A stretch of DNA of 64,000 nt from Paecilomyces variotii (taxonomy: Eukaryota). The stretch lies in the NCBI GenBank assembly GCA_004022145.1, contig RCNU01000001.1, one strand, 5' to 3'. The notes beneath the pieces are model-generated. The model searched no databases and was not told the origin of the DNA. It saw nothing but the letters and a program-made list of their open reading frames with translations. A program made the position numbers and the translations under genes. This document shows, in pieces, positions 1-64,000 of the stretch. Each line of letters begins with the position of its first letter. Position 1 is the stretch's first letter.

Positions 1-206
1 GATACGTGTACTATTTTGATCAAGGCAACGAAACCGTCACGGTCAAGTACCTCAACGGTCTCATCGAACTGATCCACTCGAACCTGCAGACCAACCAAGG
101 CGAAGCCAATGCCAGCCTGGAGGCCCCGAAACGCCACTTCGAGCGCACTCTGGAGTATATCCGATCGAGAGAATACGAAGGAGTCATCACTGAGGCGCGG
201 ACGTGA
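1..206 (+). CDS. vps35: Retromer subunit Vps35, C-terminal end (partial, runs off window start)
   Basis: YYFDQGNETVTVKYLNGLIELIHSNL...KRHFERTLEYI matches my recollection of the fungal Vps35 C-terminus; stop TGA at 204-206. Confidence 0.8.
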   Translation, partial: YVYYFDQGNETVTVKYLNGLIELIHSNLQTNQGEANASLEAPKRHFERTLEYIRSREYEGVITEART

Positions 207-1232
207 TGAACGCATGCACACCAGTGGAGAGAAAGAGGAGCGCGGGAGGAAGTAAGTTGAAATAATCCGTATATGCATCGTGTATGTTATGACGGGTGAC
301 GGTAGAGAGGAGAGCAGGCAGAAGATGACAGCGATGTAAAATGCAGCGTGAATGATATTCTAACAGAGCCAACCAAAGACCCTTTTTTCTTTTTCCTTTT
401 CCCCTCTTTTTCCAGAACCTAGGTATTTTATACTAGCAGTGTACTATGCATTGAATATAATGCGATCGCAATTATACCAGCCTCTTCAAGTATCAATGTA
501 CGATGTTCATCTCACCTTCCTCCTTCTAGCGAGACGCATTTGATGCAAGTATGTCTTATCCGCCTCTTATCTACCTCCACAACACGCCACTATTACAGAA
601 TATTTAGGTATACTACCTCCCCAAGCAATTTACGTGGAGAATACGCAAAGGGACATCGGAAGTGCAAAATGGAAGATGAGAAGTAAAGGCATCCTAGAAC
701 AACCATCCCATATCTGGTTGTCTGAGTGCCCTGTATCAATGTTCATTTGTCATTGGCTTCATGAGGAGTAAAGAAAAAGCCCTGCCCCTTTTTTTCCTGC
801 AAAAAAAAAGGAACAAAGCAAGAGAAACTCGACAAAACAGAGCGTAGCCTCTTCCGGGCTACATACAATACACGGGGACATCAGGGTAAAGCATAGAGAA
901 CAAAGCACTCGATACGGGGGTCGAGGAAGAAGACAAACGCGTACGCCCTTCGTACAGGTAGTATGATGATTCGTGAATATCAGGACATGCAATTGCTGAT
1001 CACGGAGTTTACGCTTCTCCATGGGAATCGCTGCATAACTGTGAATGGGCATACATAACAAGATTAGGAAGGAAGACGCAGGAACCAGACAACTAGAGTA
1101 ATCGAACAGAACAGAACAGAGGTAAACTCAGGATGACGACGCCACGGTGCTCCGGAAAACAAAACCAGACAAGCAACCGAAATGCATGAGAAAGAAAAGC
1201 AGCCAGATCAGCTGTGGTGAATAAGAATAAGC

Positions 1233-4200
1233 TTAGAAGCCCGCCGTCGGTGAAGAAAACTGCCTCCCAGCTGTGCCAATACCGCCAAATGCGGGCAGGC
1301 TGTGGCTAGGGACTGGGCTACCGATATCTCCAGGGACGATACTGCCCCGATGCCCCGGTAGAGAACTGTTGTTGTCTGGCTCGAATTTTACAGACTTGCC
1401 GTTCTCACCTTCATCTTTGATGATGAAAGTGCCACCACCGTTCTGGTGGTTGCCTTCCGTATCACAGATGTCCAACATTTCCGCCAGAGAAATTGGAGGC
1501 TCGTTCGGAGGTCTCAGTTGATCAACCTGCGTCAAGATTCGGTTGACATGGTGGAAGCCTGCTGTTCCCTTGGACGTAGGACTCAATGTATTAAGCTGCT
1601 TGCAAGCCTGGATGACAAGCAGCCGAATAGTGACAGGACGAGACGTATGAGCGCGATGATGTCCACCAATCCCAAATGCGTTACTTGTCCAACCGCTCCC
1701 TATTTCCTGTTAGCATTTTATGCACGACAACCAACACAGCGGTTGACTAACCTGGTCCAGCTCCCCATGATTGAGCTCCTGGGAAAGCAGTCCCGAAGGG
1801 TAACTGCGGCGCCCAGGTGCTTGAACTACCGGGGAGGCTCGGGTGTTTGGGTGCTACCAGGAGTTGTCAGTACATCTCTTTGGAAGGCGTATATCGACTT
1901 GGACACTTACCGCTAAGAGGATCCGCGAAGAACGGCGATCCCCCAAAGCTCGCACGCGCAGGACCTTGGAATGGTCCCGGAATGGCGCTGACACCCGGAA
2001 GCGACTGGGAAAGGTTTGATGTGAATGGGGCATCCGAATCATTGAGTAGCGCGCTGCTGCCCAGGTGAGCACTGAGATCGTCGATGTCAGAATGAGACGG
2101 CGGTGCTCCTTCCTTCTGCTGATCACGAGGGCTGGTACTAGATGGTCTCTTAATCGCAGACGGACGCGAGATAGGCTGAGTCTGCGTCTGTGAATCAAGA
2201 GACGGCCTGTCAAATGAGCCAGAGGTTTGTCGAGAATGAGCCTGTGACCGGATGCCTTGTGTAGGAAGGGAACCGCCAATCGGCTGCTGGCCGTAAAAAG
2301 GAAGTCCATGGCCTGGATCCAGAGGAAATCCACGCCCGGGGGGCACTGGGCGACTCCCGTTGACACCGGGAGGCACCGTAATGCCATTCGGTGCTGGGAA
2401 ACCCCTGAACTGGCCGCCCATAGGGCCAGACGAAGGCGGATACATAGGTATATCATGGCCCATAAACGGACGTGGTGCCAAACCGGGTGGATTAGACGGC
2501 AACCCGTTGACACCAGGAAAACCAAGCGGCGGTCCTCTTCCAAGAGGAGACAGCGGCGCTGACGGCTGAGGATGATGAAGAACTGGTTGTGGTCCGGAAC
2601 CTTTGAATGAAGCGGCGCTCGAAGTCACTGACGGAGCTGTATGTGGAGATACTGGCGTCTGGGAAAGTTCCGTACCGGCGGGTTGAGACCTTGGAGAAGA
2701 TGTATGAGATCCCTGTTGCGATGGCTGACGAGCGCGCATGGGCGTCGGAGCTTTGGGAACAACAGGGGTGGCGATTTGGAAATGCGGAGAATGAAGACCT
2801 TGAGGATGCTGCAAACCTGGCGGTATAGGAATAGGGCCTGACTGCGACGTCCGTTTTGCAGATGCTTGGGTCTGCTGTCCGGGTTGTCCTTCTCGTTTTG
2901 CGCGCTCTCTGGCCTCCATTTCTGCCTTCGAAGCAGTCTCCTTGTCCTTCTTCGCTTGTTCCTCTCGAGCCTTTCGCTCGCGCTCTTCCCTGGTCTTCCT
3001 CTCTCGAGCTTCACGCTCTTCCCGTTCTTTTCTCTTGGCCTCTTCTCGCTTCTTCCGTTCCCGTTCCTTCTGCTCGCGTTGCTTACGCTCAGCTTCTGCC
3101 TGTCGCTCTCTTTCCTCCTGAAGCCGTTTCTGCTTCTCTGCTTCCTTGCGCAAACGTTCTTCTTCTTGCGCCTTCTTCTCCGCTTCCTTTTTCTTCCGTT
3201 GCTCTTCGCGCTTTCGTCGCTGTTCTTCCTGCTTCTTCTCTTCAAGCGCTCTGGCTGCGGCTTCTTCTGCGGCCCTCTCAGCTTCTCGGCGAGCCCGCTC
3301 TTCCTCTTTGGCTAGTTTCTGCTGTCTCTTCTTATCCTTCTTTTTCTGGGCCTCCCTTGCCTTCTTTGCATTGCGTTGCTCGGTCAGTGTCTGCTCTTCC
3401 ATTAATTCTTGAAGGAGCTTTTGCTGACGCTGCTCTGCTACTTTCTCTCGATATGCAGTTAGTACGCGCTGCTCAAACATCCGAGCGGCGAATATCTGGA
3501 ACATTCGTCTTCCCTCCTCCATACGCTGTTCCTCGGTCATGGCATCCTAAGTATCTGTTAACATCCATTCGAAACTGGGTAGAAGATTGATGTCGCGGAC
3601 CATTTCGTCATCCTCATACTCTTCCTCGTCCTGACTATCATATTCCTCATCTTCCTCATCATCGTAATCTTCCTCATCGAGAGGGCCATGATTATGACCA
3701 GCGTGAAGGGACTGATGTGCCGAGGCAAGCCTGTATTGGGTATCTTCCTCTCGCTGCATTCGACGCTCGGCCAACTGCTCCATCATGTCGATGAAGTGTT
3801 TACCGTCGTTTTTGAGCAAATCGTCTGCGACTGTGAGGATTCCATCTATCGATAGAATGTTAGTTTAGAGATGTATGAGTGCCATAGGGCTTAATTCGAG
3901 AGACTCGTACCTTTCACTGTAAGACTGTTTCCAAACGCGAAGAAATCCGCACGGGCGCTTCGAGTTGCTTCGTCTTCCAGCTCCTCGTCGCTATAGGGCT
4001 CATCATCGTCTTCATCATCTTCATCATATTCCTCCTCTAGTTCTTCATCATCGTCAGGCAACTCGTGCACTCTGCCGCGAGAAGGGTGGTGATGCCCTGT
4101 CATATGACTATGATGGTCGAACGAGCGCAGAGGAGGCTGATAGAGTCGCGGAGGAGGTACGATAGGGGCGCCATTCTCGAAGGAACCTTGGTTGTTGTTC

Positions 4201-5144
4201 GCATACTGTTCGAGCTCTTCGTAGTACGCATCGTAAAGCACCTCTAGTTCCTCCTCGATCGCGGTTCGTTTTCTACCACAGACAGTGCAGCTGCATGAAT
4301 GCTTCTGCTGCTCTTTCATCTTCTTCAAGACCGCGTCCTTCTCAACTTTGACCAGCTGGCGTCGCTCTTCCTCGCCTAGTTCCAGCCAAAAGGTCTTGAT
4401 ATTTTCACGCTCTTCCTGGGTTGAAGTGTTCCAAATGCGGTCTTTCGATACTTTCTGAGCAGATCGTAGGGCGGCATTCGATATAGAAGATGGCGGGCCA
4501 CGTGATGTTGCAGAGAGAGAGGTTGAACTTTCTTCGACCAGATTATGAGAGTCAGAACGACCTTTCTTCCCTTTCTTCTTTTTGGATTTCTTAGATGTTG
4601 ATGGCCGAGTTTGGTCATGTTCATCCTCATCGTGTGATTCATGCCCTTGCTGATGCACGACTCCGTTCTCATCCTCGTAGAAATACACTTCGCCATGGGC
4701 AGGCTCGTAATGACCACCATCATCTACCTCTCTCAGGACATTGTGGGGGTAGTGCGCTGTGTGTCTGGAGGAAGTTTCGTCGCTGATTTCATGTCCATTC
4801 TGATCTGCCTTCGCATAACCATTATTAAGCTGCTGCTCCGCTGCACGCCGAGCAGCTTCTTTCTGCCTTCTCTTCTGCTTCTTCTTATTCACCGATCGCA
4901 CTGCATTCTCTGTTGTTTGGTCCTCGTTGTTTGGTTTCATGGCAGGCGCATCCTGGTCTGCCAGATCACTGGTCGTCGTCGTGGGCATGCTGGTGGATGA
5001 AGCAGGGCTGAGACTGCTTTTGTTGCTCTCAGAAGGAGGTGCTGGCTTCAGCATAGATTTCAGACTCATTCGCGCGTCTGGTGTGGGAGCCTCTTTGGAA
5101 GAGTGACTCGACGCCGTGGCTTGTCGTTTCGAGGTCGCCGGCAT
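1233..5144 (-). CDS. nst1: Stress response protein Nst1 (multi-exon)
   Basis: ORFs 3891-5144, 3547-3819, 1867-3540 and 1233-1586 are joined by GT..AG introns. Motifs: [73 protein letters not shown], long E/K/R coiled coil. Confidence 0.9.
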
Positions 5145-6374
5145 GCTGCTGTTTGATATGGAAACGGCGTGTCAGAACGGCGACACAGAGCACATAGATG
5201 AGACGGACGGAGAAAGAGAGAAGGCCGGTCCAGCTCACGAGACACAGAACAAGGCACGAACCGAGATGTTCAGAGGTCCTGGTCAAAATTGCAGAGAAGC
5301 CCCTCCCAGGGATTGGACTAGAACGGGCGGAGGTGCTAGGAAGAAATGGGGGGGTAAAAAGCTCCAGGCGGGCGGGCCCCGGGAGTCGGAGGGGGAGCGG
5401 AGGGGGACTCTGGCGACAGGACGGCGAGGGAAGGTCGATGAGCAGCCTGGAAGAGCCTGTCTGTTTTGTTCTCTTGAGCAGGCGCAACGAGAGGGCGGGA
5501 TATTGGGGGACGTAGATGGGTTTGGACGGTGGATCTTGGACGCCGGCCTTGGGCGTCCTGGAGAGACTCTGGCTGGCCGTCGTGCCGCTGCCGCAGACGC
5601 CGCAAGCGAGCCCCCGGTACGGTATGCGTACGGTATGCGTACCGTACCCGGTAACGACGTGACAGCCGAGCAGCAACAACGGCTGGATCTGCCCTCGATC
5701 ACCAGTTGACCCGTTCGTCGCGACTGAAAGACTGCGGTTGCGGGGAGCTCGACTCTCGAGGCTTGCGTCTCTCGACTCTTGTCGCTCTTCGACGTGTTTG
5801 GTATATCGTGGCCGGCCCCTCTGGTCTATCCCGACGGCAGAGACACTTCCCGTCTGGTCTCAGGTTTCCCCCGAGTCTCAGACACGCCAGCTGCTCCCAG
5901 GCCGCCCATCCTCAGCTGAATCGAACCCCCAGTCAACGGTTATCTTCGACGCCCTTTTCCCCCAGTCCGATCCCCAGGGGTACTCGTGTTATTCTATCGA
6001 TTCTCGCTTCTCTGTTCGTGGCGGATTTCAGCTATCCCTCGTTGCGATCCATCGATCTATCTGGCTGCCTGTGACTAGTTGGATTCCCCCGACCATCAGA
6101 CACCCGCGTTGCGACCCGACCTCCTGGACCCTATTTACATCACAGAGGAATCGAGCGCGCCCCAGAGAGTGTCTTCATAAACAGTCTACGATTCCTGCTG
6201 TGCCGCATCTCAACCAGCAGACTCACCATCGGCCCTCCCTCTTCGATCGCGACGGTGCCTGCCGTACCGCAATTGCATCTGAGCGGTGGCCTCCCAGTCG
6301 GCTACGTGTTGGCTGATATCCAGTCTAAACCGTCTGCTTGACATAGGATTCGAAGGTTTCAACTACTGGCAACA

Positions 6375-7456
6375 ATGGCGCAACAACAGGTGGACAACGT
6401 GATGCGAAGGTACGTGATTTGAGATGTGGTTATAGAGGAAGCCGGCATGGATATTCTCTTATCAACCCCATCGATCACCATCACCAAAACCTGTGCCCAA
6501 GTATTGTTTCGGTGCTGCCTTCGGTCGGGATGCGGCCTAAAAGCTCTCGATGGCGGTATCGCCGCGTCACTCGCATGCCCCCTTAAATCGGTCTCTTTGC
6601 ACGATATGTCTGATATGTCTACACATATACTATGTGTCTTTTGATCAGTGGAGTATAACCGCTAACGTTTGAGATGTATACAGGAAGCTGGTTATTATCG
6701 GGGACGGTGCTTGTGGTAAGACCAGTCTTCTGAGCGTGTTTACTCTAGGGTACTTTCCAACAGTATGTGTACTCCCGCGCCCCTCAAAATATGTTTGTCA
6801 GCCATGCTAACCAATCACTCCGCAACAGCATTATGTCAGTTCCCTATGATACTTGGTTCAAGGGCCGACAAAATACGACGCTTTGCTAACATGTTACGTT
6901 AGGTCCCGACGGTGTTTGAGAACTATGTGACAGATTGCCGTGTGGATGGCCGGTCGGTCCAGCTTGCATTATGGGATACGGCCGGTCAAGAAGACTATGA
7001 ACGGCTCCGGCCGTTGGCATATTCTAAAGCACATGTGCTTCTGGTCGCATTTTCTGTAGATACGCCGGACTCGCTGGAAAACGTCAAGCATAAGGTATGT
7101 GGACGGAAATCGAATCACCAGGCATCGTAGCCTGTTATCATACCTCGTTATCTAACTCCAGGGAGCAGTGGATCGAGGAAGCCAATGAGCGATGTCCCGG
7201 CGTCCCCGTTATTCTTGTTGGGCTAAAGAAGGATCTTCGTGAAGACCCAGTTGCCATTGAGGAGATGCGAAAGAAATCGCTGCGCTTTGTGACTACCAAA
7301 GAAGGAAGCGATACGGCGACGCAGGTCGGTGCCCGAAAGTATCTCGAATGCTCGTCCTTGACTGGCGAGGGTGTCGACGATGTCTTCGAGGCTGCCACGC
7401 GAGCCGCACTTCTCACGTTTGACAAGGAAAAAAGTTCATGCTGTACGATCCTATGA
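6375..7456 (+). CDS. rho2: Rho2-type small GTPase; exons ~6375-6409, 6684-6762, 6829-6834, 6903-7094, 7169-7456
   Basis: [52 protein letters not shown]-terminal CCTIL CAAX box; canonical splice sites. Confidence 0.92.
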
Positions 7457-8821
7457 CCGACCCGCCCTATCTTATGCGACTACTCTCGAACTTACGCCTG
7501 CTCTGTTCTTCGGTTGATCGATTCGCATCAGTAATGAACGTAGAGGATATACCCTCCAGCGCATGCTGCGTTCCTGTCCCTGCTTCGAACATTCCGTGTG
7601 TGCTTCAGTAGCTCAGCGCAAGCGTGTTTGTCTGACTCCATTTTATTCGCCTGCGCGCTCACTGCTTTCACGGGAATACCGGAACAGCAGTGATCGAGTA
7701 GGTTCTGTGGATACATATTTTGTTGCATGAGTGGCGTTTGGGAGGTGTTTTGTGTGTTTATATGCTCGCCTTCCACGCTTCTTGTTCTTCTTCCCTTTAT
7801 CACAAATGGTCTTCCATGTCAGCTCATGTGTGAGGAACTATGCTCGCTTCCCAATTAACGGCTGCCTCTCCATTCTTTCAGATACACATCTATGTGCCTA
7901 CTTTGTCCTTTCGGGTCGTATCTTTTTTTTCTGCTCATACCGTGAACCGCTCCTTTTCCTCTTTTCTTCTACATTCTTGTTTCTGAAGATGCACATGTCT
8001 GATGACGAAATACCTCCATTCCTTCTTTTCCCTATTGCCTTTCGAGTCCTTTGATCCCTTGATGCTTATGGTCCGGTCACCGCTCTTTCCTGCTATCTTC
8101 CGCACCAATTAGTTTCAAACGGGCCTGGCCCTGGCTTACAATAATCTGCCGTCAGGGTGCGGAGCAATGAGCCCGTTGGTTGACAGATGTCGACGCAGAG
8201 AATACGCAAGAAAATACATCTTGCTAAGCACACTTGAAATATTCCGGACTTGGAAACAAAAAGCTATTGGACAATGTCCAACGCCTTTTCTCTTTTTGCC
8301 CTTAATTCGATCTACATGCTTATTATGAGTTTTGTCGTCTGTTATCTCTTCAAGCGTCTGTCTAAACTAAAATAGAAGTTAAAGTTTCCTTTTATCGATC
8401 ATATACTGTCTTTTTTGTATCTTTTCTTTTTTTTTGGATATCTTAGAATGAAAGCTTTAGATTGGAACCAACTTGGTCGTAATTCGTCCGGGATGTGATA
8501 AGACACTCAGATACCAGTAATGCACTCAGAATGACTTTCCAACAGGAGCCAATATTGATAAACATATGTTTTGGAAATAAAAATCGTAAAAAAAAAATAG
8601 GAACACGGAAACAACGTAGGTATTGTACAGTTACATATAATACGCATCTTTCTCTTCTGAGAAGGCGGCCACGATTCTGCGTAGCTTTGACAAGACTCTC
8701 TCTTTCCATCACCATTTATCATCATGATAACGATACGACCTCGACACGGCAGTCTCTCCGATCATAGATTTTCGCCTTTTCGATTTCTTTTCCCATCTCC
8801 AATCCCCAACACAGGCCGAAC

Positions 8822-9485
8822 TCACGCCCTCTTCCACTCATGATTCCACCCATCCTTACTCGGCCCCTCCGTCTGCATCCGTCCATACTCAATGGGAAAC
8901 ATATCCGTAAACACACCCCTCTTATTCATCGACACGCGGAACAGCTTTCCGCCATCCCCGGCGCCAGTCCGCAGCTCCTCGCACGCCGCCTGCATGGCCT
9001 GCCATTGTCGCTGGAGCTCGAGCTGGCGCTTCTGACGGAGCTGGGCTTGGTAGAGGTTCCAGGCGCGGTGGATCGTCCAGTGGCGGAGGTAGCGGGTTCG
9101 AGAGAAGCGGAGAGGACGAGGCGTGAGAGGGTGCCAGAGGAAGTAGCGGATTAAAGCTGTTAAATGTTTTAGTTGATTGTTTCTCTTTTTTCGATGTCAA
9201 AGGCATATATATATATATATATAATGTAGAAGGGAAGGGAAGGGAGATCGGGAAAAACATACTAACTCGCCTATCAGTCTTCGGAGCCATTCCCTTATCC
9301 CTCTTTGCCAACGAGCTCGTCGATGAGAATGGTCTCAAACCCACCACAGCAGCAGTGGTCTGGCCCGTCGTTTTCCTCAGGATATTCGTCGCAGTATCAC
9401 ATACTCGTCCGACAACCACCGCCGGTCTTGACGGAGCGGAGATCGGGTTCTTGAACACGTTCGCGAGGAACGTGAGTGGCCGCAT
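8822..9485 (-). CDS. Mitochondrial large ribosomal subunit protein mL40 (MrpL28-like), 2 exons
   Basis: Basic N-terminal presequence; exon 2 reads LIRYFLWHPLTPRPLRFSRTRYLRHWTIHRAW...FPIEYGRMQTEGPSKDGWNHEWKRA*. Confidence 0.75.
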
Positions 9486-10201
9486 GTTGGCTTTTTTTTT
9501 GTGGTCTGTCTTGAACCCTTACTCCCTGCTGGACTCTATCTTCGGGCGGGATCGGTGTATTCGATACTGATTTATGGGAAGAGGACGGAGATTCGGCTCG
9601 AGCAACGCGCAGTCGAGGCTCGGAGGGTATTCTTTAGGGATGGATGGGAATCGGTATCAGATCGGGGGAGCGCTGGGGGAGAAAATTAGCCGCGGACACT
9701 AACTAGCGCTGTCCATTAAGCGCCGGCCAACCGAAGTCATTGATGATCGTCGCGTGGGCGGTCAGCGACCCCAGGAACGCGCCTTATTTGACAGTAGCAA
9801 TAATAGAGAGAGCACCGAGTGTTCTGAATTATAGTAGTTAGATTTTATATTAAAGCGGAGACTATGTACAATGATCATTGCTTCTGGAGATGCTTGGTTT
9901 TTATTGAACCAGCTTTTGTGTAGCGTAATTTGACCACAAGGTCCGCATAACTGTACTCCTGTATGTATGGCCATTACCAATAATACCGGGGAGAGCCTCA
10001 ACCAGAACAAGGCCTCGACAGTAATGCATAAGAAGCCGGTCAATGGGTAGGATGACCGGGAAAGAGAGCTTCGAAATCCGACATATATAATAGTGCTACC
10101 ATTGCCGCCCGAAACGCCACAAACAATGCATCATCACCGGTTTGATCATGAAAGAAAGAAAAAAAGAGGGAGATTGACCCGGGTATATCATCTTGAGGGC
10201 A

Positions 10202-11737
10202 TCATCTCCCTACCACCTGCTTCTTTGTTCGGTCATAGTTCAGCACTCTCCTCTTCCTGTGCGTCTGCGCTAGCTTCCAGCGGCAGTATAGGATCAGGGC
10301 ATCCTTCAACAAGACAAAGAGGCAACCTCCAACAACACTGCGACCCCACCGCGACTGCAGCAGTCCAGGCTTTGCGCGGTCCAAGACAGAGGACGGCGTG
10401 GTCCAGGACCTAGGCAGAATGTACTTCAATATTCCACCCATACCTGCCGATATGGCTGGGAAGAGGAGGGCGCCAAGTATGGTGTCTGCGACATTGCTCG
10501 TATCATGGATCAAGTCATCATGGCGTCGCCCAAGAAGCGGACCGCCCTGACCGTTCTGGCCCCCTTGAGCCGCTTGTCCACCGGCAGCACCTTGCTGATT
10601 ATTCCCCGCTCCAAGACCTAGCATCGCTTGTGGCTGGTCATTGTCATCACCCATGCCAACCTGCAACTCAAGATCAATCTCCATAAGAATCTGTCCATCG
10701 CCAATGTCTCCTAGCGGTGGCAGTGCTGCATTAGCCGGATCCTGCTGTATATCGGGGTCCTCCGCCTCCCCAGCGCGCGGTTGCACTTCTGCAATCCACT
10801 TTCTCTCAAGCTTTCCAAAGAGTCTGTCGTACAGTGCATTGTAGAAACTCTTGACGTAAGGTAACGCAGCAAAAGTCATGGCAGCACTCGGTGGCCACAG
10901 GTCAATATCCGCTTCATGTCCACCGGGGCTATGGGTGGCAAAAAACAGCACAGGTATCGCAGGTAGGAGACCCTCCGCGTAACGGGTCCTAGAGAATATC
11001 AAGGCCAGAGGGATGAGCGGCAGACCGAGGTTCAGGGCCGGACTCCATGCCCCATCCACGCTATCCTCGAATATTCGTCTAGCATCTTCCGGGCCAAAGA
11101 CAAGATACAGCGAGTAGACGCCATGTGCGCAACATCCAGCCCAGACGGTCCCAGCCAGCGTAAATACCATTCCCGGCAGCACCAATCTGCCCGCTATCCG
11201 CTCCATTGAACGAACGAGATCGACGATGTAACTCCGCGGACGCGAGATCACGATTTCCGATTTGCACTGCGGACACAGCATCTTCGCTGCGCCTCCATTC
11301 CGCTTGCGTGATTTCGGGTTCTCCAGATCTGCCAACCAGTCCAGCAAACAAGACTCATGAGCCGTCAAAGCACACGGACACGGCGAGCGCCATTCCGAGC
11401 TGAACGGCGTATCCTCCGTCTCATCCATATAACAAATCCAACATTTCTTGGGTTCCTCATCCGCAGCATCAACAACCGTAGGCGAGGCCTCAGGCGATAC
11501 GACCGTAGCCTCTGACACATCCGCCGGCGTCGGCTCTCTCGAATCCGAATCGCGCGCCGCGGAAGACGGTCTATTCAAGAAGACCGTTTCTGAGTCCTCA
11601 AACGTTTCCGATGACGTTTGGTTCCGATCATTGTTCGCTCCAGAGGAGAACATCTCGTCGTTGCCTGATGTCGAGGGAGCATCCGACGACCTGGACCGGC
11701 CGCCGGCGGCAGTATACCTAGGCGGAAGTGCAGCCAT
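10202..11737 (-). CDS. RING-CH (RINGv/MARCH5-like) membrane E3 ubiquitin ligase
   Basis: CWIC...WRSPCPCALTAHESCLLDW...CPQC RINGv motif followed by hydrophobic segments; single 511-aa ORF. Confidence 0.85.
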   Translation of the reverse strand: MAALPPRYTAAGGRSRSSDAPSTSGNDEMFSSGANNDRNQTSSETFEDSETVFLNRPSSAARDSDSREPTPADVSEATVVSPEASPTVVDAADEEPKKCWICYMDETEDTPFSSEWRSPCPCALTAHESCLLDWLADLENPKSRKRNGGAAKMLCPQCKSEIVISRPRSYIVDLVRSMERIAGRLVLPGMVFTLAGTVWAGCCAHGVYSLYLVFGPEDARRIFEDSVDGAWSPALNLGLPLIPLALIFSRTRYAEGLLPAIPVLFFATHSPGGHEADIDLWPPSAAMTFAALPYVKSFYNALYDRLFGKLERKWIAEVQPRAGEAEDPDIQQDPANAALPPLGDIGDGQILMEIDLELQVGMGDDNDQPQAMLGLGAGNNQQGAAGGQAAQGGQNGQGGPLLGRRHDDLIHDTSNVADTILGALLFPAISAGMGGILKYILPRSWTTPSSVLDRAKPGLLQSRWGRSVVGGCLFVLLKDALILYCRWKLAQTHRKRRVLNYDRTKKQVVGR

Positions 11738-11947
11738 CCTTTCACGACGTTAACTCGGAATGAGATAGTTCAGATAATCTTGGTCTGAATGACCAGAGAA
11801 GTCATCTCATGTCGTAGCTAGAGAGACGAAGAAAATGGGTGGGATGGAGTGAGTAGCAGGAAAGTGATGCGGAGTGGCCAAATGGAGAGCTGCCTCTCTC
11901 AAATGAGGGACGGACCGGCTGCGGAGAACGTCAGCGAGACGAATATG

Positions 11948-11957
11948 GTCACGTGAC
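11948..11957. promoter_or_regulatory. Palindromic E-box GTCACGTGAC upstream of the RING-CH gene
   Basis: Perfect 10-bp palindrome with a CACGTG core about 210 bp upstream of the ATG. Confidence 0.35.
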
Positions 11958-12614
11958 GAGTGCGGGCAATGCCGAGGTTCGCCGTTGCTTCTGACTAGAT
12001 ATTAATTATTCAATGCTAGTTAGCAAATATGGTAGTTAACTAGCTGATTGTGAAATGCCAGGGTTACGCCTTCGTGAACACATGCTTCTACGTAATTTGA
12101 TCTACTATTGGAGAGCATAGAAAGTGCGTCATAGCGCATCTACAGCCTACAGTACCGTGTGCAAGGAAACGAGGAAAGCAGATGAAGTTGTAAGAAACGT
12201 TTCAATACCCGCTGCTGAATGCAAGATGCTTTTTGTAATGCTCCGTTGGAAATGCTATTCCTATATTCCTCCAAATGCGACCGTTCGATACCAAGGCAGG
12301 TAAGGAAATCAGATTATGTACATGATGGTGCTACAAAAACGTTGGCAGAAACTCGAACCCAAGCCCTTGGGGATTATGTGGGAAAAGATCTGAAAAAGGC
12401 CGAGATCTTGTTGACATTGTCGTGCTTAAGATCGGCTGATAATTCTTTTTTTGGTTGTTGTTTCTTCTTCTCTCAGAGCCACAAAAGTGCGACTTTTTTG
12501 ACCCGCCAAACGCCGTGGATATCAACGGAATATCATCATCAAAGACCAAAGGGCCGCGGTCCAGGAGAGCCGCGGGTTGAGCAAGGAAAAACCGCTAATG
12601 TTTCAATTGAAATT

Positions 12615-14988
12615 TCACTGCAGAAGAGAGGGGTCGGTTCTCGATCTCATCAGTTCCTTCCTCTTCTGTTCCTTGGCTGCAGTAGAAAGTTAGCAAAAGA
12701 AAAAATTAAATCGAAGGGGGTTAGAATAGAATATGAGACGTACCTTCGTCATATACAAGGAATTCGTGCAGGGCACTTCCAGCCGGCACCATGGGCAGAA
12801 CGGGTACCTTTCGGGCAGTGACAATCTCAAGCAGGGCAGGACCGTCGCTCTCGATGAGCCACTTCAGCTTCTCCTCGACCTCATTAGGCTTCGTGCAGCG
12901 CTGAGCCTGGACACCCATAGATTGCGACAGAAGGACAAAGTCGGGGTTCTTCTGGTGCGTGTGGGCGTAACGATCCTCGTAGAACAGGTTCTGCCACTGC
13001 GTGACCATTCCCTGCTCTTCATTGTTGAGAACGATCACCTTGACTCCGATGTTGAACTGCGCAGCGGTCGACAGTTCCGTCAGGGTCATATTGAAGGAGG
13101 CATCACCATCAATGTCAATGACGAGAGCCTCGGGACGCGCCACCTTGGCTCCAATGGCCGCGGGGAGACCGTATCCCATGGTTCCAAGCCCGCCGGAAGT
13201 GATCATGGTGCGCGGGTATCTCCAGCGGAAATGTTGTGCGGTCCACATCTGGTGCTGTCCGACACCGGTCGTGATGACAGTGTGGTCCTTAATGGGGTCC
13301 GTGAGTTCAGAGAGTTTCTCGATGACGGCCTGCGGCTTGATAGGACCATCAGAGGTCTGCTTATCGTACAGAGAGAGAGGGAAACGCTTCTTCCAGTCAT
13401 TGATCTGGGCAAACCACTCCGGTCGGTTGGCAACGCGGTTGACCTGAGGGAGTAGGAGGCGGAGGTTGTCCGCACAGTCTCCCTCAACGGCCTCAGTGGC
13501 CTCAACAACCTTGTTGATGTTCTTCGGCATGACCTCGAAGTGAACGATTCCTCCACGGCCCTCAGATGCGGCCAGCTTGGCCTGAGGCGCGAACTTGGCA
13601 ATGTTACCCGTCACACGGTCATCAAAACGAGCACCCAGGGCAATGATCAAGTCGGCCTCCTGCATGGCCATGTTGGCGTACGCAGCACCGTGCATACCCA
13701 GCATGTGGAGCGACTTGGGGTCATGCTCATCGAAACCACCAAGACCCTGGAGAGTAGTCGTCACGGGGATGGAAGCCTTGTCAGCCAGCTCCTTGAGAAG
13801 CTGCGGGCCCTCCGGACGAGCCAGCAGACCCTGGCCAACGTAGAGGATGGGCTTCTCGGCGATGTTGACGAGGCGGGCAACGCGGGTCATGGTGTTTTCA
13901 AGCTCCTTTCTGCTGAGCTCACGAGCAGCCAGGGTGGCTGCGCTGGGGTGGGAGGGAAGGGTGCTGGCCATGGGGATGGGCTTCCTGAGGATACCAGCCG
14001 TGATATCCTTGGGAAGGTCAACGAGGACGGGGCCAGGACGGCCGCTGGTAGCAATCTCAAAGGCCTCCTTGATCCGTCGAGGGAGCTCCGCAACGTTCTT
14101 GACCATGACATTCCACTTGGTGCATGCCCGAGAGATGCCCACCACGTCGGCCTCCTGGAACGCATCGGTACCAATCGCGGTTGTCGGCACCTGGCCACAG
14201 AAGACCACCATGGGCGTACCATCGGAGAGAGCATCCTGCATGGGAGTGATTACGTTTGTCGCTCCAGGGCCGGAAGTGACGAGGACAACGCCAGGCTTGC
14301 CCGAAGCCCTAGCGTAACCCTCGGCCATGTGACCAGCACCTTGTTCATGGCGCGGGAGGACGAAGTCGAAGTGTTTCGAATTGTAGATAGCATCGAAGAC
14401 TGGGAGGATTGCACCACCGGGGTAACCAACTGACTCTAATGTTAGCACGAAAGTCCGTATCTATCTAGAGCCAAACATAGAGGACGAGTCATGACTCACA
14501 GATATGCTTCACGCCCTGACGGAGCATCATCTCGTGGAAGATCTCTCCACCACTGAGTCCGATGAAGCTGTTCACACGAGTGCCATTAATCATTCTGCTT
14601 CTCCTGGAGGGCAGGGGATCGAGGAAACATACGAGTCATCCAGCTCGGGCACAGGACGGTTCTGCAGCGGCGCTGGCTCATTGCGCCGGGTATCCTGATT
14701 GAACGCAGGACTGGGAACAGGTCTGGCTTGACTGTGGAAGCAACATCAGCACGGGGTCAATGGATTGACAGTGTTATCGGTCTGATCATCTACTCACCCT
14801 GCGGTCGCCGTCGCCGTACTCTGACCACGCTTGGAGGTCTCAATGGACGAGGAGCGCTGAGCCGAGGAGCGGTGGGGCGTGATGGCCGCAGCCAGAGGAG
14901 AGGCGGAAAAGCTCCTTCGACCAGCAGCGAGATACCGCTGGCCCTGGAGAGTGCGCAGAGCACCCTTGGATGATCTCAACGGCATCAT
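12615..14988 (-). CDS. ilv2: Acetolactate synthase (AHAS) catalytic subunit, mitochondrial, multi-exon
   Basis: GYPGGAILPVFD, RHEQGAGHMAEGYAR, TSGPGATN, GVGQHQMW, TPP motif IDGDASFNM..NN; mitochondrial presequence in exon 1 (ATG 14988); last exon AKEQKRKELMRSRTDPSLLQ* ends at 12615. Confidence 0.95.
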
Positions 14989-15124
14989 CTTGACCACGGA
15001 CGATTGCCAACCCGGGAGGATAGGATGGAGGAAGGAGAAGAGCGGCCAGCGATGAGCAGTAGTGAAGAGTCGCCGCCGCCGTCTTTTGGCAGGAATGGGG
15101 AAAAATAATTATCGAGTCTAGCGG

Positions 15125-15389
15125 CGACTCATTTTGCTCATGACTCTTCGATTTGCCGCGCTGCCATTGGCTGGTGGCAGGCGGAAGCGAGCACCCGGGC
15201 CGATTATCGGACGGCGGCAGGAAGAAAGGCTGCCATTGGCCTGTTAGAGCCCGGCAGTCGGAGCGTTCTCGGTGAGGGCTCGGTGTTTGATGATCATTAT
15301 TATTGTTATTATTGTTATGCAGACTCCAGAGTCAAGAAACACCAAGAGATCGCCCGATTCTTTGCGGGGAAAGTATAAATCCTGAGTCA
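15125..15389. promoter_or_regulatory. Candidate CpcA/Gcn4 and LeuB/Leu3 sites in the ilv2 promoter
   Basis: TGACTC at 15141-15146; TGAGTCA at 15383-15389; CCG-N5-CGG at 15200-15210 and 15251-15261; ATTGG (CCAAT) boxes near 15166 and 15235. Confidence 0.55.
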
Positions 15390-16008
15390 CGAGTGGTTAT
15401 TCCAGGAATATGGTAATCCAGGGCAGCAGTAACTAAGTTAACTACGTAGCTTCTCAATCTACTAGTACTACTGTACTAAATTCTAAGCCCACGTAAAATA
15501 CTAATAATAATAATAGTATGCCGGACGGAGGGAATCGGACTCCAGCCACAGTAGAGCAGGAGACAATATGGAGCAATCCGGAAAAGCACGGTCCTGTGCT
15601 CATGCGATCTTATCGTTCCCACCACATCCAACTTGGATATGATCATGATGGCGATGATTGATGATGATGATCATAGCTCTTGAATGCCCTCGTCGGTGGT
15701 CTGACAATGCTCCAGACTCCACGGTGGCATCGTCGCATGCTGGCCCGTAGAACTGAAGACTCTCTGGTGGGGTTCCCCGTGGGTAAGGAGACCCTAACGA
15801 AATACTACGTACCACGAGGTCACCTGTGGTCTGGTCTTTTCATGCGCTCTGCTCGACCGCATTATAACTGACGCTTTTCGATCCTGCATAGCCTTGCAGT
15901 GGTGGTTTTGCTTGATAACTATCTCACATCAGATAATAATAATAGATCCCCTTACCCCCAAAGCGCGTTTGATAGTTCTCTAATCCCCAGCGCAGAAGCA
16001 ACCCCGCC

Positions 16009-17700
16009 ATGGCAACCCCGCAGGAACTCGTCCCCCAGACGGAATCCATCGCAGAGATCTATGCGACAGACGACGCATCTGCGCGGTCGATTTCGCCAGA
16101 GATCAAAGCCCGCTGGCATGGTCTGGTATCGCAGTTTACAAAGCTTTATGGTCACCGGCCTGACTTTGTCGCCCGGAGTCCCGGCCGGGTCAACATCATC
16201 GGAGAGCACATCGACTACTCCCTGTACGATGTCCTCCCTACCGCGGTCAGCGTCGATATGATCATTGCAGCCAAGGCTATCCCGACAACAGGGACGGAGC
16301 CTTTCGTCAAGATCGCGAACACGAATCCTCAGAAGTTTCCCACTCGTGAATTCACCTTCCCCGTCGACAGAGACGTCGAGATTGACCCCAAGCATCACGA
16401 ATGGATCAATTACTTCAAGGCGGGCTTGAGAGGAGCGCTGCAATTCCTTCGCAAGAAGAATGAGGGATCCTCGTTCGTCCCATCCAGTCTGGAGCTCCTG
16501 ATCGACGGCAACGTGCCGCCAGGTGGTGGTATCTCCAGCAGTGCTGCCTTTGTTTGCTCCAGTGCCTTGACTACCATGAAGGCCAACAAGCACGACGTCT
16601 CAAAGCAGGAACTCCTCGACCTTGCGGTGGTTTCTGAGCGTGCTGTTGGTGTTTACTCCGGAGGGTAAGCATTGTTCCCAGAGATTTGTCTGAAGGTCAT
16701 TGACTGACTTGCTCTTCAACCCCCCAGAATGGACCAGGCTGCCTCCATCTTCTCCCGCCGGGGCTATCTGCTCTACACACAATTCTTCCCCAAGTTTGCC
16801 GTCCAGCACGTTCCGATACCCAAGGCGGACCACGAGATTACCTTCCTGATGGCCCAGAGTTTCGTGACGTCAAACAAGGCCGAGACAGCCCCGCGACACT
16901 ACAACCTGCGCGTGGCCGAGTGTACCTTGGCCGCGGTGGTCCTGGCCAAGATGCACGGCGTTACCCTGGAAAAGGATAGCAGCTCCCTGGGCTACAGCTT
17001 GCGCAACTTCCACGAGGAGTTCATGCGGAAGGAGGGTCGTCTGCAGGACCCTCTCGAGTACCAGCTCGATTCAGTCATCCAAGACGCTGCGGAGCGTCTC
17101 TCCCAGGAACAGGGCTACACCCGCGAGGAGATTGCTAAGCTTCTCGACATCACTGTGCCTGAGCTCGAATCTAAATTCCTGTCCGCCTTCCCTGTGCAGG
17201 CGGAGCGATTCCTCCTTCGCCAGCGTGCGCTGCATTGCTTCAAGGAGGCTCGCCGCGTGCTTGACTTTAAGGCTTGCCTGTCCGGAACGGAGAAGCTGGA
17301 TGAGAAGCACATTACCTATCTGGGACAGCTTCTGAACGAATCCCAGGCCTCGTGCCGCACTGATTACGACTGCAGCTGTCCCGAGGTGGACGAAATCTGC
17401 GCCATTGCCCGCCGCGCTGGGACCTGGGGTAGCCGTCTCACCGGTGCAGGATGGGGAGGCTGCACCGTCCACATGCTGCCGCAGAACAAGGTCGAAGCCG
17501 TCACCAAGGCTCTCCGCGAGGAATACTACCTTAAGCACTTCCCCGATATTAGCGAGGAGATGCTGGGTCATGCCATGGTCATCAGTAAACCCTCTAACGG
17601 ATCCTTCCTGTATGTGCCGTCCCATCATACTACTGAGTATGTTGCTAACCGTGATCAATGCAGGGCTTTCGGTGCCGCCATCGATCAGGTGGAAGTCTAA
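16009..17700 (+). CDS. gal1: Galactokinase (GHMP kinase); introns ~16665-16727 and 17610-17663
   Basis: RSPGRVNIIGEHIDY, VPPGGGISSSAA, GGMDQ across the intron, GSRLTGAGWGGC. Confidence 0.95.
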
Positions 17701-18355
17701 ATCTAAATGAAGTACATAGGCTGTAGTACTGATACACTACTTATTCATGACCATAGAAGCCGACCAAATCTGCTTCTATTGTCTTTCTCATTGGTAGATC
17801 CATTCTAGTTCTGAGATATCATCTGTGCGCCCAGAGTCCAATTGGAACATTGGCTCCAAACCCCGCAAAATAGCATACCCAACAATATCCTCTCATGCAA
17901 TGCGAAATGTATATACACGTGATAGACCGCTCATCTTATTCTTCCTGCGCTGGAATCTGCTTCCAGCCGGTCACGCAACTGTTCCCCCTGTGCAATGTCC
18001 TCTCCGGCGACACCGATGCAAGATCTAGAATGGTCTCTTTAGATCTCATTGTCTCCAGTAAAGGCGTGACGCACACGGACTGCCAGAAAATCATTGGAGT
18101 CTCCTTGGGCTGCAGTGTTCGGTCCCGAGCGGCCGTAGAACACTCAGATCATGTCACTGCAGAGTGGACAGCATACCGTAAACAAACGATCCCCCGATAT
18201 CCCGGGAACATCGTGTGCTGCGATACCGGCACTTTGCAGTTCGACCCTGTGTCAAACGCAAAGAAGGCTTCCTTGTGCCGTTGTTCCTCGTAGACTCCGC
18301 ACTCTCAATGAGAGTATATTCTTCCGAATCACCATCCAAGGCATGAATAGAGTGG

Positions 18356-19675
18356 TCACGATTTCTTCTTAGCAGCAGCCGCTTTACCAAAGAAATCACT
18401 CATCTTCTTCATCCCGCTAGTATCGACTTTCTTCAAATCTTTAACCCCACGCGACTGTCCCGCTTTTTTCTTCTTCTCTTCCTCTTCCTTGCGCCGCTTC
18501 TTCTCCGCTCGTGATTCGGCCGCGTCTACATCATCGTCGTCCGCAGACCGCTTGCGACTGAAGTCTCCGAAGGAGCGCGAGGCGAGCGCTTCCGCGCGCA
18601 GGTCTGCGATGCGCTTGAGCTCGTCTGTGAGCGGTTTGAAATCAATAGGGCTTTCGGGAGACGTAAGGATCTTTTCAATCTTAGCTGAGATGTGAGGAGG
18701 AAGGTAGGAAGATTGCATGAATGAGAGCGCGGTCCGGATACGAAGTAAGCGCGGGATGCTGTCGTCTGGAGACGGCGATTGGATGGCCGAAGGCTGTGTA
18801 GCGGGCGTGGAAGCATCCAAGGGAGTTGAGATCGATATCGCAGCAGTCGCTGCGCTAGATTGAGTCTCTGCTCTCTCTAGCCCTGGTCTATCCTGCGACT
18901 CGGCTGCGGGGGTGTTGCTGTCGGATTTCGTTTCAGCCGTGACGACGTCGTCGCGCGTCACGCTCATCAGTGGTGTTTCCAAGGCCTGGCGAATAAATCG
19001 CTCTTCCAGACTTGTTGGAAGGCCCTGCGCTACCATGCGTTCTGCCTTGGAGATCAGCTCCTTGAGCAGCTTCTCCTCGCTCAGACGGAACATCTTCTCA
19101 TCGCCTGCTTCCACCGTGTCGCAGATCGATTCCATCCGCTTCTCTAGAAGACCTCGAAATGACTCATTGTAGAGGATGTAGCGAAGATGGTCATGCATTT
19201 CATCTTGAGAGTCAAGAATATCGTCCAGCGGCTGGAACAGCCCCTTGGCGGAGTTTGTCTTTGATGCAGGCGGCGAGAGTATGGGAAGGATGAAGAAGAT
19301 ACTGTCAACAGGCGTTGCGATTAATAGTTCCGCCGTCTTGGTAAGGGACCCCGCCGGACGCTTTTCGTCGCCATTCGCTTTGGTGGACGTGCTATCTCTC
19401 TTATGTGTGAAGAGGATACTCCGCGGGATATGCGGCTGAGATGCGACCACCGTAAACTCGTACAAGCCCAATTGGGGACAGAAGAAATAACGGTTCAATT
19501 CGCCGGTACTCGGATTCGGTAACGTGAGGAATCTCGCATCGTTGCTGGCCTTCGAGGGCAGGACGAATGTCTTGCTCGGCCTCTCCGCAGGCGTCAATGT
19601 CTTCTTCGATGGCTGCTCTGTCTCCGGCTTCTCTTCTGCTGATGACCCCTTAGGGCCGTTGGCTCTCGTTCTCAT
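18356..19675 (-). CDS. rnh202: Ribonuclease H2 subunit B (Rnh202/Ydr279p family)
   Basis: LLIATPVDSIFFILP, FQPLDDIL, CDTVEAGDEKMFRLSEEKLL; C-terminal PIP-box-like GMKKMSDFF; likely ATG at 19675 (MRTRA). Confidence 0.85.
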   Translation of the reverse strand: MRTRANGPKGSSAEEKPETEQPSKKTLTPAERPSKTFVLPSKASNDARFLTLPNPSTGELNRYFFCPQLGLYEFTVVASQPHIPRSILFTHKRDSTSTKANGDEKRPAGSLTKTAELLIATPVDSIFFILPILSPPASKTNSAKGLFQPLDDILDSQDEMHDHLRYILYNESFRGLLEKRMESICDTVEAGDEKMFRLSEEKLLKELISKAERMVAQGLPTSLEERFIRQALETPLMSVTRDDVVTAETKSDSNTPAAESQDRPGLERAETQSSAATAAISISTPLDASTPATQPSAIQSPSPDDSIPRLLRIRTALSFMQSSYLPPHISAKIEKILTSPESPIDFKPLTDELKRIADLRAEALASRSFGDFSRKRSADDDDVDAAESRAEKKRRKEEEEKKKKAGQSRGVKDLKKVDTSGMKKMSDFFGKAAAAKKKS

Positions 19676-20210
19676 GGTGATATCTGTAAACAATAAGATC
19701 TTGTGGATGCTAAGACAGTGTGTAAGATGCACCCTTGGAGCAATTGGCGACGTGCTTGGGTGTTCAACGCTGGATGCACAATTGTACTGTAGATCTAGAC
19801 TGCCCATTAATTAACGTTCCCGACGCGACACGCGATGGAACGCGCTTGTCCGTCCCCGCAGCCGATCCAACCAAACCGCAGCTGGAAAAGTGACAAGCCA
19901 CATTCTCCATTCGCAGGAGGCGCTGAATTGTCGGCGCTGAAATCAAACTGTTCCACCAATTCTGATAGCTCTGTGCCTTTGTGATTTTATGGAATAAGAG
20001 CGCGACTTGACGGTCCGGCTATATCGAGCTCGAAAGCTGTCAGTCAAGGATGTGGAGGGGGTAAATTCATTTGCCCGCACGTCTACTGTACCAGCGATAA
20101 TGGGAAGGGAGCACGGATAAGGGACGAAATAATATCTTGATCATTGGAGAATACAACCGGGAAAGACAGCGCAAGAGGGGTCCCATCTGCGGTCCGTCTG
20201 CGATGACACA

Positions 20211-22708
20211 AGTGAGCAGCGTCGCCGTGTCTATCTATCTCTTGAGAATATGCTAAACTAACGCAATAACACCTCGCAGTGGGCGAAACATCGTGGCCCC
20301 CGAAATCACCCCGTGATGCTTTACTGAGCTCGCCTAGTGGTCGGAGAAAGTACCAGGATATGCAGAATAATCGAATAACGTCGCCCTTGAAGCGATCGTC
20401 TACGACGCCAAACTTGCAGGCCAAGTCGCATCGGTTGTTACAAGAGAGCGTTGGCGACGAAGACGACGACGAAGACGACGACGAAGAGACCTTGAAACTG
20501 AAGCTTGCAGCAATCGAGGCTCGTCTAAGGCTAAAGAAGCTACAGAAACAAGCAAAGACTGGACGATCGAGTTCAGACCTTGAAGGGGATGAGGTGCCAT
20601 CGAGACTGTCTTCAGCTGTCGGCGCGTCTAGCCGGCTACAAAGGGATGCCCATGGAAAGGAACCAGAAGATGAAATCCAAGTTCCGCTTTCCCCGACGAG
20701 GAAGGTTGCACCGCCTGTTGAGCCGGAGTCTCCTCGGAGATTTGTGCTTGGTATAGACAAGGGGATGAGAGGGAAGGATGTATCACTTCGACGACCACCA
20801 AACTCGAGAGTCTCCGGTCGGCCAGAGAGTGCGTATGGCGGTCGAGCAGGCGTGGCACCACGTTCTGCTCATTCATCCAGTGCTACAAGTGCTTCGTCGC
20901 CGTTCCGTGATTCCCCACGACCAAAGAGTTTCAGTGAGAGGATCGCTGAAAGCAGGTCTGTGGAGAAGGACCGGCGAGAACGCGCGGAGAGATCCCAACA
21001 GACTCGCAGCTCTGCTTTCCAGTTCGACAAGGAAGAAATGGAACGGTTCAAGGCCGCGGCGGCGGACGCAAAACCAGCCTCGAGATCTGCCACTAGGTCT
21101 CGGCCAGTGGAGAGCTTCAGCCGAGAAGATGTCCTCAGATCACTCCATCAGTCTACGTCAACAAGGCAAAGAAGCCAAACGATGCCTAGTATACATGCGA
21201 ATGACTCGAGCCGACCCTCTTCTGGTTCCCGCGAGACACAGTCCTTCCAGGGACAAAGACCACGATCACAGGGACGTTCGGACTCGCACCAGTCTCATGT
21301 CCCAGGTGACGCTGACGAAGAGAAACAGAGCGAAATTAAAGCAGGCGATGCCTCCAAGTACGAGGCATTTTCCTCTTTACATCTTTCCAGTCGCATATTA
21401 CCGCACTCCTTTTTAAGTCGGACGCTCGAAGGCAAGAAGGTCATTACCATCCCCCAGCTCTTAAGGATGGTCAAAGCCCCGGATTTTGAGCTAGATGTGG
21501 ATGGTGATTATGTGGTCTTTGGTATAGTCGCCTCGAAGTCTGATCCAAGGGAGCGCAAGGAATCGAAAAACATTGCTAAAGAGACCGATCGATTCGACGA
21601 CGGTCTGAACAATACGAACAAATATATGGCCATGACGCTTACTGATCTCAAATGGTCTGTCGATCTTTTCCTCTTTGATACAGCTTTCCCAAGATACTAC
21701 AAGCTCTCCGAGGGTATTTTGATCGCCGTCCTAAACCCTACTATCATGCCCCCTCCCCCGAACAAAATCGATACCAACCGGTTTAGCTTGGCTATCTCAT
21801 CATCAGATGACACGATCCTTGAGATTGGATATGCGCAAGACATTGGGTTTTGCAAGGCCGTGAGGAAAGACGGCAAGACGTGCCACTCCTGGGTCGATGC
21901 ACGCAAGACGGAGTTTTGTGACTTTCACATCGATGTCCAAATTCGGCGTACACAGGCACAGCGGATGGGCGTGAACAATGGAACTGGTATGTTTGGGCCA
22001 GGAGGGAGATCAGGTCCGCGAACTGGTGATTTTGGTGGGGAAAGACGAGCAGGACAGAGGGGCAATGGGTTGAAGCCTGAAGGTGCACAATACGACCTTG
22101 GGACTCAATCCACATTCTATGTCGCTCGAGCTCCAAGGATGAATAGTGACTATGATCATTCCTTGGGTTCTGCCAACCTCTTTAACCGAGGTCAATCAGC
22201 AGCCAGCTTAATTGATGCTGATGACCCTTTCCTCGCAGCTGGTATGACGGGTCGTGGGAAGGACAGTAGAGCAGAGCGTCTTCGCAGGCGCCTTGCCGAG
22301 CAGCAAAACGAGCGCAACATCAAGAGGCTGGTGACATCGGGCGCTGCCACTGGCATAGGTGGAGAGTACCTGCGAGCCCGAGTCAGCGAGAATCGTCCGT
22401 CGTCTTCATCTCGCAGCGACGGCACCCCAGCTTCGACTGGGTCAAAGGACGACAAAACCGCAACTCCCATATCATCTGACTTCAACCTAAGCAGCCTAAG
22501 AGCACAAGATGTCCGCCTGGAACACAAGAAACGCGCCCACGACGGCGACAAGCCTTCGAATATAGTGAAAAAGACACGCTTCATCACCCCGAAAGGAATT
22601 CGGGAAGCAGGTCGAGACAGTCTCGGGGGCCCGTCAGACCTGAATAGTCTGGCGAAGACCTCTGATAATAATGATTATGACGACGATGACGAGTTGGATA
22701 TCATTTAA
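20211..22708 (+). CDS. mcm10: DNA replication protein Mcm10
   Basis: OB-fold DYVVFGIVASKS...YMAMTLTDLK...IAVLNP and zinc finger CKAVRKDGKTCHSWVDARKTEFCDFH; 5' end uncertain (intron 20212-20279). Confidence 0.85.
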
Positions 22709-23037
22709 AAAGAGAGATACCACCAGGGATAGATACCAGGGACTTCTCTACCATTCCCACCACCGTCCCCTGTTTGCTTTTGGTGTTTGTTATCTATGTA
22801 TGAGTACATCTGCATAGGTCTACTGGATAGCACACTTGCTGAAGACTAGAGTTATTAATTCATCAATCAATAATACCTCAGAAAACAAGCTCATTCTAAG
22901 TAAAATTTCCTTCTCTTGTCCTTGACTATCCTTGGCCATCCACGGTACGTACCATGGTTGTGGTATCTAACTAGGGCTCGTAATTGAATTCTTACATAAT
23001 ATTCGCGCCTATAACTAGTTAACTAGTTAACTATGGT

Positions 23038-23080
23038 CCTAAACCCTAATCCCCTAATCTCCTAATCTCCTAATCCCTAA
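23038..23080 (+). repeat. Degenerate telomere-like (CCCTAA/CCTAAT) array
   Basis: cctaaaccctaatcccctaatctcctaatctcctaatccctaa. Confidence 0.6.
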
Positions 23081-23363
23081 TTATTTTTGTGGTATATGAT
23101 CAGTTATGGAAGTGGTGTAAAAACCGCGCCAAGAGTTTGGAACCACGACGAGCTGGCACCCCCGTGACCAGTGACCAGTACTTAAACAGGCGGGGTACCA
23201 GCTCAGCGTCGTTCCAAAAACTCTCAGCGTGATAAACAGGCGGCATACAGCTCGTAAATTAATAGGCCATCCTCAATCCCTTTCCTCCCTGTCATAGGGG
23301 CAAGGCTGGTCTTATCGACAGGCCAGTGGCCATTATTCACTTGTTTGGCCTTCAACCGCCAAT

Positions 23364-25937
23364 ATGCTACCTGAATTCCTGCAGAGTAGTTACGCCCGCT
23401 ACAAAACAGATACCAATACATTTGCAACATGGCTACTGGAGACAGCCAACAAATGTGGCTATCAACCACCTACCCTCTCGGCCAGCGTTTCTACCGCGAA
23501 GAATGGTAAACGCAAAGGCAAAGGCAACGGCTCCGATGCAGATCCGCTTCATTATAATGCGACTACCAAAGATCTGCAAAAGCTTGCCGAGGTGATTGCC
23601 AGTTCTGGTTTCGCAGTACCCAAGTCAGTTCTCACCATCGCGGAACGCGCCATCAAATTGAGAAAAGCAGTCACCCGCTGGTTCTTGGGCCAGGGCGACT
23701 CCACGAGCAATGAACGTCATGCTCATTTCATCACTGCGCTGGAGCAGATCTGCAAGACTCTTGAATGGAAGACCACCCAGCCCTCGAAGCCAGATGCTAA
23801 GCAGCCACCACCGACTTCTGAGGCTCAAAGTGATGATGCCGATGCTGAGAGGTTTCTCAATAAATTTGCTGTTCTCACAGTGGAGGAGCCCCGGGATACT
23901 GCGCAAACCCCATCGAGACCCGCAGAATCGCAACAGATCGTTAAGGTGACTGTTGATGAAGAGGACGAGAATGAAGCAGCAGATTCATATCTTAGTCAGC
24001 TGTTCTTCAAGACCCTATGTTTACTTCAAGACCTGGACAACATGCGACAATTCATTTCCGTCACCTGGTCGGAGTATCGAGATAAGAAAATCGACCTTAT
24101 GAACGCCGCTGTTGTCACCGACAGTGCTTTGCAGCTTGCCCGAGGTCTTGCAGAGGAGGTGGAGGCTGATTGGCGCACTTCTCGTACGGGGGAAAAGGAC
24201 CATGTGCAGAAAGTTGTCTACAATTACGCTGTTCTTGCCCGCGGCATTTCTGCGGAACCATCCGCTGAGATTGGCCTGCCCTACAACAAGAACATGGCTG
24301 ATGTAGCCAACTGGTGCTATTTGCCAACTAAGGTCCTGCTTGAGTCTTTCGCAGTTGTTCTCCAGGACGATCATCATCCAGTCTTCAAAAAAGGCCACTT
24401 CGGTATCTATGATCCGAAAGCGGACAGAGAGCGGATGTCTCTGGGTGAGAAATTCAACGAAGACAAAATCATCCTTCTTTCGATTCTGCCAGAGTTTTGC
24501 ATGTTCGACACATTCAAAATCCAGATGCCCGCTGAGGACGTGATTACTCGAGGCCTTGCTGAATTTGCTAAAACTAAAACGGTTGATCTGTGGCTTTGCT
24601 TCGCCTCCCAGGTATTCCTTGATGTTCATCATATCATGCGACACAGTACCTTGGGTGCATTTGGAGACCTTCGAATGTCTGGACTTCGCATCCAAAAGAC
24701 TATCGATGACTACCTGCAATTGTCTAGAACACACCCCCAGCCCAAATTTTGGCCAAAAGAGGCCGATGATGAGATTCGGAATATAAAGTCAGCCGTGAAG
24801 GCGTGGGTCATAGAAGATACGTTCCAAGACATTCGAGTCCGGTCGGGACTCGACAGCATTGGCCCCCCGCCTGAAAAGCATGCACTCTTATCGCAGCACG
24901 CGATCCTCTGCGGCTTGATCCTGTTTAACCTCAATATGGGAATGCAGTACGTTGGCCAGAAGCTCGTCACCCAATGGTACGACGTTCAACAACTGGCCTT
25001 CTTGCACAACCTCGTCATCAATACTCCAGGGCACAAAGACCTGAGATGGCCTGATATGGATGCTTTCATCAAGATCCATGGCGAGTCTCATATTTTCGTT
25101 GGTTCGCGGCCAAAGAACGCCAATGAATCACTGAACAGGCTAAAGTTGGCTACAGGCATCTCATCCACTGCCAGGTTCGCCCGCGATTCTCGGAGCAAAG
25201 GAATCCATCGCCCTGATGGCAAGAACGCCCGCTTACTCAAGCCCACCACCGCAGTTGCAAACTTGTTCTTTGCCCGGTACGTCGGCGGTTCTCAGGAAGA
25301 TGCCGGGATTGTACATATTGACAGAATCCTGGACGAGCTTTCGCAGCAGCTTAATTCGGCCAGCAAGGGGCTTCAGAGGGTCAATCCAGAAGTCATGATT
25401 ACCCGAAAGTGGTCTCATACCCGCAACATTGACACACTGCCGCTTCTCAAGTTCCTGAAGACCAAGTTATTCGAAGAGGAGCCTGTCATATTGTACAATT
25501 ACTTCGGCATGCACAAACGCTCCATCGAGTTACTCAGGCTGATCCGAGACAAAGAGCACCATAAGTTTGCCCAATATTTCACGCCGGCGTATATGCCTGA
25601 TGAGTCTTTCATATCAAACATTGTCATTCTCATCCATATGGTTGCGGAGGGCTCGGCCCAAAATGCACGTGACATGGGACTTGCATCTCGCAAACTTGGG
25701 TTAGTGAGTCGGATTGTCACGAGCGCTGGCGAGGTGATGCGGGAATACTTGAAGAAGAATGGAGATGTGGCATGCAAAGAGCTGAGAGTTTTCTGCAAGA
25801 ACAAGAAGCCAATTCAAGACGATGTTGCTTATGATAAGGGCGAATCGGACAAGCTGGTGTATTCTATGCTCAATCTTGAGGACGTTATGGGTCCCAAGGC
25901 TATGGCCTCGCTCATGACTGGGATCCCGATAGCCTAG
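23364..25937 (+). CDS. DUF6604-family protein, intronless, 857 aa
   Basis: N-terminal SYARYKTDTNTFATWLLETA..CGY, AIKLRK..TRWF, SNERHAHFI..LE and NKFAVLTVEE, recalled as typical of fungal DUF6604 proteins. Confidence 0.75.
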   Translation: MLPEFLQSSYARYKTDTNTFATWLLETANKCGYQPPTLSASVSTAKNGKRKGKGNGSDADPLHYNATTKDLQKLAEVIASSGFAVPKSVLTIAERAIKLRKAVTRWFLGQGDSTSNERHAHFITALEQICKTLEWKTTQPSKPDAKQPPPTSEAQSDDADAERFLNKFAVLTVEEPRDTAQTPSRPAESQQIVKVTVDEEDENEAADSYLSQLFFKTLCLLQDLDNMRQFISVTWSEYRDKKIDLMNAAVVTDSALQLARGLAEEVEADWRTSRTGEKDHVQKVVYNYAVLARGISAEPSAEIGLPYNKNMADVANWCYLPTKVLLESFAVVLQDDHHPVFKKGHFGIYDPKADRERMSLGEKFNEDKIILLSILPEFCMFDTFKIQMPAEDVITRGLAEFAKTKTVDLWLCFASQVFLDVHHIMRHSTLGAFGDLRMSGLRIQKTIDDYLQLSRTHPQPKFWPKEADDEIRNIKSAVKAWVIEDTFQDIRVRSGLDSIGPPPEKHALLSQHAILCGLILFNLNMGMQYVGQKLVTQWYDVQQLAFLHNLVINTPGHKDLRWPDMDAFIKIHGESHIFVGSRPKNANESLNRLKLATGISSTARFARDSRSKGIHRPDGKNARLLKPTTAVANLFFARYVGGSQEDAGIVHIDRILDELSQQLNSASKGLQRVNPEVMITRKWSHTRNIDTLPLLKFLKTKLFEEEPVILYNYFGMHKRSIELLRLIRDKEHHKFAQYFTPAYMPDESFISNIVILIHMVAEGSAQNARDMGLASRKLGLVSRIVTSAGEVMREYLKKNGDVACKELRVFCKNKKPIQDDVAYDKGESDKLVYSMLNLEDVMGPKAMASLMTGIPIA

Positions 25938-26678
25938 GCTCATACTAGGCGCGAACTGCACAGGAGGGTTGGGGTCCAGGGGGGAGCATCTGGGACTTTG
26001 TCCGTCTCCTCCTGTTTCTACAGTCTTACCCAGGTAATAGCTCGATATCTTACTTAGGTTGGACGGTTAGACGGGCGGTATGGGTTATTTTCAGGGAGTT
26101 CTGAACTGAATATTTCGGTTTCGGTTTCGGTTCAGGACTTCCCTGAACTGGAACAAATTAAGGAAAGGAGACCAACACTATACATATCTAAGAATGATAA
26201 ACATGACCCGAAGAAGCAGACACCGTCGTAAATATCATGACACGAAATGTAAAGGCCGTCTCTACTCCAGACATAGTGGGAAAGCAACAAGAAAACGCCT
26301 AGACTGACGCGCTTCATTCGGTTAGCGCGGGCGGGTATGAGGCGTCTGGGATCATAGTTGAGGTATATCTCTGTCTGCATGTAATCGATGCTGTTTAACC
26401 CTTTATGGGACGATTTCCTTTTCTGGGGAAAGGATCAGAAGTGTAAGATTCTTTTCTTTTCTTTTTGGAAGCATATCTATCACAAATATATTTCATTAGT
26501 ATGAAGATCTTGACGGTGTCCAGCCATATCTGTCACTTACCCTCATGAATCATGTAGCATATCATATTTCCCCTTTCGTAAGAAATAACCATATATCAGG
26601 AGAGAAACAGGTCGAGCCATACCCCCTCCTCCGACGAGAAGGACGAATAAAACACCCCCCCATCCATTTCTAATCTAC

Positions 26679-27044
26679 CTAGTCAGCCCGTCCACAACCG
26701 CTAACCATGCATTTGAAACCCTTTGGTGAATCAAGCTCGCGAATCGAAGCGTATATGCAATACGGCTCCGTACAGGCGTGAAAGCCCTTATTCACAGGTT
26801 TATTATCCGCAGTAGTAGTCTCGGTTGAATTTGGAGCTCTAGGATCACCAATTGGCCATGCGATGAGGTGACGCCGTTCATAGAGCCCATTGTAAGCTGG
26901 GTCTGATATAGACAGGTCAGACGAGTCAAAATCGGACTGATGAGGACTCAATGGGGGTGATGGCGCCTTCGCGATGTGGCAGACTAGTAGGACGTGGTCA
27001 TTGCGATGACCGCAGCTGTTGGTGACTCTTTGGACTTTGCACAT
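26679..27044 (-). CDS. Small Cys/His-containing hypothetical protein (121 aa)
   Basis: Starts with ATG in an AAAA context; MC-x8-CGH..C motif and C-terminal C..C..CMVSGC cluster suggest metal binding. Confidence 0.55.
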   Translation of the reverse strand: MCKVQRVTNSCGHRNDHVLLVCHIAKAPSPPLSPHQSDFDSSDLSISDPAYNGLYERRHLIAWPIGDPRAPNSTETTTADNKPVNKGFHACTEPYCIYASIRELDSPKGFKCMVSGCGRAD

Positions 27045-28183
27045 TTTTGATGCTCTGGTTTGTGTAAGAGATGGTTCGAGTAGAATGGGAGAACCGATGG
27101 ACGACGACTTTGAGACGAAGTCCTCGATGATGGCAGCCAGTGAGCACGGGAGAAAGAGCCGCCCCTACTCGTATTTGAAAGAGAAGGATCCAGAGTCGTT
27201 GATTCGAGGGAAATGAATCAAGATATCACAGCTCGACCGGCTCGATAAAGCCCATATCATAGCAGAAGGTTCAATGGACCAGATCTCAGCACGCAATGGA
27301 GATGTGATGCCGGTGATCTCTTGTCTTGTCACATGAGGTATTGTATGAGAAATTGCTTAGTCGTCAAGCATAAAATTATCCAAAGTAGGGATATGCTCAT
27401 GCGAGATGATGTCGTTTAGAGATCCGAACATACCCCAAAAAGGAATGCTTGCATGAGGGTGCAGGAGTGTGAATGCGTTCAGGAGCAGAGTCTGGAAGTG
27501 ACTTTCTTTCTGTCCCCATATCTGAATCGTGAATATAAGAGTTGAGGAATATGCAATCGTTAATGTTTGTTATGCATAGGCAGTAACCTTTCATCAGGAC
27601 TCGTGACTGCGGAAGGGGAGTTCCAGATGTTTAGACGTTATATGCAATAGAAGGGTATTACAGACAGAAGACGACTGTAAGAAATGTAAGCTCAAATCTT
27701 TGTAATTGGGTCATGAAATCTGCCAAAACATGACCTGATGGGTAGTGTAATTTAACAATATTTGTCATGAAGCAAACACGCTAGGTAACACACTGTATCA
27801 ATATCGTAACAGTGCGATCATGATAATTGAAATGAAAGTACATGAAGATAGTTACCATGTACAATGAGCTTAGTCATATGAAAAATGCTGTACATAATTC
27901 ATGAGAAATTTATGAGAATCTGCAAGGAGCCAGCGGCCAGAGTATTGTTACATGAAAGAGCTGACCGCCTTAGAACCAAAAGATGCTGAACATAGCGATA
28001 CAATGAGGCCGCCAACATCGAGAAAAATAAGAGTAGCGCACACAGTCATGTAGAAAAAAAGGCATAAAGAGAAGGGGTTTGCCTTCTGATCATGCAAGCG
28101 CTGGAAAGCCACAACAGGTGATTAACAAGGGTATCAAGATCACATGGTTGTGGATTGGTAAAGGAAGATGGCTATCATAAAGT

Positions 28184-28920
28184 TTATTCATCATCAACGA
28201 AGGAGTTTGCGAATCGCCCGAAGAAGGGAACCTCGTAATGCTCGAGAGAATCAACTGTGATCCTTGTCAGCCACTTCTGCTTTTCAATATGTTGCTTCAG
28301 AGGGGCCGTTACCGTCTCGATAAGCGTGCATAGCGAGGAAGCCGATTAGAACAATGTCGCCGATGAACATCAGCCACGATATAAAGCTCGACCAAGCAAA
28401 TATGAGATGGAGTATCTGGATGCGAGTCAGTCATGTGTGTTCGGGCGACCATCGAGGTTGCATACGAAGATAGCGGTAAAGAGCAAGCTTGACTGCCAGG
28501 CATGGAACCTAATTGGAAAATCAGCAATCAGTTCTAAAGGCGTAAACTATCCGTATCGATATCAACATACCGGACATAGTCGCTCTTGTGTTCGAACAGC
28601 AGCAGAAAGACCCCGCCGGCTGGTGGCAGCAGAAGATATGCCAGCATAGCTTCATAGTCTAACCGTATCGGCAAACTGGTCTCAAAGGCATCCAGACTCA
28701 GTCTTCCATTTTCCACCACTCTCTCATATCCTCCATTGATCTGTCCTCCACCGACACCTGCGAATTGACTTGGGGATGGCAGACCGCCTCCGGGATAGTT
28801 CGGGGTCGTCGGTGATGCGCGCGGCGAGCGTAGGTTGGGTGATTTTACTCTGTCAGCGAATGCTGGAGACATAGCTCGCTCGATCTCGGGCGACTCATCC
28901 TGATATGGAGCGAAGTTCAT
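28184..28920 (-). CDS. UPF0132/DUF4870-like small membrane protein, 4 exons
   Basis: MNFAPYQD...FETSLPIRLDYEAMLAYLLLPPAGGVFLLLFEHKSDYVR|FHAWQS...YEVPFFGRFANSFVDDE* with GT..AG introns. Confidence 0.75.
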
Positions 28921-29235
28921 TTTGCCGTTGAGATCCACAGAGGACCTGATGTTTTGGAGTTGACGTTCTTGGACTGCTTGCGCGCTTCTTCCTAGATAGA
29001 GCTCAGGCGGACCGAGGCTTGGCGCGTTGCAGCGATCCAAAACGAAGCTTAAAAGAGGTCAGATCTCGACATCAAACCCGGATGGCTATTTACTTAAACG
29101 AGATGCTCTGGAGCAACAATCTCTATACAGATGGTGTTCCGCAATGTGTGAATATCGACGGTTATCTCTATTCAATACTACGAACTTTTTATTCATGGAC
29201 ACGTCTATCTCATCAATCATCGATGCTCGATACAA

Positions 29236-30045
29236 TCATACTCGTCCCCGGCCCCGTGGCAGACCAGTGCTTCGTGACACCCCTCCAGTGCTGGGCTTTC
29301 GCGTCGCTGTAGTGGTACCTCTTGTTGCCCCTCTAGTCGCGCTAGATCCTACGCCAGCAGAGGAAGTGCTAGCAGTCCGGCCCAGCCCAGTGCGTACTCT
29401 GCCTCTCGTTGTTCCTCGTGTAGTTCTCGTAGTTGAGGTGCCCGCTGCCCTTCTCCTCTCCTCTTCTTCTGCCTTTTTGGCAGCAGCTTCTCTTCGTTGC
29501 TGCAACTCCCGTGCCCTCCTCTCGGCTTCCTGCTGTTTCAAAGCAGCTTCATGTTCCATATCAGCGATATCTTGACTGGCACCTTGCCAGTTGGGATTGA
29601 GGATCAATCGCTGATTATGTTCTGTCTGTGAAAGTATTCGAGTCCACGTGTTTAGCAGGGTGGAAGCAGAATCAACTGTTCGAGAGACAGTCTAGCATAA
29701 TATCAGCGGGTGACTGGTTATCTAGGTCTACACTATGTATAGTTGACATACCGTCATGTTTCCTTTTGCGCGATCAAGGCTCTCCAGTAGACCCTCAATT
29801 ACCTGATTAATGTTGCGAACACTCTGTAGCTCATTGCGCAAGGCAGCTTCCCGTGTCTCTTCGAGGTCGAACAGCGTCTCGCCATTGCGAGGTTGCGCTG
29901 GTTCTGGCGGTACGTCTTGGGCCCTGGGTGCTTTCTGCCTTGGGGTCTTGGCATGTCGTTTGGAGGGAGAGTCCCAGAGATCTTCGGTATCCTCTTCGGA
30001 GAGCTGGAGCTTGTCCATCTCCTCCGCCGCACTCAATGTTGTCAT
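29236..30045 (-). CDS. duo1: DASH/Dam1 kinetochore complex subunit Duo1, 2 exons
   Basis: REAALRNELQSVRNINQVIEGLLESLDRAKGNM|...TWTRILSQTEHNQRLILNPNWQGASQD and an R/T/G-rich tail. Confidence 0.85.
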
Positions 30046-30657
30046 GTTGGGCAGGGAGAGGTGGTCCACGTGGGTGAGAGCAGCACGTGTGCAGGATGAG
30101 AGAAGGTTGGACAGACAGTAAGAGCAGATTGATAGACAGGATAGATAGCAAGTGCTGTGTTCAATTAAAGGAATGCAAGCCTTTATTGTCAAACAATTTG
30201 CGCGATAAAGCTGACAGCGCCCACTATCAGATCTGGGCGTGAAGCGCGTCTCCAGCTGGTGGGGCCAGGCGACTCGCGCACCAAGCGGCTTACAGCCTCC
30301 CGAATTTGCGGAAAGCGGTGGCTGGTCGACGTCAAAGCCCAACAACATTCCACCTCGTTGGCATCTCCCTGGGCGTCTCTCGTCTCTCTTTCATTACTCT
30401 ACTCTCTCTCCTTGCTCAATCCAGTGTTCTCAATACGCTCCGTGAGATTATCCTTGGATATCTATTTTATCTTATCGTTCTTTGGCCGGAAACCCCCGTC
30501 GCACACGGTCCTGCGCGTCGCCCTTGATTGCCCCTTCTTCCTGGTTGGTGCCAGTTGTCAAGCCCAGGACTACTTGCTCTTGCGATTGCCGTCTTCCAAA
30601 GTCCAGGGAGGAGAGTACCATACGAATTGTAAAGGGACGAATAGGGTATTCTACACA

Positions 30658-32078
30658 ATGGCGACGACACCGCCGCCCCCATCGCCGTCGAAGCTTCGCG
30701 TCCCTCCGGCTCCCCGTCATGGCCCAAAATACGATTCATGGGAACCATATGGCACCCGTCATTCTGCTAGAATAGCTAGTCAACGAGCATCGAGAGACAC
30801 CCATACGACACCCCCACCGAGTTCGCCAGAGTTACGTGGTCAGGCGGGTAGAATGGAGGAACACAAACAAAGGGACATGGACGTTGGAACGTTATCACCA
30901 CCTGGATCGACTTTCACATCGCCCCGGAAGAAGACGTCGGGCCGGGGCAAAGGAGTTATTCCGGCATATTCACTTGACAACACTGAGCTCTCCAGCTCAG
31001 ATCTCTTCGGCTCTGCTCAGACTACTCGCGTCAGACAACCCTCGTTTGAAGCATCTCGCACAACAATGACCAACGGCATGCTTCCTACTCCCATGAAAAC
31101 GCCTCGCAAGAAGGCAGTCGAGGACGTGAGTAGTGCTGCACGAACTCTGTTCCCAACTGCCTCTACATCTGCGCGTCCCAAGAAGAGCAAGAAGTACAGT
31201 GGCTTTTCGCTGGAGAGTTTTGAAGAAGAGTCAACTGAGACGCATGGCAAGATTGAGATCTTTACGGATTCACGCGATAGAATCCCGCAGCTGGACGAAA
31301 GTGAAGAGAATCCGTTTTACAAGAAGCCTGCCGCCCCAGCAATCACTGAGACTGCAGCACCCCGCACTTCCAGCCGACGCAAGGCAAATGGAAGCAAACG
31401 TGACAAAGAAGTTGACAATGCTATTGACCGTAAAGATGGGATGACTTATGTCTTGTAAGTTTAGACACTGTCTATATTGTCAAAACATACTAACAGCAAC
31501 AATTTAGCCGTGGAAGGAAGATATTCCGTAAATTCGATGAAGATGTCGACATGGACAGTGGTGACGAGGACGACGATGACGACTTGGGTCTCCTAGCTGC
31601 CCGTCCGGATCTGATTGACGAGTCTTTGACCAGTGTCCGACCTTTGACGCGCTCGTCCATTAAGCCTCGTGTTCTCTTCCCTGCTGCTCAGAAGACTGGA
31701 CCAGACGCAGTGGAGGAAGAGGAAGCGACCGACGTTGAGGATAGCCACATCGCCAATGAGCCTGAGGTGGACGCTGGCAATGAGGAAACCGATGCACAGA
31801 AGGAAGCCGTTACCCCTGCGATTCGCTCATCTGTTACCACACCGGCCTCGCCTGGTGCTACCATCCGGTCTCTCCGGTCGCGTAGCAAGCATATCGCCCA
31901 GGATGCCACTCCCAGTGCTCCGCAATCCAAGAATGAGAAGCGCATCAGCCCCTTCAACGGCTGGATGCGTAAAAAGCAGCCGACTCCCACCGGTCTAGCT
32001 GCTGCGTCCAAGAAGAGAGAGGCGGATCCTGTTGCTGGCATTGGTGGACCTGCCACCAAAAAGACCAAGGGGAAATAA
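30658..32078 (+). CDS. Conserved fungal hypothetical, disordered S/T-P-rich protein, 2 exons (intron ~31455-31507)
   Basis: MLPTPMKTP, IEIFTDSRDRIP, ENPF, DGMTYV|FRGRK, RPLTRSSIKPRVLFP; many S/T-P (CDK-like) sites. Confidence 0.75.
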
Positions 32079-32815
32079 GCATGTTCCTTCCGTGATGCAT
32101 CTCGCCTAACCACTGATCCTTCTGGGTTTAACATACACTCTGGAGCCGGTCTGCGCTTTTCCTTTTTTTTTGCAACGAGAAGATGACTCTCGGTCCTGTT
32201 TCTTTCTGAAAGTATCTAGTTGATTGTCTCTGGATCGCGATCCTTGGGATCCATCCAACACGCATATTGCCATCGATTCCCCATCTTGTTTCACGCTCTG
32301 TTTCTTTTCGGCTTCAACAGATTTCCCACAAAGCTGTTTAATGGGCCCCTCATTACTCCACAACTGGTCTCCTGTTTTCCTTTATGTCACGTTTCTGTCG
32401 GTATGGAAATGGACAGGTACGGTCTGGGTTGGTTGGTCGGTCTAGGGTCGGAGTTTTTGCTCTTTTTTTCCAGTAGTCAGATAGCTCAGAATCCAGAATG
32501 AATGCTCGGGCCAGAAGTACTATGTACGGCCACGGATTGATCAAATAAATATTTCGCTTTGCTTGTGCACTTACCTCCAGATAGCCCATGCCAGAGCCAT
32601 GGTCAAGGCTGCTATGCCTTCGACAAAGAGCGTCAATATACTGTATAATCACAGTAGATTGCAAACCCAGCGGGTTTAGACAGACCGGGATCAAGCACCA
32701 GATTCTAGTGGCCGCTGCCTAGCTGGGATTTGTAGGCATAGTACGACCATGGTTCCAATGGTAATGTCACACAAGCATACCAATTTCGTCACTTAGCCTG
32801 AGCAGGCTTGATTTG

Positions 32816-33364
32816 AGTGACTACATGTCAGCTCACCTCGTCGGTCATGTGATCCTCACCTCGCACGGACCAAAAAAGCGCCAAGCCTTGTAAGCCCACC
32901 TCACCTTGTTATAATAATCCCTCCCAGATAAGGTCACATGACCAGCCACTATGCCGTTCCCGGGGGTTATTCCTGTTAAGTTCCTATTAAGTTCCTGTTA
33001 AGTTCCCGTTAAGTATAGTTAAAGGTCTTACCCGGAGTAACCCTCTTCGCTCCGGGTAAGTATAATAGTTAAAAGGGGGGTTATTTCCGGTAAAGATCTT
33101 ATTGGGAGGGTGTTATAACCCAAGAAGGGTATTTGGGGTTATAAGATATAAGCTTACCGGCCAATATAAGCTGAGGAACTTAAAGCAACCCCCTCCTAGG
33201 TAAGACCTTTAATTATAGTCTCCCCCCGGAGAGGATAACAGTTATAACTAGGGGATAATTAGGGGATAAGGTGGGGTTAGAATTCAACGAGGTAAGGTAG
33301 GCTCTAAAAGGGTCCGTGCGAGGTGAGAATCACATGACCGACGAGGTGAGGTGACCTGTGTCCT
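32816..33364. mobile_element. Non-autonomous TIR element (Mutator-like MITE), ~550 bp
   Basis: Imperfect ~55-100 bp TIRs (gtcagctcacctcgtcggtcatgtgatcctcacctcgcacggacc / its reverse complement at 33311-33354), flanked by the direct repeat gcttgatttga at 32806-32816 and 33365-33375; no ORF. Confidence 0.85.
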
Positions 33365-34039
33365 GCTTGATTTGACTCCATATTCAAGAACCAAGGATAC
33401 ACTAGGCTCTATAGCATACCAAGTACCAAATAAACTACTGCAAATGGCAATATGACAGGCTCATCGTGTCTACCTCTGCGGCCTGTTGTGCCTATGATGG
33501 ATAAAGGATCTACAGTTCCAAGTAATATTCTGCCTGTGGTGTATTCTCTTTGCTGTCACTCTAGTTCAAAAAGCATAGTCACTATTTCTGGGAGCAGATG
33601 TTTGGTTTCGCCGTAGCGGATAGACATATCCAGAATTGGCAGTACTTGCTGCCTAATTGCTTTGTGTCAGTATTACTACATAGACCCTTGGAGGGTTCCC
33701 GCTTCATATGCGTAGGTAAGTTTCAGTCACCTACAGTCTCTTTATTGCCTAGTAGTCATCCAACAAGGCAGTGACTACCAACATGTCGGCAGATTCCTGG
33801 ATGAACAAACCAAGTGAATGCTGATATCAATCTTGGGATACTCAAATACCCTCCAATCACCCTCTCTGTTCTTCCTTCTCTCATCGTTTTTTTTTTTTTT
33901 TTTTTTTTCCATATATCCTTTCCTAGGAATTTCAGTTTGCAGATATATATATATATAACTCAAAATTATAATAGCTTTCTGCCGGTCGACCAAAAAGGAG
34001 AACTCATAGTTGGTCTACCTGAATCTCTAATAATATATA

Positions 34040-35992
34040 ATGGCTGGACGTACTCCTGATATTCCGCTGTCAAGCACTATACCAACCCGGCCTGATTCGC
34101 CGAGAAAACGGCGACGCCATCTTCGTGAATCAGACGAGACAGAGGGGTTTATGTTCATCGAACAATACCTGCACAGATCAGACCCATATAGATCTACGAG
34201 TGTAGACCATCCTTTACCCTATCCCATTTCAACCAGACCAGCAAGGGGCACAATAACGACAGAGGCATCAGAGTACTATACGCCTATCGCAGATATCCTT
34301 AAGAAACATGGTTTCCATGGCCGATACGATATCGGTGTCGTCGAAGTCACTAGACCTGGATACCCAGGCGGGGAGAGGCCGACCATTACCTTAATGACCG
34401 AGTACCGGTATGGTGCAGTATTCCCTCTTGTTCCAGGGCACGCTCGAGACGAAATTCGGGACTTGCTTCGCCGGAATCTCGTGGATCTCCACGTAGAGAT
34501 TGTCGACTTGCAAAACTGCTTCAGGCCGTCACTGTTCGCCATTTCGCCAGAGCATCCTACTGTTCGACCCTACGAGCAAGCAAAGGGAGATCTCATCGAT
34601 ATCCTAACAAAGGAGCTCGGTGCCAACTGGAGGACCCTTTGCCTGTTTGAAGTCGGCCCATCAAAACAGAAGGCTGAAGCGTCAATCGTGGTTCTTGTAG
34701 AGCCCCAGACCAACAGCAATTGGTCAAACATTCGGTTTTCCATGTTGCGTGCGGTCAGGCGGTTCCTTCATCCAGATGTACCTCTGCAAGTCGAGTTCTT
34801 ACCCGGAGATGCATCACCGTTTTCCGGGGACACGGCTTCCCCACGCTCCCCTCCTTCGCAGAGAGGTGGTGATGGCGATGGTCGCCCAATGCTTCACTTG
34901 ATGGATGGGGTCGGACGACTCCAACGTGGTATGTCCATTGGCATTAAAGGGGTCGAAGGCGGGGGTACCATGGGTGGCTTCGTCACCTTCAAGAGGAACA
35001 ATGTCACCTATCAGGGAATTTTGACCAATTACCATGTTGTCAGGCCTGATAATCATGAAGTGACTCTGGCGGACAGAAAAGGGATCACCATCGATGATTG
35101 GAACCACCCCAACATTGAGATTGTTTACCCAGCCACGAAAGATGCAAGGGCGACAAAGCGACAAGCACAGGGGAACTATGACAGGGCTATGGCTGAGCTT
35201 CAACATGTGACCGAGCGCAGGGATCAGAACATAGCCATCGGACGGGGAGTAACTGAGAGAGAGTCGCAACACATCAAAGATCTCGACAGAGAGTGCAAGC
35301 TTAGCGAGAAGACCGTGCAGTCAGTGAAGCATCTGCCAGCCAAGATAGGCAATGTAACATTTGCCTCAGGCTTCGGCGTCATGGGATCGAGATTCCTTGA
35401 TTGGGCTTTTGTCGAAATCACAGAGCCTGATATCAAAAAGTTCTTCGGGTGTGACCGAATGCCTCGTTACCCTTATTGGCATATGTCCGGAATGGAAAAC
35501 TTACCTGTGATCTCCTTTCGAGATGAAGGAACTCGGTTCGCTGGCATTCGAGAAATGAAGAAAGGAGATTACTATATTATGGTCGGAAGAACCTCAGACG
35601 TTCGAGTCGGACGTTGCAATGGTACTCTGGCAACGTGCCACTGGAGAGACAGCCATGTTCGATACGATGAGAACGGCAACGCAGTAGAAACCTCCAAGGT
35701 CTGCGAGGAATGGGTTGTCATGGGCCAGGAGATAAGAGACAACAAGCTAGTGCAGGGTATTTTTTGCCAACGTGGCGATTCGGGGGCATTTTTGATCGAC
35801 ACAAGTGGCTATGTGTGCGGCCTGCTATATGGATATCTGGATGCGAAGGTGAAGGAGGATCTATACACGCATGCCGGTTTAGTTAACTGCATGGGAGATG
35901 TCCAGATGTCAGCACGGGCTCTTATAACCTCTCGTAACCCCCAGGGAGCGCCCAGTGAAAATTCTGCCCACTTTGAACTTCCTTTCCCTTGA
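34040..35992 (+). CDS. Intronless trypsin-fold (clan PA) serine protease-like protein, 650 aa, no signal peptide
   Basis: GTMGGFV, ILTNYHVV (His), FLDWAFVEI (Asp), GRTS, RGDSGAFL (Ser), GLLYG. Confidence 0.8.
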   Translation: MAGRTPDIPLSSTIPTRPDSPRKRRRHLRESDETEGFMFIEQYLHRSDPYRSTSVDHPLPYPISTRPARGTITTEASEYYTPIADILKKHGFHGRYDIGVVEVTRPGYPGGERPTITLMTEYRYGAVFPLVPGHARDEIRDLLRRNLVDLHVEIVDLQNCFRPSLFAISPEHPTVRPYEQAKGDLIDILTKELGANWRTLCLFEVGPSKQKAEASIVVLVEPQTNSNWSNIRFSMLRAVRRFLHPDVPLQVEFLPGDASPFSGDTASPRSPPSQRGGDGDGRPMLHLMDGVGRLQRGMSIGIKGVEGGGTMGGFVTFKRNNVTYQGILTNYHVVRPDNHEVTLADRKGITIDDWNHPNIEIVYPATKDARATKRQAQGNYDRAMAELQHVTERRDQNIAIGRGVTERESQHIKDLDRECKLSEKTVQSVKHLPAKIGNVTFASGFGVMGSRFLDWAFVEITEPDIKKFFGCDRMPRYPYWHMSGMENLPVISFRDEGTRFAGIREMKKGDYYIMVGRTSDVRVGRCNGTLATCHWRDSHVRYDENGNAVETSKVCEEWVVMGQEIRDNKLVQGIFCQRGDSGAFLIDTSGYVCGLLYGYLDAKVKEDLYTHAGLVNCMGDVQMSARALITSRNPQGAPSENSAHFELPFP

Positions 35993-36656
35993 AGGGTGAA
36001 ATTGCTGCCGTCGACATTCCTTCACTTCATGTTCTTAGTCAGAGATTTCGGGTTCATACTAGTTAAAGCACGAGTTAGGATATTAGAATGAAATTGAAAG
36101 TTGCTACCTACCAGACTAACTATGCCAACAGTGCATACATATATTGTATAACTTAGTACATTAGCTCCCATCTAGCTCGCTATGTGCATATTATGTGGAT
36201 TTACAGAAAGAAAAACAAAGGAAAGTTATTTTTGTGGCCATGTACGTTAATTATATTGCAAAAATCATGATTAACAAGACACAAGAAACTCATAACATGA
36301 TATCATAGGTAAGGTGCTGAAGAGGCGCTGTTGCAAGACTTCAGGTAACAACAAAGGGAATAACAAGCAGTGGACTTAGAAGCAAAGACTGAACAAAAAG
36401 GAAAATTTCACCGAACAGGCTGAAGAACGAATCAGATACCCCGAAAGATCGAAATCGCTGACAAGAGGGAAATCAAACAAGTCCAAAACTATTCCAGCTA
36501 TAAGGGCAGATTCCATCGTAGTTTCGTAATTAGTAATGTCCCAAAGACCGTCATTCCGTTCCCATATCATGACCGGCCCAAAGATTATTGAAAAATCATA
36601 TTTGTACAAGAACTTGCCATGAGCATCACGAATGCGCATAAGTCGGAGCTCGTACA

Positions 36657-39600
36657 TTAGATGTTCTGCAGGTAGTTACTCGGTACCAGACCTGGACGCC
36701 CTCGGCTGCCTGTAACTTCTGCTTCCCACCAGCCATCATCTTGCATTCGGATAACGGCAAGAATATCCCCTTTGGAAAAGCCGAGCTCCTCCGGGATAGC
36801 AGCAGAATAGCTGTACATTGCTCGTGCTACAAATTCACATCAGTGACCTATTAGAAGGAAGAGGGTGGTCAACATTTGCTTACCGAAGTGGAGAATTGGA
36901 CGTCCGTCACGGCTATATTGGCGTCCAGATTCAGCCGGGACTAAACTCTTGCTTCTACTTCTGGTTCTCTGGCTGCCAGAATCGCCATAGTACATCGACA
37001 TGGGACGGCCACCATCGTGCCCTCTGGAACCATATGAGTTATAGCCGCTGCCATAAGGGTCCACCTGGTTGCCGGATAGCTGAAGTTCCATTCCCCCGGA
37101 ACTAGAAGGACGAGCTTGTTGTCTAAACTGAGGCTGCGGCGAAACTGCTCTGGGCATGTTGCTGGGAGAACCATGTCTAGAATACGTCTGAGGGGAGTAG
37201 CCACGCTCGTTGGCTCGCTTCGTTGGACTTGCAACGGCTGTGGGAGAATGAGAATAACGGCCATTCATGCTATTGGACTGATAGGATGTTGGGCTGGGAG
37301 CGCCTCCACTATACTGGCTCATTCGTGTTTCGACGCGAGGAGCAGGCTGGGGACTTGCACTTCGTCTAGCAGCAGGAGACCTAGCTCGAGGAACTTCCTG
37401 AGAAGCTCCACCTCTTGCTGCCGTGCGAGGAGTATTGTTCGCCCCCCTCAACATGTTGTGAGTCTGACCAACATACTTCTGAGTGGTTTTCTGCATCTGT
37501 GCAGACGTGAAGGCGGGCTGTGGTGCATCCAAACGCTTGGCTGATGTATCATTATATGCAGGAGGTGGTGTAGCCATCGCACCAGTTCCGTAGCTGGAAT
37601 TTGGAGCTGACGGGGTCGGCGTGGCGATACCATGATATCGATCAGCGGAGACACGAGTCGCCGACTGTTTGCCAGCAACTTTGAGGTCCGCCAGGGCGCG
37701 AGCAATTGGATCCATTTCATCTTCGGCGTCTTTATTGGCAGGGGTTCCTTTCTTCGCTGTATTATCAGGGGGCGCCACGTCAAAAACGTTGTTGCCAACG
37801 TTAAGCTGGAAACTAGCCCTGGGATCAACTGGCTCAGGGCTCCCGGAACCGTGCTCAATGTCGGCCATGGCTGACACTGGTGGCCCAGCCTTTGTTGGGC
37901 TAGTTTGCCTCGAAGAATCCCATGCTCCCCTAGTTGGCTGCACTGAGATTGACTGGCGCTCTTTGTCGTGTCTGCTCTTCCGCCGGAAAGGGCTGTTGCT
38001 GAAGAAAGCACTCCGTTTCTTTTGGACTTGCTTCTCCGGAGTCATTCCCGGCATAGCTACGCCGTTGGTAGGCTTCGTGGGGGATTGTCTAGCACTCGGC
38101 GGTTCCTGGCTTGAGAAGGATGTTGGGTTCGAGACATCACTCTGTGAGTCCCGGCTTGAAGGTCGATGACCACTTGTGCCGGAGCTGCGTTCAGAGGGCG
38201 GACCGGTACGACAGAACATGGTCATACCGTCAGTTGGATACGCATTGTGAGGGACGCTCCCGATCTCCCCGTGCTGTTCTGGATGGTAGTTCGGTGGTAG
38301 TTGGCCATGCTGCCCACTGCGGCGAAGGTCCAACGGCGCTGGCTGCTGTGGTGCTTGCTGTTGCGATACAGGCTGCGGAGGTAAATGTTCCTGCTGGGGC
38401 TGTGGTGCTGGCTTTTGTGGTGCTGGTTTTTGTGGCGTGACAGTTGCCTCTCTGCTCGAAGGGGTTGTAGGAGCAGGATGGCCCATTTGCGCGGCCAGAT
38501 CTGACTGCGGGTCATGGTGAGATTCGTATGTCGACGGCTGCGGAGACGAACTTCTGAATGCCGGATTGATAGTACGCTGAAACTGCGCCACAGAGTAGCC
38601 CTCTTCCTCTGAAATTTCGGAGCTCGAGTCATTGACGTCCCCGCGACAGAAGTTGATGTATTTTGGAGGGTCCGGGATTTCTTGCCCGGTGCCCTTTTCC
38701 TTGATAAAGCTGCTGATGTCCTTCTCGACTTCACAGTTCTCCAATGCGAGGCGAATCTTCTCGCAGGACTAGGACAGGATGAGCATGAGAGGAACATGAT
38801 TAACCGGAAGTGAACATGACTTACAGCATCATCACTGACGCAGACTGTCGAAGCGATGTTGGCGTAGCTCCAAAGGCTGCTTTTGGTGAAATCCAAGCGC
38901 TCTTCCTCGAGGTCCTGGAATTTCTGTATTGGTGTTAGCCTTAATAAGGTCCAACAGCGCATGTAGTGTGTCGTGACGTACATCGCATGCAGATTTCCAT
39001 TCCTTGTTCCAACGACCCGTTGTCTCCTCGAGGACTTTAACTGCAGCCTCATATTCACTGCTGTTGGCTGCGAGTTGGACCTGGGTCTTCTCGAGCTTGG
39101 CTTTGTTTTTTCGCTCTTCTTGGCCCATCACCATGTGTCCTTGTGCAAGATAACCTTTGATTCGCAGACAGTCCTGCTCGAAACGATCTCTGGTCTAAGC
39201 AGCAATGAGTACTTAGGCTCTTGATAGGTAGTTGGAAGACTGGTCTCACCTTGTTTACGGTTGCAGTCTGCTGCATCTTGGTCTTCAGGATTCGTTCGAT
39301 TCCATTCTGTATAATCTTGCGTCTCTCTTTCATTCCGCCCGCGAACGCAGCCAATGGTTCCTCCAATTCTCTTTTCATTTGAGCGGCGATTGCAGAGTGT
39401 GCCTTTGCGATTGCCTCTGTCTCTCCACGCACTACATCCAGTGATGCGCGTAGGGTACCGGTTTCAGCGGAGCCCAAAGGCTTGCGACATAGGGACATAA
39501 GTTTTCTCGCATATTCGTCTTCGATCGCAGCACGAACTGTTTCGTGGCATTAGACACTTCTCCCAATGGTGTAATTGAGGTTAACATACTGTTGTAGAAT

Positions 39601-39804
39601 GCCTTCATCTCATCACAAGTCACTTTCGCATTGTGCATGCGTTCTAACATTGGTCCAACGCCCGCATCGTCCTTCCCCCAGAAATTATTCGCGACTGTAC
39701 AGACAACGGTTAGTCTTTCCCTTCACCATCAATCGACCTGCGGAGGCTCTGGGGAACTAACAAGAAAGAGAGACCGTCGGTCCCTCTGCTACTGTGCCAG
39801 GCAT
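36657..39804 (-). CDS. F-BAR + SH3 cytokinesis/septation protein (Hof1/Imp2/Cdc15 family), multi-exon
   Basis: FANNFWGKDDAGV, RAAIEDEY, FQDLEEERLDFTKSSLW; SH3 exon ARAMYSYSAAIPEELGFSKGD..QDDGWWE...GLVPSNYLQNI*. Confidence 0.9.
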
Positions 39805-40464
39805 GCTTGCTGTCTGTTTGTCTGTGATCGATAACCCTTCGAGCCGTCGGCCAGCGTCTGCTCACTGTTCGAAAACAAGGGCGCCTTGGGCAGTCAACAA
39901 CAAGGCTGCACAACACACAAAACCCTCCCAGGCTGGTCTGGAGATACAACCCGTATTAAATTGGGACAGGAATCTGTGGAGTTGAAGCGGTGCAACCGTG
40001 GAATGGAGCTGGATAGAAGTGGGCTGGCCATGTTTACTTCCTGGTGTCTCTCGGGGCAACGGCCGGGCGGCTCACGGCACTGGTCACTTCTCACCCACAT
40101 CCAATCCGACAACATCATCTCTACCATAGTTCTTAATACTCCACGTGAGCACGGCTGTCGCTGGGGCGCTTGATGCTGGACGATCGAGAGAATCTTGAAC
40201 ACTGATAGGCGCTGGTCCGTCAGGTACGACGCTGCGGCCCTACATCAGGCTTGCATAACGCCTTACTTGCACGCCGTTGATGTGCTCATCCTGACAATCC
40301 TTTGCTTACCGACGATGGCTTACATGGCGCTAGTTAACTAGCAATTGTTCTGCTCTCTTACTCAACATGTTGAGAAGGATAGCTAGTTACACTTGTCAGG
40401 AGCCTCGTCCTGTGTGGAGTGATATTAGTTAGCTTCTCCGGCACCGGTGCTCATCAGCCCTATA

Positions 40465-41041
40465 TCCGTGACTGTTAGCTCACCCACTCCTGCCGTCGTG
40501 GGTGAGCCCTCCCGTATCTTCAAAAAAAATTTTAGGTACCTTTTGTATGGTAACACCATACAAAAGGTACATAAGGCCAAAAACACGATATATCCAATTA
40601 TCTCAACATTTTAGTAGAGAACACCTTTATTTTAATTAATAATATTAAAATAATACAATATAGGAACCTACAGCTTTAATTTGAAATTAAAATCTTAATT
40701 ATTAAAGTAAGCGTTTACTTTTTTTATTTTCCCTATACAAAAAATTTTTAGTGAGAAATCTTTAAATACTTATATATCTCTTATTTTTAATAAGAGCTTT
40801 TAAAAATTTTAAATATAAATTATTCAATAATAATATTCTAATATTATCAGTTAAAATAAAGGTGTCCTCTAATAAAATGTTGAGATAATTGGATATATCG
40901 TATTTTTAGCCTTATGTACCTTTTGTATGGTGTTACCATACAAAAGGTACCTAAAGAAAAATTTTGAAGATTGGTAGGAATTGAAGATACGGGAGGGCTC
41001 ACCCACGACCGGAAGGGCGTGGGTGAGCTACAAGTCACGGA
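40465..41041. mobile_element. Non-autonomous TIR element (TA target duplication, Tc1/mariner-like MITE), 577 bp, long TIRs
   Basis: TA|TCCGTGACT... and ...AGTCACGGA|TA; inverted similarity between ~40465-40650 and ~40835-41041; very AT-rich core. Confidence 0.88.
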
Positions 41042-41577
41042 TAAGCTATTATTCTTTAATAGTATCAACCAGGGAATCGGGAAGAGAACGTTGCGCCGAC
41101 TAAGATTAAGCTACTGTTAGCTTGTTCAAGGCGGGGCAGCTCTGCGTAAGTAAGGCTGGGTAACTCAGGCCAACGGTCTGATTGCGCTCATCAGTGTGGA
41201 TGACACAAGAGATCGCGTGGACTCGGAAACGTGCCTCATAACCATCAGACGGATCTTTATTGTGCCACCAAGTAATCTGGAATCCCATGAATCTATATGT
41301 GCTTGGCCCTGCAGCAGATACTTATTATCTCTCTCCCAAGCAATACTACTCGCAACTGCGCACGCCATCTGAGTCAGATATTCTACCATCCCTGCTCGCG
41401 CATTATGCAGTGACACATTTCAACAGAGAAAACGGGCAGGTCCACGATACCCTTATCGCTTCCCACGTTAATCGTAGTTCGTATCCAGCTTCAAATACTT
41501 TCTTCACAGTGTGTCTGGTTGCTAGACAAAATCCTCCTCGCATGGCGCCCTGATAATTGACAAAGAGATCCTTTACC

Positions 41578-43152
41578 ATGGCATGGAGCATTCTAAGAAA
41601 GCAGGCTGTGTGGTTATGGGGGCCACAGAAAGAGGATCGAGAGCTGCTCCAAAGACTGGATATCACCCTACTTCCATACTTCTCCCTAATCTGGTTCCTG
41701 TTTGGTGTGACCCGTGCTTCCTACTCATCGGCATATATAAGCGGCATGAAAGAAGCTTTGAACTTTCAAGGGAAAGATTACAATTATATGAATACAGCAT
41801 ACCTCGTCGTCTATGCAGTCTGCCAGATTCCCGGGACAAGCTTGTTGACGATCGTACGGCCGAAATATGTATTTGTGATCGCAAATCTCACCTGGAGTGT
41901 TCTTACGTTGGTTACATACAAGATGCAACACTCCTGGCAGATAATCGTGCTGAATGCTTTTGAAGGAGGGTTCAGCGCTATTGCTTAGTAGGTACTCATG
42001 AGAAAATTCTGATCTGAGGTTATCTCCTAACTGTCTTGTACAGTGTAGGCGCGCACTTTATTTTGGGTTCCTGGTATAAAAAGACAGAGCTGGGCACTCG
42101 AGCTGCGATATTCTGTATCTTTGGCCATCTGGGTAGTATGGCAGGCGGCTGGATCCAAGCTGGCCTGTTGAAATCGTTGGCCGGTAAACATGGCCTTCCT
42201 GCCTGGAAGTGGATCTTCATTATTGTCTCTGTGATGACCATCCCGGTGGCACTGTTTGGTAAGCCTAGATCCAAGAGACAGACGGGAGATTGAGGATCTA
42301 ATGGAAAGCAGGATGGGTCTTTATCCCAGATCTACCAGAGCATCGAGCAGCTTGGTATCTTACTGAGGAACAGAAAGAACATGCTGTAACACGACTCGGT
42401 GCTACGTCCAAGAAAACATGGGATATCACAGTATTCAAGCGCGTCCTTCTGAGCTGGCAGTTTTATCTGCTTCCACTGATATTTATGTGTAAGTTGAAAT
42501 AATAACGACTTTTTATGGTAAGCTGGACTGACTTGCGGAAGTATATTCATTATGCGTCCAATCTTTAGGAAACAATGTCATGCAGCTATGGATGGCATCC
42601 CGTGGATATACCGTCATCCAACAGAACAACTATCCTACAGCAGTATACGCTACTGCAATTGTCGGAACAATACTTTATGCTATTATTTCAGACAAGCTCA
42701 AGTCCCGCTGGGAATGCTCCATCGCCATCGGTCTGACATTTGTAGTGGGCAGTGCTATCCTAGTGGCTGATCCCGCCGCTGACTCTGCACACTTTTTCGC
42801 ATTCTATCTTTTGGGCACGACATACGCTCCGCAAGGTCTCTGGTATTCCTGGATGGCAGACGTAACGAGTCATGATGTTCAGCTGCGTGCCATCACGACA
42901 GGTTTCATGAACTCCTTCGATTTCGCTTTTGTGACATGGTGGCCCCTGATATTCTACCCCGTGACTGATGCGCCGAACTTTGAGAAGGGATACATTGCTA
43001 GTTTAGTCACCGGCGCATTAACGATACCTTTCATTGTTCTCATTGCATATTTGGAAAAGCGGGACGTCGCAAAAGGATTCATTGGAAGAAATCAGGAAGA
43101 GGAAGTCGTGCCAGAAGACGAAGAGGCTATTGTGAATACGACCCCGAAGTAA
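41578..43152 (+). CDS. MFS transporter, allantoate/pantothenate (Dal5/Fen2/Liz1-like ACS family), multi-exon
   Basis: LLQRLDITLLPY, AYISGMKEALNF, ILGSWYKKTELGTRAAIF, GLPAWKWIFI, FYPVTDAPNFEKGY. Confidence 0.88.
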
Positions 43153-44241
43153 AGCTGAGAAAAATGATAGTAGCTCGAACTATCTACCAACGACGTGAAA
43201 AATATACATATTGGATTCTGCCGAAGCCTAAATGGAAAGGAAGCAATAATATGATTTGAACCTCCTAGCTAGTAGCTAGGTTGCTTGCTCGACTCTAGAT
43301 CTAGGGGGAGGGTTGATCCCACATACGTCTCCCAATCATACAAGTCTCCTCATAAAAACACCACTTCCTCTACAGGTGTTTACTTGACACAAATTATGAT
43401 AAATATATTTCTAATCACCACCTTTGTTAGTTTATGGTGTCATCAAATCATGTCAATGAAATAGCCATAAGATAGAACGACGTCCTAAATTTACTTATGG
43501 GAACAGAACGCACTGAATTTCCAGTCAGGATGAACACCTAGTTGCTTACCGTATGAGGGAAATGCAAACCCCAGGGTTCGTGTTGCTGTTCCTGAACTAA
43601 GACAAAGTTCATACTCTGTCCTATATTTATTATTTCGTTGCTATGATGCATATAGTTAATACACGCATGCATCGTTTAGTAATACCTATCGTCGATGGAA
43701 AAACTACTGCCATTTATACCACACAATCTACGAGTTATCTCGACGTAAGAGCTTAGAATCTACGTGGATTTCTCTTAAGGTACCTTGAGTTTGAATACCT
43801 TACAGTAATCGAGAGAGGAATCGTGACCGTAGAAAAGTTTCGGTAGCCGTGCCCCTTTTGAACTGGCGCCAACGTCCTGTACTTAGTTAGAGTGTGTAGT
43901 TGCTTACGTTGCTCTTTTGGCCTCAACTATTTTCGGTTTGTTAGATCAGGAGCACGCACAGGACCAGCGAAGAGCATGGAATCGAGGGCGAGCTAGGGTG
44001 GCTACAATCCACGAGTCCGGTCCGATGTGTACTGGAACGCTTGCTGGAATGCCGGGTAAGGAATGTCCACAACGTCGCAGGTGTGTCTGGCAGGTGGAAG
44101 GCACTGAGCCTGAGCTGAAGTAGATATCTAAAGCGTGCACTAAAATTCGCCATGGCGCCGACCTGTTCAACTTGACCCTCGAGTCTCCCAGTTTCTTCGC
44201 CATCGCTAAAAAAGGCGTCGCCGGGGAGAATGCCAAGGGTG

Positions 44242-44253
44242 TATCACGTGATA
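44242..44253. promoter_or_regulatory. 12-bp palindromic E-box TATCACGTGATA upstream of NOT1
   Basis: Perfect palindrome with a CACGTG core about 500 bp before the ATG. Confidence 0.35.
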
Positions 44254-44751
44254 GGCTGCCCGCGTCGCACAGCAGCCCAATCATCGCACTGGAAATTAGG
44301 GTATCCTCATAAACCACAATGAAAAAAAAAATCATCCCGTAGAAGAAATCAATATTGTGAGTAGAGCTCCCTGTATGTGCCACTATATATAGAGAAATAC
44401 TCTTGGTAGGTGACTGCGTAGAAAAGAAATCGTTACTGTGTACTCGAGCGCGGGCGCCTTCGAGTCGGAGCCACAGAGCTTCAGCCTCCTTCTGGTTAGA
44501 CCAGCCAGGTCGCCATCTCCACCTTGCAACCTATCCTCACCTCTTTGCCCGTTCCTGTGTAGAACTTCCTCCAGCACACCTCAAAGACCAACCGTCTACC
44601 CCTCCGCGCATCATCCCCTGTCCGAGATCAGAGCAATCTGGTGGGATAACATCCTGAGCACGACATCCTGATCGACCCGTGCAAGTCGGTCACCACGTCT
44701 ACCGGATCAAATTCTTCGATCAGCCTCAGATCAAATGATCGCGTTTCCTAG

Positions 44752-47700
44752 ATGACCTTCCCTCCCCCTCCCCCTTCCACTCAATCATCGATTGCTTCTG
44801 GCACCGATAAGTCCTCTTCTACCAGGTCTGCAAGATCTCAACAGTCACCTTGGGGTTCTGCGCCTCAGTCCAGTCTACGCCGTGGGTTGACGCCGCTCGC
44901 AACCGCGAATCTTTCGTCTGCGTCCGCCGCCGCAGCATCAGCTCGTCGCTCGACTCAATCGAGTAGTCCCGGTGCAGGTTTCTCGACGACGTCTCCCTTG
45001 ACGTCTAGCTTCTCGTCGATCTTGAACTCGGCAAACAGGCTTCCAGGGAGCCGTAGCGGCCCTTCCCCGGTCTCGACACCGTCGCCTTTTACATCCCTTC
45101 AAACTGGCTCGCAGCAACACCAGCCGGGCCAGTCTCTCTCCTCTCCAAAATCGAGGGCCTTGACGCCGTCTTCAGCGTCGCATCTGGCTTCCGCAACCGT
45201 GGGCGGAGGAGGCAGCGGGGGCGGTGGTGGGACGGGACCCTCGAGAGGTGCAGCCTTCTCGCCGTTGTCATCGGGTCCAACCGTTAACTCACCCACGGGC
45301 TTCTCTTCGGATAAGCCAGGATCTGGTGTAAACACAAGCCAGTCTTCTCTGACGAAGATATCGGTAGCCCAGGTTTTCCTTCTGCTGGACTCCATCACCG
45401 AAAAAGAAGGGAAAGAGAAGTGGGAAACCAAAGCCGCTCAAATCCATAAGGTGCGCACCCTGATCCCTGTTGCAACAAGGCTAGATTAGAGGGAACTGAC
45501 AGCTCTTAGCTTGTGGATTCGAACGGGATGGAGGTTTTTTCCAAATATTTCCGCCGACTTGTGACTGGCAACGCTCCTCAGATCTTCCCCGGCACCAACA
45601 AAGCCGTGGAGAATGCCGGAAACTACCCCCTTCTAGTGCAGGAGATGCAAAAGGCCACACAAGATTTGGATCAGGCACAAAGAATTGCAGAGACAATAGA
45701 TACATCAGATGGTGATATCTTTCGAGACTTCGATCTCTCCACATTCCTAGACCACTTCAAGCTTGACCCGTTGGCAAAGGTCTCCTTGGCACTGGCTTTC
45801 AAGACAGCAAACAAGTCTGACTTGCGTGCAAAAGGTGAGCGACAGTCTCTGGAAGATGATTGTCAAAGATAGATTGCTGACCTCATACTAGCTGATGCGA
45901 TCTTGACGAACTCGACGCCCCAGTTCTTGCAGAGTCTGGCTACGCCATCTGATGTTAACAAGGACTTCAGCGCTTCGTTCCTCGGCCTCACGATTGAACG
46001 CTTTATCCTCTATCCGCCGCGCAATTTCAATGAAGATGTGAAGACGAAACTGATATATGCGGCCAGTCTGCGATACCAGAAACTCGGATCAGATATCCCT
46101 CCCGAGATATCATCTGGTCTACAGATGCTGCATTTCATCAATCCTCGTCTCGTCCTTGTACGTCAGCTCCACTCCAGGGGACCGAAGGCCACTTCAAGCC
46201 AGGATGCAGTGAATGAGGCCATAACCGCTGCCGGTTCGGATAGTTGGAGCGAAGAGCACATCGGCAATGCTCTGCTCTTCATGGTTCTGTCACAGTATTT
46301 CCGGGACTATTCACTGGAGACATTCCTTAAAGCTGTCCAGGCACACTACGCCGAGAAACGGATTAACTGGTCCACCATTCTGCGGCAGTTTGACCGTGAA
46401 GGACTCCGCATTGATGCAGAACCATTCGCGAAGCTATATTCAGCGTTACTGACGGTAGCAGTGGGGGATTCTGCCTTAGACGTCCAAAGACTCTGGGGTG
46501 GTGACTGGGAACATCGTGATGCTCAGATTTCTTTCCTGACGGCATTCATCATATCTGGCGTGGATGTCACCCAGATCCCCAACCTGAGAGCTACCTTCCA
46601 AGCGGATCTGTTCGCAGATGGTCCGGAGCCTGTTCGTCTCCGTGGCGAACGCGCTGTCAAGTCTCCGCTACGCTCTCTAGATGCCATGAGAGCTATCTTT
46701 GATCTGGCCCTGTTTTCACAGGCATCATGGGCGACTGCTGAAAGTCAGCTGTTAATTAAGTCGGTTGTCCAGCATGACCTCCCCGTTTTCCTTTGTTCGA
46801 CGCTGGCTCTGCCGCAGCCTTGGACAAGCGTGCAGCAGAGCTTCGTGCTACGTACCCTCGTTGTTTTCCTCTTAAAACAAGAGGAAGGCTATCAACTTGC
46901 GCTCCATGGCGTCTGGAAACAGGACAGGCAATGGGTTGCAGAGCAACTCTTCACGACGTTCACACAGGATCCGACGACTACTGCCGCCATCTACGAACAT
47001 GCTGTTGAGTACGGCTGGCTAGACTACCTTCTTGGTTTCACCAATGGTCTTGCTATAGATCTTGCCTCTCTGGCCCATCGAAAGGGTTCCTTCGACCTGG
47101 AACAGTGGGTCCGCAACGCAGCCCAGAAAGGACCTATGGATATGGGTAGTCTCCTGTCAAAGTTTCTAAGGATCAAGGCCGAGGATGAACTTCATGTCCA
47201 GAGAAAGGAACAGCCAGCTCCGCAAATGGTGAGCTTATCTGTCAAGACGGTCTTCACTCTTCTGTCAATTCTGGAGGAATACGTCGGCGACCGTGAGAAC
47301 CTTACGCCCGTGCAGCGAATCTGTATCCAGACCTATCCTAGATTGATCAACTATGGAGAGGGATTTGATGACATTATCGATGCTAATGGCGAGAACGGAA
47401 ACGCACTGCCTGAAGTCATCGACAAGCAGATGCAGGAACTGTTCGGCAAAATGTACCATGAAGAGCTGTCACTACGGGAGATACTCGAGTTAATGAGACG
47501 CTACAAGAATTCACGTGATCCCGCGGAGCAAGATCTGTTCGCCTGCATGGTTCATGGACTCATCGACGAGTATCATTGTTACCATGAATACCCATTGGAG
47601 GCCTTGACCAAGACCGCCGTTATGTTCGGTGGCATCATCAACTTCAGGCTGATCGACGGTATCCCTCTTAAAGTCGGCTTGGGTATGATCTTGGAAGCAG

Positions 47701-50700
47701 TTCGGGACCATGAGCCACATGACCCGATGTACAAGTTTGGTGTCGAAGCGATTGAGCAACTGATCGCCCGTCTCCCGGAATGGGTTGGATTTTGCCACCT
47801 CTTGCTCCAAATCCCAAGCCTCCATGGCACGACCATCTCACAAAAGGCAGAGGAGGTACTACGGGAACAGGGCAACCAAGCCGCCAGTGAAGCAGAGCTG
47901 GCGAGACTCAATGGTGTTTCTGACGGACAGGTGGCCATAAATGGCAACGTCGATGAGCTGATGGCATCTGACGGCGCGTCTCGCAAGTTCCGCTCGCTCC
48001 ATGTCGATCCACCACTACGTCCTGATATCTATCGGGATCCAGACGAAGAGGTGCAGGACAAGATCCTCTTCGTCTTGAACAATGTGTCAGAGCAGAATAT
48101 CGAGGTAAAGCTGAAGGATCTTAAGGACGTTCTTCGTGATGAACACCACCAGTGGTTTGCGTCCTATCTTGTCGAGGAGAGAGCGAAGTTGCAACCAAAC
48201 TTTCAACAGCTTTATCTTGATCTTTTAGAGCTCCTCGGTGATAGGACGCTCTGGGCCGAGGTCCTCAGGGAGACCTATGTCAGTGCTATCAGGTTGCTGA
48301 ACGCCGAGTCTACGTTGAACTCGTCAACTGATCGGAGCCATCTCAAAAACCTCGGCGCATGGCTAGGGTCTCTGACCATTGCTAAGGACAAGCCTATCAA
48401 GCATAAGAACATCTATTTCAAAGAGCTTCTTATAGAAGGTTTCGATACACAACGCCTCATGGTTGTGATCCCTTTCACTTGCAAAGTCCTCATCCAGGCG
48501 GCTAAATCCACCATCTTCAGACCGCCCAACCCCTGGCTGATGGACATTCTTGCTCTACTATTGGAGCTTTATCACTTTGCTGAGCTCAAGTTGAACCTCA
48601 AATTCGAGATCGAGGTTCTCTGCAAAGATCTGGAGCTCGATCACAAGGCCATTGAACCTTCTACGTGCATCAGAGACCGTGCCGCTCATGCTGAAGATGG
48701 CATATCCACTGCCAACATCCCCGAGGGCTTGGAAGCATTCGAAGATATGTCGCTTGCGGCCATTAACCAGGGAATGCGGAACGAGAGGCTCTCGCCAGCT
48801 GCCATCATGTCATCGCTGCCCAGCTTGGACAAGATCCTTGTCTTCCCATCGTCGGCAAGCAGCATGGTCGACCCGAACGTGCTCAGACAGATCGTTCACA
48901 GCGCAGTTGAGCGAGCCATTGCTGAAATCATAACGCCTGTTGTAGAACGCTCTATAACAATTGCTTCGATATCGACCGTTCAGCTGGTGTCGAAGGATTT
49001 CGCTATGGAACCCGACGAGGAGAAGGTTCGTCACGCCGCTCAAATCATGGTCCGCCAACTTGCTGGTAGTCTGGCCTTGGTGACTTGTAAAGAGCCTCTG
49101 AAAATGAGCATGACAAACTACATCCGGATGATCCAACAGGAGTATTCTGAGCAGCCCATGCCAGAAGGCTTAATACTCATGTGCGTCAATGACAACCTAG
49201 ATGCTGCCTGTGGTATCGTCGAGAAAGCAGCGGAAGAGAAGGCCATCCCGGAGATTGAGAAGGTCATTGAGCCTCAACTAGAAGCACGCAGGAGGCACAG
49301 AGCAACGCGTCCGAATGAACCGTTCATCGATCCTTCTATGAATCGCTGGGGCTTGTTCATTCCTGAGCCCTACAGACAGGTTCCTGGAGGCCTCAACAAA
49401 GAACAGCTCGCAATATACGAGGACTTTGCTCGCCAATCAAGAGGACCAGTATCCGCGCACCTTCAAAGTATTTCGACCGATTCAGGTAGACAGCTGCCAG
49501 ATGTTCTTCAGGAATCTTACCCGGCTATTCCTAACCTCTCCACTCCTGCTGAACAGCCTGCTGTTCCTCACCAGACACCGCAAGCGCAGCAAGATGCCCG
49601 TCTCCCGCAATCCGGTGTGGTCGGTGCCCAGCCGCAGCTAAACGGTTTCCTCGAGGCACAGAGCCCCAGGGACAAAATCGATACTCTTGTCTCTGATCTT
49701 CAGCTGGCTGCCCGGAATGCTCCCGAAGAACATATCAAGGAACTCGGCAGGGAAAGCTCGGTCCTGCAGGCTTATAATCAAGTGCTGCGCACCATCCTCT
49801 CCTCCCCGAATGGCGAGGACTTGGCTAGGTTGACCGCTGTCAAGATCTGTACGACATTATATTCCCAAACTGAGCGTTCCCTGGAGATTGAAGTCTTGGT
49901 CCACTTGCTCGCCAAGATCTGCGACATGTCCTCGCTAGTAGCGAGATACACGTGGGCCATTCTTTCGGAAGTGGACGACGAACATATGTTCAATGTCCCT
50001 GTCACAGTTGCTCTCATTGATGCAGGACTGCTCGACCTCCATCGGGTAGACATGATCCTTACGAAGTTGATTCTGCAGAAGAATACTAGTGCCTTAGAGC
50101 TTCTCTCTAACTTGATGGACCATGTTCTTTTCAATGATGAACCATCGGCTCTGCGATCTGATTTCTCTGGAAGCTTGGAAGCCATGAATCAGTGGCTTGT
50201 CGAAGACTCCAGCTTGTCAATTGCCAGTGAAATCATTCGCAAACTGCGCGAATCTGGGGTTCCTGAGGTGGCTGACTCTCTTCTCGGTGATGAGGCGAGG
50301 GCGAAACGCGATCAGATGGAGTATATCTTCAGTGAATGGATCGGTGTCTACAAGTTCCCCGGCGCGACGGATCGGACCTACTACAGTTTCCTGAAGGACA
50401 TGCACCAGAGGCAAGTTATGAATAACCAGGAGGATTCAGCCCTATTCTTCAGGCTGAGCATCGATATCTCGGTTGCCATGTTCGAGCACGAGTTACAGAA
50501 CCCCAACGGTAGTCTCGACGAGGCATTCCTGTACATCGATGCCCTTGCCAAACTTGTTATCTTGTTGGTCAAGTTCCAGGGAGAGAGCACCGGATCTGTC
50601 AAGGCCAGCAAGCCAGCTTACCTTAACTCTATTCTCTCGCTCCTGGTCCTGGTCCTCAATCATCATCAGGTTATGCGTGGTGAGGCCTTCAATCAGAGAG

Positions 50701-51941
50701 TCTTCTTCAGGCTGTTCTCCAGCATCCTTTGCGAATACTCGATGAACGGGCTACAGCAGAGCGACCAACATCAAGATATGATGTTCGCCTTCGCCAACAA
50801 GTTCCTCTCTCTTCAGCCAAAATACGCTCCTGTCTTTGTCTACGGATGGTTGTCTCTAGTTTCGCACCGAGTTTTCATGTCAGGCATGCTGACCATGCCG
50901 GATGAAGCTGGCTGGGGACCTTACTGTGAGATCATGCAGGCCCTACTTTCGTATATCGGCGAACAACTCAAGCCAGCGAACGTTTCATACGTTGCAAAGG
51001 ACCTATACAAGGGTGTTCTGCGTATCCTTTTGATCTTGCATCATGATTTCCCTGAGTTCGTTGCGGAGAATCACTTCCAGTTCTGCAACGTTATCCCGGC
51101 TCATTGTGCCCAACTGCGCAATCTTGTTCTCAGTGCTTATCCTTCCTCTTTCCACAAACTCCCAGACCCTTTCCGAGAAGGTCTCAAAGTCGAGCGGCTC
51201 GAGGAGATAAGGGAAGCCCCGAAGATCGCTGGGGATATCGTTGCTCCTCTCCAGAGGGCCGGCATCAAGAACGTTGTTGACAGTGCACTCCAAAACAACA
51301 ACGCATCCGAAGCTTCTATTCAGCAGATTTGTGAAGCTATCTATAACCCGCCAAGCAAGGGCACTGGTCTCTTCATGATCCCCATCAACGTTGACGTCGT
51401 TCTCGTTAATGCTCTCGTTCTCTACATTGGTCAGAGTGCGGTGTCTGCTGCTGCTTCCAAGGGAAACACCCGAGCCGTATTTGACAGCTCGCCTCATTCC
51501 GCCTTGCTGGAAAGACTTGCCAAAGTCCTTCAACCGGAGGCGCGGTACTACCTGCTGAGTGCCATGGCAAACCAGTTGAGATACCCGAACAGTCACACTT
51601 ACTATTTCAGCTTTGCTATTCTCCATCTCTTTGGAGTGGACTTCTCTGAGCAGCAAGAGTCAGACATTCGTCAGCAGATCATCAGGGTGCTGCTTGAGCG
51701 CCTTATCGTGCACCGGCCGCACCCATGGGGCCTGATCATCACACTCCAGGAACTTCTACAGAACCGGAGCTATACTTTCTTCCGTCTGCCATTCATACAG
51801 GCAGCTCCCGAGGTAAGCACCTACCACAGTATATCAAAATTTCAGAACGGGATAACTAATTATGATCGCCTAAAGATCGGTCGCCTCTTTGATGCTCTTC
51901 TCCAGCACATTCAACAGCAGAGTCCTAGGGCCCTTGCTTAA
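44752..51941 (+). CDS. not1: CCR4-NOT scaffold subunit Not1 (Cdc39); introns ~45451-45509, 45835-45891, 51813-51875
   Basis: YPLEALTKTAVMFG, QDKILFVLNNVS, LKNLGAWLGSLTIAKDKPI, NQLRYPNSHTYYFS, ERLIVHRPHPWGL. Confidence 0.95.
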
Positions 51942-52622
51942 ACGCCTGCGTCGAAGTCTGTATGTTCGACCAGCATTTACTTCCAGCGTCTGCTGGGCGT
52001 GTCTCATTACCTCGCAGGCATCAATGCCTTCCCATATCATATCTAGCTGTTAGCTACTTGCAACAGCATCTTTGACTTGCACACCGGCGCCTTGGTCCAG
52101 TTCGGTACGGAATTACGGTTTATGTTTTTCCAACTTTTATCTTCTTTTGCTGTGGACTATTATGAGAACGTGCGTTGTCTACGACGTGGCCAGTACGAGC
52201 CCCGAAGGCATGAGATCCGCATGATTTCTCGCAATGATTCGACACGTCTTTCCTCGATTTGTGATGAGATGGCACGAAAAAGATCGTTAAAAAGTGTATA
52301 GGCGTAATTGTTGGACTGTACTATAATGATATGGATGCCCCTCTTAATAGACAATTGTACATCTTTCTGCAAATTTAATCTTAAGAAATATCAGTTAGTA
52401 ACAATCTGTATACATGCGATTGCTTTCTAGTCTAGTTATAGGACTCTTTATCGTTGTTACGTTGTAGGACCTCTTGGGGTCGTTTAGCATCGGCGCCGAA
52501 AACTGGAGTGACGTCGGAGCACCCGACTTGTCGTCATTTAGCTTTGGCCCGGACAAACAACCATCTCTGTCCGATGCGAACACCGTGACATGGAAGCCAG
52601 GATGAGGAGACCGGCATACACA

Positions 52623-53949
52623 ATGGATGAGGAGGAGGAAGAGGATATTTCCTCGATTTCCAGAGCAGTGGTAATGATAACCTCAGTGCCTTTCTATGCC
52701 TCAGCTGACTTCATGGCCTCCAGGGTCTCATAGCAAGCCCCTTTCGCGCCGCGATATCCAAGCAAGCACAGAGAGCGTACCTGAGTTCCCTGCTGTTTGC
52801 AAGCGCTTCCATAATTCTGCTGGGCATCGCGGCCGTCTCGTATTGGATATTGTACTTCAGATTTGTTCCGCAAATTGGCCTTGAGCGAGATGTTCATTTG
52901 CAATTCGGGTATGTAGCGCGTTATGCTCGCGCATGGAGCAAGCAGCTCATGACTGGTGAACAATGGCAGTTAGCTAACTCGACATAGTAATGGACACCCT
53001 TGGGGAACTGCCATATTGGACTCCGAATTGGCCTCCCTGCAGGCTTACGACGTGAGCGTTACGCTTGAACTTCCTCGGACCCCGTCCAACCTCGCTGCCG
53101 GCAACTTCATGCTAGACCTCTCCCTATATTCGCGTCCCTCCAAGTCTATAATTACAGCTGCAAATACCTCGACGCAAGTGCTTTCGCATTCCCGTCGCCC
53201 GGCCATACTTACCTACGCATCGTCAGTCGTGGACACGGCCCACAAAGTGTCGCGGTTGCCTTTCTATGTGTTTGGGTGGCGGAGGGAGGCGGAGACATTG
53301 GAAGTGGATATGATGGAACAGGTCGAGTTTGCAAAAGGATGGCGCAACCTTCCGGCAAGTCTCCGGTTGGAGATTCAAAGTACAGAGCGCATGCAGGTCT
53401 ACAGTGCCAAGGTAAAGTTCCTGGCAAGATTTACGGGGCTACGGTATGTACCTTATGATCGCCTGGCAGTCAGTGGTTTCACATACAATACTAACTTGTT
53501 ACAGTTGGTTCATGTATAGGTGGAAGATCACATCGTTCCTCATATTCAGTGGGATGTTCTGGGGTGTGTCCATGGCATCCAGCGCCATTGCCTGGTTAAT
53601 ACTATCGTCCTATCTTGGTTCCGGTGCAAGGGAACCAGAGAAGTCGATAAAGAAGGAAGAACGTGACGATCGCCCAATCAAGACTGAGGAAGAGACAACA
53701 GATAGCGATTCTGACGGTTATCAGGAATCATCGAAGCAGGGGATAGGACGGATCAAACGGGAAGAAGATCCTCACAATGAGGCTCTAGGTGACCCTCATG
53801 CTGCTGAAGCGGACGATGAAGATGACGAAGGACAACAGATCAGGGAAAGTCCAGGAGCGGGCACAGACTCCGGCATTGGCACTAGTCTAGAGAGTGCAAG
53901 TGCGCAAGGCATTCAGCGACGGAGGAGTCGCCTGTTTGGTGGACATTGA
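52623..53949 (+). CDS. Seipin (Fld1/BSCL2) lipid-droplet biogenesis protein, 4 exons
   Basis: VPQIGLERDVHLQFG, QAYDVSVTLELPRTPSNLAAGNFMLDL, RRPAILTYAS, ARFTGLR|WFMY; two TM segments; acidic tail. Confidence 0.88.
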
Positions 53950-54532
53950 GATGGTCACTGATATCGACCAGTGTCGAGAAAAGACATGTTGGTGGACATC
54001 ATTTTCTATGTGTTTGAGATTGGATGGTTTCCTTATTAGGATGTGAGATACCCAATGAAACGATAAATACTTCAATAAACAAACCTTAGTTGTTTGTATG
54101 TTTCTTGATGCGATTGTATCGTATGTAACTATCTGAAACAAACAATGGCTGCATCCTGGTTATAAATACTGCCGCCACATCGTTGTGGCATTCGTGAATT
54201 GAAGCCTTGGAGAAATACGCCAGCAGGGTAAAAGCTTGCTCCAGACCCTACGAACAGCCATGTGACTCGAACATATTATAAATATCATTATCTTTTTACG
54301 TGATTTCCATTTTTATTTTTCCGTCCCAATAACCTGCATCAATACTGAAGAATCGAGCCTCTTTACCGGCGAACTGGTTGTCCTACTCAGTTATTTATCG
54401 ATAAAAGGTGGAGCCACTTTTGGTTCCGCCGTCCGTCGAGAAAAAGGCGGAGAGGGAAAGAGACTGCCGTTTCTGACTTTGCAGGTAACTAGTTACAATC
54501 TCCATTGTACAGTTTGAAAAGGACAAGCAGAG

Positions 54533-57183
54533 ATGCATATCCTGGTAAGTTACTCTTGGCTTTTCTTTATCTCGTCGAGAGCAATCGTCCCTCGTGGAAC
54601 GTTCCCAAGTGCTCAAGGCTGTCTTCGTCTGAGGCGGTAACTAACAGACCCCTCCCCCGCGGTGCAGGTTGTCAACGACGACGGACCCCCGTCGAACGAG
54701 TCTTCGCCCTACGTTCACTCGCTCATTCACAATCTTCAGTCCGCTGGTCATGTCGTCTCCGTCGTCCTGCCGCACCAGCAGCGCTCGTGGATCGGTAAGG
54801 CACACCTTGTTGGCGCATCAGTGACACCGACGTACTTCCGACCCGGTACATTGCACCAGGACGATGGCACAGTACACCACCTACCGCGCGACGAAGATGA
54901 TGATGGCGACGAGTGGATCTTAATCGATTCGACTCCCGCCAGCTGCGTCCAGATCGGACTGTACCATTACTTCCAGGATCGGGGCCCTATAGACGTCGTC
55001 ATATCTGGGCCGAACTACGGACGTAACACGACTGCACTCTTCTCTTTATCAAGTGGCACGATTGGAGGCGCTATGGAGGCTGCTGTATGTGGGAAGAAGG
55101 CTATTGCTCTCTCATATGCCTTCAGTTCGCGGAACCACGATCCCGTCGTCATTGCAGAGGCGTCCAAGCACTCTGTGCGACTGATTGAGTACCTGTGCAA
55201 GAACTGGGCTGATGGTGTCGATCTCTACACCGTCAATGTTCCGCTAGAGCCAGGTGTCAGTGAGAATAAGATCTTATATACCAACATGCTAGATAACCGA
55301 TGGTCGTCCGGCAGCTGTTTCCAAGCCACCGATGCTGAAGCCTCTGGAGAAGGCCCAGAGGTTCAGGAGCACAAGCTTCGACTGGCCGGCGAAACTGGGG
55401 AACTCAGTGCGAACGGATCAGCGGACGGTGAGCCGAAAAAGAAGTCGAAGATTCAGCATAAGCATTTTAAGTGGGCACCCAACTTCGCGGACGTGTATAG
55501 AAGCGTGGAGGAGAGTCAACCTGGAAATGACGGCTGGGCAGTGAAGGAAGGGATGACTAGGTATGTTGGATCTTCTCGCGCTTCTTTCAGTAACGCGTAT
55601 TAATGGATTGCGACTAGTGTTACTCCTCTCAAGGCCAATTTCATGCATATACCCGGATTCACTCAGGGGGAGATCAAGTTGTGAGTGGAAATCTTGGGCC
55701 AACGAATCTTGACGACTTGCTGTTTTAAAGTACCTGGACGTTCTCCGTTATAGATATCTAGATATGATAATAGATATCCCGCTGTTGCTCTTTTATTTCT
55801 GCGAGCATTTTCTGCGAGCATTTTCACTCCGTCTCTTAACATGCGAGGTATAGTTCTGATTGTTTCCTTCTTCCTTCTAGATCAGGAACCCATGCACCGG
55901 CTCTCTACTACTTGGTGGAACTAGATTCCCCATACGTACAGCCACTGATAGAGAACGCATTGCGGAATCGACTACGAGGAACAGTCTGCCAGGCGATATC
56001 CTCCCTTTCCGATCTCCCGGACTCCTCAGCCCCCGTACTACAATACCGGGAATATGAGAAGTTGGATTTCGAACACGCCCTTGCACATCCTTCTTCGTCA
56101 TTGATCAACTCCTTTGTCATCCGCAAGGCTCTGATCCGGAAGCATTACCTTTCCAATACAGTTGCCAATTGGATTTCCAAACACCCTGATAGTATCCTCC
56201 GGAAACATGTGAAACCAGCCGTGGACTTTGAGGTTGACTACGCTGAATTTCTCGATGAAGCCCTCATGGAGGCTTACGAGCTGCGCGAGAGCTTGGAAGC
56301 TAATGAGAGCAAGGCTGAGCAAGATAAAGAGTGGTGGATTCTAAAACCAGGGATGAGCGATCGAGGACAGGGAATCCGCCTCTTCAATAGCGAGGCTCAG
56401 CTGCAAGCGATTTTTGAAGAGTGGGAGGAAGATGAATCTGATGAGGAGGATGACGAGGCCAAAGTTGGAGCTGAGCCTTCGGTGGATGAGAACGCTACCA
56501 AGAATGAACAGGGAGTCGTGACCTCTCAACTGCGCCATTTCATCGCTCAGCCTTATATCGATCCTCCCCTTCTTTTACCGTCTGCATCCAACAGGAAGTT
56601 TCATATCCGCACCTATGTCCTTGCCGCGGGTTCTTTGAAGGTCTATGTATTCAGGGAAATGCTGGCTCTGTTCTCTGGAGTGCCATACCAAGCACCTTGG
56701 GAGGAGGAGGATGAGGTGAGAGATCTTGCGAGACACTTGACCAACACCTGCCTTCAGGAAGGAGGCAGCGCCAACGAGGGCAGCGTAAGACGCTTCTGGG
56801 ACCTCGAAGACTCCGCACCTGGGCTACCTTCGAACTGGAAAGACAGCGTGTTTGACCAGATCTGTGCCATCACGGGTGAGATATTCGAGGCAGCAGCCAG
56901 AGGTATGCTTGTCCACTTTCAGACCCTTCCTAATGCTTTCGAGCTCTTCGGCGTGGACTTTCTGGTCGATGACGCTGGAAATGCCTGGTTGCTGGAGCTG
57001 AATGCGTTCCCCGATTTTGGGCAGACTGGCGAGGACCTTAAGGAGACTGTGGTAGGACGTCTATTTGAGGAGGTCGTGGATGTCGTTGTCAAACCATTTT
57101 TCGGACTTGGGGAGGTGCCGCGTCCCGACGACAGCATGGGCCTCAAGCTCGTTGCTAGTTTAGATCTTGGCAGGAAGATCTAG
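54533..57183 (+). CDS. SurE-like phosphatase + tubulin-tyrosine ligase (ATP-grasp) fusion, Pby1-like; introns ~54545-54667, 55561-55617, 55681-55880
   Basis: MHIL|VVNDDG, QRSWIGKAH, SGPNYGRN, SGTIGGAMEA, SVTPL (SurE); RKALIRKHYL, WILKPGMSDRGQGIRLF, RKFHIRTY, HLTNTC, FELFGVDFL, LELNAFPD (TTL); junctions checked in frame. Confidence 0.88.
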
Positions 57184-58550
57184 AGGTTGCCGCCAAGAAA
57201 AAAGGAGATTTGTATTATCAAATATTAGATATGCTTAACTACCATGTAGTTATATATTGCCAGTCATGGTCGCAAAACCTCCAAAATGGAAGCCTACAGA
57301 TTTACTTGTTAACTACAAGCTCTGCAAAACCAAGCTAGGGGTTCTCTTGCCTGCAGCACAATCGAATGCTCAGCAAGCATCACTTGCCCTCCGTGAACTC
57401 GATGTCTGTACACTCTTTCTCCATCTGCGAGAGATCACAGCAGAAATGTGATCTTGCTCAGCACAGGAGAGCGGTGGATAGTTATCTGGCCGATGTAAAT
57501 AAGCGGTGACGACGCAAGACGTGAAACACATCAAGCTTGGTGAAGGTAAAAGAGCCACTCACCCAGTCAAGCGAATAAGACAATATGATTTTATGCACAT
57601 CAAGGGCGGTCAATCTCTCTGTAGTTCAGTTTATGCACTCTCTCTCGCCTATATACGAACTTGGATAAGATAGTTGTGCTTAATTTCTGTGATATTGTGG
57701 CGTCAAAATTGGATTCATGAGTGGCTTGTGCAAACTGCGCTAGATTATATGCAGGGAGCCAATAGTGTTTTTCTTAATCGTTCCGTGCTGGCCTATCCTT
57801 TCGAAAATGAGGCGGTTTTTCCTTCCTGGGGACGCGGCTATCAAGCAGGCAGTGACGATCTTCGCATCGTCCCCCTTCTGAGCATTGATTGTCATCTCGT
57901 TGACATAACTAGGTGGATCTGAGAAAGGGCCCTTTGTCAGCGTCAGAGCTTTCTTCGTGAATCCTGGGGAGTGATACGTGTCTCCTGTTGAGTTCTGTGG
58001 GGAGTGGAAGATAGTCAACACGAAGAAGCCTACCTTGGTGCGTGATCGAGCAGATATATAATACCAAACAACAGAGAAACAAAACCCCCCAGACTTAGGA
58101 AGTTCCCATCAACTTCCCTGGACCGTGAATGAGCAGTGGAAACGCATGTAGAGTCATTGAAGGCAGGCTCAGTCTATGTTGTCTTTCACTTGTCGGTAAA
58201 GGCCTCCCAGCTGCCCAACCTGGATCCAGATTGGGAACTTGGAAGTTTCGCACCTTCCTTCAGATAACCCGCAAGACTCCTCCAGATCGAGCGCGCACTC
58301 TACCTTGTTCTCTCATCTCGATAAATAATTGCTGATAAATAACAATCCCGTTCATACGAGACTCTTCAAGAATTTCTCACATTCAACTTGGCGCACTGTA
58401 TGACAGTTCACATAAGAGCTAAGATCCTGGCAGCCCGCGCTCTTCTTCAAAGACACGAAGCCAGTGTATTCGTTCCTTGACGTCGAGGACGAGTAGCCTA
58501 AAAAAGAGGCAGTTCTTCGATTTATATGATACCCCGTAACCCACGGCAAA

Positions 58551-61500
58551 ATGGCTAGTGCCCAGATGGTGCAGGCAGGAGGTATTTCGCTCGCAATTCG
58601 GACACTTCACTCTTTTCTTCCACTCGTCGTAGCAGTCTCCTTTGCTATTTCATACATCGCCAGTGCCTTACGGAAGAACGACCATGGTGGGAAGCTGCAC
58701 AGAGGTCGCAGCAGGGAGATTGTTCTGTGGATGATCTCCACAGTCCTTACTACATACGTGAGTGTTGTCTTCGAGTTCACATTTGAAGCTGATATAAGTT
58801 TCTCGTTGATGGAGATTGCTTGAAATCCTGCTAACTGATAATGAAGTGTCTAGATTCTGTAATCCTCATCTATGTTGCCTTCTCCAACAATCGTGGAATT
58901 GTACCGCAGGATCATATTGTAAGAACTCTCAAATCACCAGTCAGATATCTTTCTTGATGGGATGTGAGGATGACTAAACCCAGCCTCCGTAGGTATTCTC
59001 GCTGAGTTCAATCTTGCTATGGATTGCACTGATTTTCGGTTTTGTCGACTATGCATCGACTCCGTGGTACCCGTTCTACGGTCCTTGGGTCACGTACATG
59101 GTCACCGAGGCCGCTCTGTTGGGACTGTCTACTCGCGCTCCACAGGAAATCACATATTATAAGACAATGATGTGGATCCAGATACTGCGCCTCTGTGTCT
59201 TATGTTCGCTACTCTGCTTCTCTTTCTCCTCTGACTTCCACAATAGGAGAGCAAGGAGAGTGAATACTGATGAGGAGACTGCACCCTTGTTGGCCCCTGG
59301 AAATGCCGATACCAACCATCTGGAATCCCCTCAACAATGTTCATTGGTGAACAACTACGAAACAATTAATGGAGAGGGGGATGGATCAAGTGACCTCCAT
59401 CATGATAGAGGGAAGAAGGGGGATCCAGAAAAACAATCTAATGTCCTCGAGGATTTCATGGTAAGTCCCTCTGAAGAATAGATAGGACCATCAACTTTCA
59501 TTTCGGACAGCTAAATGAAGTTAGTTTCTTCTTCCGTTCTTTTGGCCTAAGACAAAGCCTCGCCTGCAATTACTCTACGGCGGTGTAGGTTTGTGTTTAG
59601 TGGTCGACCGTGTACTCAACATCTTTGTTCCCATACAACTTGGTCTAATAACAAATGTCTTGAGCAGACAAAAGGGTAGGTTCTACGGTCCAGTACAAAT
59701 TTCTTTCTATTTCCTAATATCTCATTTTCCTGTATAGAAACGGTTCCTTGGAAGGAGATAGTGGTCTTTGCTGCACTCCGTTTCCTAGATTCCAGTGGCG
59801 GCGTCTCGGCCATCCGACGGTATCTATGGCAGCCATTAGAGAATTTTACATATCACGAGATCAGTACTGCAGCCTTCAATAAAATAATGACGTTGTCAAG
59901 CGACTTCCATGATAATAAGCATTCTGGCAGCCTGTGGCAGACTGTCAGCCGTGGGAGATCCATCCGCCATGTCGTCGACTCCGTCCTATTCCAAATTGGG
60001 CCGATGATAGTCGATCTTGTGTTGGCCGTGAGTATTCTCTACTATCTGTTCGACGCCTATATGGCTTTGATTACAGCAGCGGTCTTCATCTTCTACCTAT
60101 GGTCTTCGAGTAAGATCTTGGCCAAGCAAAAGGATAAACAGAGGCAATTGATATCAACTGTGGAGAAGGAATATGATGTGCTCTGCGAATCGACCTCCAA
60201 TTGGCAGACAATTTCGTACTTCAACCGGGTCGATTATGAGAAAGACCATTATTCATCTGCAGTCAAGAATCACATGAACTCGTCACTGACGTTCACATTG
60301 TGGTCTAACTTCGAGTCAGTAGCACAGTCATTCCTGCTTGTTGGCGGTTTGACGGGAGCATGCTTCCTTGCCGCATATCAAGTTGCTCAGGGGCGCAAGT
60401 CTGTAGGTAGTTTTGTGATGCTTCTAAGCTATTGGGCTCAGTTATCTGGGCCTCTCAGGTTTTTCGCCCATGGATTCTGCAACTTCGCTCTTGACATGAT
60501 CGACGCGGAGGAGCTAGTCCGTTTGCTGAGACAGAAACCAACCATTCATGATCACCCAGGGGCTAAGGAACTAGTGCTTGACCAAGGAGAAATTACGTTT
60601 GATAAGGTCTGCTTTTCTTATGACGGCCGGAGAAAGATCCTAAAAGACGTCAGCTTTCGTGTTCGTCCTGGTGAGACCGTGGCACTCGTGGGAGAGACTG
60701 GAGGAGGGAAATCAACTATATTAAAATTGATTTCACGCTTCTACGACCCAGAAAGCGGCAAAGTGACAATTGATGGCCAGGATATCCGTGATGTCACTTT
60801 GGACAGTCTCCGCGCAAATATCGGCATTGTACCTCAGGATCCAGCACTTTTTCACGACACTATCATCAATAACATTAGATATGCCAATCCTTCAGCAACT
60901 GACGAAGAGATATATGAAGCATGCAAAGCTGTTGCACTACATGACAAATTTCTAAGTTTTCCTGACGGGTATCGAACACTTGTTGGTGAGCGCGGAGTCA
61001 AGCTGTCTGGTGGAGAGCTCCAAAGAGTGGCTATAGCAAGGGTTATAATCAGAGATCCTAGTATAGTTCTTCTTGATGAGGCAACCAGCAGCGTGGACAG
61101 CAACACAGAGATGCAAATCCAAAACAGTCTAGGGAAACTCACTGCTGGACGCACAACCCTAGTTATCGCGTGAGCCTCATGTCCAATGGATCACAACTAT
61201 AGTACCGAAACTGACCAATGCTTACAGACACCGTCTTTCTACCGTGATCAACGCAGATAAGATCCTCGTCATTGATGCAGGAAATATTGTTGAAGAAGGC
61301 CCTCATGAGGAGCTCCTGAAGAGAAAAGGGAACTATTATCGCTTATGGTCACATCAGTCTAGCCTGAAATCCTCGATCCAGAAGCGCAAAACGGGCGATT
61401 CACAATCTACCGGAACGCTCCCTGCTAAAGGATGGCCCGGTGGAAGATCATCTAAAACTGGTAATGGTACAGAAACTGTGCGCGAGATCTCTGTAAGAAG

Positions 61501-62056
61501 CGACAGAGAACCCCTATATCACGATGACTTGAGTACAGATCAAGAGGAAGGTTATGGGGAACCAGATTTGATTCTCGATATTGCCTCAAACAGCTTTCTC
61601 GACCTCGACAAAGACCATTCGAAGATATCTTCTCTCAAGCCAGATGCTCCCGAATTTATCCCACAGCGCTTACAACGTACGGAAACCCCTGCTTCATCCG
61701 CTCTCTATGGGTATAATACAATCATCAAGCCCGCTAAAGACAATGCTGGGTCCAATCACATCGGAAAAGAGAACTACAGAGGAAAGGCTACAGAACATGC
61801 TGCATGCGACCATGGGCTAGACTCGAACGGGCAGGTCTCAGACAGCTTGCGTACAGTGACTAAAAGAAGCGACATTATTGAGGAGGCCAGCTCGACTACT
61901 GCCCGAGTTCGAGTAGCGACGGCTCTAGGTCTTCAGCGGGCTGTCAATTGCAGCACAGTGAACGCAGACGTGAGTCCTAGTAAAGCGCACAAACATAAGA
62001 AAAAGCGGATATCTCGAAAGAGATTATCCAAAAGTGAACCGCCTTCTCTCGGTTAA
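58551..62056 (+). CDS. ABCB6/Hmt1-like half-size ABC transporter with N-terminal TM extension and long C-terminal tail, multi-exon
   Basis: Walker [11 protein letters not shown]-loop VPQD, signature LSGGELQR, Walker B LLDEATS, IA|HRLST; TMD with FWP..LQ and LSSDFH motifs. Confidence 0.9.
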
Positions 62057-62571
62057 GACACCAAACATGTCAGCTCCGTGCCAGTGGTGACCAGGAATTC
62101 GGTATATGGACACTGATATTGTTAGAATGAGAATGCCCTCGAAAGCTAGTCTATCTCTCGGTTCGATGGAAGAGACCTTGGGACGGTACGAGATGCGATG
62201 CCATCATGCATGAGATGTTGACCCGTGTCGGCCAGTGGATGGCTGCTGTGAGCAAGGAAATTATTTAATTTTAATGAAGAATAAAATGTATGAGATCTTT
62301 GATGACTCGTCCCCTGTTTCATGCCTAAAGGATCGCTTGAAGTTGTACTATTCCTCAGATTTTCCAGAAGAGCATGCCATCATGCATGTAAAGACGAGCA
62401 TTTTCTGAGTCCGTCTCACCCTTTGTATTTGTTATCGAGATGGTGGTTAGTTAGTTATTTGCCTTCCTGACTAATTGACACGCGAAATCCACTTCGATCG
62501 CCCTATACAATGGAGGAACGACCAAACCGTCCCATACGGGAGCCACATAGCCATCACGTCCACCATGGTCT

Positions 62572-63898
62572 TCACCCAAATCTTTGCTTTGCTAATGCCT
62601 TGAGCCAGCCCATCGTCTCTTCTTCTTTTTGCCGATATCTCTGCAGTCGTTCCTCCCGCTCTGCTGCACGCGCCCGCATCATTTCCTCTCTTCGTAATTC
62701 CCGCTCGTTCTTTTTCCGCTGCTCCCTCTCTCGTTCTTTCTTCAATATATCGAGATCATTGTCCCCTCCCATGAGCTCAGCTTCTGGAGCGGCCTCCATG
62801 GGTGACCCGCCCCTAACTGTCCGAGCAAACTCCCGGTTTGCAGCTGCAGCTTCCCGCCGTTTCTCCATGCGCCGTTCATGGGTGCCGGGTTCGGCACGAG
62901 GAGCGACTTCATCGTTTATATGTCGCATCTCGGCTTTATGAGAACGGATCTCGGCACGGTGTTGCTTCTGCCGGTCTTCGCGAGCAGCGATTGCGTCCGC
63001 GATTGCAGTCGCTAGTGATGATCATTAGCAATCCATATCCTTTTCCCCCTTCGATGACCGACGTAGGCTCACCTCTCCTGATCTCTAAATCTTGTGTATT
63101 CGGGATCGTTGGACCAGGCCTTGCTCCGGTCATGCGGTCTTCTGATACCACTGACATGCCCGGGTGCGGAAGTTTAGGACCATAATCCTCATCTTCGTCT
63201 TCGTCTTCTTCCCTTTCATCTCTAGTATGCCGTGGTCTTCCGTCCTGACTCGCTCCATCGTAGTCTGGCGATGTTCGTCTCCAACCTGCGTTATCGCGCG
63301 ACGGAAGCGGTTCCTCTGCAGCGCTGCGGCGCGCTTTCTCGAGCGTGACAGGATCATACCATCCTTCAGCAAGTTCTCCACGGTTCCTAATATGTTAGCC
63401 TTTTTTAGCCTTTCCTCTCCCTCCTCATACCATCGTGGAGATATATATAGCGACACCCGAGTTAAGCGTCATCGATACGATGTAAAAGCCAGACCATCCA
63501 CACTCCGGAACTTACCATTTCCCAATAAAGCTCTTCCACCTTCCTTTCACTTCTTCATCGCTCAAATCTTCCATTATAATCCCCTTCTGTATATCAAGAT
63601 ACATCGCAAACATTGGTTCGAAGAGAGGCAAATCGCGCTTCGAGAGCTGTCGCGCTCCGAACGGTAACTCGACCGGCGCTGCTTCGCGACGAGCCTTTTC
63701 TGAGTGCCGATCATGTCTGTGACGGTGATGTGAATGATGATGATGATGATGATGATGTCTGCTTCGTCTGCTACTCTGTTCTGGAGAGCGGGAGCGCGAG
63801 GCGTGGTGGTGCTGATGACGGTGATGGCGCGAGTCTGGGGATGCAGATCGGGTCACAGAGCGATGGGAGTAGGAGTCGGAGCGCTCGCGATAGGACAT
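62572..63898 (-). CDS. Conserved fungal hypothetical RS/His-rich nuclear protein, 3 exons
   Basis: LPFGARQLSKRDL..F..YLDIQK...EVKGRWKSFIGKW|NRGELAEGWYDP, GPTIPNTQDLE, DEVAPRAEPGTHERRMEKR, ALAKQRFG*. Confidence 0.75.
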
Positions 63899-64000
63899 TA
63901 TTTCGCTCCTTTTTGGGTTTCGTTGGGGTGGGATCAAATTGCTTTTGTGCAAGAGATAATCTAACTGGAATTCGTAGCTATGGAATCTGGATGATGATGA

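Follow-up and report, generated by a model that had tools for sequence, protein, structure and literature searches.

An ABC half-transporter of the ABCB6/HMT1 type, encoded at 58551..62056 on the plus strand of the window (the stretch of 64,000 nucleotides of DNA that was analysed), carries a PAM2-type motif at 61628..61663 (+), in a C-terminal tail that is predicted to be disordered. Judged by orthology and pattern, the motif is real, under long-term selection and of the PAM2 type. On the evidence of the sequences, the transporter extends a known motif class to a new carrier, from a protein family in which this class was not expected. The explanation considered probable, though with clear reserve, is that an anciently conserved PAM2-type SLiM, located in the disordered cytosolic tail of an ABCB6/HMT1-type subfamily of the Pezizomycotina, brings Pab1 to the membrane.

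The gene consists of six exons, all on the plus strand, with 1052 codons and a stop, and its GT..AG joints were taken from RNA contigs. Beginning at the ATG at 58551, the spliced coding sequence measures 3159 nt, has a single terminal stop and encodes 1052 residues, 1030 of which (97.9%) are identical to those of a Paecilomyces variotii "hypothetical protein" (P0002). Exon 1 (58551..58757), exon 2 (58847..58918) and exon 3 (58993..59459) are linked by the joints 58757>58847 and 58918>58993 in transcript contigs from a public RNA run (X1), whose contigs show no differences from the window. The joint 59459>59524, leading to exon 4 (59524..59674), is present both in X1 and in a metatranscriptome (X4). 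The latter repeats two X1 joints and adds 59674>59737, found in X4 only, which leads to exon 5 (59737..61169), coding for most of the transmembrane domain and the nucleotide-binding domain. The last joint, 61169>61228, spans a GT..AG intron and is the same in X1 and X4. It leads to exon 6 (61228..62056), which contains the H-loop (HRLST), the end of the nucleotide-binding domain, the whole tail and the stop. Because an X1 contig continues unbroken from 61228 to 62500 after this joint, no intron takes out the PAM2-type motif. The preliminary description of this DNA named RNA-seq evidence of an untranslated tail as a refuting result; in the X1 contigs the tail is present in the mature spliced mRNA. 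Contigs of two further RNA runs (X2 and X3) retain the introns of the transporter and are not identical to the window; the one from X2, for instance, spans 58636-62500 with 69 letters unlike the window. These contigs may stem from DNA carry-over or from a related strain and are uninformative on splicing.

The identity of the transporter follows from its architecture and its structural matches. Upstream of the motif, Pfam recognises ABC_membrane (E 1.1e-28, at about 59803-60456) and ABC_tran (E 4.4e-35, at about 60640-61089), in other words a single ABC transmembrane domain and, after it, a single nucleotide-binding domain, as in HMT-1/ABCB6 half-transporters. The ATPase motifs are intact in the translation (Walker A, the signature LSGGELQR, Walker B IVLLDEAT and the H-loop HRLST). 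Human ABCB6 is the best single-stretch match in the PDB (E 5e-126; query residues 250-829 against chain residues 248-834), ranking above plant ATM3, bacterial Atm1-type exporters and ABCB7. The higher PDB score of ABCB1 entries arises only through matching twice. Several orthologues bear the automatic name "heavy metal tolerance protein" in their sources, and together with the ABCB6 match these names support the label "ABCB6/Hmt1-type" that the protein had been given earlier. About 250 residues stand ahead of the transporter core and, on inspection of the printed translation, appear hydrophobic. A hydrophobic N-terminal extension before the core is a trait of HMT-1/ABCB6 half-transporters according to the accessible part of PMC2944878. 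The available portions of PMC2944878, PMC6077975, PMC3360040 and PMC6785578 place the subfamily in endo-lysosomal, endosomal-recycling or vacuolar compartments and associate it with cadmium detoxification.

Beyond the nucleotide-binding domain, the protein continues into the tail, which had been described as low in complexity and about 230 residues long; it measures 232 residues (61358..62053, +). The tail is rich in S, K, T, G and D and contains just two F and one W. No Pfam family was matched at E<=10 on the whole 275-residue exon. Since the topology of ABCB exporters, which is established, places the C-terminal tail on the cytosolic side, the tail should face the cytosol. AlphaFold2, given the last exon and an alignment of 35 rows, modelled the end of the nucleotide-binding domain with confidence. 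The means of the 10-residue blocks in the tail range from 42 to 60 except for the motif block, and the only secondary structure in the tail is a three-residue helical turn at exon residues 146-148. A local pLDDT peak, with a block mean of 74, lies at exon residues 141-150 and overlaps the motif (exon residues 136-145). Predicted disorder with a confidence peak at the motif, as in this model, is what one usually sees where a disordered region contains a binding motif. The lack of a Pfam domain, the unalignable flanks and the low AlphaFold2 confidence all place the motif in an accessible, predicted-disordered region.

The tail has two further features near its end. One is a basic patch of 11 residues (61991..62023, +), seen in the translation and already noted as the ending of the protein. 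The other, detected in alignments, is a second conserved island, RKRLSKSEP (62015..62041, +), with the family consensus RRxxSKSEP. A basic run stands ahead of this island in most aligned tails. The island is visible in the tail alignment, its regular expression matches 11 of 32 further orthologues, and its S269 is conserved in at least 90% of the 35 proteins of an unconstrained full-length alignment. It may be a phospho-regulated site.

The motif is encoded, in frame within the last exon, by the codons tct tct ctc aag cca gat gct ccc gaa ttt atc cca (61628-61663, +), which give S1 S2 L3 K4 P5 D6 A7 P8 E9 F10 I11 P12. Its core (61634-61663) corresponds to L913-P922 of the 1052-residue spliced model, and the sequence, frame and location in the tail all agree with the PAM2-like motif first described there. 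The available text of PMC2854688 gives a refined definition of PAM2 as --Phi-(P/V)-A--F-P, with Glu preferred at position 9. As far as that text goes, position 3 is mostly Leu, with Pro or Phe in some cases; position 4 has a polar residue, more commonly Asn than Ser, whose side chain contacts Glu587 of MLLE; position 5 accepts Pro or Val; Ala at 7 and Phe at 10 are invariant, the Phe being the main determinant; and position 12 is usually Pro. The window motif satisfies the refined definition with L3, P5, A7, E9, F10 and P12 and departs from these residue preferences at position 4 alone, where Lys replaces Asn or Ser. A Pfam scan, which had been proposed as a check, does match PAM2 (PF07145), but with 14.2 bits (E 0.035) and hence below the gathering cut-off of 20. 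It takes a scan of a short segment to obtain this match, which is absent when the whole exon is used, an absence that we infer to be caused by HMMER filters. As a single sequence, the 32-residue window peptide found no match in the PDB at E<=10.

Conservation in orthologues was measured in several ways. Three homologue samples were chosen without regard to the motif, and their counts are a fair measure of its frequency. A search with the last exon listed 120 proteins, 15 of which have more than 150 residues after the H-loop; 14 of these 15 carry [LWF][KR]P[DE]A[PK][EP]F[IV]P. Among the best 150 matches listed in a full-length HMMER search with P0002 (1.84 billion representatives), 28 have the strict motif. 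They include all of the top 15 but one, a fragment that ends inside the nucleotide-binding domain. An HMM built from the motif instances recovered nine more degenerate or variant copies. Representatives with at least 100 residues past the nucleotide-binding domain number 52; the core pattern occurs in 30 of them and the refined PAM2 pattern, counted as a hydrophobic residue at 3, P/V at 5, A7, F10 and P12, in 27. In 1000 shuffles of the same 52 tails, the mean was 0.055 for the core pattern and 0.12 for refined PAM2, with a maximum of 2, which puts the chance rate of refined PAM2 at about 0.002 per tail. The pattern was met in the transporter body of 2 out of 142 representatives.

The alignments give the same picture. 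An unconstrained MAFFT alignment of 35 full-length proteins has a tail consensus that is blank but for two islands, the motif and RRxxSKSEP, and outside these islands the homologue tails fail to align. In an alignment of 38 segments, the ten core columns hold 2.5-4.5 bits against 0.3-1.6 in the flanks, values that overstate conservation, because the rows of the tail, 38-segment and 35-protein alignments were picked for carrying the motif and the regular expression fixed P12. The residue counts are L21/W11/F6 at position 3, K24/R10/N4 at 4, P33 at 5, A38 at 7, E36 at 9, F37/Y1 at 10 and P38 at 12, the "invariant" columns being partly so by construction, as the segments were selected by an expression that demands P12 and A/V/T at position 7. 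The conserved columns of these segments are exactly PAM2 positions 3, 4, 5, 7, 9, 10 and 12. Among four Paecilomyces sequences, all substitutions within a 40-residue segment fall outside the 10-residue core. Whether the motif is an island of conservation among orthologues had been raised as a check at the outset; the alignments and the 27 of 52 tails, against 0.12 in shuffles, show that it is.

Named carriers belong to eight classes of the Pezizomycotina. They comprise Eurotiomycetes (Paecilomyces, Talaromyces rugulosus, Thermomyces, four Onygenales and Cirrosporium), Lecanoromycetes (Wetmoreana, Gyalolechia and Fulgogasparrea), Candelariomycetes (Candelaria), Leotiomycetes (Diplocarpon), Geoglossomycetes (Geoglossum), Sordariomycetes (many Xylariales and Amphisphaeriales, Diaporthales, Trichoderma and Colletotrichum), Orbiliomycetes (Orbilia and Arthrobotrys) and Pezizomycetes (Pyronema and Ascobolus). 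Neither Aspergillus nor Penicillium is among the named matches listed for the last-exon search and for the motif profile in a collection of 5.8 billion proteins. A FastTree tree was calculated from 100 transporter bodies with the tails removed; being quick and unrooted, it does not formally separate gains from losses. All 32 carriers fall into a single group (52 rows; support 90, not starred). The group also includes 20 rows lacking the motif, 13 with tails of fewer than 100 residues and seven with at least 100, and one of the long tails (P0295) retains a decayed copy, FALNPDAPTFRLS. The sister clade (34 rows, support 99*), whose named members are Dothideomycetes, has the motif in none of its rows; it may represent a paralogue or the Dothideomycete orthologue. 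Read from this distribution, the motif is old and has been lost repeatedly while the transporter was kept, so that it appears evolutionarily dispensable and is therefore not essential to the transporter as such.

Orthologues also clarify the deviation at position 4. Every Sordariomycete orthologue found has KEGS[KR]LNP[GVD]A[PA]EFTP[RK]S at the same place, which is the textbook xxLNxxAxEFxP, and with the Pfam PAM2 model three Sordariomycete segments reach 31.6, 27.4 and 24.2 bits, all above the cut-off of 20. The Pyronema segment (LKPDAKEFVP) reaches 19.4 bits, and five other segments with K or R at position 4 reach 13.8-17 bits. Orbiliomycete orthologues have Tyr in place of the "invariant" Phe10, and the Arthrobotrys segment, which represents this Tyr form, gave no Pfam match. 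Because the Sordariomycete orthologues have Asn and pass the Pfam PAM2 gathering score, the N>K exchange is best read as a lineage variant of PAM2, and on these comparisons the PAM2 reading is strengthened. The earlier view that the exchange weakens the match is thus right in that K4 is real and the window peptide stays, at 14.2 bits, under the cut-off, but it loses weight with a canonical N in orthologues.

Database comparisons lead to the same motif class. PAM2 is the sole Pfam family matched by the 38 segments: 32 of them match at E<=10, 35 lie under the cut-off and three reach E<=0.00063, a value taken as about 20 bits by estimation from the bits and E-value of the window motif itself. For one orthologue (P0412), PF07145 is already entered in the precomputed Pfam column. 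Compared with 177,635 distinct PDB sequences, the motif profile obtained three matches at E<=10, all of them PAM2 peptides solved with MLLE/PABC: Paip2 (1jgn_B, E 0.0029), "superPAM2" (8smo_B, E 0.18) and GSPT1/eRF3 (2rqh_A, E 2.7). Against a collection of 5.8 billion proteins, the profile gave 48 matches at E<=10, and all 48 carry PF00005. As all of these are ABC transporters, the motif with its flanks is specific to the transporter family, while its core is PAM2.

The likely partner is Pab1. Its presence here rests on a protein of the named close relative P. variotii (P0129, 783 aa), which has an MLLE domain (PF00658) with GKITGMLLE at 714-722. The GKITGMLLE core is invariant in 34 Pezizomycotina Pab1 proteins, as are, in a by-eye alignment, most of the MLLE pocket positions described in PMC2854688. 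Rrm4 is the other MLLE protein of fungi. The Rrm4 machinery has most likely been lost in ascomycetes, according to the accessible text of bioRxiv 10.1101/467787. RrmA is for this organism a doubtful partner or co-localisation target, and Pab1 is the likely MLLE partner because Rrm4 is most likely absent from Ascomycota. From the sequences of both sides, it is reasonably probable that the transporter motif binds the MLLE domain of Pab1. In such a complex, L913, which is W or F in other lineages, would occupy the pocket between MLLE helices 2 and 3, P915 and A917 would lie against the KITGMLLE helix, and the pocket between helices 3 and 5 would take up F920 and P922. K914, in place of the usual Asn, would lie opposite the Glu of "MLLE", with which a basic residue at position 4 could still pair, if the contact given in the available part of PMC2854688 is taken as a guide. 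Pab1, and with it poly(A) mRNPs, would then be brought to the endo-lysosomal or vacuolar membrane where this transporter family resides.

Among the alternatives, a chance match in the low-complexity tail, devoid of function, is highly improbable. Disordered sequence does give rise to short motifs by chance, and the Pfam E-value of the single peptide is weak (0.035). The motif has nevertheless been kept across eight Pezizomycotina classes with divergent flanks, it occurs in 27-30 of 52 long tails where shuffles lead one to expect about 0.1, and the substitutions among the four Paecilomyces sequences spare its core, so that these conservation data already contradict an origin by chance. An unlikely but more serious alternative is that the conserved SLiM serves another cytosolic partner, such as a kinase, a phosphatase, a trafficking adaptor or a transporter regulator, and that its likeness to PAM2 is convergent or incidental. 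This would suit the K/R instead of N/S at position 4, the frequent Trp at position 3 and the Orbiliomycete Tyr at position 10, as well as the window peptide's place under the Pfam PAM2 cut-off. Trp3, found in 11 of the 38 segments, is outside the residues that the accessible text of PMC2854688 gives for that position, and the motif has semi-conserved flanks, basic or Ser before and R/Q-x-L-R after, neither of which PAM2 needs. Against another partner speak the conserved positions, which coincide one-for-one with the MLLE-contacting positions 3, 5, 7, 9, 10 and 12, and also the textbook LNPxAxEFxP, which one whole class possesses and which passes the Pfam cut-off. PAM2 peptides are, moreover, the only PDB matches of the profile. 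P[ST]AP, Atg8 LIR, calcineurin PxIxIT, PP1 RVxF, SH3 class I/II and NPF were compared by eye as other motif classes and rejected as misfits to the conserved columns.

A further alternative accepts the binding of Pab1 but gives it another purpose, namely the regulation of the transporter or of Pab1 instead of the tethering of mRNPs. The transporter could anchor its own mRNA for repeated local synthesis or sequester Pab1 under metal or other stress. We consider this possible but not likely. It is nested in the binding step of the preferred explanation and differs from it in the consequence alone. One PAM2 per chain, and two per presumed homodimer, is a low valency next to the four of Upa2 (bioRxiv 10.1101/467787, in its accessible part) and would fit a regulatory role. 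So would the second island, RRxxSKSEP, as a possible phospho-regulated site, and the loss of the motif in several lineages that retain the transporter. The present sequence data, on the other hand, do not separate the possible consequences of binding. The role first suggested for the motif, a tethering of mRNPs or of translation to the transporter's membrane, is a hypothesis with a probability between low and modest. Its fullest form is rather unlikely: in filamentous ascomycetes, which have been reported to have lost the Rrm4/Upa1 machinery, the tail would be a membrane-anchored receptor for poly(A) mRNPs, with a PAM2 site, R/K patches that could touch RNA and an RRxxSKSEP phospho-switch. The vacuole or endosome would then have mRNA coupled to it, either to allow hitch-hiking with local translation or for an RNautophagy-like, ATP-dependent delivery of RNA or RNPs to the vacuole.

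If the preferred explanation, the recruitment of Pab1 by a conserved PAM2-type motif, is true, an integral transporter whose PAM2 is older than the split of the Pezizomycotina classes would represent a new way to place Pab1, and hence mRNA, at the membrane of an organelle. Most industrial moulds are filamentous ascomycetes, and so are many plant and animal pathogens. As filamentous ascomycetes have been reported to be without the basidiomycete Rrm4 system (bioRxiv 10.1101/467787, accessible part), the motif would offer a concrete, mutable handle on mRNP-organelle coupling. The Pfam PAM2 threshold misses the K/R-at-4 variant, which is tied by orthology to canonical motifs, and this may matter for surveys of fungal motifs. 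A full-text literature search, with most subscription journals outside its coverage, returned no paper that links PAM2 to ABC, HMT1 or ABCB6 transporters.

Compared with the established members of the HMT-1/ABCB6 group (S. pombe Hmt1, C. elegans HMT-1 and human ABCB6), the P. variotii transporter has the same single transmembrane domain and single nucleotide-binding domain, preceded by about 250 residues that probably correspond to their N-terminal extension. It differs from them in the 232-residue, predicted disordered C-terminal tail with the PAM2-type motif and the RRxxSKSEP island. In the solved structures, ABCB6 chains (842-850 residues, aligned to 834) stop about 10 residues past the aligned nucleotide-binding domain.

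With the PAM2 motifs of Paip2, ataxin-2, eRF3/GSPT1, Tob and PAN3 (PF07145; 1JGN, 2RQH, 8SMO), the transporter motif shares the length of 12 residues, the determinants at positions 3, 5, 7, 9, 10 and 12 and a setting that is predicted to be disordered, and with the engineered "superPAM2" (8SMO) it has the APEF core in common. Unlike known PAM2 motifs, it has Lys or Arg at position 4 and often Trp or Phe at position 3. Its carrier is also of another kind: the transporter is a polytopic membrane protein, whereas the PAM2 carriers of the cited papers are, in the parts available, translation or decay factors (for example Paip2, eRF3, PAN3, Tob and GW182), scaffolds, or the peripheral endosomal proteins Upa1 and Upa2.

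Upa1 and Upa2 of Ustilago maydis are a close parallel, being membrane-associated, endosomal proteins that present PAM2 to Pab1 and possibly link mRNPs to an organelle (accessible parts of PMC4466420 and bioRxiv 10.1101/467787), as the transporter would. Upa1, as described in the same portions of these two sources, is peripheral and attached via FYVE, and the contacts on which it depends are made by PAM2-like motifs with Rrm4. The PAM2 of Upa1 is proven and yet functionally dispensable, according to the available text of PMC4466420; a real PAM2 therefore need not give a strong phenotype. The transporter, by comparison, is an integral ABC protein, and P0002 records only PF00005 and PF00664, with no FYVE, ankyrin or RING. 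Its membership among endosomal mRNP adaptors of the Upa1 type was rejected, given the absence of FYVE from P0002 and the most likely absence of Rrm4 from Ascomycota.

Among the Sordariomycetes, orthologues of the transporter (protein records P0416-P0436) carry a canonical PAM2 motif that scores above the Pfam cut-off. For one orthologue record, P0412, the Pfam PAM2 family PF07145 is already precomputed. The names given to the records are still either "hypothetical protein" or else "heavy metal tolerance protein". Within the Eurotiales, the named matches place the motif in three genera, Paecilomyces, Talaromyces and Thermomyces. The tails of the Talaromyces and Thermomyces proteins are shortened to 21-30 residues and terminate at the motif or just beyond it. 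No motif-bearing orthologue from Aspergillus or Penicillium is found among the named matches listed from the last-exon and motif-profile searches.

The transporter gene is also represented in public RNA sequencing data. X2, an RNA library from a food fermentation, yields a 10.3 kb contig that covers the entire gene in unspliced form (window positions 58636-62500) with 69 differences from the window. This contig suggests a related strain living in the food-fermentation habitat, whose sequence entered the library as carried-over DNA or as RNA that had not been spliced. In the metatranscriptome X4, one contig links opposite strands, joining position 62114 to 62225 within the 3' flank of the gene. 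Immediately upstream of the transporter gene lies an open frame of 447 codons (55840-57183, plus strand). Another open frame, on the minus strand (63512-64000), extends past the window end and encodes a stretch very rich in histidine, arginine and serine, with histidine runs and RSRS-like repeats.

The transporter tail contains a second conserved island, RKRLSKSEP (62015-62041, plus strand; family consensus RRxxSKSEP), which occupies the extreme C-terminus of the Paecilomyces protein. It is overlapped by the basic patch seen in the protein sequence (61991-62023, plus strand). Homologous transporter tails from Trichoderma, Diplocarpon, lichen-forming fungi and others also harbour the RRxxSKSEP island. 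In the longer tails of other taxa, the alignment reveals two extra conserved islands on the C-terminal side of SKSEP (homologous proteins P0051, P0054, P0061, P0086, P0096, P0114 and P0115), the first reading approximately RRVSAPSDPP and the second an arginine-rich RRRRxRHWRxRN. The Paecilomyces transporter lacks both of them because its tail stops directly after SKSEP. RRxxSKSEP resembles a basophilic-kinase site and would also match a 14-3-3 mode-1 pattern.
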